The notes beneath the pieces were generated by a model. It was given only the letters and a program-made list of their open reading frames with translations. It did no database searches and was not told where the DNA came from. Below are positions 1 through 64,000 of a stretch of DNA of 64,000 bases, one piece after another. Location of the stretch: contig OY729426.1 of the NCBI GenBank assembly GCA_963422365.1, forward strand, positions 896,001 through 960,000, given 5' to 3'. The position numbers and the translations under genes were made by a program. Origin of the DNA: Nitrospirales bacterium (GTDB lineage: Bacteria; Nitrospirota; Nitrospiria; Nitrospirales; UBA8639). The first letter of the stretch is position 1; every line of letters begins with the position of its first letter.

Positions 1-2118
1 CTCAAGCCTGATGATGTGGTGGTCACCTCGACGGGCGCGTTCTTCGTTGCACTCACCGGGGTTGTCCTGGGCACGACCAAGATAGAGGGCTACACCATCA
101 CCACACAGGTAGACGGGGCGGGGGTGCAGTTGACGCTGCCGGCCGGGGTGACCTTTGGGGCCGAGCCGGCCTCCCTGGAGATCCGGCTGGACGCGCCGCT
201 CGCCTCAGCGGCCACGGTCTGTCTGCAGCAGCCCGCCGGGCTGTCGGGGACGCTGTTTGTGTATCATCTTGCCGATAAGGCCCAGACGTGGGAGAAACTG
301 TCGCCCGCAGCGGCGCCCCGCGGGTATGTCTGCGGCGAAACAGGCAGCTTTTCGGTGTTTGTCGTGGGGTCGCCCCTGCCGGGTTTCGGGGCAGCCTCGA
401 TTGAGGAGTACAGCTGGACGGTTGGCGAGGCCGTTGACGTGCGGCTGCCGGCAGCCACGGGGGGAGACGGGCCGATCACCTACCGGCTGAGTCCGGCTCT
501 CCCGGCGGGGCTCAGTTTTGAGGCAAAGGCGCGCACCATCACCGGCACGCCCACGGAGGCGGTGGCGAAGACGCGGTTCACCGACACGGCCACAGACACC
601 GACGGCCAGACGGGGCAGTTGCACTTCAGGGTGACGGTGCAGGCTGCTGAGGTGAGGCACCGTTCCCGGGCGCTCACGGTGGCCCTCGCGGCGTTCGGGC
701 GGACGGCCGCCACCGAGGCGGTAGACGTAATCGGGCGCCGGTTTGAGGCGGCGCCGGTCACGACGCCGGCGGTCACGGTGGGGGGCACGGCAGTCCCCGC
801 CCTGGACGTCCGGTCCGTAGCGGGGGTGTTGGGCGGGGTGCTGGGCCTGACGGGAGCGAGCCGGGACTCGGCCGGCCGAGGCCGAGCGGCCGAGGGCCGG
901 GTGGCCCCGAGCCGGTCCCCGCGGCTTGCGGCCACGGACGTGTTTGCGCGCAGCGAGTTTGCCGTGCCGTTGACCGGGACGAACGAGGGTGAATTGACAA
1001 CGGGCTGGACCTTCTGGGGCACGGGGGCAGCCAGCGGCTTTTCCAGTCAGCTCCTGGAGACCGACGGGGCGGTCTACACGGGCTACGTAGGACTGGACTA
1101 CCGGTTCGGGCAGAAGGGGCTAGCGGGCGTCGCGGTGTCGCACAGCGTGGGGGGCCTGGACTACGAGGTCGCGGGGGACTTTCTCCTGGTCAGCGGCGAG
1201 CGAGGGGGCATCCGGGGCGAGGTAGACCTAGCCATGACCAGCGTGCTGCCCTATGTCCACTACACGCCGTCTCCGGGGCTTGGGCTGTGGGGCCTCGCGG
1301 GCGCGGGCGTAGGGGAGCTGGAGGTGCAAGACGCCGCCGGGCGCGTGGAGACGGACGTTCAGTTGCTGCTGGCCGCGGTAGGCGGGCGGCAGGCGCTGAC
1401 CACGTGGCACGGGATCGAGGTGGCGGTAAAATCCGATGCGTTTGCCGTGCGGGTGAAAGCGGACGAAGCCGCGGGGCTGGCGGCGGTGACCGGGGTGGCG
1501 CACCGGGCGCGGGTGGCGCTGGCGATGAAGACGGACGTCGCCCTGTCACCAGAGTCGGCCCTGCAGCCCAGTGTGGAGCTGGGGGGGCGCTGGGACAACG
1601 GCGACGCCGAGACGGGGATGGGAGCAGAGCTCAGCGGCGGGGTCGAGTATCAGCAGAGGTGGTGGGGGGTGAGTCTCGCGGCTCGCGGCCGGTATCTGCT
1701 GGCGCATCAGGCAACGGACTTTGAGGCTTGGGGCGGCAGTCTCGCCGTGAAAGTAGGAGAGGGGCTGGGGGGGCAGGGGCTGTGGGTGGCGTTCGAGCCG
1801 ACGTGGGGCACCCCGGCCAGTGGCGTGGAGCAGTTGTGGGGCCGTGAGGCCGGGCCGGCCGGCAACGGGGCGCCCGCGGGCGGGGCCGTGGGCCGGCTGA
1901 CGGCGGACGTTGGCTATGGGCTGGCCCTGCGCCAGCCCGGGTGGCTGGTGACGCCCTACGGGGGCGTCGCCACCGGGCCGGCCACCAGCCGGTATCGGCT
2001 GGGCGGCCACCTCCAGGTCCACGAGGCCATGGCCCTCAGCCTCGAGGGGATACAGCAAACCACCCTTGACAGCGCCACTGAGCACGGCATCGTGTTCTCC
2101 TGGACGGTGGGCTTGTAG
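1..2118 (+). CDS. Autotransporter-type outer-membrane beta-barrel protein with a putative Ig (He_PIG-like) domain, 5'-truncated at window edge
   Basis: Frame is open from base 1. Ig-like repeat WTVGEAVDVRLPAATGGDGPITYRLSPALPAGLSF..TITGTPT. C-terminal amphipathic beta strands (WTFWGTG, YVGLDYRFG, GGRWDNGDAETGMG, TPYGG, terminal FSWTVGL). Very GC-rich compared with neighbours. Confidence 0.8.
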   Translation, partial: LKPDDVVVTSTGAFFVALTGVVLGTTKIEGYTITTQVDGAGVQLTLPAGVTFGAEPASLEIRLDAPLASAATVCLQQPAGLSGTLFVYHLADKAQTWEKLSPAAAPRGYVCGETGSFSVFVVGSPLPGFGAASIEEYSWTVGEAVDVRLPAATGGDGPITYRLSPALPAGLSFEAKARTITGTPTEAVAKTRFTDTATDTDGQTGQLHFRVTVQAAEVRHRSRALTVALAAFGRTAATEAVDVIGRRFEAAPVTTPAVTVGGTAVPALDVRSVAGVLGGVLGLTGASRDSAGRGRAAEGRVAPSRSPRLAATDVFARSEFAVPLTGTNEGELTTGWTFWGTGAASGFSSQLLETDGAVYTGYVGLDYRFGQKGLAGVAVSHSVGGLDYEVAGDFLLVSGERGGIRGEVDLAMTSVLPYVHYTPSPGLGLWGLAGAGVGELEVQDAAGRVETDVQLLLAAVGGRQALTTWHGIEVAVKSDAFAVRVKADEAAGLAAVTGVAHRARVALAMKTDVALSPESALQPSVELGGRWDNGDAETGMGAELSGGVEYQQRWWGVSLAARGRYLLAHQATDFEAWGGSLAVKVGEGLGGQGLWVAFEPTWGTPASGVEQLWGREAGPAGNGAPAGGAVGRLTADVGYGLALRQPGWLVTPYGGVATGPATSRYRLGGHLQVHEAMALSLEGIQQTTLDSATEHGIVFSWTVGL

Positions 2119-2290
2119 GGAGGAAGGGGCCTCGGCCATCCCCCCCCCACTGCAAGAGGTCGGCAGACAGCGAGCAGGGCGCCCCGGCTTTTCAGGCAGG
2201 GCTGGATCTGACACAGGGGGGGGAATGCGCCACTTTGAGTTTGCCGGGAAGCAAGAGAAACGAATGGCGCATGGGGCTGCATATATTGTT

Positions 2291-3037
2291 TTATCGAAGG
2301 AAAAAATTTTTTCCTGCGTTCACCAGAGCCCGGAAAAGACGTTTTTGGACCGGATCCAGATCGTAGAGGAATTCCGGATGCCATTGGACACCTAATAAAA
2401 ATGAACGATCCGGAGCTTCAATGGCTTCAATGACGCCATCAGGGGCGACAGCGGTCTGAAGAAGTTTCGGAGCCACCTTCTTGATGGATTGATGGTGGGA
2501 GCTATTCACCTCAACGCGAGATTTTCTGGCAATGCGGCGTAAAAGGCAATGTGGGGCAATATCCACGGAATGCGCCGTTTTTGTCGCCGAACAGGCTGGC
2601 AGATGTTCAATAGAGGTGTTGAGTTGTGACGGAATGTCTTGATACAGCGTGCCGCCCAGGGCGACGTTGATTGATTGCATGCCGCCGCAAATGCCTAACG
2701 TGGGAACATCGGCCTGGTAAGCCACTTTGGCGGCTCCTAGTTCGAAAGTCGCCCGTTCGTGACTCATGCGTGTAAACTTGTGTTGTTGTGGTTCCCCGTA
2801 TAATTCGGGCGCCAGGTCGGACCCGCTGCCTGTGATGAGGAGAGCATGCACGTGGGCCACCATCTGGCGCCATGCGGCCCTGTTCGACAACAGAGGCAAG
2901 AGAACAGGAATTCCCCCGGCATCTTCAATCGCCCTCATATATCTGGCGCGAAGAAAATAGGTCGGCTCTTTGCCGCCCATGTCCTTGCGATCCCCGGCAT
3001 TAAAGTCAGGCGTGACGCCAATAATCGGTTTTTTCAT
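2291..3037 (-). CDS. puuD: Gamma-glutamyl-gamma-aminobutyrate hydrolase family (peptidase C26, class I glutamine amidotransferase)
   Basis: Motifs KPIIGVT, LGICGGMQ..NVALGGTLYQDI, VNSSHHQ, GVQWHPE. Confidence 0.85.
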   Translation of the reverse strand: MKKPIIGVTPDFNAGDRKDMGGKEPTYFLRARYMRAIEDAGGIPVLLPLLSNRAAWRQMVAHVHALLITGSGSDLAPELYGEPQQHKFTRMSHERATFELGAAKVAYQADVPTLGICGGMQSINVALGGTLYQDIPSQLNTSIEHLPACSATKTAHSVDIAPHCLLRRIARKSRVEVNSSHHQSIKKVAPKLLQTAVAPDGVIEAIEAPDRSFLLGVQWHPEFLYDLDPVQKRLFRALVNAGKNFFLR

Positions 3038-3072
3038 GAGGGTCGGTATCCCCTTCGGCTTGCTTTCTCGGA

Positions 3073-3528
3073 CTATTCCACCACGGGCGGAACGTCCAAG
3101 TTGGCGAACAAGTTTTCTTTGAGAACATGACCGTTCTGCCGTATGGCATTCTCCAGTTCCTGAGAAAGTATATCCTGAGATAACAGGATCGTTTCCCGGC
3201 GAAGGCCTTCATCGATTGCGATCTGCAATTTCGTCTGGCATAGATATTGGAGAAACAGATCTTGGCCTCGTTGAAAATACTCGTCATATTCCTCTTTCGG
3301 GAGATGGCGAAGGATTTTCCGTAACCAGGACTCTAATTGAAGGATCTGTTTGAAACGTGAGACATGGGGTTGAGCAATCTCAACCACGAGTTGCATGCCT
3401 CCTTTCCAACTCCGCTTTTTGACGTTAAACACACAATAGAAAATATCGGGTTGGGTTTCATGAACGTCAGGCCCGAAAAATAACGTGGTTCGATACGGTG
3501 GAATTTTTGGAGAGGACAGGGTAGACAT
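3073..3528 (-). CDS. Hypothetical protein
   Basis: Clean ORF of about 151 aa (likely ATG 3528, MSTLSSPKIPPYRTTLFFGP), co-oriented directly upstream of the puuD-like gene. Confidence 0.6.
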   Translation of the reverse strand: MSTLSSPKIPPYRTTLFFGPDVHETQPDIFYCVFNVKKRSWKGGMQLVVEIAQPHVSRFKQILQLESWLRKILRHLPKEEYDEYFQRGQDLFLQYLCQTKLQIAIDEGLRRETILLSQDILSQELENAIRQNGHVLKENLFANLDVPPVVE

Positions 3529-3624
3529 CGATGGCGATGTTACCATGTGTTGAATCCAATACAAAGGACTGCCCTTTGACTCTGCGTGGAGATGGCTTGG
3601 AGACTTTTCTGCTTTTTGAGCGGG

Positions 3625-3653
3625 TTGACACGGCCCATCGTGGTCTTTACAGT
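3625..3653 (+). promoter_or_regulatory. Candidate sigma70 promoter for tatA
   Basis: TTGACA (3625-3630), 17 bp spacer, TACAGT (3648-3653), about 45 bp upstream of the tatA ATG. Confidence 0.5.
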
Positions 3654-3697
3654 ACTCTCAAGAAGTTATTGGTCTTCTATCCTTTGAAGGATTTGTT

Positions 3698-4519
3698 ATG
3701 TTTGGGACCCTCGGATTTTCAGAACTGATCATTATTCTGGTCATTGTTCTGATCATTTTTGGAGCAGGGCGGCTTCCTCAAATTGGAGAGGGAGTCGGGA
3801 AAGCCCTGAAGGGTTTTAAAAAGGAAGTCCATGATAGTCCTCCTCCTACGGAAGAGCCAAGCCTCCAGGTTGCCTTACCCGATCCTGCACTTGATCCTGC
3901 GGCTCAGCCCGTAACTGCTCTAGGAGCACAAGCGGCAGACTCTGCGCCTCAGCCCGTGACTCAGCAACCCCTTCAGCCTGGTCCCGAAAGAACCCCTGGG
4001 ACGTTAGCGGCACAGGTGTATGGTGGATTTGGTCCTGAAACGGTTCATCCTGCTTCTCACCCTGCTGCAGACACAGGATCGGCAGGACCCTCTCCCTATC
4101 AAGAGCAGTTTGAACCGGTAACCATGGAGCAGCGTGCCGCGAGTTCAGTGCCTCAACCGTTGGCACAGTATCCACCTCTTCCTCCTTCGGCTATGCCTGC
4201 TCAAGCAGGAAAACGGCCGGCGGCTATTGTGAATAAAAAGGCTGTCGCTCGTGTTCAGGCGCAACGAGCTGAGATGCAGGCCAAGGCCGCCAAACCTGCA
4301 GCTGCCGCGGGAAGTGACGACCTGCAATCTTTGGGAGAAGGATTGGGTGGCGCCCTCCGAACCTTTCGTGAAGCCACGGCGGATGTGCGGAATTCTCTTG
4401 ATCCAGAGATGCGGACGATTCAAGCCGAGCTTGAATCGGCGCAAAAAGAAGTTGAACAGTCCATTGAAGTGGTGAAACAACCGCCGTTACCCAAAGCTCC
4501 CCCCCTCCCACAACCGTAA
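3698..4519 (+). CDS. tatA: Twin-arginine translocase TatA/E family subunit with long Pro/Ala/Gln-rich extension
   Basis: N-terminus [43 protein letters not shown] is the canonical TatA TM plus amphipathic helix. Confidence 0.85.
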
Positions 4520-4645
4520 CAGGCGTAACAGGATATTGAAAAAACATGTCCTGAGTTGTCCTTCGGTCCTTCTTCGCCTTCGGCTCAGAAGGACACAGGC
4601 TGTTCCGATGCCGCCGTAGATCATGGCCAATGTTGTCTTGCCTTG

Positions 4646-5461
4646 ATGCCCACATTGGTTTTCAATAAGCTGCTACGTGTCAGTGGAACGCTCTGCGTGT
4701 TCGTAAAAACCCCCTCTCTGGCCCTCCTTCTCTTTGGCGTCTCGTTGGCCTTGAGTTGTCAGGGAGAAACCCCCGTTGGGGACCCACAAAGGGTCACCAC
4801 TCGTCTCGTGACCCTTCTTCAAGACCCTTCCCACGATGTTCGACGAACGGCTGCGCTTTCTCTTGGCAAAATTGGGCATTCCACTGCAACGATGGCCTTA
4901 GTTCAGGCTTTATCCGACCCCGACCATAAAGTTCGTGAATATAGTGCTTGGGCCTTGGGACAGATAGGGGAAGACGTGAACGACAAGGCAGCCCTTCGCC
5001 TTGCAGAATCCCTAGGTGATACGCACCATTCTGTAAAAAAATCAGCCGCACAGGCGTTGGGAAAAATCGGCCCTCGTCAACCAGTCATTGGAATACTCAC
5101 ACAAGCTTTGTCAGTCGGAGAGAGACACAGCCGGCGTGCTGCCGCTGAAGCGCTCACACAGCTTGAAGCCCAAAGTATCTATCGGGCTTTGCGGGAAGCC
5201 CTGGCTGACCCGGACCCGGCCGTGCGACAGGGTGCCATCGCTGCGTTAGGTGAGTTGGCTGATCGTCGAGCCCTCTTTGATTTTCGGCAACGACTCTTGT
5301 TTGATCCTGACAGAGGCGTACGAACCGAGGCTGCCTATCGACTGGGAAAATTGGGAGATCCCCAAGAGTTACCAGCCCTTGACTGGGCAGCACAGAACGA
5401 TGCGTCCCCCATTGTTCGTTTGTGGGCCAACTGGGCAACGGCCAATATTACTGATGAGTAA
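4646..5461 (+). CDS. HEAT/PBS-lyase repeat protein, probable lipoprotein
   Basis: Repeated L.D....VR..AA.ALG.IG units. Hydrophobic stretch ends in a LALSC lipobox. Start uncertain (ORF extends to 4556). Confidence 0.8.
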   Translation: MPTLVFNKLLRVSGTLCVFVKTPSLALLLFGVSLALSCQGETPVGDPQRVTTRLVTLLQDPSHDVRRTAALSLGKIGHSTATMALVQALSDPDHKVREYSAWALGQIGEDVNDKAALRLAESLGDTHHSVKKSAAQALGKIGPRQPVIGILTQALSVGERHSRRAAAEALTQLEAQSIYRALREALADPDPAVRQGAIAALGELADRRALFDFRQRLLFDPDRGVRTEAAYRLGKLGDPQELPALDWAAQNDASPIVRLWANWATANITDE

Positions 5462-5504
5462 GCCTCGCGGGATGAGGCCTGCCGGAATCTCCTGTGATGG
5501 CTGG

Positions 5505-7502
5505 CTATTCGACTTTCGTGTCCACAAGGAGTCCAATGGCTCGGCGAATATGAGCGTGGGCACCCAGCAGAACCACGATGTCCCCGGCTTCGATGACGGT
5601 TTTGTCTGAGGGGTTGGATTGCGTGACTCCGTCACGCATGAAGGCAATCACGGATGCTCCGGTTCTTGGCCGAATAGCCAACTCATGAAGTGATTGACCC
5701 AGAGCGGGTGAACCTTCATCGATGCGGCAGGTTTCCATTTCCACGTCCTCGAGCGTTCCGGACCGAAGATGGTGGGCGAGTTCGGGAAGTTCCCCCCGGC
5801 GGAGAAGCGCATAGCCTTCTTGCCGGATTTGTTCAGCCTTCCGAAGAATGACGTGTTGAGGAGTTTGAAACGATTGGAGGACAAGGGTTGAAATTTCAAT
5901 CGACGTTTCAAATTCTTCAGGAATAATTTCATTGGCTCCGAGTTGCTGCAATTCTTCGAGCTCTTTGAGATATCGGGTCCGAACAATGACGTGAATCGAC
6001 GGGTTCAAGCTTTTGGCAAGTTGGACGATACGCCGTGCTCCAAAAGGGTCAGAAATGGCGACCACAAGGACCTTGGCATTTTCAATTTGGACCTGATGCA
6101 AGACCGTTGGATTGGTGGCATCGCCATATTGAATGGGGACACCCGTCCCCATTGCTAATTGAACCACCTCCCCCCGTATATCCAAGACGACATAGGGAAT
6201 CTCGAACTCTCGAAGGACTCGTGAAAGATTTCGGCCATTCAAGCCGTATCCGACAATGATGACGTGATCCCTGAGTTTGAATTGGGCCGTTTCCGCGCGT
6301 AGCGATACACGCCCGGGCAACCATTGGTGCAACCGTTGCATGGCTTCCGTCCGTCGCGCGATTTTGGGGGACCATTGGATCAAAAATGGTGCGATGATCA
6401 TGGTCAGGACCGAGACGGCGAGAAAGATATTATAGGTTTCACGGTACAGGATACCCGCCTTGAGGCCTTCTTCAGCCAAGATGAAGGCAAATTCGCCTAC
6501 TTGAGCCAAGGCGACACCAGCTAGGATCGCTGAACGAAGCGGAGCGCCGACTGCTAAAACCGCAGCGGCTCCCGTCACAAATTTTCCAATGACCACTGCA
6601 CCGACCATGGTCATGATGAGAAGCGGGTGTTCCAAGATCACCCGCGTATCCATGAGCATGCCGATCGAGACAAAAAATAAGCTGTTAAAACTGTCCCGAA
6701 ACGGGAGAACCTCGGCAAGTGCCTGGTGACTGTATTCCGATTCGGAGATGATGAGTCCGGCGATAAAAGCGCCGAGGGCGATGGATAACCCAAATAGTGA
6801 GGTCAACCACGCCGTACCCATGCAGAGGACCACGATGGTCAGGAGAAATAATTCTCGACTTTTCGTCCGAACGATATGCTCAAGGAGTTTGGGTACGAAG
6901 ACTCTAGCGGCGAGCACAATAAGGAAAACCAGAGCAAGAGATTGTCCGAGGGCGAGCAGAATGCGACCAATGCCTTCTGATCCTTGGTTCCCCAAAAATG
7001 GCGTCATGAGCATCATGGGCACGATGGCCAAGTCTTGAAATATTAAAATGCCGATCGTGGATCGTCCGTGGAGGGTATCGCTTTCGCCTCGTTCAGCCAG
7101 CGCTTTCAGGACGATGGCCGTGCTGCTCAGGGTGACCAAGAATCCCCAAAAGATGGCGGAGTTCGTGTCGATTTCCAAGAGTACCCCGCCAACGACGAAA
7201 AAGAGCAGGACACCAAAAATCTGGGCCGGTCCTCCCACAAAAAACAAGATTTTCGAGGACTTCACGTTCGTTAAAGAAAATTCCAGGCCGATCGTAAAAA
7301 GCAGAAGCATCACCCCAATCTCCGCAAGCACGTGCACTTGTTCTCGATCAGAAATGAGGTTGAGCCCATAGGGACCAACGAGAGCCCCCACGACGAGGAA
7401 CCCCGCAATCGAGGGAAGGTGGAGTTTTTGAAACAGGAACACCACCACGATGGACACGGAAAAAATAATAATGACGTCCCTGAGTGCGCTGATTTCATCC
7501 AT
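5505..7502 (-). CDS. CPA2 family monovalent cation:proton antiporter (KefB/C-like) with TrkA-N and TrkA-C domains
   Basis: LAEIGVMLLLFTIGLEFS, LSSTAIV, FQDL, FFVSIGM, IIVGYGLNG Rossmann fold, C-terminal RCK-C. Confidence 0.9.
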   Translation of the reverse strand: MDEISALRDVIIIFSVSIVVVFLFQKLHLPSIAGFLVVGALVGPYGLNLISDREQVHVLAEIGVMLLLFTIGLEFSLTNVKSSKILFFVGGPAQIFGVLLFFVVGGVLLEIDTNSAIFWGFLVTLSSTAIVLKALAERGESDTLHGRSTIGILIFQDLAIVPMMLMTPFLGNQGSEGIGRILLALGQSLALVFLIVLAARVFVPKLLEHIVRTKSRELFLLTIVVLCMGTAWLTSLFGLSIALGAFIAGLIISESEYSHQALAEVLPFRDSFNSLFFVSIGMLMDTRVILEHPLLIMTMVGAVVIGKFVTGAAAVLAVGAPLRSAILAGVALAQVGEFAFILAEEGLKAGILYRETYNIFLAVSVLTMIIAPFLIQWSPKIARRTEAMQRLHQWLPGRVSLRAETAQFKLRDHVIIVGYGLNGRNLSRVLREFEIPYVVLDIRGEVVQLAMGTGVPIQYGDATNPTVLHQVQIENAKVLVVAISDPFGARRIVQLAKSLNPSIHVIVRTRYLKELEELQQLGANEIIPEEFETSIEISTLVLQSFQTPQHVILRKAEQIRQEGYALLRRGELPELAHHLRSGTLEDVEMETCRIDEGSPALGQSLHELAIRPRTGASVIAFMRDGVTQSNPSDKTVIEAGDIVVLLGAHAHIRRAIGLLVDTKVE

Positions 7503-7704
7503 AATGATTGCTCTGGAAAACAGAAGAATCGAACGAAATGGTGATCCTCTCGCTCACTCAATCCCGTGACGACAGTCAGAGAAAGTTGGAGGGCGGTTTC
7601 CCCCTCGGCTGTTCAGTGAACGCCTCACACCTCCCCTGACAGGAGATCTGGAAGCCGCTTCTCGGTTCGTCGAACGACAGCCGGTTACACTTGGAACTGC
7701 GGGC

Positions 7705-8328
7705 TTAAGAACACAAGTCTTGAAAGAGCCAGGGGGCTTCTTGTTTTCTTCTTGCTTCGTAGCCGGCAATATCCTTTTCGCGTTGAAGGGTCAATCCAAT
7801 AGCGTCCAACCCTTGCAGAAGGCACTGTTTTCGAAAAGGATCAATGGAAAATTGAAACGTGGATTTCTGCGGCGTGGATATCGTTTGAGCAGCTAAGTCG
7901 ATCGTCAGTTGAACCTGATCATCCGCGTAGACCTGATCGAAGAGCTGCTGAATGTCTTGGGCTTCCAGGGCAATCGGCAGGATGCTGTTTTGAAAGCAAT
8001 TATTATAAAAAATCTCGGCAAAGCTCGGAGCAAGAATGGAGCGAATCCCATAATCCAACAGCGCCCAGGGCGCATGTTCCCTGGAAGAACCACATCCGAA
8101 ATTGTCACGAGTGAGCAGAATGGTGGCATGGGCATACTGCGGTTGATTCATAAAAAAATCCGGGTCCGGCAAGCCATCGGGGAGATGGCGCCAATCTGCA
8201 AAGAGCCCTTCTTTCAATCCCGTTCGATGAATCGTCTTTAAATATTGCTTGGGAATGATCTGGTCGGTATCGACGTTGACGCGATCCAGAGGAGCGACTT
8301 GTCCGGTATGGGTGGTAAAGGGGTTCAT
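7705..8328 (-). CDS. leuD: 3-isopropylmalate dehydratase small subunit
   Basis: NVDTDQIIPKQYL, NFGCGSSREHAPWAL. Confidence 0.97.
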   Translation of the reverse strand: MNPFTTHTGQVAPLDRVNVDTDQIIPKQYLKTIHRTGLKEGLFADWRHLPDGLPDPDFFMNQPQYAHATILLTRDNFGCGSSREHAPWALLDYGIRSILAPSFAEIFYNNCFQNSILPIALEAQDIQQLFDQVYADDQVQLTIDLAAQTISTPQKSTFQFSIDPFRKQCLLQGLDAIGLTLQREKDIAGYEARRKQEAPWLFQDLCS

Positions 8329-8343
8329 GGCAACGCTCTTGAA

Positions 8344-9747
8344 TCAGGCCCAATGACGAATATCGACGAAGTGTCCGGTGAGGGCTGCTGCCGCGGCCAT
8401 CGCCGGCGAGACCAGGTGTGTTCGTCCCCCCTTTCCTTGACGGCCTTCGAAGTTTCGGTTGCTCGTCGAAGCGCAACGCTCACCAGGTTGGAGCATGTCG
8501 GCATTCATGGCCAGGCACATGCTGCAGCCAGACTCCCGCCATTCGGCACCGGCTGCTCGAAAAATTGTATCCAATCCTTCCTCTTCCGCTTGTTTTTTGA
8601 CCAGACCTGAACCGGGCACGATCATTGCTTTCACACTAGGTGCCACTTTTTTCCCTTTAAAGTAGGAGGCCGCCAAGCGTAAATCTTCAATCCGTGAATT
8701 CGTGCACGATCCGATAAACACCCGATCAATGTTGATATCCACGATAGGGGTTCCGGGTATGAGGGCCATGTAGTCGAGCGCTCGTGCCGTGGCATCCTGC
8801 GTTTCGACGTCGGAACAAGACCGAGGGTCTGGCACCGCGCCATCCACACCAGTTACCATTCCTGGATTCGTGCCCCACGTGACTTGAGGGGCAATGTCTT
8901 CCCCATGCAACGTGACGATTCGATCATAGGTGGCTCCAGGATCCGTGCGGAGCCTTTCCCAATGGTGGACGGCCTGGGGCCAGAGGTGTGCAGGGGGAGC
9001 CATGGGACGGTCCTTGATATAGGAGAGGGTGGTCTCGTCGGGGGCAAGCATGCCGGCGCGTGCTCCGCCTTCAATTGACATATTGCAGAGGGTCATTCGG
9101 CTTTCCATCGACAAGGAACGAACTGCCTCGCCCGTGTATTCCACGACGTATCCATTTCCTCCCGAGGTGCCGATGTGTCCAATGATGGCCAGGATCATAT
9201 CTTTTGCCGAACAGTGGGGAGAGAGTTGGCCGTCGACTCGGATTTCCATGGTTTGCGGTCGTTTTTGGATCAAACATTGGGTGGCCAGGACGTGTTCGAC
9301 TTCACTGGTCCCAATGCCAAAAGCCAACGCCCCGAATGCGCCGTGGGTGGAGGTATGAGAATCCCCGCAGACAATCGTCATTCCAGGCAAGGTGAGCCCT
9401 TGCTCCGGACCAATGACATGCACGATCCCCTGACGAATGTCATGCATGGAGAACATCGGAATGCCAAAGTCAGCGCAATGGTGTTCGAGCGTTTGAATTT
9501 GAATGCGACTCAAGGGGTCTGCAATGTCCACCCTTCGGTCGGTCGTTGGCACATTATGGTCGGGCACCGCGAGTGTCGCCTCTGGACGACGAGGATGACG
9601 TCCGGCGAGTTTGAGCCCTTCAAAGGCTTGAGGCGAGGTCACTTCATGGACTAAGTGGCGGTCGATATACAACAGGGTCGTGCCATTCGAGTCCTCATAC
9701 ACCACGTGAGGGTCCCATATTTTGTCAAAAAGAGTTTGTGTTGCCAT
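8344..9747 (-). CDS. leuC: 3-isopropylmalate dehydratase large subunit
   Basis: [51 protein letters not shown]. Confidence 0.97.
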
Positions 9748-10219
9748 CAAACAGCCCCCTATTCAGGGGTGTCAGTATGGCGCATCGGGGGCGCAGCGTG
9801 CAACCCACAGCTCGGATTTTTCCACCCAGTCTACGCCACTCGCGACGACCGGGTGCAAGAAGTCAGGACTAGCCTGACAAGCACTCCTTTCCTCAGCAAG
9901 CATCAGGGGGAATTTTGAGGGCAGGCGAGAGTTTTGCTATACTTTATGAGTCATTTCGTTTAAAGTTTTCCTTGTAAGGGGTTACCGGAACGTGAACAAT
10001 GTGCTGACTGTTTCGCCTCTCCCGTCTAACGTCAGCCTCTCGGAAAAGCAGAATTCCCTTTGTCACCGGATGTGAGTTGTTGTCTTTCTTCTTGGACAAC
10101 CTGCTAGTGGAGAGCGAATCCATGGGGAGGCTGTCATCGAATGAAGTGAAGAACGATGCAAAGGGCCATCGGTTCCACTCCTACCGGAGAACAACTGTCC
10201 ACCCTTCAGTTAGGACTGA

Positions 10220-11290
<1,071 letters not shown>

Positions 11291-11304
11291 AGGAACAACT
11301 TCTT

Positions 11305-12207
11305 ATGAGTGGCCGGTTTCGGCCTGGGGTGTTTTGGGGTTCTGGCGTGAGGCAGATCAGCGTGGTCGTCTTCGCGCTTGCCTTTGTCGTGTTCGCTCTC
11401 CTCCCTCGGCAAGCTCAATTTCTCCTTCACAAGATAGGCCAGCCTTTTGCCGACATCGTCGCCATTCCCATTGAAGGGATGGCGATGATTGATCGGGGTA
11501 TACGTGAGTGGTGGATGCAGTATCTTGCCCTCCAAGGCGTCTCAGAACAAAACCGTGAGCTTCGGAAAAAGGTTCAGCAACTCAAAGGTGAATTGAATCA
11601 ATTACGAGAACAGGCGCTAGCTGCAGAACGGTTAGCCGGTTTATTGGAATTTCAAAAGCAAGAATCGATCCAGATGGTGGTGGCAAGGGTTATTGGCCGA
11701 ACTCTGTCGAATTGGTATCAAGGCGTGATTCTGAATAAAGGTGAAGATGACGGCATTCGAGTCGAAATGGGTGTCATCACGCCGACCGGGGTGGTGGGGC
11801 AAATCGTTAGAACCGCAGGGTCCACGAGTATTGCCTTGTTGATGATCGACCCGAACGTTGCCGTCACGGGAGTAGTCCAACGAACGCGGGATGAAGGGAT
11901 TGTTCAGGGAACATCGCAAGGTCTTGTGCGCATGAAATATATCCCTCCGCTTTCCTCAGTCAAAAAAGGCGATGCCGTGATCACGTCAGGGCTGACGGGA
12001 GGATTTCCTCGAGGTGTGTTGATTGGGGAAGTGTCACGTGTTGAAGAAAGTGAAGACGGGTTGTTTCAAACCGCCGAAATCGTCCCCGCGGTGCAGTCTC
12101 GACAATTGGACGAAGTGTTGATCGTCCTTTCTCCTCGATCACCAGACGCCATGATTTCCCTTGATCCAGCTTTGGTTGCCCTAAGGCACCAGAATCCAAC
12201 TCCATGA
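11305..12207 (+). CDS. mreC: Rod shape-determining protein MreC
   Basis: TM plus coiled coil, ILNKG..DGI, GVVGQI, ITSGLTGGFPRG. Operon position after mreB. Confidence 0.93.
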   Translation: MSGRFRPGVFWGSGVRQISVVVFALAFVVFALLPRQAQFLLHKIGQPFADIVAIPIEGMAMIDRGIREWWMQYLALQGVSEQNRELRKKVQQLKGELNQLREQALAAERLAGLLEFQKQESIQMVVARVIGRTLSNWYQGVILNKGEDDGIRVEMGVITPTGVVGQIVRTAGSTSIALLMIDPNVAVTGVVQRTRDEGIVQGTSQGLVRMKYIPPLSSVKKGDAVITSGLTGGFPRGVLIGEVSRVEESEDGLFQTAEIVPAVQSRQLDEVLIVLSPRSPDAMISLDPALVALRHQNPTP

Positions 12208-12692
12208 AGATCAGTGCTTATACGGTGTGTGTTCTGTTCCTTTTTCCCTTGCAGGCCACCTTGTTATCTTCTTTGAGTCCCCTTGGACTCCGGCCGGATC
12301 TCTGTCTCGTCACCGCCTGTTTAGTGGGATTTTGGACGGGACGGGTTCAAGGATTGATTGTTGGGTTCTGCCTAGGGTTTGTACAAGATTTATTTTCTGC
12401 CAGTATGCTTTGGCTGAATACGTTCACAAAAGCCGGGGTGGGAGTCTTAGCCGGCGTCTTTGCGCAAAATTTATCCAATAGGGCATCCTATGCCGCCTTT
12501 TTGCCGATCATGGCGTGTTCCCTTCTTGCGGCAATCGTGTTTTTGCTGTCGTCACGTATGGGAATGGGCCTAGGAGAGGTGCTCTATGGGTTTTCCGCTA
12601 TCTTACTTCCTCAAGCCATCTTGGATGGACTTGTGGCCATCGTGGCCAATTGCGTCATTGTGAGGTGGATGGTCGAAGCTCAAAGTGCGTGA
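12204..12692 (+). CDS. mreD: Rod shape-determining protein MreD
   Basis: Hydrophobic protein with RPDL and GFCLGFVQD motifs. ATGA overlap with mreC. Confidence 0.85.
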   Translation: MKISAYTVCVLFLFPLQATLLSSLSPLGLRPDLCLVTACLVGFWTGRVQGLIVGFCLGFVQDLFSASMLWLNTFTKAGVGVLAGVFAQNLSNRASYAAFLPIMACSLLAAIVFLLSSRMGMGLGEVLYGFSAILLPQAILDGLVAIVANCVIVRWMVEAQSA

Positions 12693-12728
12693 AGGATGTC
12701 TTGGGCTTCATCATGGTGATCGCTGTCG

Positions 12729-14621
12729 GTGAAGGACGCAATGCTTGATCCTGGTCTCCAATCAACTGAATTACCGGAAATCCAACGACGATTACTTTTT
12801 ATCAAAATAGGGGTGTTGATTGTCGTGGGGCTGTTGGTCGTGCGGTTATGGCAACTTCAAGTTCGTGATGGGGCTCACTATCGAAATCTCTCTCATGATA
12901 ATCGCACCCGATCTGTCTTGTTACATCCGGTTCGCGGACTCATTTATGACCGGAATGGGATCGTGCTGGCGAATAGTGTCCCGAGTTTCAACTTGTATGT
13001 CCAACTGAACGATGTGCCAAACCGTGAAGCCCTGATTGGAACACTCATCGAGTTCTTGTCGTTGGACGAGCGTGAGCTGAACAAAAAAATTCAGGCCAAG
13101 GGAAGGAGCACGCTCGTCTGCCTTCAGGAAGACCTCAGTCTCAAAGAAGCGGCCATTGTCGAATCGCATCGGTTAGATCTGCCCGGTGTGGTGATTCGTC
13201 CAGAATTTCAGCGAAACAATCCTCAAGGACCTTATGCCGCCCATGTACTTGGCTATGTTGGGGTCGTCTCAGAGGAGCAACTCGCACGGGAAGCGTTTCA
13301 AGGACTTTCACTAGGCAGCATCATAGGCCAGTATGGCGTGGAACGGATCTATGATAAGTCGTTGCGAGGCCGGGCAGGGAGAAAGCTCATCGAAGTCGAT
13401 GCCTTGGGTCATGAGAAGCGCATGATTTCCGTGGACAAACCTCAAGCGGGCAACGATGTGCATCTCACGATTGACTTTCGTTTGCAAAAATTGGCGGAAG
13501 ATTTGTTGGGAGAAGAAGCCGGCGCGATTGCTGCCTTAAATCCTCAAACGGGAGAAATGCTGGCCTTGGCGAGTCGCCCAGGTTTTGATCCCAATGCCTT
13601 ATCCCGTGGGTTACGTTCCAATGAATGGAACAAAATTCTTCAGGATACACGCTATCCTCTGATGAATCGAGCGATTCAAGGGCAGTATCCACCAGGTTCC
13701 ACGTTTAAAATCATTCTCGCGACAGCTGCCCTTGAGACCAATGCGATTGACCTCACCGAGACGCTTCATTGTGGTGGAGGGTTTCAATTGGGGAAACGAA
13801 CCTTTCGGGATTGGAAAGCGGATGGTCATGGCGCGGTCAATTTACATAAGGCGATGGCCAACTCGTGCGATGTGTACTTTTATCGCTTAGGCTATCGCAT
13901 GGGGATGGAGACGATTGCGGCCTATGCGACACAATTTGGGTTAGGAGCGCGAACGGGGATTGACCTCCCTTCCGAAGAGACAGGGATCCTCCCGTCCCCG
14001 GAATGGAAACGGCAAACACGGGGGGAACCCTGGTACCCGGGTGAAACCGTTTCCGCGTCGATCGGGCAAGGCTATGTCACGGTCACACCGCTTCAAATGG
14101 CGAAAGTGATTGCCACGATTGGCAATAATGGGATTCCGTCTCAACCGTATTTAGTTCGTGGAGTACGGCGGCGAGAGAGCGAATGGATTGAGCAGTGGAC
14201 TCCGACGCAAGACCCCCCCTTGACGCTCCAACCGCATCAACTGCAAGGTATCCAAACGGCTCTTGCCGCGGTGGTTACCGAAGGGACGGCACAACAGGCT
14301 CGATCTTCGATGGTCAGGATTGCGGGGAAAACAGGGACGGCGCAGGTGGTCTCATTACGCCCAGACTCTAAAGAAGACATTCCCAAGAAATTTCGAGACC
14401 ATGCCTGGTTTGTCGCCTATGCGCCCTTAGAAAATCCCCGCATTGCCGTGGCGGTGTTGCTTGAGCATATGGGCCACGGTGGGTCTGCGGCAGCCCCCCT
14501 GGCAAAAGAACTGATTGAGGCCTATGTGTCATATGGGGTTGATGGGGAGAACAAGATACAGGCTTCTCGTGCGTTGCCTTCCCACAAGATACCGAAAAAG
14601 AGGAAGCGGTTGCATGGGTGA
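12729..14621 (+). CDS. mrdA: Penicillin-binding protein 2
   Basis: RGLIYDRNG, PGSTFK (SxxK), SCD (SxD), KTGT. Confidence 0.95.
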   Translation: MKDAMLDPGLQSTELPEIQRRLLFIKIGVLIVVGLLVVRLWQLQVRDGAHYRNLSHDNRTRSVLLHPVRGLIYDRNGIVLANSVPSFNLYVQLNDVPNREALIGTLIEFLSLDERELNKKIQAKGRSTLVCLQEDLSLKEAAIVESHRLDLPGVVIRPEFQRNNPQGPYAAHVLGYVGVVSEEQLAREAFQGLSLGSIIGQYGVERIYDKSLRGRAGRKLIEVDALGHEKRMISVDKPQAGNDVHLTIDFRLQKLAEDLLGEEAGAIAALNPQTGEMLALASRPGFDPNALSRGLRSNEWNKILQDTRYPLMNRAIQGQYPPGSTFKIILATAALETNAIDLTETLHCGGGFQLGKRTFRDWKADGHGAVNLHKAMANSCDVYFYRLGYRMGMETIAAYATQFGLGARTGIDLPSEETGILPSPEWKRQTRGEPWYPGETVSASIGQGYVTVTPLQMAKVIATIGNNGIPSQPYLVRGVRRRESEWIEQWTPTQDPPLTLQPHQLQGIQTALAAVVTEGTAQQARSSMVRIAGKTGTAQVVSLRPDSKEDIPKKFRDHAWFVAYAPLENPRIAVAVLLEHMGHGGSAAAPLAKELIEAYVSYGVDGENKIQASRALPSHKIPKKRKRLHG

Positions 14622-15735
14622 ACCGTGGAGCCGCAGTCGAGGGTTAGACGGGTTTGATTGGTGTTTTTGCGGTATCATCCTCGCACTGGCATCCATTGGG
14701 ATCTTGACCATTTATAGCGTGACGGCAGAGGGTGCAGTGGGTCGGTTTCCTGTTTATGTGAAACAGGTGATATGGGTCGGTGTGGGAAGTTTGGCCTTTC
14801 TGGTGGTGTCGAGCATTGATTACCATCAATTAGCTCGATGGTCGTATCTGCTGTACGCATTGGCGTTGCTTCTCCTCGTGGTCGTTCTCTTCAGCGGGAA
14901 GAGCAGTCGCGGTGCCCAACGATGGATGTCCTTGGGGCCCATAGCGTTTCAGCCTTCAGAATTTGCGAAAATTCCGATTCTCTTAGTCTTGGCCGTCTAT
15001 TATTCCACCCAAACTCGGCGGGGTTGGTGGTATCGGGTTATCGTGCCGGCATTGATCACCTTGCCGGGGTTTTTCTTGATTCTGAAGCAACCGGATTTGG
15101 GGAGCAGTCTCAGCGTTCTGTCGATTTATGTCATCTTGCTTTTTGCTGTAGGCGTCAAGTCTAAAACTTGGGGGTTGGTACTCTTGTCGGCGTTGATGCT
15201 TTTCCCCTTTGCCTGGAGTGAATTATGGGGGTTTCTTCATGACTATCAAAAGGAACGGATCTTAAGTTTTGTGGATCCTGAATATGATCCAGCCGGAAAA
15301 GGCTACCAAGGGCTGCAATCTCGCATTGCCGTGGGCTCAGGGGAATTAATAGGAAAAGGGTTCCATGGTGGGACGCAAACGCAATTTAAATTTCTTCCGG
15401 AAGGCCACACCGATTTTATCTTTGCGGTCTTGGCCGAGGAATGGGGATTTTGGGGTGGCGTGTTTTTCATCAGCCTCTTTCTCGCGCTGTTGTTATTGGG
15501 GCTGGAGATTGCGGCGAAGGCCAAAGATATGCTGGGCGCCCTGTTGGCCGTTGGGCTTGTGGGCATGTTGGCATTTAATATGGTTGTCAATGTAGGTATG
15601 ACCATTGGTCTGACACCCATCGTCGGCATTCCTTTGCCATTACTCAGTTATGGGGGGAGTGCGACTATTATGACGATGGCAGCGTTGGGACTGCTGTTCA
15701 GTGTGAGGAGAAAAGGGCTGACGTTAGTGGCGTGA
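14614..15735 (+). CDS. rodA: Rod shape-determining protein RodA (SEDS family)
   Basis: GAQRW, FQPSEFAK, QPDLG, PEGHTDFIF, LPLLSYGGS. ATG at 14614 overlaps the end of mrdA. Confidence 0.95.
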   Translation: MGEPWSRSRGLDGFDWCFCGIILALASIGILTIYSVTAEGAVGRFPVYVKQVIWVGVGSLAFLVVSSIDYHQLARWSYLLYALALLLLVVVLFSGKSSRGAQRWMSLGPIAFQPSEFAKIPILLVLAVYYSTQTRRGWWYRVIVPALITLPGFFLILKQPDLGSSLSVLSIYVILLFAVGVKSKTWGLVLLSALMLFPFAWSELWGFLHDYQKERILSFVDPEYDPAGKGYQGLQSRIAVGSGELIGKGFHGGTQTQFKFLPEGHTDFIFAVLAEEWGFWGGVFFISLFLALLLLGLEIAAKAKDMLGALLAVGLVGMLAFNMVVNVGMTIGLTPIVGIPLPLLSYGGSATIMTMAALGLLFSVRRKGLTLVA

Positions 15736-15906
15736 GTCGTCGTTCACACGGGTTCGCTCCCTGCCCTGTACCAGCATTGACAGTTTGACGCAACGTATAA
15801 TCCATGTCACGTTTTTCGGTAGATGACCCTGGGCGCGGCGGGCTATGGAGAGAGATTCCCCACTGAGTCGCACGCGTCTTGGTTGAGGAAATAAAGGAGT
15901 GTCTGT

Positions 15907-17436
15907 ATGGGTATTGAGATTGCCATCAATAGCAACTCTCAAGAAACGCGCGTGGCGGTTCTGGAGAATAAGGTTGTCACAGAATTATACGTGGATCGAG
16001 CAAAGAAAAAGGATTTTGTGGGCAACGTGTATAAAGGCAAAGTCGTGAAAGTGCTACCCGGTATGCAAGCCGCGTTTGTTGATATTGGGCTGGGGCGTGC
16101 CGCGTTTATGCATGTGTCGGATCTGTCGGTGGGCACCGAACCCGGCGATATCTTGGTCGACAGTGACGAAGATGAGAAGGGACCAGAATTCCCGCGTCCT
16201 CGACGGCAAACGGTCCTGCCCATTCAAGAATTGTTAGAAGAAGACCAAGAACTCATCGTGCAAATTTCCAAAGGCCCGATTGGTACCAAAGGCCCGCGAG
16301 TCACCTCTTATTGTTCCTTGCCAGGACGGTTTTTGGTGTTCATGCCGAACGTCGATCATATTGGGATCTCACGACGTATTGCCGAGGACGATGAGCGCAG
16401 TCGTCTCAAAGACATCATGAAACGCATTCGTGAGCCGGGCTATGGATACATTGTGCGGACGGTGAGCGAGGGGGTGAGCGAGGAAGATCTCAAATCGGAT
16501 GTCGGGTTTTTAACCGCGATGTGGCAAGATATTTTAAAGAAGCAAGATTCCTATCCTGCTCCTGCCGCCTTGCATACTGATTTGGACCTGACGCTTCGGG
16601 TGGTGCGAGATTTATTTACCAAAAACGTCAGGAGGCTGTTTATCGATTCGAAAGAAGCATGTGAAACGGTCAAAGAGTTTGTTCGGCGGTATCTTCCTGG
16701 CCAAACCTCTCGAATTTTTCATTACGATAAGGACGAGAGTTTGTTTGATCATTTAGGGATTGAGATGGAAATCTCTCGAGCCTTGAGTCGAAAAGTATGG
16801 CTCAAGTCTGGCGGCCATATCGTTATTGATTATGCGGAAGCCATGACGGTGGTAGACGTCAACACGGGGCGTTACGTTGGAAAGCGTGATCAAGAAGAGA
16901 CGATCTTGAAAAACAACTTGGAAGCGGCTCGCGAGATTGCCTACCAGATTAAACTTCGCGGAATAGGGGGAATTATTATTATTGATTTTATTGATATGGA
17001 ACGAGGACGGAATCGCGACAAAGTCTATCAAGTCCTCGTGGACGCGATGGCCAGTGATAAAGCGAGAACGCGTATTTCTCGTATCAGCGATCTAGGGTTG
17101 GTCGAAATTTCTCGGGAACGCGTTCGGGAAGACTTACTCCGGACGCTCTCAGATATTTGTTCTGATTGTGATGGCCGTGGCTATACAAGATCCGCTCTCA
17201 CGGTGGTGTACGATATTTTTCGGGATATCCGGCGGATCGGACGAGCAGCCGGACAGCAAACCGTAGTGGTCGGGGCTCATCCTCATATCGTGGATATGCT
17301 GCAAGATACGGAGCCTGAAACTCTTGAGCGACTCCAACGGGAATTTCATTACCAGATTGTTGTGAATGCTGATCCCCTGCTCTCTCTTGAACAGTATGAT
17401 ATTGTGGTGTTAGGAGAAGGTGCGGGGGTGGTCTAG
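15907..17436 (+). CDS. rng: Ribonuclease G (Rne/Rng family)
   Basis: GNVYKGKV..VLPGMQAAFVDIG S1 domain, VDVNTG, GGIIIIDFIDM, Zn-link C..C.GRG. Confidence 0.93.
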   Translation: MGIEIAINSNSQETRVAVLENKVVTELYVDRAKKKDFVGNVYKGKVVKVLPGMQAAFVDIGLGRAAFMHVSDLSVGTEPGDILVDSDEDEKGPEFPRPRRQTVLPIQELLEEDQELIVQISKGPIGTKGPRVTSYCSLPGRFLVFMPNVDHIGISRRIAEDDERSRLKDIMKRIREPGYGYIVRTVSEGVSEEDLKSDVGFLTAMWQDILKKQDSYPAPAALHTDLDLTLRVVRDLFTKNVRRLFIDSKEACETVKEFVRRYLPGQTSRIFHYDKDESLFDHLGIEMEISRALSRKVWLKSGGHIVIDYAEAMTVVDVNTGRYVGKRDQEETILKNNLEAAREIAYQIKLRGIGGIIIIDFIDMERGRNRDKVYQVLVDAMASDKARTRISRISDLGLVEISRERVREDLLRTLSDICSDCDGRGYTRSALTVVYDIFRDIRRIGRAAGQQTVVVGAHPHIVDMLQDTEPETLERLQREFHYQIVVNADPLLSLEQYDIVVLGEGAGVV

Positions 17437-17534
17437 CCGGCTGGGGTACATCCCAACTCCGTCGCGTGTGCCGGTCTTCGAGAACCTCGCTCAGGCGAAG
17501 GGTTGGCTAGCCCTGTGTTCAAGACCGATGAACA

Positions 17535-18662
17535 ATGGAATCGCTAGAAGCGTGGCTGATCTTACGGTCAGTTAAAGGATTAAGTGACGGGACCATCTGT
17601 GCCCTCATTCGGTATTTTGGCGGGCCGAAGGAAGTTCTGTCGGCTTCCGCGGGTGAGTTACGACAAGTGGCAGGGCTTCGCTCGTCTGTGGTGACCTCCT
17701 TACGAAAGGAACCTGATCCAAGCGTTGTTGCGCACGTTCGCAAAGAAATGCGGCTGATCGAAAAGGGAGAGAGTTCGATTGTCACGATTTTGGATGTGAC
17801 CTATCCCAGTCGGCTGGCGATGATCCCTGATCCACCGCCTCTGTTGTATGTTCGCGGCACCCTTCCCTCGTGTGACGATCATGCGGTCGCGATTGTGGGG
17901 TCGAGAAAAGCGACGCCATCGGGGATTCTCATGACACAGGAGCTCAGTCACAGTTTAGCCGCTATGGGGTTTACGATTGTGAGTGGACTGGCGAGGGGAA
18001 TTGACGCGGCCGCCCATCGAGGCGCGCTGACGGCCAAGGCCAAGACGGTTGCCGTAGTCGGGTGTGGAGTGGATCGAACCTATCCGCCCGAACATCAACA
18101 ATTACGGAATGAGATTGAAGTCAATGGCGCCGTGGTGTCGGAATTGCCGCTTGGATCCCCGCCGCTGCCGTATCATTTCCCTCGCCGAAATCGGATTATC
18201 AGCGGATTGTCGTTAGGCGTGATCGTCTCGGAAGCCAGTCAGAAAAGTGGGGCGCTTCTCACGGCACGATTTGCGCTCGAGCAGAACCGTGAGGTCTTTG
18301 CCATCCCGGGTGCCGTCAACAATGGGAAACATCAAGGGGCTCATGGACTCATTAAACAAGGGGCCAAACTTGTTGAAGAGGCGCGCGACATCGTTGAAGA
18401 ATTGCTCCCCCAACTTGACGGATCCTTTCGCGATCAAGTAAAGAATGCCGGTTTTCAGGAGACGGCCTCTCCGGTCTTCACCACCAAGGAGCAGCAGGTG
18501 CTGGCTTTTTTTCATGATGATCCGGTATCGATCGATGAGGTGTTGACGCAAGCGCCTTTTGCTCTTGCCGAGGTCATGAGTCTCTTGTTAAGCCTGGAAT
18601 TACGAGGGCACATTCAACAGGTGCCCGGTTCCTGTTATATCAGGAGGTCAGGTCAGGGATAG
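17535..18662 (+). CDS. dprA: DNA-processing protein DprA
   Basis: AIVGSRKAT, VSGLARGIDAAAH, FPRRNRIISGLS, C-terminal winged helix LLSLELRG. Confidence 0.95.
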   Translation: MESLEAWLILRSVKGLSDGTICALIRYFGGPKEVLSASAGELRQVAGLRSSVVTSLRKEPDPSVVAHVRKEMRLIEKGESSIVTILDVTYPSRLAMIPDPPPLLYVRGTLPSCDDHAVAIVGSRKATPSGILMTQELSHSLAAMGFTIVSGLARGIDAAAHRGALTAKAKTVAVVGCGVDRTYPPEHQQLRNEIEVNGAVVSELPLGSPPLPYHFPRRNRIISGLSLGVIVSEASQKSGALLTARFALEQNREVFAIPGAVNNGKHQGAHGLIKQGAKLVEEARDIVEELLPQLDGSFRDQVKNAGFQETASPVFTTKEQQVLAFFHDDPVSIDEVLTQAPFALAEVMSLLLSLELRGHIQQVPGSCYIRRSGQG

Positions 18663-18869
18663 CAGGCTCGTCGCGGAACGGCGTCGTACAGCGGTCAAGA
18701 ATTCCGGAAACGTGTTGGTCTGACCACCACCACCACCCGAGAGATCGTGAACACAGGGTGACGGCGTTGGACCAGGATGAAACCGATCTCGATCATGTAA
18801 GTGTGTGAAGATGAGGATGTTATACGGCTACACAGGGCTACAGGATTTGACTGAAGACTGGGTATTTTT

Positions 18870-21542
18870 TTGACGATGCCTTCCCATACATCCACTGACG
18901 CGACGCCCAAGAAGAAGACGGCTCGCCCGCGCCTCGCCGAAGGAGCGGGCAAGATCTTGGTCATCACCGAGAAGCCCTCAGTGGCCCGTGACATCACCAA
19001 AGCGCTCGGTGGGTTTCAGAACAAGAAAAACTTCTTCGAGGGGCCGCGCCACATCGTGACTTCGGCGGTCGGTCACATGCTCGAACTGGTCGCGCCAGCA
19101 GGTGTTGAAGTCGAGCGTGGCAAGTGGTCGCTCGCCAACCTCCCTGTCATCCCCGATCAATTCGACCTGAAACCGATCCAGAAGAATGAATCGCAACTCA
19201 ACCTGATCAAGAAACTCTACGCGCGTAAGGATATTGACAGAGTCATCAACGCCTGCGACGCCGGGCGAGAAGGTGAGTTGATCTTCCATTACCTGATTCG
19301 CCATTTCAAGGGCTCAAAGCCGGTGCAGCGCCTGTGGTTGCAATCCATGACCCCGCAGGCGATCCGCGACGGCTTTGAGAGGCTTCGCGACGGCGATAAA
19401 TTGTTGCCATTACAGCGTGCCGCCGTGTGTCGCTCGGAGTCAGACTGGCTCATCGGGATCAACGCCACCAGGGCCATGACTGCGCTGAATTCGAGCGGCG
19501 GCGGCTTTTCACTGACCACGGTCGGTCGGGTGCAAACCCCTACGCTCGCGCTTCTTGTAGACCGTGAGAAAGAGATCAAGCGCTTCGAGCCGCGTGATTA
19601 TTGGGAGGTCAAGGCTGCCTTCGCGATCGCCTCCGGCCGGTACGAAGGGTCCTGGGTTGATCCGCAGCTGCAAGCTCAGGCGAAGCGGGGTGCCACACAA
19701 GGTGCGGCAAAGGATCAGCATGGCACTGTGAAGCCGGAGCGTATCTGGGACAAGGCCCGGGCCGAGGCCCTCGTCGCGAAATGTGCGAATCGGGAGGGCC
19801 GTGTTTCCGAAACCACGAAGCCATCGAGCCAGCAGGCACCGATGCTGTTTGACCTGACCTCGCTCCAGCGTGAAGCGAACCGGCGTTTTGGTTTCTCGGC
19901 AAAATCCACGCTCAGCATCGCGCAGGCGCTGTATGAGCGGCACAAGGTCCTGACCTACCCCCGCACCGATTCGCGGACGTTACCCGAGGATTACCCGGAT
20001 ACGGTCAGAGAGATCATACAGTCACTGGTCGCAGCTAACACCGGCACCATGCCGGACATCGAGGGCGACAGACCGATCAGCCACTGGGCCGAACAGGCAC
20101 TCCAAAAACATTACATCAATGGCAAAAACAAGCGCATCTTCAACAACGCTCAGGTATCCGATCACTTTGCTATCATTCCAACAGGGGAGGGGCCAAGCAA
20201 ACTGAAAGAACAGGAACGTCGCATCTATGAATTGGTCACTCGTTCTTTCATCGCAGCGTTCTACCCCGCGGCCCGCTTTGAAAGCACGTTGCGCCGCACC
20301 GTCGTCGAAGACCAGACCTTTGAGACCCGTGGCCGGGTGCTGATCGAGAGCGGCTGGTTGCAGGTGATGGGGCGCAAGGAAAGCAACGAGACGTTACCGC
20401 CGCTCGCGGGCGCCGCCAAGGACGGCTCCGAAAAGGCCAAGACGGTCGAAATCGAAATGGAGGGCAAGCAAACCAAGTCGCCACCGCGCTACAACGAGGC
20501 GACCCTGTTGTCTGCGATGGAAGGCGCGGGCAAACTGATGGAGGACCATGAGTTGCGCGAAGCGATGCAGGGTCGTGGTCTCGGCACGCCCGCGACGCGC
20601 GCTTCGATCATTGAGGAATTGATCCGCAACCGCTACATCCTGCGCGATGCCCGTGAATTGATCCCGACGGCCAAGGCCACGACGTTGCTCAGGTTGTTGC
20701 GCGCCCTCAAGATTGACGAATTGACCACGGCCGAATTGACCGGCGACTGGGAAAAGAAACTGAAGCAGATCGAAATCGACCAGTTCTCCTCCGATGAGTT
20801 TATGCGTCACATTCGCAGGATGACCTTGGATATTGTCGGTGCCGCGCGGCATTGTGACGTTGACCGGATTGACGATGAATACGCCATGCTCGAGGTGGCG
20901 TGTCCCAAGTGCGGCAAGGGCAAGGTGCGAGAGAACTATCGCAAGTTTGTTTGCGAGGCGTGTGATTTCTCGATTTGGAAATCCATCGCCGGGCGGGAGT
21001 TGTCATCCAATGAGGTGACCATCCTGTTGCGTGACCGGCGCCTTGGCCCGTTGAACGGTTTCCGCAGCCGCCTCGGTCGAGAATTTACCGCGGAGTTGAT
21101 CGTCAGGGACGATTTCACCGTGGCCTTTGATTTTGGCGAGACCACCGAGGATGATGATGTTGATCCGCAGAATTGCGACCAACTCGGTCCCTGTCCCAAG
21201 TGTGGCGCGCAGGTGATTGATACGCCGAAACGATACGTCTGTAGCAACGGGCTGAGGGATGAATCGCCCTGCGATTTCAAAATTGGTCGGCAGATCCTGA
21301 ATCGCCCCATCGATGCCGGTGAAGTGCGGCAACTATTGTGTACGGGCAAGACCGATCTCCTGCAGGGCTTCGTGTCGAAGAAGAACAAACGCAGGTTCGC
21401 GGCCCATCTCACGATCGACCTGTCCGATGGCTCCGGTAAATTCGGGTTTGAGTTCGCGCTGCGCAAGAACGAAGTGGATGGCGGCGGCAAGAACAAGGGT
21501 TTCAGTCACAAGAAAGCCACTCGGCAACGCCTCCGCGTCTGA
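18870..21542 (+). CDS. topB: DNA topoisomerase III (type IA) with C-terminal Zn-ribbon and Toprim_Crpt-like repeats
   Basis: EKPSVARDI, NACDAGREGELIF, VGRVQTPTL, catalytic LTYPRTDSR, GLGTPATRA. C-terminal repeats LNGFRSRLGREFTA and LLQGFVSKKNKRRFAA are typical of TopB. Confidence 0.88.
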   Translation: MTMPSHTSTDATPKKKTARPRLAEGAGKILVITEKPSVARDITKALGGFQNKKNFFEGPRHIVTSAVGHMLELVAPAGVEVERGKWSLANLPVIPDQFDLKPIQKNESQLNLIKKLYARKDIDRVINACDAGREGELIFHYLIRHFKGSKPVQRLWLQSMTPQAIRDGFERLRDGDKLLPLQRAAVCRSESDWLIGINATRAMTALNSSGGGFSLTTVGRVQTPTLALLVDREKEIKRFEPRDYWEVKAAFAIASGRYEGSWVDPQLQAQAKRGATQGAAKDQHGTVKPERIWDKARAEALVAKCANREGRVSETTKPSSQQAPMLFDLTSLQREANRRFGFSAKSTLSIAQALYERHKVLTYPRTDSRTLPEDYPDTVREIIQSLVAANTGTMPDIEGDRPISHWAEQALQKHYINGKNKRIFNNAQVSDHFAIIPTGEGPSKLKEQERRIYELVTRSFIAAFYPAARFESTLRRTVVEDQTFETRGRVLIESGWLQVMGRKESNETLPPLAGAAKDGSEKAKTVEIEMEGKQTKSPPRYNEATLLSAMEGAGKLMEDHELREAMQGRGLGTPATRASIIEELIRNRYILRDARELIPTAKATTLLRLLRALKIDELTTAELTGDWEKKLKQIEIDQFSSDEFMRHIRRMTLDIVGAARHCDVDRIDDEYAMLEVACPKCGKGKVRENYRKFVCEACDFSIWKSIAGRELSSNEVTILLRDRRLGPLNGFRSRLGREFTAELIVRDDFTVAFDFGETTEDDDVDPQNCDQLGPCPKCGAQVIDTPKRYVCSNGLRDESPCDFKIGRQILNRPIDAGEVRQLLCTGKTDLLQGFVSKKNKRRFAAHLTIDLSDGSGKFGFEFALRKNEVDGGGKNKGFSHKKATRQRLRV

Positions 21543-21661
21543 CAAAAAGATGGATCCAGGGCCGCTCAGTCGCAAAGTTGGTGTGCCTCATGGGGGGCTT
21601 TGTCGCTTCTCGGTCGTTGTTTCGACCATCTCAGTGATCAGGATGGCTCCTGATCCACTCG

Positions 21662-22921
21662 TTACGAGCCGACAGCGGGTTTCATACGGTTTGACTGTTC
21701 GAAAGATTTAAACGGTTCACCTTTCTTCAGAATCACGTCTTCGGTAATCACCACTTCCTTGATCTCGGGTTGAGAAGGGATTTCGTACATAATATCAAGC
21801 ATCACCTCTTCAAGGATTGCGCGAAGACCTCGTGCTCCGGTTTTTTGAGCATAGGCTTTTCTGGCAATGCCACTGAGCGCCCCGTCAGTAAATTTCAGTT
21901 TCACGTTGTCCAAGGACAACAACTTTTGATACTGCTTGGTCAAGGCATTTTTGGGCTCGGTCAAAATCCGCACCAACACTTTTTCATCTAACTCTTCAAG
22001 CGTGGTCACAACCGGTAATCGCCCAATGAATTCTGGAATCAACCCATATTGGAGCAAATCTTCCGGTTGGGTATAGGTCAACAGGGAAGGCACGTGTTTC
22101 TGACGTGATGCGGGCAGGTCAGATTTGAAGCCCATGCGTTTTTGATTGAGGCGTCGTTCGATAATGGATTCAAGTCCGACAAAGGCTCCCCCACAAATGA
22201 CCAAGATATTTTTGGTATCGACTTGGATAAATTCCTGATGTGGGTGTTTCCGGCCACCTTGCGGCGGCACATTGGCCACGGTGCCTTCTATTAATTTGAG
22301 AAGCGCTTGTTGCACACCCTCCCCGGACACGTCGCGGGTAATGGAGGGACTGTCAGCCTTCCGCGTGATTTTGTCGATCTCATCAATATAAATGATACCG
22401 CGTTCTGCGCGTTCCACTTCATAGTCCGCGGCTTGCAGTAGTTTTAAGATGATATTCTCGACGTCTTCCCCGACATACCCCGCCTCGGTTAAGGTTGTGG
22501 CATCGGCCAATGTAAACGGCACATCGAGATAATCAGCGAGGGTTTGAGCCAATAAGGTTTTCCCCGTTCCCGTTGGCCCAATCATCAGAACGTTGCCCTT
22601 TTGGAGCTTAATATCTCCGGTTTCATTGGCAGCGATGCGTTTATAGTGATTGTGAACGGCAACCGAGAGAATTTTTTTTGCGCGGGGTTGGTCGATGATG
22701 TATTGATCGAGGTGGCGATTAATTTCGGCAGGTTTTCGAAGTTTTGAGGATATTTCTTCTTTGACCTCTTGCCACTCTTCGGCCATGATTTCATTACACA
22801 GGCCCACGCATTCGTCACAAATGTACACGGTGGGACCCGCGATCAGTTTACGCACTTGATCGCGGCTTTTCCCGCAGAACGAACACCGAAGATTCACGTC
22901 TGATTTGACCTGCTTGGCCAT
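21662..22921 (-). CDS. clpX: ATP-dependent Clp protease ATP-binding subunit ClpX
   Basis: CSFCGK Zn finger, [20 protein letters not shown]. Confidence 0.97.
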
Positions 22922-22951
22922 GAAGGCACCGTTTGGTGAGGCGTTCAGTAA

Positions 22952-23563
22952 CTAGGCGCCATTTGAACCGGTTTTCTCCGTTTCTAACGTTCGAACAATG
23001 ACTTCATCAATGAGGCCATAGTCTTTGGCTTCGGTTCCTGACATGAAATAGTCTCGCTCGGTATCTTGGCTGATCTTCTCTAACGACTGCCCCGTATGGT
23101 GCGAAAGGATCTGGTTAAGTCGCTCTCGAATTTTCAGAATCTCACGTGCGTGAATATCGATCTCTGTCGCCTGTCCTTGAAACCCTCCCATCGGTTGATG
23201 AATCATCACCCGGGCGTTGGGAAGTGCATAGCGTTTGCCTTTGGTGCCGGAGGCTAGGAGCAGGGCGCCCATGCTTGCCGCTTGCCCTAAACAAATAGTC
23301 GTAATCGGTGGTTTCACATATTGTATGGTGTCGTAAATACCGAGGCCTGCGGTCACGCTTCCACCTGGGGAATTAATATAGAGGTTGATGTCTTTTTCCG
23401 GATCTTCTGCCTCTAAGAACAGTAATTGAGCAATAATGAGGTTGGAGAATACGTCATCAACCGGTGCGCCTAGAAAGATAATGCGATCTTTCAAGAGGCG
23501 GGAGTAGATATCATATGCTCGTTCGCCCCGGTTCGTACTCTCAATAACCATTGGAATTAACAT
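22952..23563 (-). CDS. clpP: ATP-dependent Clp protease proteolytic subunit
   Basis: [34 protein letters not shown]. Confidence 0.97.
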
Positions 23564-23605
23564 ACGGTTTTACCCTTTCTGTTCAAAACCGGTTTTCGGA
23601 GAGCC

Positions 23606-24931
23606 TTACCCTTGAATCACCGCATATTGGTAGACCAATTGAAGAGCTTTTTCGGCCCGGATGCGATCCTCAAATTCTTGACGTGAACTTTGCCCCCCCG
23701 ATTCCACCATCTTTTGAATCTCTTCCAGCGGGACTTGAAGGCCCTGGGCGAGTTTGGTGAATTCTTCCTGAATGTCCTGGTCACTCACAGAGAGCCCTTC
23801 CTTGTGCGCAATGGCTTCTAACACTAATCCAAGCTTGACGCGTTTTTGCGCCCCCGGAGCGACCTCTTTATGGATTCGTTTCGCCTCCTCTTCCATTTGG
23901 ATTTGATCATTCACCGAGAACTTCCCGCCCTTTTTCCGTTGTTCTTCCATGAGGCGTTGTCGAACCATCGTGCGAATTTCCCGTTCGATCAGGACTTCGG
24001 GGAGGTCAAAGTGATGCATGGCCAAAAGGCGCTCAAGAATTTGATCCTTATAGCCGCCTTCCACGTCCCGTTTGAGTACCGATTCCAATTCGGATCGAAT
24101 CGTCTCTTTGAGAGCCTCGAGGGTGTCATAGGCTCCGCAATCTTTGGCAAATTCATCATCTAAAGTCGGGAGAATTTTTTGCTTCACCCCAAGGATTAAG
24201 ACGTGAAATGTGACGCATTTGCCAGCCAGGCGGGCATCCGGATGCGTGAAGGGATATTCTTGGCGAACCTTCGCCTGGTCCCCTTCTTTTTTCCCCACGA
24301 GCGCCTCGTCAATGGTGAGACCCAGCACGGGTTCCTGAGACCCTACTCTGAGGAGAAGGCCTTCTTTTTTCGAACCTTCCACGGACTCACCATCGACAAA
24401 GCCTTCAATCGTCACGACCGCATACAGGCCTTCATCTAGGGGAGTGCCGGAGGGGGCGGCATCCAGCCGAGACTGTTGTTCTCGAAGTCGTTCCAGGTTT
24501 GCATTCACATCCTGATCGGTAATGGTCCGGGAATCGGGCTTCAAGGAAATCGGATTGGGTGGACGATAATCACGTAATTCAATAGACGGCTTAATTTCAA
24601 CGGTGGCGGTGAAGGTGAGCGAGGTGTTACGTGTGGCTTTCAATCGCTCCAAAGGAGGAATTTCAACCAGAACGGGTGACACGCCGGCTTCGTGAATCGC
24701 CTTCTGGTAGTAGGTTGGCACTAAGTGCTGAAGGACATCCTGCTCGATGGCCTTCGCGTAGCGTTTTTCCAACATGGCGATCGGCGCTTTGCCGGGTCGG
24801 AAGCCTGGGATGCGAGTTTGGCGTTTCAGATCGGTATACGCCCGGTCAAATTCTTGGTTGACGATGTCTTCCGGGACTTCGATTTTAATCGCACGTTTCA
24901 CCGGCCCTAATTCTGTGACTTCCAATTTCAT
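23606..24931 (-). CDS. tig: Trigger factor
   Basis: IPGFRPGKAP ribosome-binding motif. tig-clpP-clpX synteny. Confidence 0.95.
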   Translation of the reverse strand: MKLEVTELGPVKRAIKIEVPEDIVNQEFDRAYTDLKRQTRIPGFRPGKAPIAMLEKRYAKAIEQDVLQHLVPTYYQKAIHEAGVSPVLVEIPPLERLKATRNTSLTFTATVEIKPSIELRDYRPPNPISLKPDSRTITDQDVNANLERLREQQSRLDAAPSGTPLDEGLYAVVTIEGFVDGESVEGSKKEGLLLRVGSQEPVLGLTIDEALVGKKEGDQAKVRQEYPFTHPDARLAGKCVTFHVLILGVKQKILPTLDDEFAKDCGAYDTLEALKETIRSELESVLKRDVEGGYKDQILERLLAMHHFDLPEVLIEREIRTMVRQRLMEEQRKKGGKFSVNDQIQMEEEAKRIHKEVAPGAQKRVKLGLVLEAIAHKEGLSVSDQDIQEEFTKLAQGLQVPLEEIQKMVESGGQSSRQEFEDRIRAEKALQLVYQYAVIQG

Positions 24932-25032
24932 GATATTCCTTTATCGAAGATCTCCAAAAGGCTGCCAGGCAGTCTGTTCAGGATGACGCTCACACAAACC
25001 TCATCCTGAACGAAGTCGATAGGATCGTGGGT

Positions 25033-25115
25033 TGGTGCGAGAGGGGGGACTCGAACCCCCACGGTCTCCCACGAGATCCTAAGTCTCGCGCGTCTGCCTG
25101 TTCCGCCACTCTCGC
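25033..25115 (-). tRNA. tRNA-Leu (anticodon TAG)
   Basis: Reverse complement GCGAGAG...CGAGA-CT-TAG-GA-TCTCG, long variable arm, GGTTCGAGTCC, ends CTCTCGCACCA. Upstream of tig as is common. Confidence 0.96.
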
Positions 25116-25286
25116 TTAAATGAATCGATTCCTTTTCTGAGGATCACTCGAAACGGTACGGCTGGTTATGGAGCCCAAATGAAACAGGCTTTGGGGTTCA
25201 GTAAACGCGACGCTGTTTTTTCTATTTACCCATACGGTGCGTAGAGTGTCAACACAGGTTCTTGCCAGGATTCAATGGAGTAGGCT

Positions 25287-25544
25287 ATGGTACTCATTAT
25301 GGGTCTCAAAAAATTGTACAGCAATATTTACGAGCAATTCATCCACACACGAGACACGCACAAAGGGTTTCATTTTCAAGAGGAGACACTCAAAAGCGTG
25401 TCGCCCAAAGCTGTTTCGTTTAAGGATCGCATTCAATGGTGGACCCTTGACCGGCCTCAACGGTTAAAGATGATCGAACAGGAACGGGACCGGCAACAAC
25501 AAGACATTCTTGCCCTCAAGCGCCAGACGAAATCGTCAACGTAA
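25287..25544 (+). CDS. Small hypothetical protein
   Basis: 85-aa ORF with natural-looking composition between the divergent tRNAs. No recognised motif. Confidence 0.4.
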   Translation: MVLIMGLKKLYSNIYEQFIHTRDTHKGFHFQEETLKSVSPKAVSFKDRIQWWTLDRPQRLKMIEQERDRQQQDILALKRQTKSST

Positions 25545-25895
25545 TCGCCTTCTTCATTCCTTGTGGCTACGACGATGCATGTCAGAGCTCGTTCAAGCGG
25601 CTATCGTCAAGCTTTTACTCGCGATGTGGCAGGTAGCTCTTTGGGGATGTGCTCACCATTGGTTTTATTCATTGGTTTTATTGTATGGATGCCCGTACAC
25701 ATTCTCGAATTGGGCGTGTAAGCCAATCCCTAAGGACCAGTGATTATCTCGGCGGTCCTTCTGCTGTGGTTTCGCGGCCATCTCTCTAAGGCTTTGACAG
25801 GGTCGTCTCGATGATAACGACTATTTGAACGACTACGTCAGGCATAAGGGATCTTAAGGGACCGCCGTCAGTACACGGGGTTGAAGAATGTATGT

Positions 25896-25950
25896 GTAGG
25901 GCCGCATCTCATGCGGCCAAGAAGAGGGCGCCATGAGATGTCGCCGCTCC
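25896..25950. repeat. Degenerate GTAG-type REP doublet (REPIN-like)
   Basis: GTAGGGCCGCATCTCATGCGGCC ... GGGCGCCATGAGATGTCGCCGCTCC: inverted CATCTCATG/CATGAGATG arms with a GTAG head. Confidence 0.5.
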
Positions 25951-26111
25951 AATCGAAGGAGAAGAAGTCTTCATGAGGCATGTCCCTGTCCTTTCTCTAA
26001 TTCCCCTCCTTTGTCAAGAGGGGTGAAGGGGAGGTAGAGGCTTATACCTTGCCTTGTTGCTCCGCAGGGCGCATGTTAAAATGACACGTTTTTACCCTAG
26101 CCCCTGCATGC

Positions 26112-26201
<90 letters not shown>

Positions 26202-26276
26202 TGTCATGAGAATCAGTACGCCGGTGAGTGGAAACACGTCGATTCTCCGTTTGGGGATCATCACTGACAACGGAAA

Positions 26277-26377
26277 GGGGCTGGGCCCTGTGCAACGGAA
26301 TCTTGTAAACCCCGCCAGGTCCGGAAGGAAGCAACGGTAAGCAGGCGAGTCTGTGTGCTGCAGGATCACCTGGCCCC
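26277..26377 (+). ncRNA. ffs: Signal recognition particle RNA (4.5S, small bacterial SRP)
   Basis: GGGGCTGGG...CCTGGCCCC closing stem and domain IV CCGCCAGGTCCGGAAGGAAGCAACGG. Located between tRNA-Ser and dnaX. Confidence 0.92.
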
Positions 26378-26463
26378 GGTTTTACGATCGCCATCCGTGA
26401 AGAGTAGCCATATGACTGTGAAGCCAATGGGTGAGGGATGAGGCACGTGACGCACGACGAGTG

Positions 26464-28302
26464 ATGGAATACCAAGTTTCCGCCAGAAAATTTCGTCCGG
26501 GCACGTTTGAAGAGTTGATCGGGCAGCCGCATGTGGTCCAAATGCTGCGAAACGCCATCCTTCGGCAACAGGTGGCCCATGCCTATCTCTTTTCCGGAAT
26601 GCGCGGAGTGGGGAAGACCACGGCCGCGCGTATTTTGGCCAAAGCGCTGAATTGCGAAAAAGGCCCCACCCCAGAACCCTGCGGACAGTGCGAGAGTTGT
26701 TTGGAAATTACGCGTGGCAACTCGGTTGATGTCATTGAGATCGATGGGGCCTCAAATACCGGGGTCGATGATGTCCGGGAGCTTCGTGAAAACGTCAAAT
26801 TTTCGCCCTTCCGAGGCACCTATCGGATCTCTATCATCGATGAAGTGCACATGCTCTCCAATTCGGCGTTTAACGCGCTGTTGAAAACGTTGGAAGAACC
26901 TCCTCAGCATGCGGTGTTTATCTTTGCGACGACTGAAGTCCATAAAATTCCCCCTACCATCACTTCTCGATGTCAACATTTCAACTTTCGGCGGATTCCC
27001 CGGCGAGAGATCATTGCTCGTCTCCAGGAAGTCGTGAACCATATCGATGTCACGATCGGCGAACGAAGCTTGGGAGCGATGGCCAGAGCGAGTGAGGGCA
27101 GTATGCGTGATGCCCTCAGTTTATTGGATCAAGCCGTGGCGTTCGGTGGCAAAACGATTACCGAGCATGATGTGGAAGATATGCTCGGGGCCGTTCCTGA
27201 CGAACTGGTGGGTCGAGTGGTGGATACCGTCGTGGCCCAGGACGCCGCCGCGGCCGTCGCACTTGTCGGAGAGGTGGTGGCTCATGGGTACGACCTTCGG
27301 GTCTATTGTGGGGCGGTGGTGGAGCGCATGCGCCATCTGATGATTGCGGCAGTGGTGCCTGGGTTCGAGCAAGCACAAGGCTTGATGGATTTGCCTGATG
27401 AACATGTGAAACAATTGTTGGCGGAAGCCAACTCGTTTTCGGTGGAGCAGTTACAAGAGTTATTTCATCTTTTTGCCCAAGCCGAAGATCGCCTTCGGTC
27501 AACGGCGCATCCCCGTTTTGTTTTTGAAGTGGCAGCCGTTCGCGCGGCGCGGTTGCTTCAACACAGTGTGCAGGTTCCGCAAGTAGCCGAAACGCTAAAG
27601 GATCCTCGACCACACAGTTCAAGAACGCCGGGTGAAAAGAGCGGGCCAATGTCCGGGTCATCACCGTTACGATCACCGGACCATCGCATCAGAACGTCTG
27701 GACCGCCTTCGGCTACCATGCCGAGTCAGGGGCGGGGTCAACCTCCTCCTGTGCAAAGAGAAACCCACCCGCCGAAACATGTGAGGAGTGCTCCTCCCAC
27801 CGGACAGCCTGCGGTCAAGACGGAACAGAGCCTCAGAGTCTCTGCCCCGCCACAGGGAAAGCCGTCTCCGGCGACGTCGCCCGCCATTCGGCAAGAAGAC
27901 TGGCAGCGGGTCGTCGAATCCGTGGTTTGCAATTTCCCCAACATTGGAACTTTTTTGGAAATGGGGATGTTGGTAACAATCGAAGGCAACCAAGTCATCG
28001 TGGGGTTTCCCAAAACCGCATCGGTGGCCTGTTCAAGAATCCAGAAAGAAGAGAATCGTGCATTGATCGCAAAGGTCTGTCAGGAAGTCGCCGGGGCGAC
28101 GATTCACCTTCGCGTGGTCGAGTTGACCGAAAAACCAGGCGACAGGCTCACCATCAAGCAGATGCGAGCGAAACAGCACGAGCAAGATGGCGAGGCCTTA
28201 CTGGAACAGGCACGAGCGAATCCCATGGTGAAACACGCTATGGAATTGTTTGGTGGAGAAGTGGTGAAGGCGAGCCGCGTGACGGGAAAGAAGGAGGCCT
28301 AA
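26464..28302 (+). CDS. dnaX: DNA polymerase III subunit gamma/tau
   Basis: YQVSARKFRP, GMRGVGKT, EIDGASN, IIDEVHML, SRC. Pro-rich linker. Confidence 0.96.
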   Translation: MEYQVSARKFRPGTFEELIGQPHVVQMLRNAILRQQVAHAYLFSGMRGVGKTTAARILAKALNCEKGPTPEPCGQCESCLEITRGNSVDVIEIDGASNTGVDDVRELRENVKFSPFRGTYRISIIDEVHMLSNSAFNALLKTLEEPPQHAVFIFATTEVHKIPPTITSRCQHFNFRRIPRREIIARLQEVVNHIDVTIGERSLGAMARASEGSMRDALSLLDQAVAFGGKTITEHDVEDMLGAVPDELVGRVVDTVVAQDAAAAVALVGEVVAHGYDLRVYCGAVVERMRHLMIAAVVPGFEQAQGLMDLPDEHVKQLLAEANSFSVEQLQELFHLFAQAEDRLRSTAHPRFVFEVAAVRAARLLQHSVQVPQVAETLKDPRPHSSRTPGEKSGPMSGSSPLRSPDHRIRTSGPPSATMPSQGRGQPPPVQRETHPPKHVRSAPPTGQPAVKTEQSLRVSAPPQGKPSPATSPAIRQEDWQRVVESVVCNFPNIGTFLEMGMLVTIEGNQVIVGFPKTASVACSRIQKEENRALIAKVCQEVAGATIHLRVVELTEKPGDRLTIKQMRAKQHEQDGEALLEQARANPMVKHAMELFGGEVVKASRVTGKKEA

Positions 28303-28304
28303 GC

Positions 28305-28628
28305 ATGTCCAAGAATCCTTTTGGCAATATGGGGAATTTGTTGAAACAAGCCCAAGCCATGCAGGAGAAATTAGGAAAAATTCAGGAAGAAGCGGCCGCG
28401 AAAACCGTCCAAGCGTCGGCTGGGGGCGGGATGGTCACGGTCACGGCCAATGGGGGTATGCAAATCACCAACGTGGCGATTGATCCCGAAGTCTTGAAGT
28501 CAGAGGATCCCGACATGTTGCGAGACCTCCTTGTGGCTGCAACCAATGAAGCCTTACGCAAAGCCAAAGCATTTATGGCTGAAGAAGTGAAGGGGGTGAC
28601 TGGGGGGCTCGGCATCCCTGGATTGTAA
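28305..28628 (+). CDS. ybaB: YbaB/EbfC family nucleoid-associated protein
   Basis: MGNLLKQAQAMQEK, SAGGGMVTVTANG, DMLRDLLVAATNEA. dnaX-ybaB-recR synteny. Confidence 0.95.
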   Translation: MSKNPFGNMGNLLKQAQAMQEKLGKIQEEAAAKTVQASAGGGMVTVTANGGMQITNVAIDPEVLKSEDPDMLRDLLVAATNEALRKAKAFMAEEVKGVTGGLGIPGL

Positions 28629-28702
28629 CGGGACGTGCACCCACAGCAGTGTTGACCGAGACGTGAGCCTTCTTCCAAGTTTGAACGCGTGCAGAACAAA
28701 TC

Positions 28703-29311
28703 ATGAGTGTGCCACAGCAGCAACCGGGATTATTGGCCAAGCTGGTGAAGGAATTTGTGCGGTTGCCCGGCATTGGGCAAAAGACCGCGCAACGACTCGC
28801 CTTTCATCTGATGAAGGTGAACAAAGAAGACGCCCTGCGCCTAGCCGATGCGATTCGAAATGTCAAAGAATTTGTGACGTTTTGCGTGCAATGTCGCAAT
28901 ATTGCGGAAAGCGAGTTGTGCGACATTTGCCAAGATTCGAAACGGGATCGAACGAAAATTCTGGTCGTGGAAGAACCGAGTACCTTACATGCCGTTGATC
29001 AAAGTCGCGGGTACAAAGGCTTGTATCACGTCTTGATGGGCTCGCTTTCACCGCTGGACGGTGTGGGCCCGTCTGACATTCGCGCGAAGGAGTTGGCACT
29101 GCGCGTCCGAGACGGTGGAGTCAAGGAGGTCATCGTGGCGACGAATCCCACCATCGAAGGCGAGGCAACGGCGATTTATCTCACGAACCTCTTGAAGCCC
29201 TACGGGGTGAAGGTCTCACGAATTGCGTATGGCATTCCTGTTGGCATGGATATCGAATATGCCGACGACGTGACGCTGACCAAATCCATTGAAGGGCGTC
29301 GTGAACTGTAG
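28703..29311 (+). CDS. recR: Recombination mediator RecR
   Basis: LPGIGQKTAQRLAF HhH, C4 Zn finger, YHVLMG, TIEGEATA. Confidence 0.96.
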   Translation: MSVPQQQPGLLAKLVKEFVRLPGIGQKTAQRLAFHLMKVNKEDALRLADAIRNVKEFVTFCVQCRNIAESELCDICQDSKRDRTKILVVEEPSTLHAVDQSRGYKGLYHVLMGSLSPLDGVGPSDIRAKELALRVRDGGVKEVIVATNPTIEGEATAIYLTNLLKPYGVKVSRIAYGIPVGMDIEYADDVTLTKSIEGRREL

Positions 29312-29345
29312 CAGACGTTTTCAAGCGTCTGGCGGCTAACAACGG

Positions 29346-30113
29346 ATGAAACTCTTTCTCAGATTACTTGTTCTTATTGGAGTTTTCGGGGTCATTGCCA
29401 TCCTGATTGTTGGCCTGTCTTTAAATGCCCTGGTCAAAATCGGCGTGGAGACCATGGGGCCTAAGGTCGTGGGCGTACCGGTGACCCTGGAGGACGTGGA
29501 TCTGTCGCTGCTGTCAGGCGGCACGGCCATGCGAGCCAGTTTGACCCAACTCCGCATCAAGAACCCTGAAGGCTATGAAACGGCCTATGCCTTTTCCTTT
29601 CCGAACATTCAAATAGAAGTCGATCGGAGCTCGGTGTTGACTGAGACCATTCGTATCGAAGAGGTGCTGATCGTGGGGCCAGCCATTACCTTCGAAGGGT
29701 CACTCGCGAGCAGTAACCTCAGCGACATTCTGGACAACGTCAAACGCAACACGCGACCGAGGTCGGATGACGAGGCGAAAGAAAAAGAGGGAAAGGATGA
29801 GGAAGAATCGGCACGAGACGTTCACATTAAAAAAGTGAGCGTGAAAGACGCGAAAATCACCTTAAGCCTCTTCGGGGGCTCAAGCGAAGCCATTCACGTG
29901 ACATTGCCAGATTTTGCATTGCGTGATATCGGCGACCCCTCCGGAGGCACCACGCTGCAAAAAGCGTTAGCCGAGGTTTTCGATGCGATGTACGGGGCTA
30001 TTATCAAGGCCGTCACGAAATCGGGACAGTTCATTCCCAAGGGCTTCGAACAACTCGGCACATCCGTCGGGAAGATGGGGAAGGAGTTGTTGAAGGGATT
30101 GTTTGGTCAGTAA
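29346..30113 (+). CDS. AsmA-like / DUF748-like membrane-anchored protein
   Basis: N-terminal TM, then GVPVTLEDVDLSLL, LRIKNPEGY and SNL..I..N pattern typical of small AsmA-family proteins. Confidence 0.6.
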   Translation: MKLFLRLLVLIGVFGVIAILIVGLSLNALVKIGVETMGPKVVGVPVTLEDVDLSLLSGGTAMRASLTQLRIKNPEGYETAYAFSFPNIQIEVDRSSVLTETIRIEEVLIVGPAITFEGSLASSNLSDILDNVKRNTRPRSDDEAKEKEGKDEEESARDVHIKKVSVKDAKITLSLFGGSSEAIHVTLPDFALRDIGDPSGGTTLQKALAEVFDAMYGAIIKAVTKSGQFIPKGFEQLGTSVGKMGKELLKGLFGQ

Positions 30114-30355
30114 TCGTCTCGACCCATAACCGTGTCACAACCAGTTGTTTTTGAATTTCCTGGCAAAGTCGATGTCTTCCTCGACGAATCAAGCCTCGTC
30201 GTCACGAACAAACCAATACGCAACAATCTCTATCCTACTTAGAAAGCGTCTGCTACTCTACGAGTATGACAACTTGGCATTAAGAATCAACTGGAATGGA
30301 AAGGATGTAAAAGTTGCACATAGACTTAAGCAGGTACATAGACCCAAGTAAGTAT

Positions 30356-30763
30356 ATGGTTGCTGCACGGGTGCGTGAGGAATGGGTAGCGGAACTCCAA
30401 AGGAAGGGCATCTCTTTGCATGGGCACGGCACGCGGTATCAAACAGCGAGCGGGCAGTCCGTGATAGTAAAATTCAGTAACGAACGCCCTGAGGACACTT
30501 GGCCTTGGTGGCTAGGTCTTCCTGACGAGCTTCCGAATGTCACGGTGTTTTTATGCAAATCTGAGGCAGGCGAGCTCTACGATATTGTGCTGCCTGGCTC
30601 AGATTTGCATAAAGTATGGGATGTCTTCTCAAGAAGCAAGAACCCTGTCCAAGTGGAATTCCATGTCAAAAAGGATGCTGCTGACCGATTCTTACTGGGT
30701 GTTCCTGATGACAGTCCGCTGGATATTATGGGTTACATAGGCAACTATGCTCCACTTCGATAA
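30356..30763 (+). CDS. Hypothetical protein (cassette-like, AT-richer)
   Basis: ORF 30314-30763, likely ATG at 30356. Composition differs from core genes. Followed by an attC-like GCCTAAC. Confidence 0.55.
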   Translation: MVAARVREEWVAELQRKGISLHGHGTRYQTASGQSVIVKFSNERPEDTWPWWLGLPDELPNVTVFLCKSEAGELYDIVLPGSDLHKVWDVFSRSKNPVQVEFHVKKDAADRFLLGVPDDSPLDIMGYIGNYAPLR

Positions 30764-30860
30764 TACGGCCTAACCCTCGCGCCTATTGTGTACTCCAGCA
30801 TCCGATTCGATCCTCCAGAGCGGCAGGCGATCGTGGGCGTTGCCTGCATGAGTCAGCTTT

Positions 30861-30918
30861 TGTACATTTTCTTGTGCATGTTCTGTGGTTTTGATATACT
30901 TGTTCAATAATCTGTACA
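30861..30918 (+). promoter_or_regulatory. yefM-yoeB promoter and autorepression operator
   Basis: TTGTGC (30872-30877), 17 bp, TATACT (30895-30900). Hexamer pairs TGTACA/TGTGCA (30861, 30873) and TGTTCA/TGTACA (30901, 30913), each 12 bp apart. Confidence 0.75.
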
Positions 30919-30937
30919 ATTTAACATGGGGTTTCAT

Positions 30938-31192
30938 ATGCGTATTGTCTCATTTACCGAAGCAAGGAATGGTCTGAAATCAGTTCTTGATGGTGTGGTG
31001 AATGATGCTAACTGTGCCGTCATCACCCGTCGAGATGCAAAAGATGCTGTTGTGATGTCAATGGATTATTACAACAGCTTAATGGAAACCGTCCATTTAC
31101 TAAAATCACCAGCCAATGCTGCTCATTTGGCTCAATCAATCAAGCAATGTAAGACAGGGCAGGTCACTGAACGAGACATGATTGATGAGTAG
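30938..31192 (+). CDS. yefM: YefM/Phd family antitoxin
   Basis: MRIVSFTEARNGLKSVLD, ITRRDAKDAVVMS, LMETVHLLKSPANAAHL. Confidence 0.93.
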   Translation: MRIVSFTEARNGLKSVLDGVVNDANCAVITRRDAKDAVVMSMDYYNSLMETVHLLKSPANAAHLAQSIKQCKTGQVTERDMIDE

Positions 31193-31445
31193 GACGTTAG
31201 CGTGGACCGACATGGCTTGGGATGATTATCTGTATTGGCAGCAACAAGATAAAAAAACACTCCAACGAATCAATCAATTGATAGCAGGGACAAAGCGTTC
31301 GCCGTTTGAAGGCATTGGTAAACCAGAGGCCTTGCAAGAGAATCTATCGGGGTGTTGGTCAAGACGTATAGATGAGTCTCATCGTTTGGTTTATGCTGTA
31401 GACGAGATCCGCATCACCGTCATTTCTTGTCGCTATCATTATTAA
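31185..31445 (+). CDS. yoeB: Txe/YoeB family toxin (ribosome-dependent mRNase)
   Basis: AWDDYLYWQ, PFEGIGKPEAL, WSRRIDESHRLVY, C-terminal SCRYHY. Overlaps yefM. Confidence 0.94.
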   Translation: MSRTLAWTDMAWDDYLYWQQQDKKTLQRINQLIAGTKRSPFEGIGKPEALQENLSGCWSRRIDESHRLVYAVDEIRITVISCRYHY

Positions 31446-31638
31446 GCCTGACAACTGGCATTGAGTTAGATGACAAAAAGCTATCACCTTGATAGCGAAA
31501 AACGGAGTGAATTTTCGCTACGCTTCATTGCCCGCCGGTGAGCTTGCTCATTATGCATACAGGCTGATCGTCAAAGATGATGATAGAAGCGGCAGGCTCA
31601 GATTCAGATTCAAGTCAGTCAAGAAAAGGGATAAAACA

Positions 31639-31778
31639 ATGCCCAACGTAAAAGTACATCGACTGGCAAGATGATGACATGTGGTTCGGATTCTTTGAAG
31701 AATACCTCGACTGCTGGACGCAAGGCGAAACGAGAGAAGAAGAAAACCTAATGGACATTAGAAGCAACCTCATCATAT
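31639..31778 (+). pseudogene. hicB: HicB-family antitoxin remnant
   Basis: ATG 31639 (MPNV), then after a frameshift KYIDWQDDDMWFGFFEEYLDCWTQGETREEENLMDI, matching the HicB TQGET.EE...NL motif. Cut off by a palindromic element. Confidence 0.65.
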
Positions 31779-31850
31779 GTCATTCTGAGGAGCGTGCGAC
31801 GAAGAATCTCAATCCTTGCCCTAGATTTTTCGCCTACGGCTCAGAATGAC
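31779..31850. repeat. Palindromic REP-like element (GTCATTCTGAG family)
   Basis: GTCATTCTGAG..CGAAGAATCT / AGATTTTTCG..CTCAGAATGAC inverted arms. A related half-site lies near 41706-41744. Confidence 0.7.
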
Positions 31851-31905
31851 GTCAAGGAAAGGCGTGCAGAAAAAGGCCCTCATCCATTTATGAGATCGCC
31901 TATCG

Positions 31906-32316
31906 TTATTGTGAAAACTGAATGCCCGTCTCCTGTACCTCTCGGTACGGGAGCAACCACACGAGTGACTCATCATGAAGGTCGCCGACTTGGATGCGGT
32001 TGCCCCAGGGGTCGCGGAAATCGCAACGGAAATGAGGCTCTAACGTCAGGCCGTATGTGTTGATGAGTTTGTCCCGCACTTCATTGAGTTGTGCTTCATC
32101 CCGGACCATGATGCCGAAGTGTTTCATGCGATCGGGTTGCAGGGTTTCCACTTCAAAAATGGCCAGGAACTGATGCTCCCCGAGTTTGCACCAGGCGGCT
32201 CCCTCCCCTCCCCGCAGCATTTCCAGGTTGAACACGTCTGAGTAAAACTCTACGGCTTTTTGCGCGTCGGTCACTTCGATGACGACGTGATTGCATCCAT
32301 AGACTTGAACGGCCAT
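31906..32316 (-). CDS. VOC/glyoxalase family protein
   Basis: NHVVIEVTD..KAVEFYSDVF, HFGI, FRDPWGNRIQV. Confidence 0.85.
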   Translation of the reverse strand: MAVQVYGCNHVVIEVTDAQKAVEFYSDVFNLEMLRGGEGAAWCKLGEHQFLAIFEVETLQPDRMKHFGIMVRDEAQLNEVRDKLINTYGLTLEPHFRCDFRDPWGNRIQVGDLHDESLVWLLPYREVQETGIQFSQ

Positions 32317-32337
32317 CTCTGTATCTCCTTTTTCAGT

Positions 32338-33945
32338 TTACCCCATCTCCAGAAGATCATGGTCGGGGTTTCGTTCTTTGGCGAAGGTTTTGGACCAGGG
32401 AGAGCGGAAGAGGACAACCGGACGGCCGAGTTGGTCTTTCACCACTAGGGCATCCGATGGTGCCCGGAAGGTGTCGAGGTCTCCGACCAGCCAGGCACTA
32501 CATTCATAGGACAAGGTTTCCAGTCGAGTCTCCACACGATATTCAGTGCGCAAGCGAAACGCCAGGACATCGAACTGGAGGCGACCCACGGCGCCGACGA
32601 GGAATTCCAGCTCATCGAGGCTCCAGAGAAGCTGCACCGTGCCTTCGGTGGCCATTTGCTCCATGCCTTTATCAAAGGCTTTGCGTTTCCCCACGTCGGT
32701 GGGATGAATTTTAGCAAACACCTCCGGTTGAAACTGGGGAAGCGGTTGATAGTTGAAGCCGTCATTCAGTGAGATGGTATCGCCAATGGCAAACTGTCCT
32801 GGGTTGATGATTCCGATGATGTCTCCCGGATACGCCAGATCCACGGTGTTGCGGCCTTTGGCGACGAGACGATGTGGCCGAGACAGGCGCACGTCATGTC
32901 CAAGGCGGTGATGTCTGACTACCATGTCACGCTCGAATCTTCCGGAGCAGACCCGTAAGAAGGCTGTGCTATCGCGATGACGGGGATTCATGTTCGCCTG
33001 GATCTTAAAGATATAGGCGCTGAATGGTTGCTCCGCCGGGTCCACGACGAGTGCCGTCCCATCAGGCTGATCAGCCGTTCGTGGTATGGCAGCGGGCGCC
33101 ATCTCCACAAAGGCATCGAAGAAATTTTCGATGCCGAAGTTCGTGAGCGCAGAGGCAAAAAAAACGGGCGTCACCTCACCGCTAAGAAAAGCATCCTGCG
33201 AATAGGGGTTCCCTGCCACGTCCAACAGTTCCAAATCGTGGTTGACCTCTTGTAATAAGGGTTCCTCGATCAGAGCCTTGGCTTCAGGGCTATCCAAGGA
33301 AATTTCCCGGCGGCCGGCTTTTGCGGATCCTTGCGCCGCCATTTTTTCGAACAGCGAAACCTGTCGTGTGGCACGGTCTACGACTCCCACGAATTGTTGT
33401 CCTGAACCAACAGGCCAATTGATTGGATTGGCATGAATACGGAGGACGTCTTCCACCTCCGCCATGAGATCGAGGGGCATGCGTCCCGGCAGATCCATTT
33501 TGTTGATCAACGTCAGGACGGGGATGGTGCGCAACCGACACACCTCGAATAATTTCCGCGTTTGGGTTTCAACGCCTTTCGCCGCGTCGATGACCATCAC
33601 GGCACTATCCGCGGCGGTCAGCGTCCGATACGTGTCTTCGCAGAAATCCTGGTGGCCCGGGGTATCGAGGACGTTGATGACGGCATGTTTGTACTGGAAC
33701 TGCATGGCCGATGCGGTGATCGAGATCCCGCGCTCTTGTTCCATTTCCATCCAGTCGGACGTCGCTGTCTTGGAGCTTTTTCGGCTTCCCACCATCCCCG
33801 CTGTGCGGACCATCCCTGAATAGAGCAGCAATTTTTCCGTGACGGTGGTTTTCCCTGCGTCAGGATGACTGATAATGGCAAAGGTTCGGCGCTTGTTGGC
33901 TTGGGCCCGAACGTCGTTTCGAATTCGTGGGTCGTACGTGACCAT
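32338..33945 (-). CDS. prfC: Peptide chain release factor 3
   Basis: RRTFAIISHPDAGKTT, SDWMEMEQERGISI, DTPGHQDF, FKIQANM, GAVGRLQFDV. Confidence 0.96.
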   Translation of the reverse strand: MVTYDPRIRNDVRAQANKRRTFAIISHPDAGKTTVTEKLLLYSGMVRTAGMVGSRKSSKTATSDWMEMEQERGISITASAMQFQYKHAVINVLDTPGHQDFCEDTYRTLTAADSAVMVIDAAKGVETQTRKLFEVCRLRTIPVLTLINKMDLPGRMPLDLMAEVEDVLRIHANPINWPVGSGQQFVGVVDRATRQVSLFEKMAAQGSAKAGRREISLDSPEAKALIEEPLLQEVNHDLELLDVAGNPYSQDAFLSGEVTPVFFASALTNFGIENFFDAFVEMAPAAIPRTADQPDGTALVVDPAEQPFSAYIFKIQANMNPRHRDSTAFLRVCSGRFERDMVVRHHRLGHDVRLSRPHRLVAKGRNTVDLAYPGDIIGIINPGQFAIGDTISLNDGFNYQPLPQFQPEVFAKIHPTDVGKRKAFDKGMEQMATEGTVQLLWSLDELEFLVGAVGRLQFDVLAFRLRTEYRVETRLETLSYECSAWLVGDLDTFRAPSDALVVKDQLGRPVVLFRSPWSKTFAKERNPDHDLLEMG

Positions 33946-33960
33946 GATAAACATTGTGGG

Positions 33961-35340
33961 CTAGAGGTCTTGGAGTCGACCTTGGGCTCTGGCGAGATCC
34001 ACACGTGACGCATTGAAATTGAACAGTGCTTCAATCAGATTGTCCCGAGCGTGCGCCACCGACGTTTGGGCGTCCGTGACTTCGATATTGGTGGCGACGC
34101 CCACGGCGAAGCGCTGCCGGGCGAGGTTGAGTTCCCAGAATGCTAAACGAAGCCCTTCTTGGGCCACGGTGACTTGTTGGTGGGTCGATTTCAGCGTCAG
34201 CAGCGCGTCTCGAACTTCCAGCGCCACTTGATAGGCAAGGTCTCTGGTTTTGATGACCTCCTGGCGGACGACGCTTCGACGCTCGGAAATGCGCCCTTCT
34301 CGTTGTCCTCCGTCAAAAATGGGAATGGAGAACATCAGTTGCAAATTGTCAGTGGTCACCATTTCGTTGAGTCGATTTCCGATCCTTCCGATATCTCCGC
34401 TACCCGTAAGAGCCGGCACGCGTTCCATGGTCACGGAATTCAACGTGAGTTCCGCCAAGCGCTCACGCTTTTTTTGGACTTTGAGTTCCACTCGGTTTTC
34501 CTGGGCGACTTGTAAGGCGTCGCGGATGGTTTGAGGCGCAACGTTCGTCAACGTGAGTGTGTCGGTCAGAATGAGCTTCACATCGAAAGGCAGGCCGACG
34601 GCTCGACTCAAATTCAGTTGAGCCCGACGATCTTCGTTTCTTGCCACGAGCAATCGTTGTTTTTCGTTCTCAAATTGGACCTTGGCCCGAGTGACGTCCA
34701 AACGGGTGGCCATGCCGACCGACTTGCGCTCTACGGCCAAGCGCAGCAGTTGCTTGTTGAGCCTGACGTCTGCCAAGCGGGCTTTCACGGCTTTCTGCGC
34801 CCGTAACGTTTCCAAGTAGGTGAGGCCGACAATGGCCATGGCGTCCATTTTCTGGGTTTCCGAGTCGAGACTGGCCACCTCGACGTTCATTCGGGCGGTG
34901 CGCCACTTTGCAATGAGGCTGAGGCTAAAAATATTTTGTGTGAGAGACACACGGGCTTCGTAGAAATTTCGTGGGGTGGTCGCTTCTGATCTGCCACCAA
35001 ATGAACCACTAAAAAACCGTCGCCGTGCGTAGCTGGCTCTGGCCTGAATATTAGGTAGAAAAGCCCTGAATTGCGTAGAGGCTTGACTTTCGGCTTGGGT
35101 GATACGCTCTCTAAGGAGTTGCACTGTGGGATTCTCATCCACGGCGGCTTGCATGGCTTCACGCATGCTGAGCCGCAGTTCGAGCGGGGTTTCTCGGGAA
35201 ACGGCTTCATCCTGCGCCCAGGAGAGCTGAGCGGCCCCACACAACGACACGATTCCAACGAGGATCATGACGAGCACGAGGGCTCGGTGGGAAGACGCGT
35301 GACTGCTGGAATATTGGTTGTTCATAAACATCTCCATCAT
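33961..35340 (-). CDS. TolC family outer-membrane efflux protein
   Basis: Signal peptide, two OEP repeats, IPIFDGG, RF.VG.AT..EV.DAQ. Confidence 0.9.
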   Translation of the reverse strand: MMEMFMNNQYSSSHASSHRALVLVMILVGIVSLCGAAQLSWAQDEAVSRETPLELRLSMREAMQAAVDENPTVQLLRERITQAESQASTQFRAFLPNIQARASYARRRFFSGSFGGRSEATTPRNFYEARVSLTQNIFSLSLIAKWRTARMNVEVASLDSETQKMDAMAIVGLTYLETLRAQKAVKARLADVRLNKQLLRLAVERKSVGMATRLDVTRAKVQFENEKQRLLVARNEDRRAQLNLSRAVGLPFDVKLILTDTLTLTNVAPQTIRDALQVAQENRVELKVQKKRERLAELTLNSVTMERVPALTGSGDIGRIGNRLNEMVTTDNLQLMFSIPIFDGGQREGRISERRSVVRQEVIKTRDLAYQVALEVRDALLTLKSTHQQVTVAQEGLRLAFWELNLARQRFAVGVATNIEVTDAQTSVAHARDNLIEALFNFNASRVDLARAQGRLQDL

Positions 35341-38300
35341 GTCTGATGCGTTTCCGGAACCAGGGCCTCTTCTGATGGCGCGGCCTCACGGTTGAGTTTC
35401 CAGTCCATCACGAGGCTGAATAGCGCCGGAACCACGAGGATCGTAAAAGCGGTTGAGAGCATAAGGCCGCCGAGTACCACGCTGCCGATGCCTCGGTACA
35501 ATTCCGATCCGGCACCCGAAGCCAGCACCAGCGGCAGGAGGGCAAAGGTTGTGGTCAGCATACTCATCATGATGGGCCTGACGCGTGATCGCACGGATTC
35601 GGCGATGGCTTGACGGGCCGACATGCCGCCCGCCGTCTCGCTTTCCCCAGATCCCCAGAGATTCCGCCGGGTTGGATCTATAAAGTTCAAGGCTTGATGC
35701 ACGACCAAAATGGCATTGTTGACCACGACACCGATTAAAATAATAAACCCCAACATGGTCAAAACATCCAAGGGTTGATAGGTGATCACGTGATTGACGA
35801 CAAACAGTCCGAGAATGCCTCCAGCCGCAGCTAACGGCACACTCAAGATAATGACAAAGGGATACAGGAAGCTTTCAAACAAGGCGGCCATGAGCAAATA
35901 GGTAATGAGCAAAGCCAAGAAAAGATTATATTTCAGGGCGTCATAGGTTTTTGAGAGATCATCCGCCGTGCCTGAGAGGCGAATATTATAGAGACGACCA
36001 AGATCTCCTGCTTCTTTGAGTGGAAGGATGATCTGCTGTTCAATCAATTCCATAGCCGTCTCCAGAGGCATTTCGGTTGGCGGAATGACTTGGATGGTAA
36101 TAGCCCGTTCCCGTTCGATATGGTTGATTTGTTCTGGGCCTGCAACGAGTTTGATGTCGGCAATATCGCCCACTGTGGCGAGACGGTCACCGCGGGTAAA
36201 GATGGGAAGGTTTGCCAGGTCTTGCGTTCGATCGGCATAGTGATCGATGCCCCGAATGGTAAGATCGATTTCGTCGCCTTCAAATTGGTAGTCACTCGCT
36301 TTCGCCCCGTCTACCAAGGCATCAACGGTAAAGCCGAGTTCTTGATTGGTCATTTGCACGTCAGCCGCCCGTTCTCGCCTCAGGCTCACTCGCACTTCAG
36401 GACTTCCCAAGTCAAGACTTGGCTTGGGGCGAACCTGTGAGCCTGGTAAGATTCCCCGAACCTGTCCGAAGATTTGTCCGCCCAGCGTGATGAGCCGATC
36501 GAGATTTGGTCCGGTAATTTCAATATCGATATTTCGCCCTTCGCCCAACCCTCGTTGAAATAAACTGCTTTGGGTCACAATTCCGATGATCCCGGGGATA
36601 TCGGCCATGGCTCTGCGAAAAACCGGGATCAAGTCACGGATTTGGGCATCGTCATTGGTGCGCGCACCCATAAACACCGAACGTCCACGCGCCACGTAGA
36701 AAAAATTGCGAATGCTGGGACCATCCAAGGCAGCTTCCTCCGGGGACCCCGGTCGGGCTTCCCAATGGGGAGTGAGAATGTGCTCAATGGATGCTCCTAA
36801 ACGAACAAACTTCTCCGTGTTGTACCCAGGCGGAGGCAGGACCATGCCGATGAGAAGATTGCGCTCCCCATTGGGCAGGTATTCGGCTTTCGGTAACAAC
36901 AGTGCGGTGATGCCAATGGCTAACGCGGTGAAGCCGAATACGATCCCCCCCCGCCAGCGGGTACTGCCGCACATCCAATAAATGAAATCTCGAATTCGGG
37001 CGGCGTTCATCCCCATCCGGTCAGTCATTCGCTTCAAGCGAGAGGAGGAGTGGCTTTGAGGTGTTTGACGGGTCCTGGTCGTCAAAATGCGTGCAGACAG
37101 GCAAGGAATAACGGTAATGGAAACCAGGAGGCTCAGCCCCACGCCGGCGCTGATGGCAATGGCAATGTCCCGAAAGAGTTGTCCGGCTTGTTCTTCAATA
37201 AACACAATGGGCACGAAGACGGCAATGGTCGTGAGGGTGCTTGCCAGGACCGCTCCCCATACTTCCGTGGTGCCGTCGTAGGCGGCTTGCCGCAGAGGTT
37301 TGCCAGACTCTCGGTGACGATAAATGTTTTCCAAGACGACAATGGAATTGTCGACTAACATGCCTGCGGCGAACGTCATCCCCGCGAGACTGATCACATT
37401 CACGTTTCGGTCCAAAAACCACAACGCAATAAAGGTTCCCATGATGCTGAGAGGAATGGCTAATCCAATCACGAGGGTCGTGCTTCCCGTGCGCAGAAAC
37501 AGAAAGAGAATCGTCACGGCGAGGATGCTGCCGATCACTAGGTTTTTTTGCACCAAGTTGATGGAGCTATAGATGTAGTCCGTTTCGTCATAGACTTGAA
37601 AAAGTTTGAAGCCTCGTCTTTCGAGGACCCCCTCGTTCAGTTCCTGAACGGCTTCTCGAAGCTTCTGCATCGTGTCCAGGATGTTGGCTCCCGTCTCGCG
37701 AATGACATTGACGGCAATGGAATTGCGCCCCATTTCCCGAACGACGTGTGCAGGCTCTTTATACGCAATGCTGACAGTCGCAATGTCCCGCACGTACACC
37801 GGCGCACCATTCCGTCTTGTAATAATGACATGCCCCACGTCTTCGGGGCTTTGGTACTCGCCGATGGTTCTGACGACATACGAACGTTTGCCTTCGTCAA
37901 AATCACCTGCACTAAAGTCGCGATTTTCCTGATCCAGCGCTTGCGCCAGATCTCGAACCGTCAGAGAACGAATGGCCAGTTTCATGGGATCCACGAGCAC
38001 GCGCAGCTCTCGCTCGCGCCCCCCATAGACATTGGACGCGGCCACACCAGGAATTCGCTCGAATCGTGCCTTGATCACGTCTTCTGCAAAATCGCGCAAG
38101 GTATCGATGACCACGGGGTTTCCTTCCAACGGTTCAAAAATAAACCACCCCATGGCGTTGCCGCGCGTATCGGCACTGCTAATCACGGGTTCATCCACTT
38201 CGTCGGGGTATTCCTTGACTTGATTTAGTCGATTGGAGACACGAAGAAGAGCCGTGTCGGTATTGGCTCCGGCAGGAAATCGAAGGATGATTTGCGCGGA

Positions 38301-38561
38301 GTTGTAGGAACTTTCGCTGAACATCTTCTCCAGCCCTTCCACGCCTTTAATCTGCTCCTCCTGTTTCTCCACGATCTCGCGTTCCACTTCTTTGGGGCTT
38401 GCCCCCTGCCATCGGGTTTGAATCGTGATCTCGGGCTTGGAGACATCGGGCGTGAGTTGGATGGGCAGTTTGGTGAGAGCCACAACTCCAAAGAGGACCA
38501 CGAGAATTACTCCCACGGCTGTGGTGACCGGGTAGCGGATGGCGAATTGAATGACGTTCAT
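35337..38561 (-). CDS. RND efflux transporter permease (AcrB/CzcA superfamily)
   Basis: 1074 aa. GMLVDNSIVVLENI, STLTTIAVFVP, GVVVNNAILV, RVRPIMM. Confidence 0.95.
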   Translation of the reverse strand: MNVIQFAIRYPVTTAVGVILVVLFGVVALTKLPIQLTPDVSKPEITIQTRWQGASPKEVEREIVEKQEEQIKGVEGLEKMFSESSYNSAQIILRFPAGANTDTALLRVSNRLNQVKEYPDEVDEPVISSADTRGNAMGWFIFEPLEGNPVVIDTLRDFAEDVIKARFERIPGVAASNVYGGRERELRVLVDPMKLAIRSLTVRDLAQALDQENRDFSAGDFDEGKRSYVVRTIGEYQSPEDVGHVIITRRNGAPVYVRDIATVSIAYKEPAHVVREMGRNSIAVNVIRETGANILDTMQKLREAVQELNEGVLERRGFKLFQVYDETDYIYSSINLVQKNLVIGSILAVTILFLFLRTGSTTLVIGLAIPLSIMGTFIALWFLDRNVNVISLAGMTFAAGMLVDNSIVVLENIYRHRESGKPLRQAAYDGTTEVWGAVLASTLTTIAVFVPIVFIEEQAGQLFRDIAIAISAGVGLSLLVSITVIPCLSARILTTRTRQTPQSHSSSRLKRMTDRMGMNAARIRDFIYWMCGSTRWRGGIVFGFTALAIGITALLLPKAEYLPNGERNLLIGMVLPPPGYNTEKFVRLGASIEHILTPHWEARPGSPEEAALDGPSIRNFFYVARGRSVFMGARTNDDAQIRDLIPVFRRAMADIPGIIGIVTQSSLFQRGLGEGRNIDIEITGPNLDRLITLGGQIFGQVRGILPGSQVRPKPSLDLGSPEVRVSLRRERAADVQMTNQELGFTVDALVDGAKASDYQFEGDEIDLTIRGIDHYADRTQDLANLPIFTRGDRLATVGDIADIKLVAGPEQINHIERERAITIQVIPPTEMPLETAMELIEQQIILPLKEAGDLGRLYNIRLSGTADDLSKTYDALKYNLFLALLITYLLMAALFESFLYPFVIILSVPLAAAGGILGLFVVNHVITYQPLDVLTMLGFIILIGVVVNNAILVVHQALNFIDPTRRNLWGSGESETAGGMSARQAIAESVRSRVRPIMMSMLTTTFALLPLVLASGAGSELYRGIGSVVLGGLMLSTAFTILVVPALFSLVMDWKLNREAAPSEEALVPETHQT

Positions 38562-39697
38562 CGGTTGTCGGCAGGAGCCTCTAAAATACGCACGGGTTGG
38601 CCGGGGAACAGTCGTTCGTTGCCTTCCACGACGACGGTCATTCCTTCTTGGATCTGCCCTTTGATTTCAATGAGGCCCTCTAGGTGAAGGACGGCGGTCA
38701 CCGGAATTTGGTCAACCGTTCCCTCATTCACTCGAAACACAAATTCCCGACCCCCTCGGAGGACCAAGGCGTCTTTCGGGACCACAATCCCTTGGTGGGG
38801 CCGATCGACTTGGAGCGTGATGCGGGACACCATGCCACTTTTAATAGCCAACGCCGGATTCGGAATATCCACTTTGACTGGAAAGGTTCTCGCGATTCGA
38901 TCAGCTTGGGCAATCAGCGAGAAGACTCGGCCTTGGGCCTCAAATTCCGGAAGGCCGTCGAAGGTTGCGGTGACGGGGTCGTGGATTTGAATATTGCTCA
39001 CGTAGCGTTCTGGAAGGGGGATCTCGACTTGCACATGAAAAAGGTCGACCATCTCGATAATCGCCCCACCTTCTTCCACCCACTGCCCGATCTCCGTAAA
39101 TTCTTGCGTAATCCATCCATCGAAGGGCGCGACGATGTTGGATTGGTTGAGCGAGTCTCTGACGCGTCGGATTTCGGCATCTAATTGGGACAGGCGTTCT
39201 CGAAGTGCCATTTCCTCGGCTTGGGCGTCATCAAATTCTTTTTGCGTGACGAGTTCTTTTTTAAAGAGGACTCGGATTCGGCTCAGATCTCGTTTGGCTT
39301 GTCGATGGCGGGTGCTGGCCTCTCGATGTGAGGACAAGGCTGAATCGAGTTGGATCTGCAACGTATCCGTCCGCAAGTGCGCCAACCGTTGCCCGCGTTT
39401 GACCGCCATGCCTTCTTTTGCCGGAAAGGTTTTGACCAACCCTCCCACTTCGCTGGCCACGATGCTTCGTTTCAATGGTTCAACGGTCCCAACCAATGTG
39501 ACGGTCTGCTTCACTTCTTGTCGGAGAACCGGAGCCACCCGCACCGGTGTCGGCGGAGGACCTTGGGGAGGAGGTGCGGCTTGCTGTTCGTTACATGCCG
39601 GGATCGTGATCAAGCACAGGAACAGAAAAAGGGACTGGCAGGCTTTGCAAAGACATTTCTGGAATGGGTGCATGATCGTCATGACGAGAAACACCAA
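38558..39697 (-). CDS. RND efflux membrane fusion protein (periplasmic adaptor)
   Basis: IPAC lipobox, lipoyl half-motifs, IVAPFDG, RTFPVK, VVPKDAL. Start uncertain. Confidence 0.92.
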   Translation of the reverse strand: MVFLVMTIMHPFQKCLCKACQSLFLFLCLITIPACNEQQAAPPPQGPPPTPVRVAPVLRQEVKQTVTLVGTVEPLKRSIVASEVGGLVKTFPAKEGMAVKRGQRLAHLRTDTLQIQLDSALSSHREASTRHRQAKRDLSRIRVLFKKELVTQKEFDDAQAEEMALRERLSQLDAEIRRVRDSLNQSNIVAPFDGWITQEFTEIGQWVEEGGAIIEMVDLFHVQVEIPLPERYVSNIQIHDPVTATFDGLPEFEAQGRVFSLIAQADRIARTFPVKVDIPNPALAIKSGMVSRITLQVDRPHQGIVVPKDALVLRGGREFVFRVNEGTVDQIPVTAVLHLEGLIEIKGQIQEGMTVVVEGNERLFPGQPVRILEAPADNR

Positions 39698-39741
39698 CGA
39701 ACCAAGTGAGCGTTGGATTCGAACATCTATCCTTCAAGCGT

Positions 39742-40392
39742 TTACCCGATGCGTCCGGCAACTCGCGCAACGGGTTCCTTTTCCAGACCACGCAAAAACA
39801 ATGAGCGAAGCACGCCTTGTTTTTCGACAAGGGCCCCGGTGGGTTTTTCCTGCAAAATCCATACATAGGTGGTGGCGTTCAACATGCCATGGAGTGCAAA
39901 TGCCCCGTCGGTAGGGTCTATTTTTCTGAACTCCTTGCGACGGATGCCTTGACGGATCAGGTCGGCGACCGTATCGACTTGAGCCGTGTATAACTTCCAG
40001 ACGCGTTCGCCCAGAACACTTTTGATGGTCCATTCAAACCCGCTCCATTCGGAAACGTAAATGCGAAAAAAGTCTCGATTCTGATCGGCATACTCGAGCT
40101 TCACCTGGATAAAGGCATTGATCTTGTCGCTGGAGCTTTTAGCCGGCGCGATTGCTTCCTCGATCAATCGCGCCAATTCTTCCAATTTGGCTTCCACAAG
40201 AGAAACATAAATCTCTTCCTTGCTTTTAAAGAATCGATACAGGGTGCCCATAGCAAATTGCGACGCGGCGGCAATATCGGCCATGCTGGTTTTGAAAAAG
40301 CCATTCTGGGAAAAAAGGCACTCCGCCGCCGCCAGGATTTCTTGCCGCCGGGCTTCATGTTCGCGTTGTTTTCGTTGTGTCCGCGCAGCCAT
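39742..40392 (-). CDS. TetR/AcrR family transcriptional regulator
   Basis: ILAAAECLF..GF..TSMADIA....GTLYRFFKSKEE HTH. First gene of the efflux operon. Confidence 0.93.
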   Translation of the reverse strand: MAARTQRKQREHEARRQEILAAAECLFSQNGFFKTSMADIAAASQFAMGTLYRFFKSKEEIYVSLVEAKLEELARLIEEAIAPAKSSSDKINAFIQVKLEYADQNRDFFRIYVSEWSGFEWTIKSVLGERVWKLYTAQVDTVADLIRQGIRRKEFRKIDPTDGAFALHGMLNATTYVWILQEKPTGALVEKQGVLRSLFLRGLEKEPVARVAGRIG

Positions 40393-40513
40393 ACACTAAT
40401 TCCATCAGCCGGTGAATATCTATTCTACTAGATGAAAATCCTGTTCTATAACGTAGAATACGCATTCAGTTTTTTGCAACTCTCCTCCCGAAAGGAATAC
40501 GCGATCACGCCAA

Positions 40514-41221
40514 TTATTGAGATGAACCAGGAGGCTTGTGCGACTCGGCCTGGGATGGTAACGCTGGAGTGTTGTCCAGAGCAGAAGGCGTTGCCGCGAT
40601 CTTCCCGTTGGCCGCTCCACCCGAGACCCCACCCGAGACGATAAAGGTCATGATGTCCGCGCTGTCGGCTTCAAGCGGGCGAATGTGACTGCGAGGAACG
40701 ACTAAAAGGTTGCCCGCAAAGTTGTAGGATTGCGGAAAGTAGACGGCCACTCGATCTTTGAGCCCTAACGAGTCCAGATTCTGGCGCGTGACAAACCCGA
40801 TTGCTTCGGCATGTCCGCCTGGGACGAGTGTGACGAGGACGGGTTGGTTAAAACGCTTTTTTTCACCCATAAACGCTTCGATGAGATCTTTGAGCGACGT
40901 ATAGACCAATTTGACAAAGGGAGTGCGGGTTAAGATTTTTTCCAGAGAGCCTAAGGCTCCACGGAAGAACACGTTCGAGGCAAGGCGGCCGACAAGAATG
41001 AGCATGCCGATGGTGAGGAGAAACCCCATCCCTGGAACAGGGATATTCAGCCAGCCGTCAATAACATTAAATACCAGAAAGACGACGTAGATCGTGACGG
41101 CCACCGGGACTACAAGAAACAGGCCTTCAAAGAAATTTCTCGCCAATTCTTGCATGTCCCAACGCTTGGGAATGACTTCATCTTTGATAGATTGAAGAAT
41201 TTCTTTCCAGTCAAAACTCAT
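40514..41221 (-). CDS. DUF502 family membrane protein
   Basis: GLFLVVPVAVT, RTPFVKLVYTSLKD, IGFVT, FIVSGGV. Confidence 0.8.
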   Translation of the reverse strand: MSFDWKEILQSIKDEVIPKRWDMQELARNFFEGLFLVVPVAVTIYVVFLVFNVIDGWLNIPVPGMGFLLTIGMLILVGRLASNVFFRGALGSLEKILTRTPFVKLVYTSLKDLIEAFMGEKKRFNQPVLVTLVPGGHAEAIGFVTRQNLDSLGLKDRVAVYFPQSYNFAGNLLVVPRSHIRPLEADSADIMTFIVSGGVSGGAANGKIAATPSALDNTPALPSQAESHKPPGSSQ

Positions 41222-41433
41222 TGAGTCAGCCTCTGGATCAATACGTCAAAAGCGTGTCCCCGACCTGATTTACTTGACTCTAACCGGAGAGAAGGGTTTG
41301 AGACAAGGGTGGTTGTCGATTGGACAACACGATGCCGGTAAATTTGACACTCAACTCCCAAACCCGTCACAGTAATATTAAGGATAATTAAGGAATCCGA
41401 GCTTTATCCATACCATGCAGAAAGGTACACATT

Positions 41434-41700
41434 GTGGCAGGCGAAGTCTCACCGCGGAAACCATCTTCATCAGATAAATCGAAAGGGCCCCTTGAAACCG
41501 AAATCCTGACGGTCCACGTTGAGCGTGAAGGCCAGCAAGTCAGTGCCAAATGGGGGCTGAATCCGCGATTAAAAGAAGAATTGACTCCTGAGGAATGGAA
41601 AGAGGTGACGGACATTATGGGTAAAGTCACCGACATTGTGGGAAAACGGTTTTCGGAAATGTTAACGCAAGGGCCAACGGAAAGCGTCGGAAACGCGTAA
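41434..41700 (+). CDS. Small hypothetical protein
   Basis: 88-aa ORF with GTG start after AAAGG, amphipathic helical composition, fills the intergenic gap. Confidence 0.55.
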   Translation: MAGEVSPRKPSSSDKSKGPLETEILTVHVEREGQQVSAKWGLNPRLKEELTPEEWKEVTDIMGKVTDIVGKRFSEMLTQGPTESVGNA

Positions 41701-41856
41701 GCCCGTAGATTTCCCCTCAGGACAAGCGCTGCGCTCGGAATGACAAATTGTTTATTTGCACAACCGCACCGGTCTGGTAAGGCACGATCAGATCGTGCCT
41801 TCTTCGGGGCGGCATGAGATGCCGCCGCTACAAGAAGGCGTGCAGGGGAGTCGGCC

Positions 41857-43833
41857 CTACAGATGTGGATTGACCGGAAGAGCGAGGGTAAAGTATCGGC
41901 CCTTATCCTCGACCAGGAGGCGTTTGTCCACAAGGGTAGCGATCGCAGCATCAAGGGAGGTTGCCGAGGTGAACGCCGATGGATCGTCGGTTGAAGCCCG
42001 CCGGATTTGCTTGAGCGTTTTCGGGGCCTCATTGCAAGACTCAAGGAGAAACGAAAAGGGCCAATCAAACCGTTCGCTCGTGGGGTGAGCGGTACGGCCA
42101 TCGTAGACGGTCACGTAACTCATGGCCTTCGAATAGAACAGGAACGGGCGGTCTTGAGAGAAATATCGAGCCCGCCATTCTTGCACGAGATCGAATAACT
42201 GGTCGTAGAGGGCCGGCTCCACCTTCCAATCAATCTCATATTCGAAATCATACGCGATTTTGTTCAGGTTCACGGTCTTCGCATCATACACGTATTCGTA
42301 AGCCGCTCCCGGTCCGGTAATACGCACGCCGTATTCTTCGGGACGCATGAAATACGGGCTGAATCGTTCCAGCCACAGTTTGCCGGTGCTTTCGGGTGGT
42401 TGGAGGTGAAACAGTGAGGGAATAAGTGCGATCTGGCGTTGGTAGTCCTCGTTGGTTTCTTGTGGAAAGCCCAGAAGAATATTCCAGTTGAGATCCAAAT
42501 TGTAATAGCGGCTCCATTTCAAGCACTGAATGTTTTGGAGCGGGCTGACGCCTTTCTCCATTTCCTTGAGTTGCGCGGCGCTCAGGCTTTCAATGCCGGG
42601 CTGCATGCACGTCACCCCGCCTTGGGCAAGGGTTTGAATGTGCTGCTTGGTCAAGTTGGCTTTGGTCTCCATGAACACGTCCAGGTCATAATGACCGGCG
42701 GCGAATCGACCGAACAAATTGTCGATATATGTCAAATCGATGATGTTATCGACCAGCCGAAAGCGTGTGGTGTTATAGCGACTGGAGAGGCCATCCATTT
42801 CTTTGGCCACTTGCTCGGAAGACTTGGCGCGAAACTTCATGGCCTGCGCATTTAACCCACAAAAGGTGCAATGATGTTTTTCGCCCCACCAGCACCCGCG
42901 TGATCCTTCGTAGAGCAAAATCCGATTGAGCCCGGTAGCTCCCTGCCCTTCCAGCTCTCGAACCATTTCAAAATAATCGTCGTAATCCGGTGGCCCGACT
43001 TCGGGAAAATTAGAAAAAAGTGTCGCGTTGGGTTGGAAGTGAATCTGCCTGTCTTTGCGGTAGGCCACCCCGGCCGGGAACGCGTCTTCCTGACGGCGAA
43101 GAATGTTCTTGACCAAAACGGGAAACACGTCTTCGCCCTCGCCGACCACGACGTAATCAATCCAGGGAAACGCCCGGAAATGTTCCAAGCCCATCTCCCC
43201 GTCAAAGTTGGCTCCGCCAAAGACGATGCGAACAGAGGGATACAACTCTTTAATCAATTTGGCCAGGGTCAGGCTCGCCACGTTTTGGTCAAAGGTGGAC
43301 GTCAAACCAACGACTTTGAATTGATCCCAGTCGTACGAGGTCAACAGCTCGGTGAGAAATTGTGGCGCGATGGCGTGGGCGATCTCTTCGAGATACCCCG
43401 TGGAACATCCCGCCTCCTGAGACGTGCTTTCAAACACCGGCTTGAAGACATCGGGATACTGGGCATGCTTCGGGTTGTCTCGAAAGAGAATCGACGAGAA
43501 CAACCACTCTCCGATCATGCCACGTTTTTCGCACAACACTTCGTAGAGCGGGAGACCAATGCGCTGGGCAAAAAGCAAATTAAAGTGATAACACTTGGAC
43601 CCGATGCCATGGTTCTTCAACACCCGAGACAGCGTGCCTAGCTGAATAGAGGGGAATTTGGAATACCCGAACGGCATGGTGACCAAGGCCACCTGCGGGA
43701 CGCCGTTCGGATCGACCCAGGGTTCTTCTTCGAGCGCAGGGCCGGCTTGAGAAACCGGAAAGCCTGTCCCCGACGAGTGTCCCTGACCTGATCGGGGATC
43801 GAATCGGGGAATGGTGATGAGTGGATCAGCCAT
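41857..43833 (-). CDS. B12-binding radical SAM enzyme, RiPP maturation C-methyltransferase type (TIGR03975-like)
   Basis: MPF..PSIQLG, GLTSTFDQN, FGGANFDGEMG, GEGE cobalamin domain, GSRGCWWGEKHHCTFCGLN (CX7CX2C), QPGIES, ERFSPYF. Confidence 0.88.
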   Translation of the reverse strand: MADPLITIPRFDPRSGQGHSSGTGFPVSQAGPALEEEPWVDPNGVPQVALVTMPFGYSKFPSIQLGTLSRVLKNHGIGSKCYHFNLLFAQRIGLPLYEVLCEKRGMIGEWLFSSILFRDNPKHAQYPDVFKPVFESTSQEAGCSTGYLEEIAHAIAPQFLTELLTSYDWDQFKVVGLTSTFDQNVASLTLAKLIKELYPSVRIVFGGANFDGEMGLEHFRAFPWIDYVVVGEGEDVFPVLVKNILRRQEDAFPAGVAYRKDRQIHFQPNATLFSNFPEVGPPDYDDYFEMVRELEGQGATGLNRILLYEGSRGCWWGEKHHCTFCGLNAQAMKFRAKSSEQVAKEMDGLSSRYNTTRFRLVDNIIDLTYIDNLFGRFAAGHYDLDVFMETKANLTKQHIQTLAQGGVTCMQPGIESLSAAQLKEMEKGVSPLQNIQCLKWSRYYNLDLNWNILLGFPQETNEDYQRQIALIPSLFHLQPPESTGKLWLERFSPYFMRPEEYGVRITGPGAAYEYVYDAKTVNLNKIAYDFEYEIDWKVEPALYDQLFDLVQEWRARYFSQDRPFLFYSKAMSYVTVYDGRTAHPTSERFDWPFSFLLESCNEAPKTLKQIRRASTDDPSAFTSATSLDAAIATLVDKRLLVEDKGRYFTLALPVNPHL

Positions 43834-44164
43834 TGCCGTTGAAGACGCGATCGACCTTGGCCGCGAGATAAAAATCGCTTTCCGTGAGCCCGTGAATTTT
43901 ATGCGACCAGATTTCTACTTTACACCGCCCCCACGTGAGATACAGATCGGGATGATGGCCCTCCTCCTCGGCAATCGTGCCGACGGTGTTCACAAAAGCC
44001 AGGGCGGCGGCAAAGTCGGGAAATTCGTACAGGCATTCGATATGGCCGTCGGCATTCAAGCCCCAGCCTTGGTCTAATTGGCCCAACAACTCCTGCACTT
44101 TCACCGGTTCCAGCGGCGGCACCCCGCCGCGGCACGGCACGCATTGATGATCAGCTAAACTCAT
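43826..44164 (-). CDS. phhB: Pterin-4-alpha-carbinolamine dehydratase
   Basis: CVPCRGG, AEEEGHHPDL, WSHKIHGLTESDFYLAAK. Confidence 0.9.
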   Translation of the reverse strand: MSLADHQCVPCRGGVPPLEPVKVQELLGQLDQGWGLNADGHIECLYEFPDFAAALAFVNTVGTIAEEEGHHPDLYLTWGRCKVEIWSHKIHGLTESDFYLAAKVDRVFNGNG

Positions 44165-44186
44165 GAACGTCCCCTCCGGTTATCTC

Positions 44187-44231
44187 ACTCATTGGTCTCC
44201 TCTCCCATCATGGGAGAGGAGACCAATGAGT
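44187..44231. repeat. Perfect 22-bp inverted repeat (45-bp palindrome)
   Basis: ACTCATTGGTCTCCTCTCCCAT-C-ATGGGAGAGGAGACCAATGAGT. Confidence 0.9.
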
Positions 44232-44680
44232 ATAGTCATCAGCAAAGAATTATAGACTTCCACAATGACAAGGCACAAATCTTTGCCCGATCAATAATGC
44301 AAAAAACTTCTTGGCCTTGATCTAGGAAACTATGGCATACTTGCCAAATTCACCCTGCTGTCTGATGGAATCACCTTGGGAGAAGGAGGTGTACCATGGG
44401 CCAAACCAAAGCGATCGTGAAGGATGGGATCATGACTCATCAAAAAATTCAAGATACGTCAGTCACCATTCTATTGCCATCCTGGTGGTGAATAACTTCC
44501 ATTGACGTACCAAAGGGTACACCATATGTCAGGGACAATTATGCAAAGCATCGCCATCCTTGCTGAGATGGGTGAGCGGAACATACGTGAAAGAAAACGG
44601 TTTGCCTCATCGCGCTCTCACAAGTAAGATACGGCTCTATTCTACCGGCTCCATTCGATGCCACGACACGTAGAGACAGC

Positions 44681-45869
44681 ATGTTCGCTCGAATCATAAC
44701 TACCCCCCCCCCCCCCCTCAGAAAAATCGCCTGAGCTGACGATCCTGATCCTCTGCCGCGACGAGGAGAAGTCCATCGCCCGCTGCGTCGGCGAAGCCAG
44801 AGGGTTCCTGAACAGACACGCTATCGCCGGGGAGGTCCTGGTGGTGGACAACGCCAGCCGGGACCGCTCCGCGGAATTTGCGGAAGAGGCCGGCGCCCGC
44901 GTCGTTCAGGAGTCGCGGGCAGGCTACGGCAACGCGGTCAACGCCGGCATCCGAGCCGCCCGCGGCCGGCTCATCATCCTCGGCGATGGAGACGGGGAGC
45001 ACGACCTCGGCGCGCTGGCGCCGTTCTGGGAGAAGCTGCAAGGCGGCTGCGACTTCGTGTTCGGCAACCGCTTCGCCGGCGGCATCGAGGACGGCGCGAT
45101 GTCGTTCCTGCACCGACATGTGGGCAATCCGCTACTGTCGGGCCTCGGCAGGCTGTTCTTCCGCACGCCTGTGGGCGACTTCCATTGCGGCTTGCGGGGA
45201 TTCAAAGCCGCAAGCGTCCGCGCCCTCGCGCTGCAATGTCCGGGACACGAAGCGACGAGCGAGGTGGTCGTCAAGGCAGTGCGCAAGAACATGCGCATCG
45301 CCGAGGCGCCGGTCGTGCAACGCCGCGCCTTCGACCCCGACCGTTCTTCGCATTTGCGCACCTGGCGCGACGGCTGGCGCCATTTGTGCCTGCTGCTCAT
45401 GCTCTCCCCCCGCTGGTTGTTTCTCCATCCAGGCTACGCGTTGCTGGCGGCGGGCCTGGCCGCCATGGCCGCGCCGTTTCTGATTCCCGCCGGGTTCGGC
45501 GTCTACACCATGCTGTTCGGTTCGGCGTTCATCATCTGCGGCGTTCAGTTGGCGGCGTTCCACCTGTTGGCGCACATGTTCGGCGACACCATCGGCTTCA
45601 CTGACGGACGGCTATGGAACTGGGTGCGGCAACGCCGGATTCTGGAGCCCTGCCTCGCCGCAGGCTGCGCGCTGGCCCTGGTGGGCGTGGCGGGAAGCGT
45701 CTGGAGCCTGTTCGTCTGGGCGCAGACCGGCCCTGCGGAGATCGAGACGCGCCTGGCCGTCGCCATCCCCTCCGCCGCGCTGCTGGTCGTGGGCGTGCAG
45801 ACGATGTTCTTCGGCTTCCTGCTGGCGCTGCTCGCGACACAAGGGGCCGGAGCGAGAGTCGAGTCCTGA
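44681..45869 (+). pseudogene. GT2 polyprenol-phosphate glycosyltransferase (GtrB/ArnC/DPM-synthase-like), frameshifted at a C15 tract
   Basis: The GT2 frame reads SEKSPELTILILCRDEE...EVLVVDNASRD, GYGNA, GDGDG, DFHCGLRGF, SHLRTWRDGWRHL plus C-terminal TMs. The in-frame TAA at 44697 precedes the tract. ATG 44681 would be in frame with C14 or C17. Confidence 0.8.
44703..44717 (+). repeat. Homopolymeric C15 tract at the GT2 5' end
   Basis: Directly visible: ta-C15-tcag. Confidence 0.9.
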
Positions 45870-45904
45870 TATTGTCCCGGCTTGACGGAAAGTGCCTGGC
45901 TCTG

Positions 45905-47796
45905 ATGCTCCGCTCTCTCGGGGTATATACCGCAGTCCTCATTCTGGGCACGGGTTTCTTCTTCTTTCTGCACCACATCGGTAACGGGCTTCATTACGAG
46001 CAGGCGAAGCAACGGTTCTCCGACGACATCGCAGCGAATTTACCGAATACCTACGTTGGGTACGTCTCCCGTTTCAATAGTGCATTCACATACTGTCAGA
46101 TATCGCTGGCGGTGATAGAGGAGCGTGGTGGCAGGAAAAGTCCGACGGCAATCGTCCCTTGGTGGATGCCGTGCTGCCAATAACGTTCGCGAAAGAGATA
46201 GCGCCCGATTCGAACTATTGCGCCGAGGTCGAAGCTGTATCCGGTGGCGCGGTTCTCGGTACGTACCGGTTCAAGCCTCGATATTGGTGGGGTAGCAAGG
46301 CGATCTTCGCCATCGCACTGCGCTATCTGTCCATTATCGAGTTCTACCATATCATCTCGCTCATGACCTATGGAGCCTACTTTCTGCTTGCCAGTGCTCT
46401 GTTGTTGATCGGCTGGAGGACACTGCTGGTCACTGCTCCCTTGATAGTATTCGGTGCATTCTTCTCCGGCATCCGATATTTTTTAGGTGTGGAAAACGGC
46501 ATCCCGTATCTATGGGCAGTGCTGGCGGCGACTATCCTGACTCTGCTTCTGTGGCGGCACGGATCCGCGCGGGCGGCACCGCTGTTCTGCTTCACTGCGG
46601 GGATGGTGTCGTCCTATTTGTGGCTGTTCGATGGACACAACTTCCTTGCCATCGCGCTGATTGGGCTGATTGGCTGGCTCGGACACGAGCGCCTGAACAC
46701 ACGTGACCGGGTTCGACGAGTGAGTAGTTACCTTCTGCTTTACGCTGTCGGATTTATCCTTTGCTTCGCGGCGAACCAGGTAACCAAGACGGTCGTGTAT
46801 GAACAGGCAATCGTTGGCGGGAGCAATTATTTTGGCGGGGGCGTAGCAACGCATTTATTTAGTCAAGTTCTTTACCATTTGGAACGAATTTTCTCCCCTG
46901 AAGACAGGGATTTATATGGTCGGAGCATAGTCACCTTTTGGGGACTGTCACTGTCGTCAATCAGGCCGACAGTGGGCATCGCTCTGACCGGCCTTTCCGC
47001 GCTGGCGCTACTTGGAGCAGGATTCTTCGCCAGATATCAGGCGCGGCGCGGACACCCCGAGCTTGCCCGGAACATCCTGTGGATTGTCGGCATCATGCTG
47101 CTGGCCTGTGTCAATTTCTTACAACCCAATGACCTTCCTTATCGGGTCTCGCGGATCATGTTCGTGCCCCTCGCCCTTTGCTGGTCGTGCCTTATCCTGG
47201 CCGTTATGGATGCCGCGATTCCCCGATGGATTGTTCGCATTGCGGACCGACTCCCGTGGCGCAACCGACTGCTGCAAAGTGTCAACTGGCGCCATGCGAC
47301 CTGGGCCGGTCTTTTCCTGTTTGCGACGGCACTGTATTGGCACAATCCGCCGATACTGATCCTGCCAGACCGCAACACCGACGAAGGTCGGAGCCGGGAA
47401 AGGACGTTCTTGTTGGAGGCCGATGAGATTCGTTCCTCATACCAGCAATTCATGGTCGGCGAGCCGATTATACGCGCCGACTTCGATGTGTATCACAACA
47501 AGGGCAGTCTGTTGTACGTCAAAGAGAAGTGCACCGACGCTGATGCTGCCCCGCGCTTCTCCCTGCATGTCTTTCCGGTTGACCAGGATAACTTGCCTGC
47601 ATCCCGCTGGCCATATGGCTTCGACAACCTGGACTTTTTCTTCGACGAATACGGGTTTCGGCACGACGGGCGATGCGTCGTGGGGCGCAATCTCCCCGAC
47701 TATCGAATCGCCCGCATCCGCACCAGCCAATTCACCGCTGAGGGACAGCTATGGAAGGGCGAGCACCGCTTTGGCGGGAAGGATGCAACGCCATGA
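45905..47796 (+). pseudogene. Multi-TM membrane protein (possible GT-C-like) with C-terminal conserved two-Cys module, one frameshift near 46080-46180
   Basis: ATG 45905 frame (MLRSLG..YCQISLAV) continues in the 46159 frame (..KPRYWWG..SSYLWLFDGH..). Ends in the module EPIIRADFDVY..C..FDNLDF..GRC..LPDY.I.RIRT.QF. Confidence 0.65.
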
Positions 47797-48044
47797 GGCG
47801 CTTCGGGATTGACGGGTTCACCGCACTCTTGGCGGCAATCGGGGCGCTGGCCCTGGCGGGCGCGGCGGGAGGCGTCTGGAGCCTGTTCGTCTGGGTGCAG
47901 ACCGGCCCTGCAGCCATCGAGACGCGCCTGACCGTCACCATCCCCTCCGTCGCCATGCTGGTCGTCGGCCTCCAGACGATGTTCTCCGGCTTCCTGCTGG
48001 CGCTGCTCGCGACACAAGGAGCGGGAACGAGAGGCGAGTCCTGA
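47793..48044 (+). pseudogene. Chimeric ORF: first 20 codons of the 49774 GT-C gene fused to a copy of the GT2 C-terminus
   Basis: MRRFGIDGFTALLAAIGALA is identical to the start of the 49774 gene. The rest aligns to the GT2 end (VWSLFVW.QTGPA.IETRL...LLATQGAG..ES). Junction at GCGCTGGCC. Confidence 0.8.
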
Positions 48045-48076
48045 CGCTGCCCCGGCTTGACGGAAAGTTCCTGGAT

Positions 48077-49777
48077 TTGTGGAGTTTGACTTTAGTGCTA
48101 CCGAGTAGAACCGCTGCCGCCCCACTGCGTTTCCCGAGCATGCATGGCGTTGATTCGCCGGCCTCCGCCGTCAGACATCTCATTGTCTGCCTGCACGTAC
48201 TCTTCTTCAGCTACCTCACAATCAACCACCCGTGGCTCTACAAAGCGCTGACCATGGAGGATTACTGGGTGGAGAACACCACCGCCGGCCTGTTTCTTCT
48301 CACAGGCCTCTTGCTGTTCGCCACGGCTTGGGCGGAGAAGGGTGTTTTCCACCGCTGCCTCTATATCCTTGGCGGCTTGGTGATGGTGTTCGTCGCGGGC
48401 GAGGAGATCAGTTGGGGGCAGCGCCTGATCGGATTTGCGACTCCGGATGCCCTGATGGACATCAATGCTCAGGAAGAGTTCAATCTTCACAATATCGACA
48501 TCAATCTATTCTATCTCATACAGCTTTACGGATCGTTGGGTCTGTGCGTTGCAGCGTGCGCCGCCTATTTCGCCAGGAAGACCGCACTGTTCGGGATTCC
48601 CCTGCCGTCCATTTGGATAGCGTTGGGCTCTCTCGTGCTGTTGTCATGTACGTGGGATCCGAGAATTGGCGAGGGCGAGGCCTATCCTGTCTTCAGGGAC
48701 AGACACTTTCTGCTGCCGATCCTCTCCATCGCGCTGCTGATTATTTTCATCTGCTCCCTCTTTCGCAGACAAGGAAAGCTGGTCGTCGCCGCTGTTGTCA
48801 CCGTGGCGACCGTTCTGACCAGTTTGTATGTGAACGCCCATCAACCCATCATTCAAGAAGGAGTCAACGAAACACGGGAATATCTGCTGGGCCTTCTCTG
48901 CCTTTTCTATTCCTGGGAACTGTTTTCGGTTCAGCCGCGGTGGAGGACAGCCTTGCCGGCTGCGCTCCCCGTTCTGGCGCTTCGGGACATTCGACTCCCC
49001 ATCTGGCATGGCACGGCTTGGCTGATCGTCGGCGGCGGCATCGCATTGGCATCCTGGCAACATTTCTTGATCAAGACAGACGCTGCCTTGATCGGTGACG
49101 GACGCGAACCAATCATTCGTTCCCGATTTGATGTTTACTCGAGCGAGCGCCGCTTGATATTCGTCAAGGAAGCGTGCCGATCCGAGGATATCGGCAGGCT
49201 GATCTTCCTGCAAATGGCCGGGGCCGGGGAGCGTGGCGCCAATCTCTACTTCGCCGTCCCACGGGCCAGATTGACGGACGATGGCCGATGCATCGTTGGC
49301 CTCAACCTTCCCTACGACATCACCCGAATCAGAACCGGCTGGCACACCCCTGAAAGAGGTATATGGAAAGAGATATGGGACAAGTGGTTCTTGTTCGATG
49401 TCGCCGATCTTAGCTCATCCTATCAGCAAGCCACGGCTGGCGAACCGATCGTCAGCTCCCACTTCGACGTATACCGCCACGAAGACAGGCTGATATACCT
49501 CAAGGAACAGTGCACGGAGACAGACACCGAGCCGCCCTTCTTTTTGCACCTCATCCCGGTTGACGCGGCCGACTTTCCCGACCACCGGCGACAATACGAT
49601 TTCGACAACATGGACTTCCACTTCGGTCCCTACGGATCTGTGGACGATGGGCGCTGCGTGGCGACGCGCCGTCTTCCCAGCTACGCCATCGCCGCCATCC
49701 GCACCGGCCAATTCACCGCTGAGGGGCAGCTATGGAAGGGCGAGCACCGTTTTGGCGTGGCGGATGTAACGCCATGA
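48077..49777 (+). CDS. Uncharacterised membrane protein (EEISWGQR motif) with two C-terminal two-Cys modules
   Basis: EDYWVEN, FVAGEEISWGQRL, NAQEEFNLHN, multiple TMs, modules starting near 49106 and 49442. Start uncertain. Confidence 0.75.
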   Translation: MWSLTLVLPSRTAAAPLRFPSMHGVDSPASAVRHLIVCLHVLFFSYLTINHPWLYKALTMEDYWVENTTAGLFLLTGLLLFATAWAEKGVFHRCLYILGGLVMVFVAGEEISWGQRLIGFATPDALMDINAQEEFNLHNIDINLFYLIQLYGSLGLCVAACAAYFARKTALFGIPLPSIWIALGSLVLLSCTWDPRIGEGEAYPVFRDRHFLLPILSIALLIIFICSLFRRQGKLVVAAVVTVATVLTSLYVNAHQPIIQEGVNETREYLLGLLCLFYSWELFSVQPRWRTALPAALPVLALRDIRLPIWHGTAWLIVGGGIALASWQHFLIKTDAALIGDGREPIIRSRFDVYSSERRLIFVKEACRSEDIGRLIFLQMAGAGERGANLYFAVPRARLTDDGRCIVGLNLPYDITRIRTGWHTPERGIWKEIWDKWFLFDVADLSSSYQQATAGEPIVSSHFDVYRHEDRLIYLKEQCTETDTEPPFFLHLIPVDAADFPDHRRQYDFDNMDFHFGPYGSVDDGRCVATRRLPSYAIAAIRTGQFTAEGQLWKGEHRFGVADVTP

Positions 49778-52089
49778 GACGCTTCGGGATTGACGGGTTC
49801 ACCGCACTCTTGGCGGCAATCGGGGCGCTGGCCGGCGGGCTCGTCCTGTTGCGCACGAATAACTACGGGGCAGCGATAGCAGGAGATTCCCTTCTCTATC
49901 TCTCTGTGGCGGAAAATCTGCTGGATGGAAACAGCTTCGTCGCATGGCACACTAAGAGAATCTACCTGGATGGGGCGCCCCTGTTTCCGCTGGCGGTGGC
50001 TGGAGTCGGCCTGTTAGGCGTGGAGGTTCTCGAAGCCGCCCGGTACCTGAACGCCGCCGCCTTCGGGCTGACCGTCTTCGTGACCGCGATGTGGCTGCGC
50101 TGCCGCGTCGCACCACACTTTCTGGTCCTTTGGTCCGCCTGTGCCTGCGCTCTGTCCGTGTCTCTGTCCACCAGCGCCGCATCGGTCATGACGGAGACTC
50201 TTTTCCTCCTGTTCGCCACGCTCTCGCTGTTCAGCTTGGATCGCTTCCTGGATACGCGTCAGAAGTGGCTGCTGCTCACGGCGGGCCTTTGCGCGGGTTT
50301 GGCGTGGGCGACCCGCTACATCGGCGTCACCGTCGTGGCCAGCGCCCTGCTTCTGTTGCTGTTGCAGGGCAGGACGGCGTTCCCCACCAGGATAAGGTAC
50401 GCCGCCCTCTTCGCTATCATTGCCGGGGCGCCCGTGGGCCTGTGGATGCTGCGCAACGTTCTGCACACGGGTATGCCGTTGGGCGTTGTGTACCCGACAG
50501 GCTTCTCCCTGCTGTCCAGTCTCCATGTTGCCAGTGATGAGTTTATCGAATGGATGATTGGGGAGAACGCGTTTCGTTTTTTAGGCGCCAGGCTCGCCGA
50601 AATTGTAGCTGGCATCACCGAAGGGGGCGAGATTGTCTTCATGTCGTTGAAGGTCGGTTTCCTGCTGGCGGTGGCATCCGGTGTCATCTATGCGCTGATA
50701 CGCCTGCGTCGACGAGGTTACGCGCAAAGCTGGAGCATATGGGCCGTCCCCGTCGCCTTCGCATCCATCTATGGGGTTTTCCTTACGTTTCACCTGCCGC
50801 TTATCGATGTGAACCTCCCTCCAAGGTATCTCGCGCCGCTCTATGTGCCGTTGCTGGTGGCGGCAACATTGTTTCTGAACGAGGTCCTGCGTTGCGCCGC
50901 CCCTGCGCGTTCGTTGGCAATGCCATCCTTCCTGCGGAAATGGAGCGGCGGGGCCAAAACGATTGCAAACGGACCTGCACTCGCCCTGACGGCCTGTCTG
51001 TCGCTCTGGCTCTTCTCGCATTCGTACGCAAACTATAGTGACATACGACATTGGGTGAACAACGGTTACGGCTACGCATCCAGGCAATGGCGAGATTCCA
51101 GCACCATCCGCTATTTGGACAATTACCTGCACGATGAAGATGTCTGGAGCAACAACGCTACCTCAATTCAATTCCTGTTGGATGCGCCCGGCCGGAACAG
51201 CAACAAGCTGCCTTACGCCAGGCCGACGCCGGACAACTTGCGCCGCTGGCTGGGCATCGACGGCTGGATCCGCCAGTTCGATCCGTACATCGTCTGGTTC
51301 CATGGCGTGAACGAAGCGCGTTACGACTACGACCTTGCGGAGCTCGCTGCGCTGCCCGGCGTGCAGGTGGAGGCGGTTCTGGAAGACGGCGTCGTGTTCA
51401 AAGCCGTGGGGCCGCGCATCGGCTTCCACGTGTCCTATGACAAAAACGAGAACAAGCTGATCTATGTCAGGGAAAATTGCCGCGCGGAGGACCTCGAAGC
51501 ACCGGTCTTCCTGCGCGTCTTCCCGATGGACAAGGCCGACCTGCCCGACAGCCGCCGCCGTTACGGTTCCGACAACCTCGATTTTCATCTCGGCAGAAGA
51601 GTTTCATACTTGGACGGACGATGCGTTGCGGAGCGCGATCTCCCCGACTACGCCATCGCCCGTATGGACACCGGCCAATACACTGCCGAAGGGCGGATAT
51701 GGAGGGTATGGCTCCACCCTTCCGACGACGCCGAGCGCCGTCCGTCGTACCAGCAAATCATGGCTGACGGACCGATTATCCGCGCCGACTTCGACATGTA
51801 CCTGGACGACTACAGCCTGATTTACGTCAAGGAAGGATGCCGCGCGGAGGACCTCGACGCCCCTGTCTTTCTGCACGTCTTCCCGATGGACAAGGCCGAC
51901 CTGCCCGACAGCCGCCGCCGTGACGGTTTCGAACACCTCGATTTTCATCTCGTCAGAAGAGTTTTATACCTGGACGGAAGATGCATTGCGGTGCGTGATC
52001 TTCCCGACTATCCCATTGGCCGCATCCACACTGGCCAGTTCATACAAGGTCAAGGCAGGCTGTGGACGAGTGAATTCAGTCCCGATTGA
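49774..52089 (+). CDS. GT-C fold (PMT_2/ArnT-like) membrane glycosyltransferase with periplasmic domain and two two-Cys modules
   Basis: DSLLYLSVAENL..G, APLFPL, TETLF, TRYIG, PRYLAPLY, many TMs. ATGA overlap with the upstream gene. Confidence 0.78.
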   Translation: MRRFGIDGFTALLAAIGALAGGLVLLRTNNYGAAIAGDSLLYLSVAENLLDGNSFVAWHTKRIYLDGAPLFPLAVAGVGLLGVEVLEAARYLNAAAFGLTVFVTAMWLRCRVAPHFLVLWSACACALSVSLSTSAASVMTETLFLLFATLSLFSLDRFLDTRQKWLLLTAGLCAGLAWATRYIGVTVVASALLLLLLQGRTAFPTRIRYAALFAIIAGAPVGLWMLRNVLHTGMPLGVVYPTGFSLLSSLHVASDEFIEWMIGENAFRFLGARLAEIVAGITEGGEIVFMSLKVGFLLAVASGVIYALIRLRRRGYAQSWSIWAVPVAFASIYGVFLTFHLPLIDVNLPPRYLAPLYVPLLVAATLFLNEVLRCAAPARSLAMPSFLRKWSGGAKTIANGPALALTACLSLWLFSHSYANYSDIRHWVNNGYGYASRQWRDSSTIRYLDNYLHDEDVWSNNATSIQFLLDAPGRNSNKLPYARPTPDNLRRWLGIDGWIRQFDPYIVWFHGVNEARYDYDLAELAALPGVQVEAVLEDGVVFKAVGPRIGFHVSYDKNENKLIYVRENCRAEDLEAPVFLRVFPMDKADLPDSRRRYGSDNLDFHLGRRVSYLDGRCVAERDLPDYAIARMDTGQYTAEGRIWRVWLHPSDDAERRPSYQQIMADGPIIRADFDMYLDDYSLIYVKEGCRAEDLDAPVFLHVFPMDKADLPDSRRRDGFEHLDFHLVRRVLYLDGRCIAVRDLPDYPIGRIHTGQFIQGQGRLWTSEFSPD

Positions 52090-52136
52090 TGGACAGTCTC
52101 ATCGTGACCAAACCCCAAGCCGCAGCGTGAAATGCC

Positions 52137-52511
52137 ATGAAGCCCGCTGATTATTTCTATCTGCTTCTGGCGCCCGTACTGCTGTCCGCCGGACAGGTCC
52201 TGTTTAAGAAAACGGCGGACGCGGCGGTCACGCATTCGCTGTCCCGATTTCTCGGCTCGCTGCTCGCCAGCCCGCACTTCTGGGCCGCCCTTTTCATTTA
52301 CGGCGCGGCGACGCTTTTGTGGGTGTTCACGCTGTCCCGCGTGCCGCTCGGCCGGGCCATGCCCTTCGTCGCCCTGACCTTCGTCATCGTGCCATTGATT
52401 GGCGCGGCGTTCTTCGGCGAGCGGCTGAACCTTCTGTACTGGCTGGGCGTCTGCGTCATCGTCATCGGCGTTTGCATGACGGTCGCGGCTCAGGCCGCGG
52501 CCGCAAGATAG
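52137..52511 (+). CDS. Small EamA/SMR-like transporter (ArnE/F-like undecaprenyl-phosphate-sugar flippase candidate)
   Basis: 124 aa, 4 TMs, GQVLFK, LW...LSRVPL..A.PF, FFGERL, W.G...I..GV. Confidence 0.8.
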   Translation: MKPADYFYLLLAPVLLSAGQVLFKKTADAAVTHSLSRFLGSLLASPHFWAALFIYGAATLLWVFTLSRVPLGRAMPFVALTFVIVPLIGAAFFGERLNLLYWLGVCVIVIGVCMTVAAQAAAAR

Positions 52512-52710
52512 CGAGCTTTGCGCGCGGACGGATTCGAAATCATGCAATGGTGCGGGCTTGCTTGGTGCCTGACGCTTCTGGCGCTGGCGGTTACTTTCGG
52601 CGCGCTCTGTGCTTTCTTCCATTGGCGAACGATTTTGATGGTGACGGTGAGAAGGGATAAAGCCGTCTACGAGCTTGCAGGGCGGCGATTGGGTATAGTA
52701 TGGCTTTGAT

Positions 52711-55068
52711 ATGGTCCTGGAATCGCCCTCAATGGAAATGCGTAGGCACCGTCCCACATTGACGAAGATGGCGCACAGGGTTCTCGTTGTCTTTATCCTC
52801 TCGAAATGTGCTGCACTCGACGTAATGGCGCAGCCGGCATTCAAGCTTGAACCGATCGCCGATGGCGCGGCATTCGCGAAACGGGCCGATCTGGCCCCGG
52901 GCGACACCCTCGAACTGGCCGTCCATGCAAAGAACGCCCGCCGCCTAACCTTCCAGATAGAGCGAATCGGGCGGAAATATGAGCACCAGCCCGCGGAACA
53001 CTGTTATGACGGGATCGGCGGGGATGCCATAGCGGATTATCCGGTTCAGATAGGTTGCCCTTCCAGCCATATACGGAGAGGCTGGTTCAACTGCCGTTCA
53101 TGCAACGGCGTATGGCTTGCGTCCGTGAACAGCGACGCTGAATGCCGATGGTTCATGCTGCGGCTACCGCAGCCCGCCAAGTTACCAGCCCTACACGCCC
53201 CCCCAAGTCCCTTACCCCCACTTTCCCTAATGGCAGGCCCACAGCCCGCGCCGGTGATTCAGGAATTCCGCGGCAACCGCTATGTGTCGTTTGCCACGTG
53301 GGAATACAACGTTAAGGTGCCCATTCCGGAAGACTGGCCAAATGGCTTCTACAGATTCGTTGTGTTCTCTCCCAATGGAGCCGTGCAAGAAAGGGTACCG
53401 TTCCATGTTGAGAACCTATCCAAGCCGGCGGCGGTATGCTTCGTGTCCTCTCACCTGACTGCGGCGGCGTACAATACAGCCTTTGGAGCGAGCCTTTACA
53501 AAGGGTTCGACGGGGATGCGTACCAGTCCAAGTTGCGAGCTTCCGCCGTCACCATGCAGCGGCCGCGAAGCGCCTATTATTCCCATATCTGGCCGGCTGT
53601 GAAATTTATCGAACGTTTGGATGTACCAATCCGCTATACAACGACCCTGGCGGTTCACAAAGACCCGACCTTGCTCGATGGGTGCCGCGCTATCGTTCTA
53701 GCCTTTCATCCCGAGTACATATCGGCCCGGCTGCGTAATGCCATTGTGGAGGCCATCGAGCGGGGTGTGCATCTGTTGTCCTTCTCCGCCAATGCCTTCT
53801 ACTGGCGGGTGGAGTTGGATCAAGACGCCTACGGCCACGACATCATGATCCTTGATAGGGCTGGCGGCGATCAGTGGAGAAACCAGGGCACTTTATTCAG
53901 CGAACAAAACATCTTCGGAGCCCAGTATATAAGTGGCGCCTGGGGCGGCGAACCTATGCCCTTTGTTGTGGAACCCCGTATGGGCGCCCATGAAACGCCG
54001 GACCCGGGACTTATGTCACATTGGATATTCGAGGGCACGGGATTGCGTTTCGGAGACAGAATCGCCGACCTAATGAGCGGGGAGGTTGACTCGCTTGATC
54101 CGTCCTTCCCTGTTCCTGACGTGCAGGAGCAGATTGTGTTCCTCTCCCCTTACTACAATCATGAAGGAAAAGAGTTCATGGCGCACACGTCGTACTTCAT
54201 GCGCCCGAGCGGCCAGATGACTTTTCATTCGGCGTCGTTGCGGTTCCAGCACGCCTTGGCGTCCGCAAAGGAACCGGAAAGGAAAATCCAGCGGATGATC
54301 AAGAATATCCTGAGGAAGATGCTGCATCCGGACGACGGACTCATATCCAAAAGCAGCAGCAAGGATTCGCACACCTTCCGCTATGCCAAGTCTCATCTGC
54401 ACGACGGCCGTATCTGGAGCAATCGCAGCGATATGTCCTATTTCCCGATGTATATAAGGGAAAAGGTTTACTCACTGCCGACATCTCTACCGTATCCGGA
54501 CGACGTGTGTCGCTGGGTCGGCTGTGGCGCCACAGGATCTAATGTCTATCTCGTCTGGTTCTACGAGGCAGAAACGTCACGTTACGAATACGGACCCAAG
54601 GAGCTTGCCGCATCGTTGCCCGGCATGCAGGTCGAGGCGACTCTGGAGGATGGAATCATATTCAAGATCAGCAAGGATTCATGCAACAATACGGAACATC
54701 TGGATAAAAAGACAATTCTGGAGACTATCGGCGAGGACGCCCGACTGCTTACCCGCTCTGACTTTGATGTGTATCAGGACAAGAACGAAAACAGGCTGAT
54801 TTACGTCCGGGAGGAATGTGGCGGCGAAGATAGTCGCCCTGAATTTTTTCTGCACATCTTCCCCGTGAACAGAGCAGACCTCCCTGCAGAGCGCCGCCGC
54901 TTTACTTATGACAATTTGGATTTTTGCTTCGATTATCACGGGTTTCATGACGGTGCGCGTTGCGTGGCGGTGCGTGATCTTCCCGACTATCCCATTGCCC
55001 GCATCCGAACCGGCCAGTTCATACAGGGTCAAGGCAGACTGTGGACGAGTGAATTCAATCCCGATTGA
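52711..55068 (+). CDS. N,N-dimethylformamidase beta-subunit-like domain fused to a GT-C-type periplasmic tail and a two-Cys module
   Basis: T..AYN..GASLY, VTMQRP, HPEY, FSANAFYWRVE, HWIFEGTGL..GD..GEVD. The tail is paralogous to the 49774 gene. Confidence 0.7.
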   Translation: MVLESPSMEMRRHRPTLTKMAHRVLVVFILSKCAALDVMAQPAFKLEPIADGAAFAKRADLAPGDTLELAVHAKNARRLTFQIERIGRKYEHQPAEHCYDGIGGDAIADYPVQIGCPSSHIRRGWFNCRSCNGVWLASVNSDAECRWFMLRLPQPAKLPALHAPPSPLPPLSLMAGPQPAPVIQEFRGNRYVSFATWEYNVKVPIPEDWPNGFYRFVVFSPNGAVQERVPFHVENLSKPAAVCFVSSHLTAAAYNTAFGASLYKGFDGDAYQSKLRASAVTMQRPRSAYYSHIWPAVKFIERLDVPIRYTTTLAVHKDPTLLDGCRAIVLAFHPEYISARLRNAIVEAIERGVHLLSFSANAFYWRVELDQDAYGHDIMILDRAGGDQWRNQGTLFSEQNIFGAQYISGAWGGEPMPFVVEPRMGAHETPDPGLMSHWIFEGTGLRFGDRIADLMSGEVDSLDPSFPVPDVQEQIVFLSPYYNHEGKEFMAHTSYFMRPSGQMTFHSASLRFQHALASAKEPERKIQRMIKNILRKMLHPDDGLISKSSSKDSHTFRYAKSHLHDGRIWSNRSDMSYFPMYIREKVYSLPTSLPYPDDVCRWVGCGATGSNVYLVWFYEAETSRYEYGPKELAASLPGMQVEATLEDGIIFKISKDSCNNTEHLDKKTILETIGEDARLLTRSDFDVYQDKNENRLIYVREECGGEDSRPEFFLHIFPVNRADLPAERRRFTYDNLDFCFDYHGFHDGARCVAVRDLPDYPIARIRTGQFIQGQGRLWTSEFNPD

Positions 55069-55115
55069 TGGACAGTCTCATCGTGACCAAACCACAAACC
55101 GCAGCGTGAAATGCC

Positions 55116-55483
55116 ATGAAGCCCGCCGATTACTTTTATCTGCTTCTGGTGCCTGTGCTGTTGTCCGCCAGACAGGTATTGTTCAAGAAAACAGCGGACG
55201 CGGCGGTCACGCATTCGCTGTCCCGGTTTCTCGGTTCGCTGCTCGCTAGTCCGCACTTCCGGGTCGCCCGTGCGTGTACGGCGCGGCGACATTGCTGTGG
55301 GTGTTCATGTTGTCCCGGGCGCCGCTCAGCCGGGCGATGCCCTTCATCGCCCTGACCTTCGTTATCGTTCCGGCGGTCGGCGTGGCGTTCTTCGGCGAAC
55401 GGCTGAATTTCATGTACTGGCTCGGTGTCTGCGTCATCGTCATCGGCGTTTGCATGACGGTCGCGGCTCAGGGTTCGCGGTGA
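55116..55483 (+). pseudogene. Second copy of the EamA/SMR-like transporter, frameshifted
   Basis: Near-identical to 52137-52511 but with a net 1-nt deletion near 55260-55277 that splits it into two ORFs. Confidence 0.85.
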
Positions 55484-55559
55484 GGGCATGAGGATGACAG
55501 GATCTGCATCGGGCAACCTGGCGCTCGGCGTTCTGGGCGAGGCGCTTGTCCTGTTGCGG

Positions 55560-56890
55560 GAAGTCAACTGCGGCGCCGAGGGCGACTACCGCTGCGTGTA
55601 CGCAAATGTCGAAGCCGGGCAGACAGGTCGTGAGGATGCGGGCGATTCTCAGCGAACTGGCGTTGCAGGCCTGGGTGGGGCTTCGGGATGAATTCCTGGA
55701 CCTGGTCTGGTTCGACATATTGGAACAGTCGGGACCCGATGGCGCACTGAGGGAAATCCTGAGCCGCTGCTCTCAGGCTGACCCGCGCTCCCTGGTGCTG
55801 CTCATCGACGAGATTGATGCTTTGATTGGCGACACCCTGCTGTCCGTGCTGCGCCAACTGCGGCTGCGTCCGGCGAGTTTTCCGTAAAGTATCATCTTGT
55901 GCGGGGTGCGCGACTACCGCATCCATTCCAGCGCCGAACAGGCCATCATCGACGGTGGCAGCGCCTTCAACATCAAAGCCGCGTCCTTACGCCTTGGCGA
56001 TTTCTCAGAGAGGGAAGTGCGTGCGCTGCTTGTCCAACATACCGAGGAAACAGGCCAGGCGTTTACCGAGGAGGCCTTGAAGGATGAACAGCCATGGCTG
56101 GTCAACGCACTCGGCTCTCAGACCTGTTTTGAGAGCAACGCCGGTCACGGTCGAGGCCGTCACCAAAGCGCGGGAAGAACTCATCCTGCGCCGCGAGACG
56201 CATCTGGACCAGCTCACGGACAAGCTGCAAGAAGACAGGGTACGGCGGGTGGTTGAACCCTTGTTGAGCGGAGGCGACGAGCGCGACTTCTTTGCCCACG
56301 ACCTGGAGTAGGTTCGCGACCTGGGCCTTATCGCGATAGACTCACCGCTGCGCATTGCCAATCTCATCTATGCGGAAGTCGTGCCATGGGATCTCGCCTA
56401 TGCTGCTCAGGAAGGATTTGTGGAGGACACCGCTTGGTATGTGAACACCGATGGCGGTCTGAACGTCGAAAAGCTGTTGGCCGCCTTCCGGACATTCTTC
56501 CGCGAACACTCGGAGCACTAGGTAGCCCGCTTCGACTACCAGGAGGCCGGGCCACAATTATTGTTGCAGGCGTTCCTGCAACGGATTGTGAACGGCGGCG
56601 GGCGTATAGAGCGGCAATATGGTCTGGGTCGAAAACGCACTGATCTGTTAATCATCTGGCCACAAGGTGAACGCACGCGCAAGTTCGTGGTCGAGTGCAA
56701 GGTTTTGCATAAGAGCCTGGAGCACATTATTCGCGCCGGGCTTGAGCAGACCGCCGACTACATGGATCTCTGTGCAGAGGCTGGGCACCTGATTATCTTC
56801 GATCTTGGCGAGGGCCGCTGGGAAGACAAGATATTCCTCCGCCACGAGTCAACCGGCACTGTTGAAATCGAGGTGTGGGGGGATGTAACG
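55560..56890 (+). pseudogene. AAA ATPase plus PD-(D/E)XK-like nuclease protein, decayed
   Basis: Fragments across frames: YRCVYANVEAGQ, Walker B LVLLIDEIDAL, LRQLR, GSAFNIKA, QPWLVNAL, RRETHLDQL, QAFLQRIVNGGGRIER.YGLGR.RTDL, VVECK. Several stops and frameshifts. Walker A region not seen. Confidence 0.75.
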
Positions 56891-56948
56891 TCCGTTACGG
56901 CACTAGGACGGATTGAGGAGCTTCCCGTAATTATGGGAATATGGTGGC

Positions 56949-57215
56949 ATGAAGACGACTATTGAACTCCATGACGCCACGTTTCGTCAGGCCAAGGCTC
57001 TTGCCGCTGACCGCGGTGTCATCTTGAAGCGGCTCTTCACCGAAGCACTTGACAACCAGTTCCACCGATGCGCGAACGAAACCCGTGCCGGCGAAACTGG
57101 GGTTACCTGGATGGCAGGGTTCTGAGCGCTATCGGGCCTCTCCGACGAGAACGGTCGTGTTCTCGATGCGATCGAGGAAGAGTTCGAGAGGCTCGACCAC
57201 GAAGACATTGCATGA
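56949..57215 (+). pseudogene. RHH/VapB-like antitoxin with internal stop
   Basis: MKTTIELHDATFRQAKALAADRGVILKRLFTEAL..WMAGF*ALS..IEEEFE. TGA at 57123. Terminal ATGA overlap but no PIN toxin follows. Confidence 0.6.
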
Positions 57216-57796
57216 TCGGGGGTTTCTTCATAGGTTTGCTTGGACTGCCGTCCGGCAGTCCAAGCAAACCTATGTCGTCGCGGCGGCGGTGCTGTTCACC
57301 TAGGGCTTGCCCATGCTGCGCGTGGCGCTGCTGGCGGCGGTCATCCTCGTCTTCTTCAGTGGCATGGATCTGCTGAAAATCTTCATCTACGAAGGATAGC
57401 CGGACGTGATTCCATTCCTATGGGAACAATGCGGTGCAAGGGGGTTTTATTCATTGGAACCGCTCCTGGGGAGTTCATCTGAATGTCCAAGGGGTGCTGC
57501 CGACCTCCATGTGGAGCCCACAACATCGCATTCCATCCGTGCTCGCGCCGTTGCTGATGATGTAGCGTCGCCGCCACCCCCGCTTTCTGGCCGACCCCGG
57601 CCTGTTCCGGCGACGCTGCTGTCCTTCTCCTCGGTCTACGGCCTTTACGACAAGACAGGGTCTCTACCGAGGTGACCTGTCTTTCCGGGATCATGCTGAC
57701 CTTTGACAGCATAGTGGTCTTCGTGCAGGAAGGCCGCTTCCGACAGTTGCGTGTCAAGTCAGGCATGGCGCTTGCTGCCCTTTATCATCCACAGGG

Positions 57797-58405
57797 CTAG
57801 GGCATGACGTCGAGTTCAGCTAAGACTTCCTCCAAGTGACCGTTCACTTTGACCTTCTGAAAGATATCATCGATTTTCCCTTGCTCATCGATAATGAACG
57901 TCGTGCGCTCGATTCCCATAAATTTCCGGCCGTACAGCGATTTTTCTTTCCACACGCCATAGGCCTGCAACATGGTCTTCTTTTCATCACTGAGCAAGGG
58001 GAAATTAAGATTGAACTTTTTCGTAAACTTTTTGTGAGATTCCACGGAATCTCCACTGACCCCCAACACCACGGCACCGCTGGTATGAATTTCATCCAAG
58101 CCATCACGAAAGGCGCAGGATTCTTTGGTGCAACCCGGAGTATCATCTTTAGGATAAAAATACAGCACGACCTTCTTCCCCTTGAAATCAGAGAGACGCA
58201 TGATTTTCCCCTCTTGATTCGGCAAGGAAAAGGCCGGTGCCTTTTGTCCTATTTTGACCTGCACCGTTGAACGTCCGGGGACGGACTTCACGGCTTTCGT
58301 CTTTTTCGCTTGACGGCTGGTGGGCGTGGTTGATTGTTCTGTTATAGGTTTTTTCGTTCCTTCGGATGCCGTTGGTTTGTTTGTTGCTTTGGTTTTGTGG
58401 GCCAC
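57797..58405 (-). CDS. bcp: Thioredoxin-dependent peroxiredoxin Bcp/PrxQ
   Basis: VLYFYPKDDTPGCTKESC, RTTFIID. Basic low-complexity N-terminal extension. Confidence 0.93.
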   Translation of the reverse strand: MAHKTKATNKPTASEGTKKPITEQSTTPTSRQAKKTKAVKSVPGRSTVQVKIGQKAPAFSLPNQEGKIMRLSDFKGKKVVLYFYPKDDTPGCTKESCAFRDGLDEIHTSGAVVLGVSGDSVESHKKFTKKFNLNFPLLSDEKKTMLQAYGVWKEKSLYGRKFMGIERTTFIIDEQGKIDDIFQKVKVNGHLEEVLAELDVMP

Positions 58406-58561
58406 GACTGCCCCCCTTCCTTGGTCACTTCATTTTTCGTAACAAGCATTCAGGCACTCAGTTTGTTTCACAAGCGGACCTTCTTCCCCGACCAAACGAT
58501 GAAAGTTTATGATATACCAAGGCTAAAAGAAAAGGCACAATCCCATCACGGTGAGGTCCAC

Positions 58562-59740
58562 GTGCAACTCGTGGTCGATGAAGAGATTCCGTTTGCTCGG
58601 GAAGCGTTTTCACATCTTGGCTCTGTGACCTTGCTTCCGGGACGAGCCATGACCCATGAGACGCTTCAGGAAGCCCACGTACTGATTGTCCGATCCGTCA
58701 CCAAGGTCAATGCCACGCTGTTAGCCGATACCAACGTGCAATTTGTGGGAACAGCGACCACGGGCGTTGAGCACGTTGACCAAACGTATTTAGCCGCTCG
58801 GAACATCGGGTTTGCTGCGGCCCTCGGTTGTAATGCGAATGCTGTCGCAGAATACGTGCTGACGGCCTTGCTTATGACGGCCCACCCCAATGGCCTCGTC
58901 CTCAGCGGAAAAACGATAGGGATCATTGGTGTCGGCCGAATCGGCAGCCTTGTGGCGGCTAAGGCGCATGCATTGGGCATGCAGACTCTTCTTCATGATC
59001 CGCCATCGGCGCGAGAAACCGGTAATCGACAATATCGGCCACTCGCTGAGGTCATACAAGCCGACTTCCTGACCCTTCACGTCCCCTTGATGCTCGATGG
59101 GCCTGACGCGACGTTTCATTTGATCGGAGAAGATGAACTTTCTCACATGTCTCCATTTTCCATGCTGATCAATACTGCACGAGGAGAAGTTGTGGACAAT
59201 GATGCCCTGCTTGAGACCTTGACCAGGCGTACCGTAGTGGGAGCGATCATGGATGTCTGGGAAAGGGAACCTTCTCTCAACTGGGATCTTCTGAACCACG
59301 TCACTCTTGGCACACCACACATTGCCGGCTACTCCTCTGACGGAAAAATCAAGGGAACGGTGATGCTGTACCACGCCTGCTGCCGTTTTTGGGGGATTGA
59401 GCCGACCTGGACGCCTCCCCCGGATCTTATAGATCCGGTACCGTCAACAACTCTCGCATCCGGGAACTCGCCCGAGATTGAATTTGATGCGACCGGCAAG
59501 GATTTCCAAACTCTCGCCCATGACATTACCGCGACGCTTTATGACCTCCAGGGAGACCATGCGCGGATGAGGGAAGTGCTCGCTCTTCCCAAGCCACTGC
59601 GGCCACAGGCATTCGACCGGCTCCGAAGGGACTATTCGCATCGAAGGGAATTCGCCTCCTCACCAATCGCCATCAAGGGTGGAGATCGAAACCTGTTTGC
59701 CCGATTACACGCCTTGGGAATCAACGCGAGACAACCCTGA
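58562..59740 (+). CDS. pdxB: Erythronate-4-phosphate dehydrogenase
   Basis: VDEEIPF, VRSVTKV, GCNANAVAEY, GIIGVGRIG, PHIAGYS..GK..GT, FDRLRRDY..RREF. GTG 58562 follows GAGG. Confidence 0.9.
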   Translation: MQLVVDEEIPFAREAFSHLGSVTLLPGRAMTHETLQEAHVLIVRSVTKVNATLLADTNVQFVGTATTGVEHVDQTYLAARNIGFAAALGCNANAVAEYVLTALLMTAHPNGLVLSGKTIGIIGVGRIGSLVAAKAHALGMQTLLHDPPSARETGNRQYRPLAEVIQADFLTLHVPLMLDGPDATFHLIGEDELSHMSPFSMLINTARGEVVDNDALLETLTRRTVVGAIMDVWEREPSLNWDLLNHVTLGTPHIAGYSSDGKIKGTVMLYHACCRFWGIEPTWTPPPDLIDPVPSTTLASGNSPEIEFDATGKDFQTLAHDITATLYDLQGDHARMREVLALPKPLRPQAFDRLRRDYSHRREFASSPIAIKGGDRNLFARLHALGINARQP

Positions 59741-59760
59741 GCCATGTATCGAAAATGGTA

Positions 59761-59812
59761 TTGACACAGGATTGTTGAACTCCTATAATTACATATTTCC
59801 TATCGGAAATAT
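59761..59812 (+). promoter_or_regulatory. Consensus sigma70 promoter plus palindromic operator for the Rrf2/sulfur operon
   Basis: TTGACA (59761), 17 bp, TATAAT (59784), then ATATTTCC-TATC-GGAAATAT (59793-59812) over the expected start site. Confidence 0.8.
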
Positions 59813-59822
59813 ATGAATTGGC

Positions 59823-60278
59823 ATGCTCAAGGTTCCACTTAAAGTGACGTATGCGATCTTTGCGACCCTGGATCTCGCCTTGCGATACGGGGAGGGACCG
59901 ATTCAAGCCAAGATGATTGCCAGAAGGCAAACCATCCCTCCACGCTTTATTGAGCAAGTACTTCATGCCTTAAAGCAAGGTGGCATAGTTGACAGCCTCA
60001 GGGGCCCCCAAGGAGGATACGTGCTGCGGCAACCGCCATCTGAGGTTTCCTTAGCCGCCGTTGTTGAAACGATGAACGGCCAAGCTGAACCGGAAACACA
60101 AGCGGGAAGCACGAACGGCCATTCCTTGCGGCCTCTCCATCAAGAGGCCTTATTATCGACACTCTGGGATCGCGTGTACCAAGCCGAACGAGAGGTGTTG
60201 AGTTCGGTCACGCTTCAATCTTTGATCGAACAATATATGCAGCTCGAACAAACGCGCGCGCCGATGTATCACATTTAA
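59823..60278 (+). CDS. Rrf2 family transcriptional regulator (CymR-like, no Fe-S Cys triad)
   Basis: IA.RQTIP.RFIEQV...LK..G.V.S.RGPQGGY.L, C-terminal MYHI. No Cys residues. Confidence 0.9.
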   Translation: MLKVPLKVTYAIFATLDLALRYGEGPIQAKMIARRQTIPPRFIEQVLHALKQGGIVDSLRGPQGGYVLRQPPSEVSLAAVVETMNGQAEPETQAGSTNGHSLRPLHQEALLSTLWDRVYQAEREVLSSVTLQSLIEQYMQLEQTRAPMYHI

Positions 60279-60364
60279 CGTTGCGGACGTTGAGGGAACA
60301 CTCCCCATTGACAATAAGCCAACCACCATGACGTATGACGAGCAGCTCATTCTGGAGGCACATC

Positions 60365-62824
60365 ATGAACACGGGCCGTCTCACCACGCTCCCTGAAATT
60401 GACACCATTCCTATTCCTCAAGAGATTCAAGAGGAAATTGAAACGTTTGAAGACGAGGTCAAACGGTTGCAGGCCGGCGACATCCCCGGAGACCTGTTCA
60501 AACCGTTCCGGTTGCAATACGGCATCTATGGACAACGGCAGCCGGACGTGCAAATGGTGCGCATCAAAATTCCCTTTGGCGGGATGACATCCAACCAGTT
60601 GCGCCGGATCGCCGAACTGGCCGAGACCTATGCCACCGGGGTCGGCCACGTCACCACCCGGCAAGACATTCAATTACACTTTGTGCCGTTGCCGCAAATC
60701 AGCACGGTCATGCGAAAACTCGAAGAAGTGGGGCTCACCACTCGTGAAGCCTGTGCCAACACGGTCCGCAACGTCACGGCCTGCCATCTGGCCGGTGTTT
60801 GCCAAGGTGAAGTCTTTGACGTGACCCCGTACGCGAACACCGTGGCGCGACATTTGCTGCGAAATCCGCTCAACCAGAGCCTGCCACGAAAATTTAAAAT
60901 TGCGTTTTCCGGCTGCAATCACGATTGTGCCATGACGCCCATCCATGACGTCGGCTTATTAGCGAAGAAGACTGAGGACGGCACGATTGGATTTCGCATG
61001 GTGGTCGGAGGCGGGCTCGGGGCAGCCCCGCGCATCGCGCATCTGCTCCGGGAATTTGTGCCCATGGATGAACTGATTCCATCCATCGAAGCCGTCATTA
61101 AAGTCTTTGATAATCTCGGTAATCGGAAGAATCGCAGCAAAGCCCGCATGAAGTTCGTGATTGAAAAATTGGGGTTTGAAGAATTTCGACGCCGATGGGA
61201 AGCGGCCTATGAAGACATGTTCAGTGCCAAGCCTTCGCATCCACCGTTGAAACTCCTCCCGCATGCCGATCCTGCTCCCCTGATTGTGCCGGCGAAGCAC
61301 GGGGCCAACGGCAACGGCGGCCACCCGGATAGTGCGACAGCCCCTTCGTTCGCGACGTGGCGACGAATGAACGTGGTGAAACAACGGCAGGAGGGATTTT
61401 CCGCCGCCGTTCTGAGACTGCCGACGGGCGACATTACCACTGAGCAAATGCTGCTGGTGGCTGATCTGGCCGCACATTATTCCAATGGCAACATTCGCAC
61501 CACGATCGGTCAGAATTTGATTATTCGTTGGGTGTCCGATGGACACATGGAAGCCCTCTATCAGGAATTAGAAGCCCACGGGTTGGGACAACCCGGGGCG
61601 AATAAAACCGAAGACATTGTGGCCTGCCCTGGGACCGATACCTGCGGGCTCGGGATCACCTCATCGAAGGGCGTCGCCCGTGCCTTAGCCGAAGTCTTTC
61701 CGCCGGGACAGGTTCCCGACGATTTGAAAGGGACCACGATCCATATCAGTGGCTGTCATAATTCGTGTGCCCAACATCATATCTCGACCATTGGTCTGCA
61801 CGGAGTGGGCAAACGCATGGGAGACCATATTGCCCCGGTGTATGAGCTTCATCTTGGAGGGCGAATCAACGGGACCGCGGAAGTCGGACAAATGACGATC
61901 AAACTCCCGGCCAAGAACATCCCTTCCGCCATCTCGCACTTGCTTGACGTGTATCGACGAGACCGCCAAGAAGGAGACAGCCTGCATACCTTTATTAAAC
62001 GAACGGGCAAGGCCGCGCTTAAAGAAGAACTGCTCGGGCATTCCATTCTACCCGCATATGCCGAGGATCCCTCGTACTACTTTGATTGGGAAGCGGAAGA
62101 GGAATTTACGCTTGAAGATCTGGGACCCGGTGAATGTGCCGGCGGCGCCATAGAAATGATCGACAATCGGATTTTGGAAGCCGAGCAGGAACTCTACCAA
62201 GCCCGTATTCTGGCCGAGAAACATCAATGTGCCATGGCCATTAACAAGGCCTATCGAGCCGTGGTGGCCGGAGCCAAAGCCCTGCTCGTAACCGAGGGCA
62301 TCGATCCCAACACCGATGCCGACACGTTGGCGGAATTTGATCAGTTTGCCGCTCGGCAAAATGGGCTTATTCCTCAAACGTATCGAGGGATGGCACGGAC
62401 AATCAGTGATCTGGGTACCAAGGAAAATTCCGCTGAATTCACCAACAAGAAAATGGCCTTTGCCAAAGGGTTCGTGGAGTTTTGCCGAAAACTGACCGAA
62501 GAAATCGGCCAAGACCTCAAGCTCGGACTCTCCGAAGAGACCCCCGCCGTGACGGAACCAGCCCCGGCTCAACGCGAATCCGTTCAAGACGCGACTGTTC
62601 TTGATCTTCGAGGGGTCATGTGCCCGCTGAATTACGTCAAAACCAAATTGAAACTCGAAACCATGGATGAGGGTGAACAATTGGAAGTATGGCTGGATGC
62701 CGGAGATCCCATTAAAAACGTGCCCATGAGTCTTCGCAACGATGGGCACAAGGTGCTCGCCGAAGATCCGTTAGAAGCCGATGCGCAGCACTTTAAGGTG
62801 TTGGTAGAAAAAGTCGAGGTCTAG
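60365..62824 (+). CDS. Ferredoxin-type sulfite/nitrite reductase hemoprotein fused to HEPN-like and TusA/SirA domains
   Basis: FRLQYGIYGQRQ, HVTTRQDIQLH, LPRKFKIAFSGC, ACPGTDTC, ISGCHNSC, then LDLRGVMCPLNYVK (TusA). GGAGG RBS before ATG 60365. Confidence 0.88.
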   Translation: MNTGRLTTLPEIDTIPIPQEIQEEIETFEDEVKRLQAGDIPGDLFKPFRLQYGIYGQRQPDVQMVRIKIPFGGMTSNQLRRIAELAETYATGVGHVTTRQDIQLHFVPLPQISTVMRKLEEVGLTTREACANTVRNVTACHLAGVCQGEVFDVTPYANTVARHLLRNPLNQSLPRKFKIAFSGCNHDCAMTPIHDVGLLAKKTEDGTIGFRMVVGGGLGAAPRIAHLLREFVPMDELIPSIEAVIKVFDNLGNRKNRSKARMKFVIEKLGFEEFRRRWEAAYEDMFSAKPSHPPLKLLPHADPAPLIVPAKHGANGNGGHPDSATAPSFATWRRMNVVKQRQEGFSAAVLRLPTGDITTEQMLLVADLAAHYSNGNIRTTIGQNLIIRWVSDGHMEALYQELEAHGLGQPGANKTEDIVACPGTDTCGLGITSSKGVARALAEVFPPGQVPDDLKGTTIHISGCHNSCAQHHISTIGLHGVGKRMGDHIAPVYELHLGGRINGTAEVGQMTIKLPAKNIPSAISHLLDVYRRDRQEGDSLHTFIKRTGKAALKEELLGHSILPAYAEDPSYYFDWEAEEEFTLEDLGPGECAGGAIEMIDNRILEAEQELYQARILAEKHQCAMAINKAYRAVVAGAKALLVTEGIDPNTDADTLAEFDQFAARQNGLIPQTYRGMARTISDLGTKENSAEFTNKKMAFAKGFVEFCRKLTEEIGQDLKLGLSEETPAVTEPAPAQRESVQDATVLDLRGVMCPLNYVKTKLKLETMDEGEQLEVWLDAGDPIKNVPMSLRNDGHKVLAEDPLEADAQHFKVLVEKVEV

Positions 62825-62952
62825 CAGGATGCTGAACAAGTCCGCCAGTTTTGTCTCGCGACGCTCGGAGGCTCAACGTACCCAAAAGTTGCGGCCCCCT
62901 CTGCCGCCTTGATTGCTGCGGCCGTGCAGGATGGCCTTTTTGACCATCCTGC
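62824..62952. repeat. MITE/REP-like intergenic element with terminal inverted repeats
   Basis: GCAGGATGCTGAACAAGTCC ... GGCCTTTTTGACCATCCTGC with internal GGCTCAACGTAC. Resembles an abundant Nitrospira-type repeat from memory, not searched. Confidence 0.65.
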
Positions 62953-62997
62953 GGACTGTTCTGATAGCGCCCCGGACCATCTAGTCAGGAGTCACTC

Positions 62998-63708
62998 GTG
63001 AGTATGCGAGCGAATTTTTCAACAGAGGCACTTCACGAACTGAACCAACGCTTTGCGGCCCACTCGCCGCAAGCGGTCTTGACCTATGCGTTCGAACAGT
63101 TTTCCCCTCGGATGGTGCTGGCGTGTAGTTTCGGTGCCGAGGATGTGGTGCTCTGGGACATGATGCACCGCATCAATCCTCAAGCCTCGTTTTTTTATCT
63201 GGACACGGATTTTCTCTTTCCGGAAACCTACGCCGTGCGTGATCGCCTGATCGACCGGTACAAGGTCTCGGCCGAGCAGGTGATTCGGGTCGTGTCGGCT
63301 CTGACGCCCGCAGAGCAAGCGAGTCAATTCGGAGACCTGTTGTGGGTCCGGCAACCGGATCAGTGCTGCCGGATTCGAAAAGTCGATCCGTTGACCAAGA
63401 TGTTGAAGAACTACGCCGCATGGGTGACCGGCATTCGTCGCGACCAGTCGCCGACGCGCGTAACCGCGGAGCTGGTTGAATGGGACGCCACGTTCGGTCT
63501 TGTCAAGTTCAATCCCCTTGCGGCCTGGACCAACGATGAGGTCTGGACCTACATCAAAGCACATGACGTGCCCTACAACGTTCTCCATGACCAATACTAC
63601 CCCAGCATCGGATGCACACACTGCACCTCGCCCGTTCAGCCGGGCGACGATCCACGGTCCGGGCGATGGCAGCGTCTTGAGAAAACCGAATGTGGGCTTC
63701 ATCAGTAA
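62998..63708 (+). CDS. cysH: Adenosine-5'-phosphosulfate (APS)/PAPS reductase, 4Fe-4S type
   Basis: SFGAED, LDTDFLFPET, CC..RKV, WVTGIRRDQS, YPSIGC..CT, RSGRW, ECGLH. Confidence 0.93.
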   Translation: MSMRANFSTEALHELNQRFAAHSPQAVLTYAFEQFSPRMVLACSFGAEDVVLWDMMHRINPQASFFYLDTDFLFPETYAVRDRLIDRYKVSAEQVIRVVSALTPAEQASQFGDLLWVRQPDQCCRIRKVDPLTKMLKNYAAWVTGIRRDQSPTRVTAELVEWDATFGLVKFNPLAAWTNDEVWTYIKAHDVPYNVLHDQYYPSIGCTHCTSPVQPGDDPRSGRWQRLEKTECGLHQ

Positions 63709-63789
63709 CCATCCTTCCGAAAAAACACCTTTTGGCAAGCGACACCATTGGAATCCAACCGTGAGTTTTATCGACCGTAGACACTGCTG

Positions 63790-64000
63790 ATGCACCAACT
63801 CATCACCAAAATCGGAAAAGGACAACGGGGGGCCAAAGACCTCTCGTGGGGAGAAGCCAAACAGGCCGCCCAGGATCTGATAGAAGGCAACGCGACGCCC
63901 TATCAGGCCGGGGCCTTTTTGATGGCCATGCGGATCAAATTGGAAGCCGTGACGGAATTAGCCTCGTTCACCGCCGCCACGCGCAGCTACGTTCCCCCCA
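63790..64000 (+). CDS. TrpD-like / YbiB family protein, 3'-truncated by the window
   Basis: MHQLITKIGKGQRGAKDLSWGEAK..QAGAFLMAMRIK.E...EL..F. Not in the ORF track because it runs off the end. Confidence 0.75.
   Translation, partial: MHQLITKIGKGQRGAKDLSWGEAKQAAQDLIEGNATPYQAGAFLMAMRIKLEAVTELASFTAATRSYVPP

Follow-up and report, generated by a model that had tools for sequence, protein, structure and literature searches.

Which function can be assigned to a domain that recurs at the C-termini of otherwise unlike proteins in a genomic island of a Nitrospirales bacterium? An earlier note on the 64,000 nucleotides of contig OY729426.1 analysed here (the window) had described six copies of an unnamed two-cysteine module on four proteins. 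All six are present on the + strand, share pairwise identities of 34–62 % and contain both Cys; their starts had been given correctly to within about 25 bases. The copies align significantly: an HMM built from the eight genome copies outside the window matches them at E-values of 1e-44 to 5e-16, the best of 1,200 shuffles scoring E 0.22 with this HMM. All six stand as modules, the copy at 49103, however, being degenerate, as it lacks the DLP..RR loop and the His (dN/dS 0.54–1.36, from few changes). Overall, the genome harbours 14 copies in three loci, with eight copies and one remnant outside the window. The module comprises ~105 residues, and the repeat unit within arrays is usually 116–130 aa long. 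The features of the island are compiled in the table.

Features of the module-bearing island (positions refer to the window)
Feature	Position	Strand	Description	Remarks
GT2	44681..45869	+	GtrB-like GT2, C-terminal membrane helices	PF00535 E 5e-16
C15 tract	44703..44717	+	22 bases after GT2 ATG	14 or 17 C would restore frame
ORF A	45866..47796	+	Multi-pass membrane protein, one module	7 predicted TM in long piece
Module A1	47458..47772	+	Terminal, ORF A	His, Phe55 kept; Phe35 and Gly90 replaced by Ser
Duplicated GT2 3' end	47844..48074	+		89 % to 45669–45899 (self-BLAST)
ORF B	48077..49777	+	7-TM protein, two modules; uncharacterised family	EEISWGQR motif
Module B1	49103..49381	+	Inner, ORF B	Degenerate; loop deleted, His replaced by Gln
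Module B2	49439..49753	+	Terminal, ORF B	Full residue set; copy used for fold model
ORF C	49774..52089	+	Intact GT-C glycosyltransferase (ArnT/PMT_2-like), two modules	PMT_2 E 2e-5
Module C1	51397..51720	+	Inner, ORF C	His replaced by Arg, Phe55 by Ser
Module C2	51766..52086	+	Terminal, ORF C	His kept
EamA	52137..52511	+	EamA/SMR half-transporter, ArnE/ArnF-like	PF00892 E 2e-7
ORF D	52711..55068	+	Signal-like N-terminus, dimethylformamidase-beta-like domain, one module	PF20254 E 5e-52
Module D1	54739..55065	+	Terminal, ORF D	
Second EamA copy	55116..55483	+	Broken; duplicated with preceding module	81 % over 739 bases

The description of the family as unnamed was borne out, since no sequence match was obtained in Pfam, NCBIfam, PHROGs or PDB. 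None of the 14 genome copies yielded a meaningful named-family profile match (best Pfam E 0.15); the profile scans returned no characterised Pfam family, and fibronectin type III (PF00041) did not match in the Pfam scan. DUF2491/DUF4178, proposed by the ESM Atlas (0.83–0.90, low recognition), were rejected because no Pfam scan agrees, and summed Pfam matches on arrays (Subtilosin_A, Rdx, Med10, Yqai) are repeat artefacts, no single stretch passing. A full-text literature search, to which most subscription papers were inaccessible, apparently contains no paper describing the domain. The profile search for relatives suggested in the earlier note matched 2,317 clusters (50 % identity).

The beta domain postulated earlier is supported by a model of pLDDT 94, which predicts an Ig-like/FN3-type sandwich of about seven strands in two sheets with short inserted helices. 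In total, 281 structure chains match this model at Z 5 or more, those listed being nearly all Ig/FN3-like; the matches listed include CBM56 (Z 6.5), CBM9 (Z 6.0) and Ig domains of glycoside hydrolases, level with FN3 domains. All matches are generic and remain below Z 8 (best 7.3), and fit non-binding FN3 domains equally well. Foldseek against PDB and viral models retrieved nothing at E 0.001, its first row being CBM21 (E 0.07; generic). The sandwich topology is shared with FN3/Ig-like domains (Z up to 7.3 over 75–92 residues, rmsd 2.4–3.5), from which the module is set apart by an identity of 3–15 %, an inserted loop of 15 residues and its two invariant Cys; its Leu-Pro-x-Tyr before strand F resembles the tyrosine corner. 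Both Cys are kept in 1,281 of 1,286 distinct copies (matches at i-E < 1e-5 over profile positions 15–85; counting identical copies once reduced 1,325 to 1,286), which suggests a candidate disulfide. The proposed location outside the cytoplasm is supported by the module following membrane helices or a signal-like N-terminus. A profile search of the genome revealed two thioredoxin_4 (DsbA-like) matches and VKOR, and no DsbB match.

The 58 loci contain 173 module ORFs, of which 168 have the module at most 25 residues from the C-terminus. Clustering of 345 long N-termini (the four window proteins and those whose first module begins beyond residue 300) placed 278 in clusters read as GT-C from PMT/PMT_2 matches, an acidic motif after TM1 and HHalign links; 30 are SGNH-like, 18 of the ORF B type and 7 arylsulfotransferases. 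Additional partners are O-antigen ligase, GtrII, GT87, sugar dehydrogenase and polysaccharide deacetylase. Carriers are mostly GT-C glycosyltransferases, accompanied by acetyl-, sulfo- and redox enzymes, and the module is a non-catalytic domain appended to carbohydrate-active enzymes, as is typical of carbohydrate-binding modules. Of the three roles offered earlier, substrate binding is the one best backed by indirect evidence; docking obtained no support, and sorting is unlikely. A C-terminal sorting signal resembling the C-terminal domain of type IX secretion would agree with the Ig-like fold and with the module coming last, followed by a tail of few residues. We consider it highly improbable, however, since most carriers are multi-pass membrane enzymes (91 of 173 with six or more predicted membrane helices) and arrays, which start at a single copy, reach 10 per protein; moreover, no sorting-domain match in NCBIfam or Pfam was found for any of the 14 copies, and the loci lack a shared secretion gene.

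The most invariant residues of the module are structural (Cys, Pro, Gly, Trp, Tyr). Next to these, single copies retain polar residues at 79–100 %, and inner copies lose them jointly. Retention of His37 amounts to 97–100 % for single copies and falls within arrays from 87 % (last copy) to 75 % (middle) and 52 % (first), both Cys remaining at 98–100 %. Its loss accompanies that of Asn57 (odds ratio 22), Gly90 (20) and Asp59 (15) and is not linked with that of Leu18, Phe34, Asp10 or Asp29 (0.9–1.4). Single and last copies retain a His-Asn-Asp-Arg-Phe set that is eroded in inner copies. Of 27 columns, the seven with the strongest decay include six from this set, a ranking that is descriptive because the set was chosen from the same conservation data on which it was ranked. 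Core residues likewise decay from last to first copy (156 vs 25 arrays). The expectation that every array keeps one intact site fails: 226 of 292 complete arrays retain a copy in which six or more of the seven set residues are present, below the mean of 246 for shuffled arrays. In the window, all four terminal copies possess the His, and both inner copies have lost it. Purifying selection is evident from dN/dS of 0.26–0.57 in 11 of 12 ortholog pairs (B2, C1, C2).

The explanation that we favour, with somewhat better than an even chance, is that the module binds the acceptor glycan, similar to GT136 ORF12, as part of a mobile surface-decoration kit of probable sponge symbionts. In ORF12, the C-terminal Ig-like domain binds the O-polysaccharide acceptor and is not needed for catalysis (PMC11127046). 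The putative binding site of the module would be formed by His37, Asn57, Asp59, Arg88, Arg50, Phe55 and Phe35 on adjacent strands of one sheet and the inserted loop, their placement on one face being inferred from strand order in place of coordinates. The outermost copy would usually retain this site, and inner copies would drift toward spacers.

The same His-Asn-Asp-Arg face could instead bind a protein (scaffold, glycoprotein substrate or another enzyme) and thereby gather the tailoring enzymes. Such docking, which we regard as rather unlikely, would account for unrelated enzymes having the module in common, and the top fold matches are FN3-like, a type of domain that often binds proteins. 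Proteins with one membrane helix and 3–7 modules (P0004, P0018, P0020, P0035, P0058) are possible scaffolds; the N-termini of P0004 and P0020, however, look by eye like those of the full enzymes P0003 and P0072, so that they may be deletion products. Furthermore, no conserved scaffold candidate occurs among the module-free neighbours in the 58 loci, the commonest of which are SDR, carbamoyltransferase, UbiA and FAD enzyme (each in 5–8 loci). One further module-free neighbour cluster was observed in 6 of the 58 loci. A homodimer prediction of the module scored 0.00, gave no verdict and weighs neither way on docking.

If the module binds glycans, which pathway would it serve? The GT2 is likely a polyprenyl-phosphate sugar synthase (AglJ and Dol-P-hexose transferase models match below cut-off). 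As assembled, it is out of frame at the C15 tract, which measures C36 in locus L007 and C34 in L044 and is short in L005 and L006; the L005 copy is 7 bases shorter at the tract and in frame. This 5' coding homopolymer with a length differing between strains, as in phase-variable contingency loci, is a candidate for either a phase-variation switch or a homopolymer error; homopolymer enrichment near modules is modest. ORF A, without Pfam match, has an N-terminus in the ORF C-type GT-C single-linkage cluster and is frameshifted near 46120–46140 (two-frame match to P0135, P0148 and P0081). For ORF B, no Pfam, NCBIfam or PDB profile match was detected, its Atlas matches being hypothetical clusters. 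By its modelled membrane fold (pLDDT 83.6), ORF C is a member of the GT-C superfamily: Foldseek ranks ArnT first (E 2e-8), followed by STT3, AglB, DPY19, Pmt, AftA and AftD, and the PMT_2 match lies above cut-off in a further scan. The candidate catalytic Asp of the loop that follows TM1, Asp38 when numbering starts with the Met at 49774, is present in 23/23 ungapped rows of 27, and the RY-motif Arg in 26 of 27. The EamA protein is a likely flippase for the lipid-linked sugar (ArnE model E 2e-12, below cut-off). ORF D possesses one hydrophobic segment and includes a GT-C periplasmic tail of the ORF C type (98.4 % over 130 columns in HHalign against the ORF C cluster).

One locus thus unites a donor synthase, a flippase and a GT-C, as is characteristic of three-component extracytoplasmic glycosylation, the synthase being out of frame. 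In an intact island, the GT2 would load the sugar onto polyprenyl phosphate, the EamA protein would flip it, and ORF C would transfer or modify it on the outer face; ORFs A, B and D would act as further tailoring enzymes, as in Gtr and GT136 three-component systems, and the module outside the membrane would hold each enzyme on the surface glycan being decorated. In a second island of the genome, seven modules are surrounded by UbiA+HAD, a DprE1-like FAD enzyme and an SDR, the last two tentatively labelled DprE1/E2. Since GT2 and ORF A are frameshifted and four further module genes of the second island show frame breaks, the window island may be decaying or switched off.

Island DNA is 88–95 % identical in Gammaproteobacteria, Alphaproteobacteria and Latescibacteria. 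The module was found in 5 of 38 congeners (5/22 single-contig and 0/16 fragmented genomes); long-read bias as sole cause of this rarity is rejected by the 5/22, which renders the patchiness real among complete genomes, with possible loss in the fragmented ones. A search for the mobile vehicle was negative for 72,556 plasmids and 50,697 phages, a single match of 14 residues in viral contigs being dismissed, and no integrase was recognised among the ORFs flanking the island. The window duplications begin or end in module DNA; that at 47844..48074 is preceded by a copy of a module end and the ORF C start, and we infer that a cassette insertion left it as a scar. ORF C orthologs differ in copy number (2, 5, 5, 2, 3, 7), and dS of the module can be lower or higher than that of the gene body (0.015 vs 0.145; 0.50 vs 0.17, against L007). 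These features, together with the structural nature of the most invariant residues, are in line with a disulfide-locked cap or stalk that binds nothing specific and spreads as a recombination handle for cassette exchange. This is nevertheless decidedly unlikely: it does not account for the polar residues of single copies and their joint loss in inner ones, and many GT-C relatives in the same clusters lack a module in the called ORF (16/82, 12/35; some are perhaps split genes), so that a cap may be dispensable for folding. On the preferred glycan-binding reading, co-living bacteria would draw on one gene pool, in which module DNA would in addition offer the homologous stretches by which copies are gained and enzyme cassettes exchanged; poly-C/G tracts may turn genes on and off.

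Carriers, which are probable sponge symbionts, contain 4 to at least 150 module copies per genome and span monoderm Chloroflexota and diderm bacteria. Expansion is strongest in Chloroflexota (33 to at least 150 copies), whose membrane proteins can face outside. The module could hence itself be displayed or modified, either as a host-matrix adhesin in monoderm carriers or as an acceptor glycosylated by the GT-C enzymes. In agreement with this possibility, sponge symbionts are enriched in FN3 and cadherin domains, which are also transferred among them (PMC8163846). It is very unlikely, however, as in diderm carriers including the present genome the tail of an inner-membrane enzyme should stay periplasmic, and the conserved columns contain neither a Ser/Thr-rich stretch nor a sequon. 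A bolder version of the glycan-binding explanation, in our opinion unlikely, is that bacteria of at least nine phylum-level groups inhabiting a single host type have in common a portable, switchable kit for surface glycans, the module serving as common address tag that reads a sugar mark laid by the kit itself. Any module-fused glycosyl-, acetyl- or sulfotransferase or oxidase would then act on that glycan in monoderms and diderms alike, amounting to a glycan code of the whole community that is exchanged by gene transfer and would govern phage escape or sponge recognition.

Irrespective of function, the module represents a large domain family without library name and marks an accessory system moving between phyla. 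If it binds glycans, it would found a new carbohydrate-binding family and provide a small soluble probe for a surface polymer modified by up to dozens of GT-C paralogues per genome; the surface display of uncultured carriers, and its sharing, would become testable.

The modular architecture has a counterpart in the periplasmic carbohydrate-binding modules of mycobacterial AftD and EmbA/B/C (bioRxiv 10.1101/2019.12.22.885152). In these, a GT-C likewise bears several beta-sandwich modules, of which some possess a polar and aromatic site and one a reduced site. There, AftD modules pack into one body instead of forming C-terminal tandem repeats; the present module has no sequence match among PDB chains, and AftD and Emb chains are absent among the listed fold matches. 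GtrABC (O-antigen glucosylation) and ArnC/ArnE-F/ArnT (lipid A modification) likewise combine a GT2 synthase, an SMR-type flippase and a GT-C, and the best fold match of ORF C is ArnT of the Arn system. Unlike in these, several GT-C and non-GT enzymes occur per island, a phage or plasmid carrier was not found, and island proteins score below cut-off against all equivalog models. Also close are the GT136 pentofuranose systems (Citrobacter youngae ORF12/ORF14/ORF15; PMC11127046), which comprise lipid-donor synthase, flippase and a GT-C, the latter having an RY motif, an Asp following TM1 and an Ig-like domain at its C-terminus. The UbiA+HAD synthase type of these systems recurs in the second island. 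They differ in a MATE flippase in place of the EamA/SMR type and in one ~150-aa domain on one enzyme, compared to ~105 aa, two Cys and 1–10 copies on many unrelated enzymes here, as judged from the descriptions of the two domains. The pathway logic is already known from Gtr, Arn and GT136.

The module represents a real, large and unnamed family, predicted to be Ig-like, carried by extracytoplasmic glycan-tailoring enzymes. The six copies attributed in the earlier note to four different proteins are present on four + strand ORFs (A–D; 34–62 % identity) and align significantly: a profile of the 8 other copies of the host genome recovered all six at E values of 1e-44 to 5e-16, against a best of only 0.22 from 1,200 shuffles. 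Overall, this genome (G000; a single 2.5-Mb contig of 53 % GC, Nitrospirales-like by its genes and named relatives) contains 14 copies at three loci, none of which (0/14) is meaningfully matched by Pfam, NCBIfam or PHROGs, in line with the proposed position outside named families; PDB sequences searched with two module profiles likewise yielded nothing. Searched against 1.84 billion representatives, a module profile retrieved 2,317 proteins at E 0.001 (670 at 1e-30), and the homologues inspected were the best 150 of these 2,317, skewed toward multi-copy proteins with 2–10 modules each. Both cysteines are retained in 1,281 of 1,286 distinct copies.

The beta domain suspected earlier appears in the AlphaFold2 model (77 rows; pLDDT 94, pTM 0.85) as a beta sandwich in which a short helix follows the first Cys and residues 41–55 form a helical loop. 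Foldseek with this model against PDB and viral models gave no match at E 0.001, and a wide structural search returned FN3/Ig-like domains. Since these matches top out at Z 7.3, none reaching 8, an Ig/FN3-like fold class is likely for the modelled module, with no closest family singled out. One cysteine sits where strand B ends and the other where strand E begins; these strands are adjacent in such folds, and the two residues would form a disulfide. DsbA-like proteins and a VKOR are encoded in G000, where no DsbB match was detected.

Across 58 loci of named genomes, the module occurs in 173 ORFs (83 single, 73 double, 17 with three to seven copies), in 168 cases at most 25 residues from the C-terminus; at least six membrane helices are predicted for 91. 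Clustering of 345 long N-termini placed 278 in seven clusters read as GT-C, 30 as SGNH-like, 18 as ORF B-type and 7 as arylsulfotransferases, a reading backed by scanning 50 and 20 representatives with Pfam, several GT-C clusters without Pfam hit being assigned from the motif and HHalign links of 85–95 %, and two small ones (10 proteins) from the motif as sole basis. ORF C has a predicted GT-C fold (Foldseek match to ArnT, E 2e-8); the Asp after TM1 occurs in 23/23 ungapped rows, and the RY motif is likewise conserved. ORF D combines a dimethylformamidase-beta-like domain with a periplasmic tail of the kind found in ORF C-type enzymes; in locus L056 (Latescibacteria), such a domain is joined directly to the first helix of ORF C.

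The window island has 59 % GC, compared with 53–54 % in its flanks. Because its bracketing core genes are in opposite orientation and 23–32 kb apart in 4/5 congeners, it occupies an inversion breakpoint.

Features of the window and related loci (window positions unless a locus or genome is named)
Feature	Position	Description
Open frame	1–2118	>700 codons; 71 % GC vs the genome's 53 %
B12-dependent radical SAM enzyme	41857–43833	TIGR03975 RiPP C-methyltransferase, 599 bits vs cut-off 282
Core genes	43826–44164; 57797–58405	same orientation, bracketing island
Palindromes	44187–44231; 57229–57274	near-perfect, 45–46 bases, two different ones, flanking island
Flank shared with L005	44008–44717; L005 6758–7460	about 700 bases of G000's left flank, three mismatches, adjoining island
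Window island	44.7–55.5 kb	GT2 (GtrB-like, likely donor synthase), A, B, C, EamA (probable flippase), D, broken EamA
EEISWGQR...HN membrane family	48140–49102; L025 11078–12217	ORF B type; widespread, unannotated, with or without modules
Broken gene	55546–56965	several pieces; presumably resembles AAA-ATPase with nuclease tail; Pfam/NCBIfam on three pieces, no hit
Second module island	L001 838–18396 (G000 1396837–1414395)	UbiA+HAD synthase, FAD enzyme, GMC oxidoreductase and SDR around seven modules; four frame breaks

The module kit moves between phyla. Island DNA is 94 % identical to L005 (Arenicellales), 92 and 89 % to L007 and L023 (Pseudomonadales), 90–93 % to L044 (Thalassobaculaceae), 88 % to L006 (Paracoccaceae) and 93 % to L056, over pieces of 1.1–4.7 kb in differing chromosomal settings. 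The second island shares 85–94 % DNA identity with L013 and L015 (Thalassobaculaceae). The closest out-of-genome match (≥80 % identity) lies in another class or phylum for 62/241 module copies in loci, a count in which groups represented by one genome necessarily match outside; for 120 Chloroflexota copies, the match is within Chloroflexota in 107 cases. The flank shared with L005 covers the upstream region and 5' portion of a small core gene found in 38/38 congeners at 76–87 %. As L005 carries this flank almost unchanged, its sequence points to a very recent cross-phylum transfer whose donor closely resembled G000, provided that the junction is not a chimeric assembly join; the L005 island body, 6 % different from G000, argues against simple read mixing. 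What we take to be transposase-like ORFs flank or interrupt the copies in L006, L024 and L044 (two Alphaproteobacteria), and none was recognised beside the window island. Searches of plasmid, phage and viral sequences found no module carrier.

Module dN/dS is 0.26–0.57 in 11/12 ortholog pairs (B2, C1, C2; the twelfth, with four changes, 0.89), similar to gene bodies (0.36–0.70), and 0.54–1.36 for the degenerate copy B1. Module dS deviates from gene-body dS in both directions, ORF C orthologs hold 2, 5, 5, 2, 3 and 7 copies, and duplications in the window pass through module DNA, which together suggest recombination there as the cause.

A seven-residue set (His37, Asn57, Asp59, Arg88, Arg50, Phe55, Phe35), picked on the same data used to score its decay, is retained at means of 6.4 of 7 in single, 5.6 in last, 4.6 in middle and 3.7 in first copies of arrays; 12 core residues decay too, though less, dropping only from 11.7 to 10.6. 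Loss of His37 accompanies that of Asn57, Gly90 and Asp59. The set looks like a putative ligand site, dispensable in redundant copies. Besides the choice of the set and the decay of the core, it counts against this that a near-intact copy is kept in only 226/292 arrays, fewer than the 246 averaged by shuffled arrays. Residues of this kind would fit a sugar, possibly an anionic one, or a metal, and the site could instead serve a protein partner.

In the G000 assembly the reading frame of GT2 is broken at a C15 tract; in L005 and L044 the gene is in frame, and L007 has C36 here. The second island opens with an in-frame C22 tract in its UbiA gene and has one GT-C split at G10. Tracts of ≥14 have a module within 5 kb in 2/10 cases in G000 (p 0.016; within 3 kb 1/10, p 0.14) and in 3/30 of those listed for genome G116 (p 0.007–0.02). 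Given these p values and four other frame breaks in G000 module genes away from long tracts, phase variation is a candidate only, and sequencing error or decay may explain the breaks.

Copy numbers in the 31 genomes picked because they carry the module run from 4 to at least 150, with the highest numbers in Dehalococcoidia. Three of these genomes (G129, G130, G135; loci L027, L028, L039), of about 3.5 Mb, have 142 to at least 150, so that each should encode dozens of GT-C paralogues. Carriers amount to 5/115 in the host's family and 5/401 in its phylum (all one genus), 6/401 in the class of G130 (one marginal) and 1/301 in the family of G116. Most carrier lineages occur on the list of sponge-typical lineages in PMC8163846, which suggests a sponge habitat.

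By analogy with the domain of GT136 ORF12, we consider an acceptor-binding module most likely, with moderate confidence. The arrangement of donor synthase, flippase and GT-C in the window island matches the layout of three-component systems as described in PMC11127046.
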